Part shown: one piece after another, positions 1-20,000 of the stretch
Layout of the letters: every line of letters starts with the position of its first letter
How positions within the stretch are numbered: position 1 is the stretch's first letter
Translations under genes and position numbers: made by a program
The notes under the pieces: model-generated
What the model saw: only the letters and a program-made list of their open reading frames with translations
Databases searched by the model: none
What the model was told of the DNA's origin: nothing
Virus record (IMG/VR): IMGVR_UViG_3300042270_000151
Span: 112,192 to 132,191 of that record
Strand: one strand, 5' to 3'
DNA: 20,000 nucleotides
From: an uncultured virus (IMG/VR IMGVR_UViG_3300042270_000151)
Lineage: Duplodnaviria > Heunggongvirae > Uroviricota > Caudoviricetes

Positions 1-341
1 CTGCACCGGATGGCTCGGTAACCGTCAAGACCCTGGGGGCCCAGTTTATGGTCGGCGTGGCGGATGACGTACGCCGTATCCAGAACATCGAGGCTATTAT
101 ACGCAGTACAGTTGCAGCATCTGTCCAAGCAATGGGGGTAGGGGACTACAACATCACTATGTACTACAACATGGTAGGTAACACCACGGTCTCCGTAAGT
201 GTCAACGGCGGGATGCCAGTTGACTATGCGGCACCCTGTTACTGTGATGCCCTCTACAGTCCGGTAGTGGGGGATTCCACACAAAGTCTCTCTACCATTG
301 CAGGTGACCTGGGCAATATGCTTAATACGCTATATCGTTAA
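1..341 (+). CDS. 5'-truncated conserved jumbo-phage protein; by position possibly the phiKZ gp69 (PicA/Imp1, phage-nucleus import factor) homolog
   Basis: The frame is open from base 3 (APDGSVTVKTLGAQFM...) to TAA at 339-341, so the gene starts upstream of the window. The identity rests only on synteny: it lies two plus-strand genes upstream of the nvRNAP beta C-half, as gp69 does in phiKZ. Confidence 0.45.
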   Translation, partial: APDGSVTVKTLGAQFMVGVADDVRRIQNIEAIIRSTVAASVQAMGVGDYNITMYYNMVGNTTVSVSVNGGMPVDYAAPCYCDALYSPVVGDSTQSLSTIAGDLGNMLNTLYR

Positions 342-351
342 GGAGTAACAC

Positions 352-1686
352 ATGAAGCCGATTGTAAAATTCTACCAGTCTCTACTGGAGGATGTCGGCT
401 GCACCATTGAAAAGGATGGTGCAGTCCAATATCCGAATGACAAGGGGGAGCTTGCTCCCCTTAAAGTAAAGGTTCGTCGGGGACGCGGTACCGTATCCCT
501 GCCCCTGTACCTGCCCACCGAGGAGTGGGTGAATGCCGAGGAAGACGGTAAGCGGGTGTTCTTCCATCCTGCTGCAGAGTCTGTTTTCCGTGGACAGTCA
601 GAGGTGTTGAACAAGTTTCTACACTTGGTCTCCAGCCGTACCTACATGGCTACACTGAATGTGGTGGACAGCATTATTGCTCTAGCCGCCCATACCGATA
701 AGCATGCTAAGGTGCCACAGGCCGCTATGGAGAAGATTCTCTCCAAGATGCCAACCACCAGTACGAACACACTGGATGCCTGGCGTCGGATTCCGGCTAA
801 GGTTCTGACGGGGTTTGTCGGAAAACACCCCATGATCCGGTATCAGTTGGAGCGGGTAGAGGGGGACTCCAAGGTACAGCGTCGTCGCTGCACTTTCTCT
901 GTTCCCTTCATGGAATCGCAGACGCTCTATAATGCGCGCCTACCGTCTAAGGTAGCGCACACGGTTATCCGTACCGCCTTTGAGTTGGCGCTAGGGGATG
1001 TACCTGTAGTGGAGTCGTACAATAGCCGTACAGCTCCCTACTTTACAACCCTGTGTAAAACCTTCTATGAAGTAATGTCACGGCTGCAGGAGGTGGCGAG
1101 CCTTATCACCAGTTACCTGACCCAAGACTTTTACTTCTCAGGCCACTGGGTGAAGGATCTTTCCAATCTGGATGACTGGTACCATAATGACCTGTACATT
1201 CAATGGGAGGGTAACATTGGCTTGGGTGCAACTGTGGAGGAAGAGAAATCCGAAACAGTAACGCCTGCACAGGCACCACGTGCAGCGGCGTCCGCGCCCC
1301 CAGCACCAACACCACCACAGCCACAGCCAGTGGCCCCTGCACCGAAGGTAGAGGATGATGGTATCCCGACCTTTAAACCACCGGCAATGACGCCACCTAA
1401 CTATGGCCAAGGTGCAGTGCCAGCACCCCAACCGCCAACGTATGGGCAGCCGCAACCTCAGTACCAACCCCAACCTCAATACGCACCGCCACCGCAGTAC
1501 AACCAACCTTACCCCCCTCAACCCCAATACGGACAACCCGTACCCCAACCCCAGTATAATCAGCCGTATCCGCCCCAGCCCCAATATGGGCAGCCTGGAC
1601 CAGGTGGATATTACGGCCAGCCCCAACAGCCACAAATGTATCTAGACCCTCGCACAGGACAATACCGTCCGATGTCTGGTTACTAA
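352..1686 (+). CDS. Hypothetical protein (phiKZ gp70 position) with a globular N-domain and a ~140-aa Pro/Gln/Tyr low-complexity C-terminal tail
   Basis: 444-aa ORF with AAGGAG RBS at 340-345. PQPQY-type repeats in the C-terminal third. Followed by a terminator. Confidence 0.85.
   Translation: MKPIVKFYQSLLEDVGCTIEKDGAVQYPNDKGELAPLKVKVRRGRGTVSLPLYLPTEEWVNAEEDGKRVFFHPAAESVFRGQSEVLNKFLHLVSSRTYMATLNVVDSIIALAAHTDKHAKVPQAAMEKILSKMPTTSTNTLDAWRRIPAKVLTGFVGKHPMIRYQLERVEGDSKVQRRRCTFSVPFMESQTLYNARLPSKVAHTVIRTAFELALGDVPVVESYNSRTAPYFTTLCKTFYEVMSRLQEVASLITSYLTQDFYFSGHWVKDLSNLDDWYHNDLYIQWEGNIGLGATVEEEKSETVTPAQAPRAAASAPPAPTPPQPQPVAPAPKVEDDGIPTFKPPAMTPPNYGQGAVPAPQPPTYGQPQPQYQPQPQYAPPPQYNQPYPPQPQYGQPVPQPQYNQPYPPQPQYGQPGPGGYYGQPQQPQMYLDPRTGQYRPMSGY
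1492..1596 (+). repeat. Duplicated 16-aa coding repeat PQYNQPYPPQPQYGQP (1492-1539 and 1549-1596)
   Basis: The two peptides are identical, yet 13 of 16 codons differ synonymously. Confidence 0.9.
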
Positions 1687-1694
1687 CGGCACGT

Positions 1695-1740
1695 ACACCC
1701 ATACGCCCGAAAGGGCGCATGGGTGTCTATTTCTTTTTTT
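1695..1740 (+). terminator. Intrinsic terminator between convergent genes
   Basis: ACACCCAT-A-CGCCC-GAAA-GGGCG-C-ATGGGTGT hairpin (1695-1726) followed by a T-rich tract. Confidence 0.85.
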
Positions 1741-1741
1741 G

Positions 1742-2077
1742 TTACAGTCGTGCTTGAGTGGTGAGGTACTGGTCTAATATTTCTTTAAATATAGACGGTG
1801 TGTAGGTATAGACTGTATCCACTTCCCCATGAAAGTCAGCTGGACTATGATAACCGTTCGCCCTTAACGTGGGCCATTGGTGGGGCACCGCTACCCCTAG
1901 CTCGGATAATAATCCATAAAAGTCACCCGCGTACATGCGTTTTTGACGTTCAGTGATGGAGACGTGCTCTTGAATATTGCGCCGGATGACGGGCAAGTGG
2001 GTTTCGATTGCCACTCTATATCCAGCTTCATAATAGTTAGCCTTGCCGCGAGGTACGGCGAGCTTATCAACGTTCAT
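1742..2077 (-). CDS. Small hypothetical protein (~111 aa), divergent from the RNAP gene
   Basis: The ORF track gives 1742..2089. The ATG at 2077, preceded by GAGGG, is the likelier start. It fills the gap between the terminator and the RNAP promoter. The segment DFYGLL...WPTLRANG loosely recalls LysM/baseplate-wedge-type helices (unverified). Confidence 0.7.
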   Translation of the reverse strand: MNVDKLAVPRGKANYYEAGYRVAIETHLPVIRRNIQEHVSITERQKRMYAGDFYGLLSELGVAVPHQWPTLRANGYHSPADFHGEVDTVYTYTPSIFKEILDQYLTTQARL

Positions 2078-2139
2078 AATGACCCTCAACCTTATTTCAG
2101 GTACTCTATAGCATCCACTCGTTATCGTTTAAGCTGAAA

Positions 2140-2151
2140 ACCTATATTACC
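2140..2151 (+). promoter_or_regulatory. Candidate early phage promoter ACCTATATTACC
   Basis: Contains TATATTAC, the reported phiKZ early promoter consensus. It lies ~35 nt upstream of the nvRNAP gene, and the same 12-mer occurs at 18062-18073. Confidence 0.7.
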
Positions 2152-2184
2152 GTACTGAGCAGTAAATGTCACAGGAGTGTACAG

Positions 2185-4260
2185 ATGGAAAAGACGCGCA
2201 ATAATCTCCGACACTTGGGCACTATGGCGGCTATATCGCCCATGCTTAAGTTTAACTCGGGCAGCCGCATGCAGATGGTCTGCTCACAGATCTCTCAGGC
2301 GGTGATACCGAATAAACCGGATACCCCTCGTATCCTAACTGGGTTAGAGGATCAACTCGCAACCCATACGTTTGGGGTGAAGGCACCTGAGGACCTGCAG
2401 GTCTATGCAGTGCTCCATAAGTATACGGGCGGTGTAGGGGCGAACTCCATTGCCTATAACCCACTGGTTACGGTAATTTACCGTAGTTTGGAAACGGGGT
2501 ATTTTGGAGTCTTCCATGTAGAGACCTATCAGAACCAACTGGAACGTGTACATGAAACCTTCGGGTTTAAGTATAAGTTCACCCCCCTCATGCATCAGCT
2601 TGCACGGGGAATGACTCTCGATAGAGGGGATGTACTTTCGTATAGTCCTACCGTTGAGAATGGGTACTACTCCAATGGTCTCAATTGTAATGTTGCGTAC
2701 ATGTCCGTACCGGCTACAATTGAGGATGGGTTCGAGGTATCCCGTGACTTCCTTGAACGCGCCACACCCATTGCTACGGGTACCCGTGTAGTAGAATGGG
2801 GTCGTCACTACTATCCAATTAACCTCTATGGGGATGACCGGATCTATAAGCCGTTCCCTGAGATTGGAGACACTATACGTGAAGATGGGCTAGTCTTTGC
2901 ACTGCGCAAATACGACCCTATGTTAGATGGGGTTGAAATGTCCCGTAGGGAGCTTCAGACTCCGGATCTGACGCATGATAAGTTAACCTATGGTGTACCG
3001 GGTGCTAAAATCATCGATATTACGGTACACACCACGACCAATGAGGGTCGCAGAACGTACCATACGCCATCGGGTATGGAGGATGTCGCTAAGAAGTATG
3101 CTGATCGGCATGCGCAGTATTATGACCGCATCGTGCAGGTTTATCATCAGATTAAACAGGAGACCAATTACAAACCGAATCTAACCCCAGAGCTTCTGAC
3201 ACTGATAGAGCGGGCTATGGGCGTGCGCCCTAATGAAGCGGTTAAGCGTCTAGAGTCGGTGAAGGGTCGTAAAAACTCTATCCAGAAAACATACCGTGCT
3301 AACCCCATGGATGAGTGGCGAGTAGAGGTCATGTACGCGCACCGTTTCACTGCCGACTTGGGTGCTAAGATATCAGACATGGGGGGCGGCAAAGGCGTGG
3401 TTTGCGGTGTACGGGAAAGCCATGAAATGGCGGTGGATGACTTCGGTAACCGTGCTGACGTTATTGTGTACGGTAAGGGCGCAGTTGCGCGGCTGAACCC
3501 CGGTCAGTTCTATGAGCAATACATCAATGCGGTGGCACGAGACGTTGCAGGCGATATTCGTCAAATGATGGATGCTGGTCAGAACGAACAAGCCTGGCTA
3601 CATTTTCAGACACTGGTTGCCTGTACCTCTACCGTAATGGAAGAGAATATCCGTGACCTATCCGAAGCAGAGAGGATGGAGGTGTTGGATAGCATTTATA
3701 ACCAGGGTATCTATCTGGTTATCCGTGCAGACGATGAGAAACTTTGTCCCGACTTGTACCGTAAGCTTAAAGCCTTCAGACCACCAAACAAGTCACCGGT
3801 CACCTATGTCAGTCGTACCGGTGAAACGGTTCGCACTAAGGACCCGGTCCTGATTGGTACTAAGTTTATGATTGTACTGGATAAGTTGGATCACAAGCCC
3901 ATGGCGGTTTCTGGTATCTTAAGGCAGCACCATGGTCTGCCAGCAGTACAGAATAAAACTACTAAGCACTCAACTCCATCTAAGGAACAGCCACCTCGTG
4001 TCATCGGGGAAACTGAGTTGCGTAGCCTGGTATCGGTTATCGGTGGCGATGCCGCTGCTGAAACCATGGATTTGGCGACTAATCCAGAAAGTCACCGCAT
4101 GGCGGTCAATTCAATACTGCTATCGGACCGACCTTCAGACATTGAGTGTTTGGTCGATCGAAATGTAGTACCGATTGGTGGGCGTCCGATTAAGTTTGTC
4201 CGACACATCGCCGCGTGTGCCGGATGGGAAATCATTCGTGTCCCCCGACATAAACAATAA
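2185..4260 (+). CDS. rpoB: Non-virion RNA polymerase beta subunit, C-terminal half (phiKZ gp71-73-like), uninterrupted
   Basis: RpoB-like motifs in order: SRMQMVCSQISQAV (RALMGANMQRQAV), NVAYMSVPATIEDG (VAFMPWNGYNFEDS), GAKISDMGGGKGVV (GDKMAGRHGNKGVI), ARLNPGQ (SRMNIGQ), IGETELRSL (FGEMEVWAL). AGGAG RBS. Confidence 0.93.
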   Translation: MEKTRNNLRHLGTMAAISPMLKFNSGSRMQMVCSQISQAVIPNKPDTPRILTGLEDQLATHTFGVKAPEDLQVYAVLHKYTGGVGANSIAYNPLVTVIYRSLETGYFGVFHVETYQNQLERVHETFGFKYKFTPLMHQLARGMTLDRGDVLSYSPTVENGYYSNGLNCNVAYMSVPATIEDGFEVSRDFLERATPIATGTRVVEWGRHYYPINLYGDDRIYKPFPEIGDTIREDGLVFALRKYDPMLDGVEMSRRELQTPDLTHDKLTYGVPGAKIIDITVHTTTNEGRRTYHTPSGMEDVAKKYADRHAQYYDRIVQVYHQIKQETNYKPNLTPELLTLIERAMGVRPNEAVKRLESVKGRKNSIQKTYRANPMDEWRVEVMYAHRFTADLGAKISDMGGGKGVVCGVRESHEMAVDDFGNRADVIVYGKGAVARLNPGQFYEQYINAVARDVAGDIRQMMDAGQNEQAWLHFQTLVACTSTVMEENIRDLSEAERMEVLDSIYNQGIYLVIRADDEKLCPDLYRKLKAFRPPNKSPVTYVSRTGETVRTKDPVLIGTKFMIVLDKLDHKPMAVSGILRQHHGLPAVQNKTTKHSTPSKEQPPRVIGETELRSLVSVIGGDAAAETMDLATNPESHRMAVNSILLSDRPSDIECLVDRNVVPIGGRPIKFVRHIAACAGWEIIRVPRHKQ

Positions 4261-4272
4261 GGAGTAACCCTA

Positions 4273-6228
4273 ATGGCGAACATCTATGCAGCAAGCACCC
4301 TGTGTATGCTGACAGAGAAGGAGGTATGGGCCCTACCTGAGGGCCCTATGGTGGTAGAGTTTGCCGACGGATCCACCTTGGAAACTGGTAAGCGTCGTAC
4401 TGTATTGAGCTGGTACTTTTGGCGTATGCACCGTGAGTTTCCAGGATGCCCTATATTGCCCACTCACCATGTTGGTAATAAATCCCTTACCAAGGGGTTT
4501 GATCAGAAGCTGGGGGCTAAGATTTTCTGGGATGTCTATGAAGGGTATCCGGATAAGCGGGAGAACTTGGTCTGGGAGATGTCAAAGGTCAGCTATGAGA
4601 TACTTAACACCGTCCACAACATCACGGTCGCCCGTCTAGCGGGCTATGTGACAACAGTGGACCTGGAAGATGTAATAGACCTCATGGATGACCCGGTAAT
4701 ACGGGAGGTGAAAGATAAGATCGAAGCGGATGAGATGGAGTTCAAGGAGGGATACGAGCTCATCATGCAGGAGCTTAAGAAGGACAAGCCCTCATTACGC
4801 AATAATGGGGTTGCTAAGATGACCCGTGCGAACCTGCTTTCTGAGAAGCAGTTGGTGCAGTTCATTGGTGCACGTGGTAATACCTTTGCTACGGATGGCT
4901 CTATCTTTATGTACCCCATCAAGAAGTCCTATGCGGACGGGTTCGATACGTTGTACGATAGCATTACGGAATCCCGCAGCGCGTCTCGTGCACTGTTGAT
5001 GAACGATGATCCGCTGAAGGACTCTGAGTACCTGAACCGACGAATGCAGCTTCTTGCAGCTGTCGTGCGCAGTGTCGTGGGGGATGATTGTGGTACACCC
5101 CACACCATCCCATGGTTGGTATCTGAACAGGACATGCATGGCCTTAAGGGTAAGTACCACATGGTCGATGGTCGACCGGTGCTGTTTGATCCTAAGGACA
5201 CGTCATTGATTGGACAGGTCATTAACATCCGTTCTATCACTATGTGTCAGAATGACGATACCGGTACGGTCTGTAAAACGTGTCTGGGACAAATCTCCCG
5301 TATTGTCCCCCCTAGAACCAACGTAGGGCACTTTCTGACAACCGACCCACTGTCCTCACTCTCTCAGCTAATCCTTTCTACGAAGCACGTTGAGACCTCT
5401 CAAGGCGCCTTGTATTTCTCATTGGATGGTGAGGCCGGTAAATGGTTCCGCTATGACCCCGATAACCGGTCAGCGGTTACACTGAAGCGACAGAATGCAG
5501 CGAATACCTTCCTGATTCGCTTTGCTGAAGAAGAGGCCCCTGGCCTTAACAGTGTCCTTCAAAGTGGTGATCCCGCAGGGTTACTGCCGCAGCGTGTATC
5601 CTGTATTACGGAGTTGCAAATTGCAAACGCCGATGGCCACGGGCAGCAGAAAGGGGACTGGAGTATCTTCAACCTGCGTATAGGGGATGAAGGCTCTGCA
5701 CTCTCCTCGGATGTCCTGGAGGCCATTGCCCGTAATGGGTGGAAAACCGTTAACGGCGTTGTGGAGGTACGCTTGGACGGATTTAAAGGTCGGCCGGTCT
5801 TCATTACCCCCAGACGCAGTGAGAGCATGCTGACGTTCCAGCGTCGCATTAAACACTTTGTCTTTGGGTCTGAGGAAAAGGATGAGGCCATTGTCTCCCA
5901 TAAGCACCCCGGTCAGGCGGTGGCGGCAATGAAACGCCTCTTCGATGAAAAGATAAAGGTCAACCTAGCCCATGCGGAAATCTTTGTACGTGCCTGTATG
6001 ACGGTGAACGCCTATGCTAACGACTATCGCCTACCTCGTGGTGGTGATCCATTTGTCTTTATGTCCGCCCGTCGGATTATATCGAACCGGTCCGTGTCGG
6101 CGGCTTTGGCCTTCGAGGGACAGAAGCGGGTCATTCTTAACCATAAGAGTTACTTGACCCATGAGCGTCCAGTGCACCCGCTGGATCCCATTATTGGGGC
6201 CGATGCCCCGTATGTAGATAACCGCTAA
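4273..6228 (+). CDS. rpoC: Non-virion RNA polymerase beta' subunit, C-terminal part (phiKZ gp74-like)
   Basis: Bridge-helix-like SRSASRALL...KDSEYLNRRM; DDCGT; Zn site IRSITMC...VCKTCLG; trigger-loop-like SQLILSTKH. AAGGAG RBS. No DFDGD motif, as expected for a split subunit. Confidence 0.92.
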   Translation: MANIYAASTLCMLTEKEVWALPEGPMVVEFADGSTLETGKRRTVLSWYFWRMHREFPGCPILPTHHVGNKSLTKGFDQKLGAKIFWDVYEGYPDKRENLVWEMSKVSYEILNTVHNITVARLAGYVTTVDLEDVIDLMDDPVIREVKDKIEADEMEFKEGYELIMQELKKDKPSLRNNGVAKMTRANLLSEKQLVQFIGARGNTFATDGSIFMYPIKKSYADGFDTLYDSITESRSASRALLMNDDPLKDSEYLNRRMQLLAAVVRSVVGDDCGTPHTIPWLVSEQDMHGLKGKYHMVDGRPVLFDPKDTSLIGQVINIRSITMCQNDDTGTVCKTCLGQISRIVPPRTNVGHFLTTDPLSSLSQLILSTKHVETSQGALYFSLDGEAGKWFRYDPDNRSAVTLKRQNAANTFLIRFAEEEAPGLNSVLQSGDPAGLLPQRVSCITELQIANADGHGQQKGDWSIFNLRIGDEGSALSSDVLEAIARNGWKTVNGVVEVRLDGFKGRPVFITPRRSESMLTFQRRIKHFVFGSEEKDEAIVSHKHPGQAVAAMKRLFDEKIKVNLAHAEIFVRACMTVNAYANDYRLPRGGDPFVFMSARRIISNRSVSAALAFEGQKRVILNHKSYLTHERPVHPLDPIIGADAPYVDNR

Positions 6229-6240
6229 AGGACGTACCCT

Positions 6241-6450
6241 ATGTTTGTACTGGATACCGGTGCCCGTGTAATCTGCACGGATAAGAAAAGGCGCAAAGGG
6301 GAGTCTAATCCCGCTGCGTTAGAAATCGGTAAAACCTATCGTGTGACGGCGGTGCACACAGATGCTGCCCCAGAGCCATTGGTGGAAGTCGATGGCACAC
6401 TGGGGCAATTTTCGGTCGAACACTTCACCTTTGAATACGTATCACACTAA
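6241..6450 (+). CDS. Small hypothetical protein (69 aa), beta-rich, possibly SH3-like
   Basis: AAGGA RBS; in-operon spacing after rpoC. Confidence 0.7.
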   Translation: MFVLDTGARVICTDKKRRKGESNPAALEIGKTYRVTAVHTDAAPEPLVEVDGTLGQFSVEHFTFEYVSH

Positions 6451-6470
6451 CCACCTAAAGGACTATTACG

Positions 6471-6704
6471 ATGCAAAAGCAACTGATGAATGCTGCCCGT
6501 GAAAAACTGGAACGTCAGTACCAGATCAGCCTCCCCAAGACGCGTGGGGAGCTGGATAATCTACTCAATACCCTGCGTCCAGAGGGACAGGATACACACC
6601 TGTGGGCAGGATGTCGCAGTGCAGTCTCTGAAGCACTGGAGATCCCAATGTCGGATACCCTTTTTCAGACCTGGTTTACTGCGACGGTTAATCAGAAGGC
6701 ATAA
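6471..6704 (+). CDS. Small hypothetical protein (77 aa)
   Basis: AAGGA RBS; ends just before a terminator hairpin. Confidence 0.7.
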   Translation: MQKQLMNAAREKLERQYQISLPKTRGELDNLLNTLRPEGQDTHLWAGCRSAVSEALEIPMSDTLFQTWFTATVNQKA

Positions 6705-6715
6705 ATAGTTATAGA

Positions 6716-6756
6716 CATGCACTGGGCGAGCCCAGTGCATGGTCATTATTTTTTAT
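6716..6756 (+). terminator. Intrinsic terminator of the RNAP operon
   Basis: CATGCACTGGG-CGAG-CCCAGTGCATG (perfect 11-bp stem) followed by TTATTTTTT. Confidence 0.85.
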
Positions 6757-6791
6757 TGCCACTAGGGCTAGGCATCCTATAATAGGGGATT

Positions 6792-8765
6792 ATGGCTGTC
6801 ATGGGAGGCAGAATGGTTAAGTTTAAAGTAGACGTCTACAGTCATGGTGTACGTATTCAGGTACATTACCCGAATGAGCGAGAAGCCATCCTTAAGTACT
6901 GTGAGCGACTGGCGATCTTTGAAACCGTCTGGATTCCAAAGCTTAAGCGTCGAGTTAAGAAAACCAAGGCCGTCTTTGCAACGGCTACACATGACCGTAA
7001 AGAGTTTGGATTTCTGAAAGCGGAGATTACAAAGGTTGAGGAGTATCTAAGGGGACTAGGGTACACTAGTAGTGACTTTCAATACACGTACCACGAGCCT
7101 ATTGAAGGTACCCCTATCGAGATAGCGTTGCAGAAGGGAGTAGGGCCTCGCAATGAGGAGCAGGAGTTGGCCATGTCCTTCATGAAGGAAGGTAAGGCCA
7201 TTAACCGTGTACTAAACCTTCCTACTGGCTTTGGGAAGGCACAGCCGCTTTCCTCACAGGTGTTAACACCACACGGTTGGGTCAAAATGGGAGACCTTAG
7301 TGTAGGGGATCCCATTAGCGGACCTGATGGTAGTGAAGGTGTGGTTGTGGGTATCTATCCACAGGGCGTACGTCCAGTATACTGCATCACCCTAGAGGAT
7401 GGGCGACAGTCAACCGCTGACGCTGAACATCTCTGGTATACCATGGAGAAAGGGTTAACGGGTGAGGTGCTAACAACAGCAACCCTCAAGGATCGGGTGG
7501 AGAACGGTCGTGAGCAGTATTTGCCCATACATGTTCCAGATAGCGACTATTTGGAAATGTCTAGGGTTATCGACGTACAGTACGTAGGGGCGGATGAGGT
7601 CCAGTGTATAGAGGTATCACACCCATCTCACCTCTATGTCACAGATGACTTTATCGTGACACACAACACCGCCTGTGGTCTCATGACCACTGCACATTAC
7701 AAGGTAAGAACAGCCTTTGTAATGGCCTCGGGGCATTTTAAAACGTGGATTGACTCCACTAAGTGGGTACTGGACATTGATCACGCTAAGGACATCTGTG
7801 TGGTACAGGGGCGTGAGCATTTGGTGAATCTGGTTAAGTTATCGTTAGCCGGACAGAATGAGTATAAGCTCATCTTTATCTCCATTGCTACCATCCGGGC
7901 CTTTCTCAAGGACTACCTTACAGAGGGATACACCATTGAGGGTGTGACGCCCTATGAGCTATTCCCCACACTAGGCGTGGGCATGCGCATCGTGGATGAG
8001 TCACATGAGAATATCCATGCACTCGTAACCGCCACCACCTTCACGCATGTACGTAGAGCCATCTACCTATCTGCGACACTGGTGTCGGAAGATGAGAAGA
8101 TCAACAACCAATACCTTAAAATATTTCCTATGGAGGATCGTTTTAAAGACGTAAGTCAAAATGAACACGCGCAATGTGTCTCCGTAACCTATAGACTCGA
8201 GCACCCTGACAAAGTGAAGTGTACGGGTACTAAGGGATATAGTCACGTCGCGTATGAGCAGTGGTTAATGGCGAACCGTACCGCGGAGACGCGCTACTAT
8301 GAGTTCATAGAGAGTTTAGCGGAGCAGGCATTCGTCTCAGACTACCAGGACGAACAGAAGCTTCTTATTTTCTGTGCAACCACTGAAATGTGTGAACGCC
8401 TGGCCAGTCGACTGAGTAAGCTCTATCCGCAGTTTAAAACCTCAGCCTATACAGCGTCCTATGCCCCAGAGGTATTGTACGCCAATGACATTATCGTCAG
8501 TACACCGACCTCGGCGGGTACTGGTAAGGACATACCTAACCTAAGGGCCTGTATCAGTACGGTGGCTATTGGTTCGGTACAGCGTAACTTGCAGCTACTG
8601 GGGCGTCTAAGGCCTATAAAGAAATATCCCCATATTGCACCTGTTTACTACTGGCTAACCTGTCTGGACATCCTCCAGCACCGTGAGTACGACGTACGTA
8701 AGCGAGAACAGTTTTCCGGTAAATGCGCCTCTATTGGGGACATGCCGACAAACGTTGTCGTTTAG
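6792..8765 (+). CDS. Superfamily 2 DExH helicase (phiKZ gp75-like) containing an intein
   Basis: Walker A LPTGFGK|T, restored after splicing; Walker B IVDESH; motif III LSAT; motif VI QLLGRLR. Alternative start at 6813. Confidence 0.9.
   Translation: MAVMGGRMVKFKVDVYSHGVRIQVHYPNEREAILKYCERLAIFETVWIPKLKRRVKKTKAVFATATHDRKEFGFLKAEITKVEEYLRGLGYTSSDFQYTYHEPIEGTPIEIALQKGVGPRNEEQELAMSFMKEGKAINRVLNLPTGFGKAQPLSSQVLTPHGWVKMGDLSVGDPISGPDGSEGVVVGIYPQGVRPVYCITLEDGRQSTADAEHLWYTMEKGLTGEVLTTATLKDRVENGREQYLPIHVPDSDYLEMSRVIDVQYVGADEVQCIEVSHPSHLYVTDDFIVTHNTACGLMTTAHYKVRTAFVMASGHFKTWIDSTKWVLDIDHAKDICVVQGREHLVNLVKLSLAGQNEYKLIFISIATIRAFLKDYLTEGYTIEGVTPYELFPTLGVGMRIVDESHENIHALVTATTFTHVRRAIYLSATLVSEDEKINNQYLKIFPMEDRFKDVSQNEHAQCVSVTYRLEHPDKVKCTGTKGYSHVAYEQWLMANRTAETRYYEFIESLAEQAFVSDYQDEQKLLIFCATTEMCERLASRLSKLYPQFKTSAYTASYAPEVLYANDIIVSTPTSAGTGKDIPNLRACISTVAIGSVQRNLQLLGRLRPIKKYPHIAPVYYWLTCLDILQHREYDVRKREQFSGKCASIGDMPTNVVV
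7239..7667 (+). mobile_element. Class 3 (Ala-start, WCT-motif) mini-intein, 143 aa, without a homing endonuclease
   Basis: Block A AQPLSSQVLTPHGWVKMGDL; block B ADAEHLW; block F VQCIEV; block G FIVTHN followed by +1 Thr. Inserted between K and T of the P-loop. Confidence 0.92.
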
Positions 8766-8797
8766 ATAAGGAGGTTCACCCCTCCTTATTTTTTTTT
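8766..8797 (+). terminator. Intrinsic terminator after the helicase
   Basis: ATAAGGAGG-TTCACC-CCTCCTTAT followed by a T run. Confidence 0.85.
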
Positions 8798-8853
8798 GTC
8801 TGGTAGGGTTGGCAAATCCTATTGATACGACCTTTAAAATAAGGAGCACCCTT

Positions 8854-9342
8854 GTGAAAGTTATACTGGTTAAGTCGGTAGGTCAACTCTACCTGGAGTT
8901 ACTGGCCCACCTAGAAAAGAATAAAGAGATTCCTCTGACACTGCAATTTGATACAGTGTTTTTATGGGACACTGAGCTACTAGGTATTCACGACACCATC
9001 GATCTGTTTGCGGGTAAACTGGATATGCAGATCGAGGTACTCTACGATATGCCGGTACACTTTGCAGTGGTATTGGCGGCACTGCCAGTCGAAAAGCGAC
9101 GTTGCATGCCTTCTACTATCGTACACTTTGTACGCCAGACCCAATACGCGATGGGTACCGCAACCGACATTACGGCCACTGGTGAGCAGGTCATTCGGGT
9201 AGAAGAGCGCATTGCATCTATCATCGCTGCTACGACGCGTTTGGAGACAGTTGACATTCGCACCCGCTGTGACCGACATGAATACATGACCGCCGATCAG
9301 GCGATTGAGCTAGGTGTGTTTGGAGGATACGTTCATGGCTAG
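8854..9342 (+). CDS. Degenerate, catalytically inactive ClpP-fold protein (ClpR-like pseudo-protease)
   Basis: GTG start after AAGGAG (8841-8846). The C-terminal half aligns by eye to ClpP: VVLAALPVEKRRCMPST...GTATDI...IIAATT...DRHEYMTADQAIELGV. The Ser, His and Asp triad positions are all substituted. Confidence 0.78.
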   Translation: MKVILVKSVGQLYLELLAHLEKNKEIPLTLQFDTVFLWDTELLGIHDTIDLFAGKLDMQIEVLYDMPVHFAVVLAALPVEKRRCMPSTIVHFVRQTQYAMGTATDITATGEQVIRVEERIASIIAATTRLETVDIRTRCDRHEYMTADQAIELGVFGGYVHG

Positions 9343-9844
9343 AGTCATTGTAGTCGAAGGGGCCATTGAACGTAAAATGGGACGTAAGGTTATAGAAGCC
9401 TTAAGGGACCTAGAGTCGACCGTAGTCGCCCCTATTGTGATGTTGATTAATAGTCCGGGTGGCGACGTTGCAGTGGCACGCTCCATTGTCGATACGATGG
9501 AGGCGATCGAGTCTCCGGTCTATACACTTTCGATCGGTCTAGCCGCTTCAGCCGGCGCACTCTTACTGTGTTCAGGTCAACCGGGTAAGCGATACGCCAC
9601 CGTGAATACTGAGATCATGATACATCAGCCCAGAGGTACCAGCGCTATAATGGCGCCTCGCCTGGAGTACATGAACTATATTAAGGATACCTTATCCAAG
9701 CACATCGCCGATCGATGCAATCGCAGTGAGTCTGAAATTGCAGCATACTGTGAGACTGACTATTACCTAACCGCAGAAGAAGCACTGGCGTTGGGACTAA
9801 TCGATGAAGTTGTGCAACATAATTATCAGCTTGAGGATTATTGA
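9335..9844 (+). CDS. clpP: ClpP-family serine protease (S14) with an intact triad
   Basis: INSPGG, GLAASAG (Ser), IMIHQP (His), ETDYYLTAEEALALGLID (Asp). The ATG at 9335 has a GGAGG RBS and overlaps the upstream gene by 8 nt. Confidence 0.93.
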   Translation: MARVIVVEGAIERKMGRKVIEALRDLESTVVAPIVMLINSPGGDVAVARSIVDTMEAIESPVYTLSIGLAASAGALLLCSGQPGKRYATVNTEIMIHQPRGTSAIMAPRLEYMNYIKDTLSKHIADRCNRSESEIAAYCETDYYLTAEEALALGLIDEVVQHNYQLEDY

Positions 9845-10455
9845 TGTCATTGAAATGGATGGTGTGCGGTAATGCGCGGCATGGGAAGGACACCGTCTCC
9901 CTGTACCTCACCGTAGTCTACGGACTGCAATACGAGTCCTCCTCCTTATTTGTATGTCGGCGGTTTATCTTTGACAGACTTGCCCCCCTCTATGGATATA
10001 CCACTGTAGAGGAATGCTACGCGGATCGAGGTAACCACCGTAAGGAGTGGTTTGACCTGATCGTCGAGTACAATGGGGAGCACCTAGACCGTGTCTCCAG
10101 AGAGATTTTCGAAGAGCACGATATTTACTGTGGTCTTCGAAACATAGATGAGCTGAACGCCTCTAAGGCTAATAAAGCTCATGACTTTGAAATATGGGTA
10201 GATGCCAGTAAACGTAAGCCATTGGAACCGGCCTCCTCCCTAACGATTACGGCGGATGACTGTACCCATTACGTTGACAATAACGGTACGTTAGTAGAGT
10301 TGTTTGAGAACGTGGATGACCTGATGCAAACCGTGGGCACCCATCCAGTTCCCTTTAGCGATTTCAATGTACATGCTATCGAAGTACACCTTCCAGATCC
10401 ACTGGAACGCGCCTACTTTACACGGGCGCTGTTAGACCACCTTGAGCTTGCATAA
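9844..10455 (+). CDS. P-loop kinase, deoxynucleoside monophosphate kinase-like
   Basis: N-terminal GNARHGKDT P-loop; GLRNIDE; C-terminal VDNNGTL typical of phage dNMP kinases. TGATG stop/start overlap with clpP. Confidence 0.75.
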   Translation: MSLKWMVCGNARHGKDTVSLYLTVVYGLQYESSSLFVCRRFIFDRLAPLYGYTTVEECYADRGNHRKEWFDLIVEYNGEHLDRVSREIFEEHDIYCGLRNIDELNASKANKAHDFEIWVDASKRKPLEPASSLTITADDCTHYVDNNGTLVELFENVDDLMQTVGTHPVPFSDFNVHAIEVHLPDPLERAYFTRALLDHLELA

Positions 10456-10457
10456 AC

Positions 10458-10492
10458 TATACTCCCAGAGCCCTAAAGGCTCTGGGAGTATA
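10458..10492. terminator. Bidirectional terminator-like hairpin between convergent operons
   Basis: Perfect 15-bp inverted repeat TATACTCCCAGAGCC-CTAAA-GGCTCTGGGAGTATA filling the intergenic gap. Confidence 0.85.
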
Positions 10493-11062
10493 TTAACTGT
10501 TATTTATTTCTGTCATTAACTCATCCGCTAACTCACCCTCAAGGTGATTAGAGGCGGAGCATGCATTGGTTACCAGCCGATAGGTCTCCACTGGTAAACT
10601 GAGTATGGCATCTAAACCCATGCCAGTTTTCTGTGGGACCTTTAATCGAATCAACCGCCGTATTTCATTCGCATATAGCGAGTACGGAATGGTTTGACTG
10701 GCTGAGGTATGTCGCACCAAAGGCGTAGCGACGTCGTAGACGACGGTGGAGTGGTCGTGGATACCTAAAATTGTTTCATATTGTTCCGCCATTAATAGCT
10801 GGAGTACAATATTGCTCTTAGGCGTCTTTAGCTCCAGTAATGCCTCTGACAGTGCGGTGCTTTGTTTCTTGGATAAGCCAAAATCTGCAAACAAAGTTGA
10901 ATGGGGTGTGGGTCGCTTAAACAGTGCGGTATTCGTGGTTTCTTTCACCACGGTATGACAATGGGGACAGACACGTCCTTTCATGTTGTCCCCATTGCTC
11001 TTCCCGCACAGACAGCTGATTATGGGTTGGTTGAGATAGTGGCCTCGTGTTCCCATTTCCAC
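10493..11062 (-). CDS. Hypothetical protein with an N-terminal CxC-x12-CxxC zinc ribbon; possibly the -1 frameshift extension of the upstream gene
   Basis: 189-aa ORF overlapping the upstream gene in its -1 frame; SCLCGK...GRVCPHC. Start is uncertain. Confidence 0.75.
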   Translation of the reverse strand: MEMGTRGHYLNQPIISCLCGKSNGDNMKGRVCPHCHTVVKETTNTALFKRPTPHSTLFADFGLSKKQSTALSEALLELKTPKSNIVLQLLMAEQYETILGIHDHSTVVYDVATPLVRHTSASQTIPYSLYANEIRRLIRLKVPQKTGMGLDAILSLPVETYRLVTNACSASNHLEGELADELMTEINNS

Positions 11063-12636
11063 ACCATGATGGTAAAAAAATACGCCACCATGTCCATTGG
11101 AATCAGCCCATGTTCTGCTTCAGCCGGATCCAACTGCGGTTCATTACAGGATGGGCATACATAGTTCGGTATACCTGTAAAGGTCACCTGTGCTTCCACC
11201 CGGTGACGGTCAACCGCTTCGATGATGTTCCTCGCTAACGCCTTGTCTTCAGCCAACGTCTCCAATGAGCTGAACAAGGTATCAGTATCTGAAACAATGC
11301 GTGGTTCATCTTCACCCGGCACATGCATCTGGAGGTTCTTTATCCACGCAGCATGCTTTTGCAGACGCAGTGCGTGCTGGTAGTTGCGGATAAAGCTAAT
11401 GCGCTTGGTGCGACGAGTTTCACGGTCCGCATCCGTAATGCGATCCATCGCGGCATTGACCATTTCCATTACCCCGTTAATCCACAGTCGACCTACACGC
11501 TCATAGGTTTCCAGGTTGGGCTGGTGGAAGGCAATTTTTACGATGGCCCCACTGTCAGACAAAGGTGCACTCAAAGGCTCCAAGGTGTTAAATTCATCTT
11601 GATATTCTTCGATCTGCTCGACAGTATGTACATTGTTACCGGCTGACATAAACCGACGCGCCTTCGGACTAACTCGGGTGCGATCCGTCCAGACCACCTT
11701 TTTAAAGTCCAGCAGACTGTCGACTTTAAACTCAATACCGTCAATATCGACTTCCAGGGTAGGATTGTAGTCACACTTACTAGTGCCACTGTTCTTACAC
11801 TTATGGACTGTTGGGTAGCCTGAGGGGTAAATAGATGCCAGAGCACCCGCCAACAGTGCAGGAATATCCATGACCTTCAGCAGTTTCTTCAGAACCGCCT
11901 TATCCCCGACCATCCAGCCACGTATGTTGGTGGCAATAACGTGATCGAGGATGAAGTCCACCACCTCAGAGATGATGTTCACATCCCCACCTGAAAACAA
12001 CATGCCGCCGGTTTCATACCCGATCTCAGCGCGGGTCTCTGTCAAGGCTAGGTTCAGTGAGAGAATCTCTGAGGTCTTAAAGTTACCTAGGGTTAGTACC
12101 AGACCTGACGACCAGCAGGGTACCTTAGTTGGCTTACCAATACCCAGTGCATTCTGAATCGCCATAATGGCAGAGGGCCCGGACATAGCCTGACTGCTAC
12201 CTAGTGCAACGTTCTGACCACCGATACGGATAGGACCTTTATCAGAATCAATCGCCTGTACAAACTCAGCTCCTTCACGGGTGAAGAGGTCGGCGTACTG
12301 TCCATGCCGCCAATGTCCAAGATAGGTCTGGCGAAGGTGGTCCGCATAAGCCTGTACCGCAGAGCGTGCTGCGGATTCAGACATGTTCGCCTCGGCTTCC
12401 AGCGCATAGTCACGAATCAGACGATCGAGGGTCTCAACGGTTGTTGTTTCCATGGGTACTGGGAACACCCAATCGCGTACTCGAATACCCGGTTCTGCTG
12501 AAAGGTCTTTGAAGGGGTTAGCCTCCAGGATAACGGTAGGTTTATGGGTTGCTGTACTGGACTCTTCACCAACCACAGCGTCTTGAGTAGGAGTCTCTTC
12601 GGTGCCGTTGAATGGATTCTGTTCTTCAGTGCTCAT
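11020..12636 (-). CDS. Large hypothetical protein (phiKZ gp77 position) with a C-terminal CPSC; possible tail/baseplate assembly chaperone
   Basis: ~538 aa from the ATG at 12636 (AAGGA upstream; overlaps the previous stop). Cys clusters HKCKN...SKC and VCPSC. The function is an inference. Confidence 0.8.
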   Translation of the reverse strand: MSTEEQNPFNGTEETPTQDAVVGEESSTATHKPTVILEANPFKDLSAEPGIRVRDWVFPVPMETTTVETLDRLIRDYALEAEANMSESAARSAVQAYADHLRQTYLGHWRHGQYADLFTREGAEFVQAIDSDKGPIRIGGQNVALGSSQAMSGPSAIMAIQNALGIGKPTKVPCWSSGLVLTLGNFKTSEILSLNLALTETRAEIGYETGGMLFSGGDVNIISEVVDFILDHVIATNIRGWMVGDKAVLKKLLKVMDIPALLAGALASIYPSGYPTVHKCKNSGTSKCDYNPTLEVDIDGIEFKVDSLLDFKKVVWTDRTRVSPKARRFMSAGNNVHTVEQIEEYQDEFNTLEPLSAPLSDSGAIVKIAFHQPNLETYERVGRLWINGVMEMVNAAMDRITDADRETRRTKRISFIRNYQHALRLQKHAAWIKNLQMHVPGEDEPRIVSDTDTLFSSLETLAEDKALARNIIEAVDRHRVEAQVTFTGIPNYVCPSCNEPQLDPAEAEHGLIPMDMVAYFFTIMVWKWEHEATISTNP

Positions 12637-13021
12637 CGTTGATAATTCCTTGTACATCAATGTTCAGTCCTGCATCGGGTACAGCCCGTGCGGTAAAGGC
12701 ATTCGCCATCGGTACAATTTCATCAAAGAGACGATCTTTGACGTCTGAAATCTCGACAAACGATTTCAGGTACAGCGGATGATCGTCATCAGATACATAG
12801 GTCATGCCCTTGGGCACCTGTGCCAGTGTCTCGGTAAGCGTCTCCCTGACCTCAGTGAGTGCTTGTGCTAGCTCATCATCATACTGCGTTTTATCCTGCT
12901 GCACCACGGCTACCATACCTGCAGCGATGTGACGAACAATGTCATCACAGCATTTCGCTAGCTCTAAGATACTGCTCCACTCTGCCAGCGGCATTGCGTC
13001 TTGGGGGGTGTGCTGTTCCAT
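12626..13021 (-). CDS. Hypothetical helical protein (131 aa)
   Basis: ATG at 13021 preceded by GGAG. The longer 13162 start in the track runs through intergenic AT-rich DNA. Confidence 0.8.
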   Translation of the reverse strand: MEQHTPQDAMPLAEWSSILELAKCCDDIVRHIAAGMVAVVQQDKTQYDDELAQALTEVRETLTETLAQVPKGMTYVSDDDHPLYLKSFVEISDVKDRLFDEIVPMANAFTARAVPDAGLNIDVQGIINDEH

Positions 13022-13256
13022 TGTATTTCTCCGTAAACTGCTATTCTTGCTAGAGCATATACTAGGGTTATAATTTTTCACGTATAATTCCTTTAGGGTG
13101 GTTAAAATGATTTTATTTCTGAAATCGAGGGTCAATGTTTCCGGGGGTGTGCCTGTGGGCAAACCTCGATGGGACGGGGGTTTTTGGCAAGGTCGGAATT
13201 ACGGAAAAAGTAGTATATATAACCAACACACTGCACCCCTCTAACTGTGGGGTGAA

Positions 13257-13264
13257 ATGGTATG
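13257..13264 (+). promoter_or_regulatory. Candidate late-type promoter ATGGTATG
   Basis: TATG, the phiKZ late consensus, lies ~30 nt upstream of the operon that carries the virion RNAP subunit. The motif is short, so support is weak. Confidence 0.35.
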
Positions 13265-13290
13265 TTCCCAGTCTATAGGAGAGACGTATA

Positions 13291-14094
13291 ATGGATACGT
13301 TATTTGATCGCATTTCCAGTTTTATACCCTTAGAGCATCTCAGTGTATTTATACAGACAGAGCAGTTACTGCAGGGGGTAGGCTATACCGACCATGAACT
13401 CGACCTAGAAGAAGCCGATGTAGGGTTAGAGGAAAGTAACGACATTATCGCCAGCATTAATTACCGCTACAGCGAGCACCTAGAGCGTTACCTCAGTGGA
13501 TTAGGGGTATGGCTCAATGCAGAGGAGTCTCACCGCTTGGATCACCTCATTCAATTAGCCGAAGCCTGCACTGTCCTTACAGACCCCCTCTTGGTGGATG
13601 TTAGCCTAGCACTCGACCCTGAAGCAGTGGATGCAAATGAGCGACTCATTTCGGCGCTGGTACATATAAATGACCTTAGTATCCATCAGCTCAGATCCTT
13701 AATCGGATTCACAGATGGTCGTCTGTTAGATGCCTATACGGGCATAGAGCGTATTGAGCCGTACGTCAATGAAGGGGAGGAAGCAGAGGCACGGTTAAAA
13801 CACGCGATCACATCCGAAGAAACCGGACCAGCCTTAGACTTTATCCGCACCCGTGGCCGACTACCTATTCATTTTAAGGCCTCAGCCCGTGCCCTCTACG
13901 TCACTCTGAATGATCTTACCCCTAAAGAGGCTATACGGCAGTGGTACTTACTGGCCCTCGCCTCTGAACACCCCACTGAGGCCTTAGAAGACATCCTCAG
14001 TCAGGCTATCGAGCAATATGTGGAACCCGAACTCCACCCCGTATTCTACCGTGAACTTACCCTTCAGTTAGGTACTCGCCATGACCCTGTTTGA
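13291..14094 (+). CDS. Acidic hypothetical protein (phiKZ gp79 position, possibly virion-associated)
   Basis: 267-aa ORF with AGGAG RBS; overlaps the start of the vRNAP subunit gene. Confidence 0.8.
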   Translation: MDTLFDRISSFIPLEHLSVFIQTEQLLQGVGYTDHELDLEEADVGLEESNDIIASINYRYSEHLERYLSGLGVWLNAEESHRLDHLIQLAEACTVLTDPLLVDVSLALDPEAVDANERLISALVHINDLSIHQLRSLIGFTDGRLLDAYTGIERIEPYVNEGEEAEARLKHAITSEETGPALDFIRTRGRLPIHFKASARALYVTLNDLTPKEAIRQWYLLALASEHPTEALEDILSQAIEQYVEPELHPVFYRELTLQLGTRHDPV

Positions 14095-15343
14095 GTATTT
14101 TGTACTGGCATACCGCCACCGCTTTATTTACAAGCGCCATTGGCTCCTCAGGGCCTTTGCCATTGTAGGTGAAACCCCTTTAAATAAACACCGAGAAATC
14201 GGCGACTTCTACATCGCAGACGGTGCAGCTTATACAGTAAACGAGGACGGGGACGCCACCATCATTGATGGCTATATCCAAGGCTCGCCCCTGTTTAACT
14301 ACAGGGAACCTATTACGGTGCCTCCAGGTATCTTCCCGATTGTTAAGGAATCTGTAGAGACCTACTACTCTACTCTGCTTACAAACCTTATCGTTTTCGA
14401 ATACGCGTTTACCGATGCGATTCCGTATCAGAACCAACGCTTAAACGGTAAATATATCGATAAGCTGGTCGCTAAGGCCCTAACCGAGAAGACCGTTACC
14501 GTAGAACAGTATCGTGCCTTTACTCGAGCCATCTCGATGATGACGGCCCTAGCGAATGCCGTGGTACCCTCTGCTACCCGTAAGGCCATTATCCCACCCA
14601 GCGATATGGCCGAACGGCGACAAGCGGTACTCGAGAAGTATAAGGGTCAACTTCATGACCCTGCTATCATTGCCAAGGTAGAAGCCGAACTCGTAGACTA
14701 CTACCGCACATATCTGGAAGGCGATGACATTAATGAGTTCATGCTTAAGCCTAAGGATATGGAGGTATCCCTAAAGCGCACCCACATTATGTTCGGGGGT
14801 GAGCCTACACTGGAGGATCCCTCTAAGTATGAGCTGGCCATTCCATCACTGCGTGAAGGGTGGGATATGAAACATCTCCCCATGATGGTCAACTCACTAC
14901 GTATGGGTTCCTATAACCGTGGTGCCTCTACCGCACTGGGGGGTGAAGCGGCTAAGTTCTCAGCCCGTATCTTCCAGAACACGAAATTGGTTGAAGACGA
15001 CTGTGGGTCTACTGTGGGCATCACCTTCCCGGTTACGGAATACAACAAAGATAAGTTTGTAGGACGTTACCGATTTAAAGGTAAAGATCTTATCCCGATA
15101 GAGGCGGGCGAACTCGACAACCTGGTGGGTAAAACCATTACTATCCGTAGCCCTATGACCTGCCATACTGACCATGGTAACTTCTGTGGTGTCTGTATGG
15201 GTAAGCTTGTAACCGACTCCAAAATCGGACTAGGTCCACAAGCCTCTGCCGTAGGTAGCGCTATACTCCAATCCTTCCTAGCTATGATGCACGGCAATAG
15301 ACTAGAGACTCGTAAGTATGACTATCTGAATTCATTGACTTAA
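14081..15343 (+). CDS. rpoC: Virion RNA polymerase beta' subunit fragment (phiKZ gp80-like)
   Basis: RMGSYNRGASTALGG (bridge helix), EDDCGST, IRSPMTC...NFCGVCMG Zn site, FLAMMHG trigger loop. This is a second beta' C-part, paralogous to 4273..6228. Confidence 0.9.
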   Translation: MTLFEYFVLAYRHRFIYKRHWLLRAFAIVGETPLNKHREIGDFYIADGAAYTVNEDGDATIIDGYIQGSPLFNYREPITVPPGIFPIVKESVETYYSTLLTNLIVFEYAFTDAIPYQNQRLNGKYIDKLVAKALTEKTVTVEQYRAFTRAISMMTALANAVVPSATRKAIIPPSDMAERRQAVLEKYKGQLHDPAIIAKVEAELVDYYRTYLEGDDINEFMLKPKDMEVSLKRTHIMFGGEPTLEDPSKYELAIPSLREGWDMKHLPMMVNSLRMGSYNRGASTALGGEAAKFSARIFQNTKLVEDDCGSTVGITFPVTEYNKDKFVGRYRFKGKDLIPIEAGELDNLVGKTITIRSPMTCHTDHGNFCGVCMGKLVTDSKIGLGPQASAVGSAILQSFLAMMHGNRLETRKYDYLNSLT

Positions 15344-15460
15344 ATCCAGATTAAAGTCTTTTTTCTCCGGGGGTAAGAGCACATTTCGAATTACTCGAGT
15401 AAAATTTCATTTGGATCGTATCCTATGGTAGAACTATAACTTAGGATTGAGGATTGTGAA

Positions 15461-17290
15461 ATGAGTAAAAAGTCGATTATACGGAATGGCTCCCCGGCAC
15501 CGGTAGAGGGGTACTATCAGTCAAAGGTATATCCGGAGGTGTATGTTTCTAAATCAGGGTCTATTATACGGAGAGATGATCACACTGAGCTACCTATTAG
15601 TGTGACGGATGGTCGGTACTATGTATTCACCTATGACGCTGACTACAAGAAGAAGCGGATGTGTTCTGTCGGTAAAATAGTCGCATCGACACTATTGCCT
15701 CAAGCGCCACATGAGGGGTCGATGGTAACGTACATTAATGGCGATACAGCGGACTACGGGTTAACTAATTTACGGTGGGGGGCTAACAACAAGTATGTCA
15801 ATAAACAGAACGTTACTTTAGTGCGACGGGATGTAGGATATGACGTTAACCGCCACCGCATTTTGGTTAGTCCCTCGCCAGAAGGCTATGAGGGATACCA
15901 GTGTGCGCAGAACCCATCTTTTCTAGCGGTTAGTCGGGATGGCAGTAAGATCGTTAACCTTAAGACAGGCAAGCTGTTGACACCAGTTAAAAATGGACAA
16001 CGGTTAAGGGTTACGTATTATGATTCGGAGTTAAAGCAGGGCAGGGCAATCGACGTACTTAGACTAGTGGCTGAAGCCTATGTGTTTAACGATGCACCAG
16101 AAACACATGTGTACGTACATCCCATTGATGGTAACCCCTTGAACGTCGTACCTGAGAATCTATATTGGTCGAAGTCCCCTAGGGCAAGTGAAGCCGATCG
16201 GCTAATGCAATTTCAACGAATGGCGGCTGCGGTAGGGGACGGTGAGAATGAGGGACTGGCTACGCCGCGTGAGATAATGTTTCACCAGTATAAGGAACCG
16301 GTAGAATCTAAAGACTATCCTGGGCATTACGTTTCGGATATGTATCCATGGGTAGTCGTCTCTTCAGATGGCAAGTCGGTCGTTGACATAAACACCGGAA
16401 AGGTAAAGGCACAATCTGTCATAAATGGCTATAAGACGGTCCATACCTTTAACTCTAGAACCGGCGCAAAGGGCACGGTAGGGGTACACCGCATTGTAGC
16501 CAGTGCGTTTAAACAACCTGACCATGAGGGTCAAACTCATGTTAACCACATTAACCTTATCCGAGACGATAACCGGTACGTCAACCTAGAGTGGGTTACG
16601 CAGGGCGAGAATATAGAGCACGCGCACTTCTATTCTCTAAGTAATGGTAACTTACGTCCTGTAAAGGCACTGGACATTCGCAACGGCAGTGTCTCCGTGT
16701 ACGAGAGTGCGTTAGAGTGCAGTCGTCAACTAGGGATTGATAAGTCTACACTCTGGGGTATGCTAGAGCGCCGAGAGCTTTATCCTTGGCAGAAGACTCA
16801 CATCTTTATATACCTGGATGAGCCTTGGCCTCGTATGGATTTGATTGTAAATCCTAAAGAGCTCGCTAAGAATAGAAGCCATAGGGTAGAGGCGTGGAAT
16901 GTAGTGGAGGACAAGGTTATTAGTGCAGAGGGACATACGGAGATTGCGAAGGAGTTAGGGATGAGTCGGGCGAGTATTCAGAGCTATTTGCGTCGAAAGA
17001 ATACCCACGTTATGAATGGCTACGTATTTCGATATACGGATAGTGGAGTAGAGTGGCCGAGTCGAGAGGAGGCATTAGCGTACATGCGTGAGAGTGATAC
17101 GCGTGCGGTTTTAGTGCATATGGAATCGGGTGAGGTGAGCGTCTATCCGACGAAGAAAGCAGCCGGTGAGGTAGTGGGGATGAATAAGACAGACGCGTCT
17201 AGATGGTTTAGGCGGGGTGAGTGTGTAGCGGGCTATAAGCCATACCCCTATACTGAGTATATGGAGAAACAGAATAATGCTGCCCTATGA
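15461..17290 (+). CDS. Free-standing HNH homing-endonuclease-like protein with three HNH-type modules and three C-terminal NUMOD1/IENR1-like HTH repeats
   Basis: Intact module VHRIVASAF...VNHINLIRDDNRYVNLEWVTQGENIEH, two degenerate upstream copies, and repeats such as VYESALECSRQLGI. GAGGA RBS. Confidence 0.85.
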   Translation: MSKKSIIRNGSPAPVEGYYQSKVYPEVYVSKSGSIIRRDDHTELPISVTDGRYYVFTYDADYKKKRMCSVGKIVASTLLPQAPHEGSMVTYINGDTADYGLTNLRWGANNKYVNKQNVTLVRRDVGYDVNRHRILVSPSPEGYEGYQCAQNPSFLAVSRDGSKIVNLKTGKLLTPVKNGQRLRVTYYDSELKQGRAIDVLRLVAEAYVFNDAPETHVYVHPIDGNPLNVVPENLYWSKSPRASEADRLMQFQRMAAAVGDGENEGLATPREIMFHQYKEPVESKDYPGHYVSDMYPWVVVSSDGKSVVDINTGKVKAQSVINGYKTVHTFNSRTGAKGTVGVHRIVASAFKQPDHEGQTHVNHINLIRDDNRYVNLEWVTQGENIEHAHFYSLSNGNLRPVKALDIRNGSVSVYESALECSRQLGIDKSTLWGMLERRELYPWQKTHIFIYLDEPWPRMDLIVNPKELAKNRSHRVEAWNVVEDKVISAEGHTEIAKELGMSRASIQSYLRRKNTHVMNGYVFRYTDSGVEWPSREEALAYMRESDTRAVLVHMESGEVSVYPTKKAAGEVVGMNKTDASRWFRRGECVAGYKPYPYTEYMEKQNNAAL

Positions 17291-17630
17291 AGAGATTGAT
17301 GCAATACAGCTAAGGCTCAAGTCTACGATGTACGTGCAGCGTAGTGTCTTTGAAGCCGTCGCTTGGCCAGAGTCCTCTACTGGGGTAGCCATTTATCGGG
17401 ATAAGGTGTTTGAGTACCTTCGCATGTTGACTGTAGACTACCCTCACTTTAACTCTGTGCCTTCAGTCGAGGCCTTACCAGAGCCCTATATAGGGGTAGT
17501 AGAGCACTATACCCCTATGGAGTTATGGGGATTAATGACAGAGGAGTATGGACGACTACAGGTTCAGGCATTGCATCTATCGGATATAGAGCACTATAAA
17601 GCCTACATGGATATCCCCTTACCCCTATAG
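17277..17630 (+). CDS. Hypothetical protein (117 aa)
   Basis: GGAG RBS; overlaps the HNH stop; ends inside a terminator hairpin. Confidence 0.7.
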   Translation: MLPYEEIDAIQLRLKSTMYVQRSVFEAVAWPESSTGVAIYRDKVFEYLRMLTVDYPHFNSVPSVEALPEPYIGVVEHYTPMELWGLMTEEYGRLQVQALHLSDIEHYKAYMDIPLPL

Positions 17631-17650
17631 TGGGGTAAGGGCTTTTATGT
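17616..17650 (+). terminator. Intrinsic terminator
   Basis: CCCTTACCCC-TATAGT-GGGGTAAGGG followed by CTTTTATGTT. Confidence 0.8.
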
Positions 17651-17706
17651 TGTATTTTCATTATGAGTAAATTTTCACACAACTGTGGTATAATGTACTA
17701 AAAAGT

Positions 17707-17784
17707 ACCCCTACCCCGCAGCCTAGCTGTGGAGTGAATGAACGTAGTGAATGAACGGAACAGATAGAGCGAGGAGGGAGGGGT
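17707..17784 (+). other. Long imperfect hairpin with tandem G.A pairs and a C-GTA-G triloop (structured ssDNA or ncRNA element)
   Basis: GTGAATGAAC-GTA-GTGAATGAAC self-pairs through GA/AG tandems. Flanked by GGA/GGA, CTGT/ACAG, CTA/TAG and ACCCCT/AGGGGT. Confidence 0.6.
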
Positions 17785-18035
17785 TTCCTTATTTCTAGTA
17801 GGGGTGTACTACTACCCTATACTAAGACTAATGTACTAAGAGAGTACTACTACTATAGAGTACACTAGTAATAGAGTCTATCCGTATACTACCCATACCC
17901 TCTACTACTACCATACTAATAGGTATACTGGTATAGCCTTATATCCCCATGAGAGGGATATAGGGAGATTATACTGTAATTACACTAGAGACCACTACCG
18001 CACTAACACTCTACCCCATTGAAGGGGTAGGGGAT
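17785..18035. repeat. Non-coding low-complexity TAC/TAG-rich tract with two further hairpins
   Basis: Many TACTA/TAGAG/TACCC words. Hairpins at 17937-17965 (CCTTATATCCC/GGGATATAGGG) and 18011-18030 (CTACCCC/GGGGTAG). No ORF in the track. Confidence 0.65.
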
Positions 18036-18061
18036 ATATGTCGTTTTCATAAAGACTGTAG

Positions 18062-18073
18062 ACCTATATTACC
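18062..18073 (+). promoter_or_regulatory. Candidate early phage promoter ACCTATATTACC
   Basis: Identical to 2140-2151 and at the same distance from the ATG: 45 nt from motif start in both cases. Confidence 0.72.
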
Positions 18074-18106
18074 TTAGGGACTATACCCAACTCTAAGGAG
18101 AGCACC

Positions 18107-18664
18107 ATGTCTAATGTAGACGATTTTAGCATTGCAGCGGTTACACTACCCTATCGCAAAGAAGGTAAGGTGGTCGAGTGTGATAGTTACACCGAGATGA
18201 CGACTATAACACACTCGGGTAAGACGGTTATGTGGAATAAGGGACTTTATATCCCTACAGTAGAGTCCACCTACTGCATTGTAAGTACAGCGAAGTGGAA
18301 GGGGTATTACTATTGTGAAGATAGATCGATTAATAAGGGTGTGCTGGAGTGTATCCTTGAAAACCTGGGTGTTTTCAGTGCATGCCCTGAGACACTGGTA
18401 ACCGCAGTGGGCGATTATGAGTTATCGGTAAATACGGCAGATGAACTGGCATTGCTCACTCAGGTGGGAGTGGTGCCTACGTTTGAGAATGACAGTGAAA
18501 TGAATCCCGAGCTATTACACTGTAGCTTAAAGGACGGGGTTTGGAGTACACGGGAAGGGCCAGTAACGTTTCCACTTACGTTAATTCTGTCTAGGGACGA
18601 CGTTAAGGGTGTAGTGGAATACCTTCGCCTGCGTAAACAACAGCATGTGCAATCTAAGGGGTAA
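18107..18664 (+). CDS. Hypothetical protein (185 aa), probably early
   Basis: AAGGAG RBS; downstream of the TATATTAC motif. Confidence 0.8.
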   Translation: MSNVDDFSIAAVTLPYRKEGKVVECDSYTEMTTITHSGKTVMWNKGLYIPTVESTYCIVSTAKWKGYYYCEDRSINKGVLECILENLGVFSACPETLVTAVGDYELSVNTADELALLTQVGVVPTFENDSEMNPELLHCSLKDGVWSTREGPVTFPLTLILSRDDVKGVVEYLRLRKQQHVQSKG

Positions 18665-18669
18665 AGGTT

Positions 18670-18948
18670 ATGAAATATACGTATTCCTGTCGAGCAGAGT
18701 GTAGCGCTGATGTAGAAAAGCTTCGCAGTGCATTGGAATCTAAGCGCAGTGACTACGGCGATTTTGAAATGCGGGTAGTGCCGGATTCTCGTTTACCGGA
18801 CGTAGTGGTAGAATTTACGACGACTGCGCGTCTGGATCAGCTGGATGCACTTATTAGGGAAATTGCAGATGGACACGTCATGTTGCAAACGCTGCGGCTG
18901 TGTGCTTTAGCGGATGACCCGCTGGAGCGGGATTACGATAAGGTTTAA
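18670..18948 (+). CDS. Hypothetical protein (92 aa)
   Basis: 5-nt gap after the previous stop; AAGGGG/AAGG RBS-like sequence. Confidence 0.8.
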   Translation: MKYTYSCRAECSADVEKLRSALESKRSDYGDFEMRVVPDSRLPDVVVEFTTTARLDQLDALIREIADGHVMLQTLRLCALADDPLERDYDKV

Positions 18949-18997
18949 ATGAGCATTCGCTATATAGAGTACACCAATGCCCTAAGGAGGGTACACT

Positions 18998-20000
18998 ATG
19001 TATATTCGTGATATTATTGCATATTTTGATTCATTAGACAGTGAGTCACGGAAGACAGAGCTTGAGATTCTCAATCGGCTGTATGGGTTTAACCGTACCG
19101 ATGGCCCCACCCACGCTGCGACTACTTGGACTATTGCAACGGATGCCGCATTTAACCAGATTACCTATAGCGGTGGGGAAGCGGCACTGAATAAAACCAT
19201 GCCGACAGAGGACAGTGAGTATTATGGCCGTACCGCGTATAGCCCGGAGAACAATGGTACTGCTTCAATGGGGGAATACCAAGGGCCCTATAGACGTACC
19301 GATGGACACTTGTACTACGTCCATGCGCATACGGGCATGGTAGTAGCTGCAGATACGTTGGAGCAATGTTACCTCGATCCGCGCTATAAAGAGCAATATT
19401 TAGATCCTCGGACGGGACAACGTCTACCCGCAGAGCAGTATACTGCCCCGGCCAATATGCCGCCCGTTGAACCGTTACCGAAGGCATGTGAGCCCTCCAT
19501 GTCGAAGGTACCCTGCATCGTCTTGGTGGTCGCTGATACTGGCGAGTTGGTACAGCTGTCTACAGATGCATCTGAAGAGTTTCTAATTTGGAAATCTAAA
19601 CAGGGGCGCTATGGATGGAGCGTGTGCCTGGAAGGGGTGGGTCTGCTACATCCCTATCAGGTGCACTATGTGCCTGATAATTATCGTCCCCTGGCATTGC
19701 AGATAAACAATAACACCGAATCCAGTCGGATTGTCATGGTCCATCCCTCGATTACTACGACCTTACCCGAAGGAAAGGATACGTCCCTAGGATATCCTGG
19801 CATTATCGAAATCTCTCGCCATGGATATAGACAAGGCGAGATAGCGGCGTATAACACCTACGTATATCCGTATGGACCTGAGTCCACCTCGGAGGCTGGT
19901 GCAGTCGCATATACCCGTGTCCTGGAACGACTCGCTCGTCTCTATGATGGGGACATTGAGCGCGACCGTATACTTGAAAAGGAGGTAGAAGACTTCAGTT
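18998..20000 (+). CDS. 3'-truncated hypothetical protein (>334 aa), absent from the ORF track
   Basis: AAGGAGG RBS and ATG at 18998. Hand translation (MYIRDIIAYFDSLDSESRK...) shows no stop before the window end. Contains EQCYLDPRYKEQYLDPRTGQ. Confidence 0.85.
   Translation, partial: MYIRDIIAYFDSLDSESRKTELEILNRLYGFNRTDGPTHAATTWTIATDAAFNQITYSGGEAALNKTMPTEDSEYYGRTAYSPENNGTASMGEYQGPYRRTDGHLYYVHAHTGMVVAADTLEQCYLDPRYKEQYLDPRTGQRLPAEQYTAPANMPPVEPLPKACEPSMSKVPCIVLVVADTGELVQLSTDASEEFLIWKSKQGRYGWSVCLEGVGLLHPYQVHYVPDNYRPLALQINNNTESSRIVMVHPSITTTLPEGKDTSLGYPGIIEISRHGYRQGEIAAYNTYVYPYGPESTSEAGAVAYTRVLERLARLYDGDIERDRILEKEVEDFS

Follow-up and report, generated by a model that had tools for sequence, protein, structure and literature searches.

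Does this locus encode a single protease built from two ClpP-like proteins, only one of which can cut? The window (the whole 20,000-nt stretch of DNA that was analysed) belongs to a giant phiKZ-like phage. The initial annotation had placed two overlapping ClpP-fold genes in it, the first without catalytic residues and the second with a complete set. We recovered both ORFs on the same strand and at the same coordinates, and each has a Pfam match to the ClpP family. The features of the locus are listed below.

8764..8801, plus strand: terminator-like hairpin and T-run, 3' of the helicase gene (11-pair stem at 8764-8791, then the T-run)
8841..8846, plus strand: Shine-Dalgarno sequence AAGGAG of ORF1, 7 nt 5' of the GTG at 8854, read directly from the sequence
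8854..9342, plus strand: ORF1, 162 aa; GTG start at 8854, TAG stop at 9340-9342
9322..9327, plus strand: Shine-Dalgarno sequence GGAGGA of ORF2, within the 3' end of ORF1 and 7 nt 5' of the ATG
9335..9342, plus strand: 8-nt overlap of ORF1 and ORF2, ATGGCTAG, which holds the ORF2 start and the ORF1 stop
9335..9844, plus strand: ORF2, 169 aa; ATG start at 9335, TGA stop at 9842-9844
9844..10455, plus strand: gene with a dNMP-kinase-like P-loop (GNARHGKDT), which follows the pair as gene three of the apparent operon; its ATG and the ORF2 stop share 1 nt (TGATG)

The 8-nt overlap, with a Shine-Dalgarno sequence inside ORF1, points to translational coupling of the two ORFs. An identical junction was found at two other loci (L076 and L077). 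Tight junctions between dead and active genes also occur at L073 and at L006/L007 as well as L076/L077, and in Vibrio phage BONAISHI, based on coordinates in its genome table. Upstream, the terminator-like hairpin stands between the helicase gene and the ClpP pair. Downstream, the product of the kinase-like gene matched phrog_38514 at 6.8e-27 and phrog_139 (dNMP kinase) at 6.7e-08, and a Pfam search with it gave no match. Because this gene lies elsewhere or is missing in relatives, and does not adjoin the pair there, it is probably outside the protease unit.

ORF2 aligned to Pfam CLP_protease (PF00574) over profile positions 14-181 of 182 (E=7e-43, 147.1 bits; cut-off 20.2), and a phmmer search of the PDB gave 2.7e-27. 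Its nearest sequence relatives are cellular ClpPs, with 41% identity. Alignment to solved ClpPs, read out by script, places Ser72 (AASAG), His97 (IHQP), and Asp142 (ETD) on the catalytic triad, as had been claimed for the second gene; the corresponding codons are at 9548, 9623, and 9758. The AF2 model (pLDDT 88.9) has the ClpP order of elements, as does the ORF1 model, and dN/dS values for ORF2 are 0.056 and 0.043. By sequence, ORF2 is a predicted ClpP-type peptidase.

Several features set ORF2 apart from cellular ClpPs. The handle carries a 4-residue gap relative to B. subtilis ClpP and to all 28 cellular homologues aligned, in agreement with the shortening of about 4 aa first noticed in the sequence. 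The axial loop and helix A are absent, such that ORF2 residue 3 aligns with B. subtilis ClpP residue 27; the N-terminal extension is present in 28/28 cellular homologues aligned and missing in the window's clade and in L073. ORF1 likewise begins at about strand beta-1, with neither axial loop nor helix A. The frame upstream of the ORF2 ATG is open for only 7 codons, and that upstream of the ORF1 GTG for only 15; because these frames are closed, the short N-termini are real and not miscalled starts, and the proposed truncation of both proteins holds. A short handle with a missing N-terminus is common to all four distinct active partners aligned, and this combination was not seen in the ordinary viral and cellular ClpPs of the same alignment. 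At the ClpP D-R-D site, ORF2 reads E-T-D, with Thr in place of Arg. The initial annotation had drawn attention to this Thr; it is present in the window but is not a conserved trait, as the active partners in Vibrio phages read DRD or ERD.

ORF1 matched the same Pfam profile more weakly and over positions 90-174 only (E=1.2e-10, 42 bits; cut-off 20.2). Its AF2 model (pLDDT 92.6) nevertheless shows the full ClpP fold, including the handle helix, and Foldseek aligned this model to solved ClpP chains with TMq of 0.83-0.86 over 163-170 columns, so the fold that had been expected of the upstream protein was found. ORF1 aligns to ORF2 with only 23% identity, across 56 residues, which speaks against the two being partners. 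At the positions of Ser, His, and Asp, alignment to solved ClpPs and a script identified Val68 (DMPVHF), Val93 (HFVRQ), and His142 (DRH), encoded at 9055, 9130, and 9277; the loss of all three catalytic residues is borne out. ORF1 retains a full-length handle motif (GTATD) and D-R. On these residues, we classify ORF1 as a putative non-peptidase ClpP homologue, that is, a ClpR-like pseudoprotease.

ORF1 is under purifying selection, with dN/dS of 0.105 against L005 (Sd 39.7, Nd 16.3), 0.069 against L076, and 0.028 against L077. A decaying duplicate, which the initial annotation had named as a way for its proposal to fail, is ruled out by omega of 0.03-0.11 in these three comparisons and by family-wide loss of the triad; nor was loss in relatives seen, the pair being present at all 8 other loci that hold a dead copy and have visible context. 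A new active site in ORF1 was also ruled out, as the invariant Asp47 corresponds to a structural Asp (Asp53 in ORF2) shared by every sequence of the ClpP alignment.

Using phmmer against 1.84 billion representatives, we identified 23 proteins with similarity to ORF1 at E<=0.001; 12 full-length sequences (~162 aa) were aligned with ORF1, for a total of 13. The sequences left out of this alignment were P0010, a 1146-aa protein that matched in seven partial stretches and belongs to no Pfam family, and P0012, P0015, and P0017-P0024 (partial or C-terminal-half matches). Within the family, Ser occurs at its triad column in 1/13 members, His and Asp in 0/13, and no member has a complete triad. The handle Gly, by contrast with D-R, is universal (13/13, in a full-length GTxTD handle); D-R occurs in 2/13 members only. 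Of the two elements that the first gene was said to keep, then, both are present here, but only the handle is a family trait.

In a tree of these sequences, all 15 dead copies, including those of Vibrio phages, are set apart together by a branch with SH-aLRT 100; ClpR sequences were not part of this tree, and its branching order does not place the origin of the dead clade. Identity to the Vibrio-phage counterparts is 15-21% for dead copies and 29-31% for active partners, and by this measure the dead copies appear to evolve faster than their partners. Such divergence bears on searches as well. A nucleotide search with 8700-10500 against the phage collection gave no match, and TBLASTN with ORF1 returned one record, which is unrelated; BLAST does not cross the subclades of dead copies, as they are too divergent. 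For family members P0003 and P0005, no viral locus was found, and the P0014-group alignment yielded one viral locus (L073) and none among metagenome contigs.

A dead copy with an active, short-handled ClpP directly 3' of it was found beside the RNAP-helicase block at all eight other loci with visible context (L003, L004, L005, L073, L076, L077, L006 [C-ZP2022], and L007 [Yong XC31]). This count is restricted to loci with DNA context, which leaves out those 11 of 13 dead-family members that come from ENA, Logan, and NCBI. Two of the loci, L003 and L004, match the window exactly across the pair. L006 and L007 are annotated regions of cultured Vibrio jumbo phages that share the same synteny, RNAP beta - beta' - helicase - dead - active, despite only ~36% identity in RNAP beta. 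At 62 other viral loci, where the ClpP is of the ordinary kind, it has no dead-family ORF next to it. The dead ClpP copy is ancient and has been kept under selection.

Our preferred reading, which we hold to be about evenly balanced between right and wrong, is that ORF1 and ORF2 together make up a phage hetero-oligomeric protease of the ClpP/ClpR type, possibly gate-less and ATPase-independent. The two proteins are made together from overlapping, ribosome-coupled genes, with the Ser-His-Asp site in ORF2 and a selected, catalytically dead fold in ORF1. They may then co-assemble into a single ClpP-like chamber, in which ORF1 would provide the full-length handle (strand beta-9, GTxTD) missing from ORF2, such that the equatorial or inter-subunit contacts that hold the chamber together and align its active sites would need both proteins. 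The initial annotation had argued for complementary losses. This argument stands for the handle, which is full-length with its Gly in 13/13 dead copies and shortened in 4/4 active ones, but not for the D-R/Thr exchange, which is peculiar to the window's clade.

In cellular ClpP, it is the N-terminal axial loops and helix A that shut the pore and make contact with ClpX/ClpA. As neither ORF1 nor ORF2 has these elements, ClpP biology leads us to expect a complex without a gate. Its most likely activity would be cleavage of peptides and of unfolded or nascent polypeptides with no Clp ATPase involved, as in ClpP that lacks its N-terminus or has been opened by ADEP. Expression of the pair goes with replication and transcription genes rather than head genes, and cytoplasmic proteins of the host or phage are therefore its probable targets. 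A bolder version, which we put forward as possible though doubtful, is that this clade of phiKZ-like (nucleus-forming-type) jumbo phages combines an active with a dead subunit into a ClpP chamber that is always open and needs no ATPase, as a natural counterpart of ADEP-deregulated ClpP. In infection, the substrates of this chamber would be host proteins that are unfolded or nascent, or else specific host proteins of defence or division, and evolution would have fitted the dead subunit to take over handle contacts and to control the active sites.

Based on two-chain prediction, ORF1 and ORF2 scored a weak ipSAE of 0.46 (runs of 0.46, 0.42, and 0.48), with the best control at 0.00; at least 94% of contacts agree between runs, and partner pLDDT is at least 88. 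The prediction gave no interface, and it does not separate a mixed ring from stacked rings. In calibration, 116 of 157 solved complexes attained the ipSAE mark, as did 2 of 215 mismatches; however, scores of 0.60 or less account for just 18 of the 157 solved complexes but for both of the mismatches that passed. The pass at 0.46 may reflect likeness to solved ClpP-ClpP complexes rather than binding.

This weak heteromer score is also what might be seen if ORF2 alone formed a homo-oligomeric protease, with ORF1 as a separate pseudoenzyme outside the barrel that modulates ORF2, for instance by trapping substrate or by acting as its adaptor or inhibitor. Dead copies diverge much faster than active ones, as adaptors and regulators often do, and such divergence also fits a looser, regulatory role; ORF2, for its part, has every catalytic residue and 41% identity to cellular ClpPs. 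We nonetheless consider this arrangement unlikely, as ORF1 retains the oligomerisation elements of ClpP (full handle, invariant Gly, and a core fold with TM 0.85), the handle deletion is confined to ORF2 and is found in 4/4 active partners, and adjacency with translational coupling is strict across 8/8 loci.

Another proposal is that the pair, or ORF1 alone, acts on host Clp, with the dead subunit joining host ClpP heptamers and thereby poisoning or re-programming ClpXP/ClpAP. ORF1 does resemble cellular ClpP in its GTATD and, in the window's clade only, in D-R, and Iyer et al. 2021 propose that jumbo phages use their ClpPs, which are patchily distributed, against the host (PMC7824862). However, ORF1 is just ~21-23% identical to any solved ClpP, it lacks the helix A and N-terminal loops that contribute ring contacts, and D-R is restricted to 2/13 family members. 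Poisoning would also leave unexplained why the dead copy is invariably coupled to an active partner of its own, and we give this proposal little chance.

We place similarly low weight on a virion- or assembly-associated protease, whether a second head-maturation protease, one that processes the inner body, or one that is injected. The best PHROG matches of ORF2 are to families named "head maturation protease" (phrog_94, 3.5e-26), and ClpP-fold prohead proteases likewise lack the ClpP N-terminus. Against this, the neighbours of ORF1 and ORF2 are RNAP subunits, a helicase gene, and the kinase-like gene, with no head genes among them. ORF2 is a bare 169-aa domain without a scaffold or capsid extension, closest to cellular ClpPs, and the short open frame upstream of ORF1 leaves no N-terminal leader. 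In addition, a T4-type prohead protease is encoded separately in pir03, a related phage (PMC7765460), so the head-maturation role is already filled. A Peptidase_S77 search of the window's own contig gave no match, but it gave none in any control genome either and therefore carries no weight.

It also seems very improbable that the complex is still ATPase-driven, with a host Clp ATPase or phage AAA+ protein docking via a non-canonical interface. The initial annotation had seen no Clp ATPase gene in the window, and we extended this result, as no match to AAA_2 (Clp-type ATPase) was found on the whole 132-kb contig; the contig is ~47% complete, so a Clp ATPase may lie elsewhere in the genome. Two PF00004 AAA matches are present on the contig, both outside the window. 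One is a classical-clade ATPase of 362 aa (PF00004, 1.1e-11) whose nearest solved relatives are Afg2/p97/BCS1. This ATPase has homologues in 127 phage records, foremost those of phiKZ-type Pseudomonas phages, whereas the Pseudomonas matches to ORF2, among the matches listed, are PA5oct-like phages and none is phiKZ-type. Its distribution therefore does not track that of the pair, and we dropped it as a partner on these phyletic grounds. The N-terminal loops of ClpP, which are needed to engage ClpX/ClpA, are absent from both ORF1 and ORF2. The aromatic position of the LYINSPGG docking-pocket motif (Tyr62 in E. coli) is replaced by Leu, Phe, Val, or Pro in the four partners.

ClpP is normally gated and harmless without an ATPase, and ADEP antibiotics kill bacteria by forcing it open. 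If our preferred reading of a two-subunit protease is true, a gate-less phage ClpP with catalysis and structure split over two subunits would be a new architecture of a well-studied protease, and one that the phage might turn on host proteostasis or on defence proteins. It would also offer a minimal system for the contributions of the handle and N-terminus to ClpP assembly, and a well-supported case of a viral pseudoenzyme kept over divergence as deep as that in RNAP beta. The pair is directly testable, as cultured Vibrio phages (pir03, C-ZP2022, BONAISHI, and Yong) carry it.

The closest known counterparts are in these Vibrio jumbo phages: BONAISHI ORF86/ORF87, vB_pir03, C-ZP2022 (UKZ10907/UKZ10906), and vB_VmeM-Yong XC31 (QAX96030/QAX96029) resemble ORF1/ORF2 in position, in order, and in having abutting or overlapping genes, and their dead copies form one clade with ORF1. 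They differ in sequence, which is very divergent for dead and active copies alike, and in the DRD/ERD of their active subunits. Their records list the upstream gene as "hypothetical protein," except in the BONAISHI genome table, where ORF86 and ORF87 are both given as Clp subunits and the upstream gene appears as "Clp protease subunit" (PMC6207643). The claim that no phage example had been described thus needs amending, although the genes are listed there without discussion or experiment. In our literature search, for which subscription journals were out of scope, the pair was found in print only as annotation-table entries (BONAISHI ORF86/87).

ClpP-fold phage prohead proteases (PHROG 94, 2976, and 133), which include the best PHROG matches of ORF2, are likewise phage-encoded and lack the cellular N-terminal gate. 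These proteases are encoded in head modules and are usually extended by a scaffold or capsid part (profile lengths 394-668), whereas ORF2 is a bare domain in a replication/transcription neighbourhood and is closer to cellular ClpP (147 bits; 41% identity). In hetero-tetradecameric ClpP1P2 of Mycobacterium, Listeria, Streptomyces, and Pseudomonas, two co-encoded paralogues of the same fold form one protease, and the top Foldseek matches of ORF1 include ClpP1P2 structures (9p53, 4ryf, 8xn4, and 7m1m). Unlike the phage pair, both ClpP1P2 paralogues keep a full N-terminus and a triad that is catalytic or nearly so, and the enzyme is AAA+-dependent.

In cyanobacterial ClpP3/ClpR and in plastid and apicoplast ClpP/ClpR, an active ClpP is joined by a conserved, co-expressed paralogue without a triad, in a split between catalytic and structural roles. 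ORF1 and ORF2 share with these rings the combination of an active ClpP and a conserved dead paralogue, and the likeness of ORF1 to ClpR is one of functional analogy. Cellular ClpP/ClpR subunits keep their N-terminal loops and helix A and dock ClpC/ClpX, whereas both phage subunits are N-terminally truncated and their contig has no cognate Clp ATPase. ClpR carries insertions; in the phage pair, it is the active subunit that is altered, by deletion in its handle.

The feature is real and conserved: ORF1, a catalytically dead ClpP-fold copy, and ORF2, an active ClpP, form a coupled and co-inherited pair in which the dead copy is under selection and neither protein has a gate. The two reading frames overlap by 8 nt, and the features that bear on the pair are the following.

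2185-4260, 4273-6228 and 14081-15343: split multisubunit RNA-polymerase (RNAP) beta / beta' genes (PHROG scan)
8764-8801: terminator-like hairpin and T-run, between the helicase gene and the pair
8854-9342: ORF1, 162 aa, GTG start and TAG stop, AAGGAG 7 nt 5' of the start
9335-9844: ORF2, 169 aa, ATG start and TGA stop, GGAGGA 7 nt 5' of the start
starting at 9844: third gene, P-loop kinase-like, ATG start, 1-base overlap with the ORF2 stop
68951-70039 of the contig (931-2019 of L074), outside the window: classical AAA protein, 362 aa (PF00004, 1.1e-11; phrog_14322)

The viral contig is 132,191 bp long, with an estimated completeness of ~47%, and the window is its final 20 kb, in which PHROG scans also identified a helicase and HNH endonucleases. 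We used TBLASTN to search with RNAP beta; this search matched 309 phage records, every one at <60% identity. The highest identities, 36-37%, were to the Vibrio jumbo phages C-ZP2022, pir03 and Yong, with phiKZ-type Pseudomonas phages next at ~33%. Based on this match list, the element is classed as a distant phiKZ-like (chimallivirus-type) jumbo phage. Directly 3' of the RNAP beta' fragment gene, 15461-17290 encodes a large free-standing homing endonuclease (609 aa) within the RNAP cluster, whose HNH_3 and NUMOD-like domains are joined by an HTH at the C-terminus. The helicase gene (6792-8765) contains, exactly in Walker A (GFGK, intein, T), a 143-aa mini-intein (7239-7667) with Ala as its first residue and a C-terminal end THN followed by Thr. 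Pfam matched no family for this insert; among solved structures, it matches DnaB mini-inteins and the gp41-1 intein best (6bs8, E=9e-14), and its Trp/Cys/Thr pattern (HLWYT, VQCIEV, VTHN) is presumably that of a class 3 intein. The C-ZP2022 helicase (502 aa) is without the insert, and the helicase of L073, another locus with the pair, has a larger one (824 aa).

Pfam CLP_protease matched ORF2 at E=7e-43 and ORF1 at E=1.2e-10, the latter in the C-terminal half only. Based on alignment to solved ClpPs, the ORF2 triad is Ser72, His97 and Asp142, the handle (the ClpP element bearing GTATD) has a 4-residue gap, and E-T-D replaces D-R-D, the ClpP oligomerisation-sensor motif; in ORF1, the triad positions are Val68, Val93 and His142, and GTATD and D-R are retained. 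The initial annotation had described the overlapping pair in these terms (triad, short handle and Thr in ORF2; triad loss with GTATD and D-R in ORF1), and the alignments agree. Its claim that both proteins begin at about beta-1 also holds: ClpP residue 27 corresponds to ORF2 residue 3, the reading frames 5' of both starts are closed, and an N-terminal extension is present in 28/28 cellular homologues aligned with ORF2.

AF2 modeled ORF1 from a 13-row alignment with a mean pLDDT of 92.6. In the fold check that had been proposed for ORF1, Foldseek returned only ClpP chains as top PDB matches (7m1m, 6cfd, 4ryf and 9p53 among them) at ~21-23% identity, the TMq being 0.83-0.86 across 163-170 columns, and the ORF2 model (pLDDT 88.9) has the same order of elements; as modeled, ORF1 is a real ClpP fold. 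Matches to the ORF1 model in BFVD are viral ClpP-like proteins. Two of these, A0A7G8AM63 and A0A7G8AM64, are among the best structural matches (174 and 164 aa, TMq 0.89 and 0.78), have adjacent accessions, and are probably another such dead/active pair, belonging to a cultured phage.

That ORF1 is a decaying duplicate is ruled out by low omega, a conserved triad-less family and a single dead clade. By the Nei-Gojobori method, ORF1 omega was 0.105 against L005 (Sd 39.7, Nd 16.3, dS 0.44), 0.069 against L076 (dS 1.31, near saturation) and 0.028 against L077, all loci with the pair; ORF2 omega was 0.056 and 0.043, the L076 comparison being saturated. A phmmer search of 1.84 billion representatives with ORF1 identified 23 proteins at E<=0.001, and 12 full-length matches, mostly exactly 162 aa, align to ORF1 at 24-85% identity. 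Across the dead family (13 aligned ORF1-like sequences), the triad columns hold Ser in 1/13, His in 0/13 and Asp in 0/13; the handle Gly is present in 13/13, and the Asp matching the ClpP structural Asp is invariant. D-R occurs in only 2/13, which makes the D-R part of the complementary losses proposed in the initial annotation clade-specific; the handle part stands, the dead copy having a handle of full length and the active copy a shorter one. A quick maximum-likelihood tree (52 rows, long branches flagged), which leaves the origin of the dead clade unplaced, gave a branch with SH-aLRT 100 that has 15/15 dead copies, those of C-ZP2022 and Yong XC31 included, on the same side. Four of five active partners, the short-handled ClpPs adjoining a dead copy, group at SH-aLRT 87 (not strong), and the tree did not place the L073 partner.

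Gene order indicates that the two genes are inherited together. The survey of co-occurrence suggested earlier found both in every other dead-copy locus with visible context, with the active partner immediately 3' of the dead copy (8/8 loci besides the window). Across the pair, L003 and L004 do not differ from the window; the pair is also present in L005, L076 and L077, and the window junction ATGGCTAG is identical in L076 and L077. In L073, a 202-kb viral contig, the dead copy (6001-6489) abuts the active ClpP (6489-6986). C-ZP2022 (L006) and Yong XC31 (L007) match the window order of RNAP beta, beta', helicase, a 161- or 189-aa "hypothetical protein" and ClpP; this hypothetical protein is the dead copy, with a Pfam ClpP match at E=0.0076 or absent and dead-family HMM matches at 6e-12 and 9e-9. 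TBLASTN with the dead copy also matched pir03, sm033 and four Yong phages, and the pir03 match also overlies the annotated Clp subunit. The BONAISHI table lists ORF86 as "Clp protease subunit" and ORF87 as ClpP, with abutting coordinates (PMC6207643). As the converse test, we took 65 viral ClpP loci from a pattern scan with the active partners, 3 of them from the window's own clade. Among the 62 outside it, the dead-family HMM (E<=0.01, 3-kb flanks, a few loci short upstream) identified an abutting dead copy in 0/62 and matched the ClpP gene only, save for an opposite-strand second ClpP-like ORF in L030. The N-terminus is missing and the handle 2-5 residues shorter in 4/4 distinct active partners, features that the ordinary ClpPs aligned with them, viral or cellular, do not share.

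Relative to L005, the helicase gene, ORF1 and ORF2 are at dS 0.33-0.44, and the kinase-like gene, orf189 and orf546 (~2.8 kb, directly after ORF2) are DNA-identical, with a sharp recombination boundary where ORF2 ends (window 9844-12660 vs L005 4988-7807). Relative to L077, dS is 0.10 for ORF1 and 0.33 for ORF2, and this inequality suggests that the pair region has undergone mosaic exchange. Between helicase and ORF1, L005 carries an HNH_3/NUMOD1 homing endonuclease gene (2871-3740), absent from the window, which is a mobile insertion adjoining the pair. On the minus strand of the window, 10493-11062 encodes a protein of 189 aa whose N-terminal CxxC...CxxC stretch resembles a zinc ribbon and which matches phrog_12109 (unknown function) and, weakly at its N-terminus, an "RNA polymerase beta subunit" PHROG; by position, it is kept beside the pair in Vibrio phages.

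Complex prediction from the ORF2 and ORF1 alignments, as a two-chain job, gave weak support for binding, with an ipSAE of 0.46 (runs 0.46, 0.42, 0.48) vs 0.00 for the highest-scoring of three controls, at least 94% contact agreement and a partner pLDDT of at least 88. When the tool was calibrated, its mark was reached by 116/157 solved complexes and 2/215 mismatches, and scores <=0.60 covered only 18 of the 157 together with both passing mismatches. Because ClpP complexes are already solved, the predicted score may reflect likeness to them only; we therefore infer ORF1-ORF2 binding mainly from genetics, namely that the two genes are coupled and co-inherited and that selection acts on a dead enzyme with its oligomerisation elements retained. 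ORF1 and ORF2 would co-assemble into one chamber, the dead subunit supplying handle contacts, and this chamber would be open-pored, need no ATPase, and take peptides or unfolded proteins of the infected cytoplasm as substrates. The ClpP/ClpR-like hetero-oligomer first proposed is partly supported: a selected, coupled and co-inherited dead copy is shown, and we infer co-assembly, the open pore and ATPase independence.

No AAA_2 match was found on the contig (~47% complete), in keeping with the earlier statement that the window has no Clp ATPase gene. The nearest solved relatives of the 362-aa AAA protein are Afg2, p97 and BCS1; its N-terminal domain is uncharacterised, and its C-terminus forms a ...KGFGYMGH tail. 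We rejected it as the ATPase of the pair: its AAA-domain homologues occur in 127 phage records, phiKZ-type Pseudomonas phages foremost, whereas the Pseudomonas phages matching ORF2 are, among the matches listed, PA5oct-like, and its distribution therefore does not track the pair. In the four active partners, Leu, Phe, Val or Pro replaces the aromatic of the LYINSPGG pocket motif (Tyr62 in E. coli ClpP), a residue that matters for the docking of IGF loops and ADEP. This replacement and the absent N-terminal loops argue for a complex that would not dock Clp ATPases canonically.

In our literature search, no study dealt with the dead partner. According to Iyer et al. 2021, the ClpP that some jumbo phages carry is probably anti-host (PMC7824862); in excerpt, the pir03 paper lists the active gene only, plus a separate T4-type prohead protease (PMC7765460), and the Z90 paper does no more than group a Clp protease with assembly functions (PMC12837969). 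Active/dead pairing itself is already known, and what is new here is its phage-specific, truncated form. Its orthologs are the unstudied gene pairs of cultured Vibrio jumbo phages; in function, its nearest counterparts are ClpP/ClpR of cyanobacteria and plastids and the ClpP1P2 hetero-complexes.
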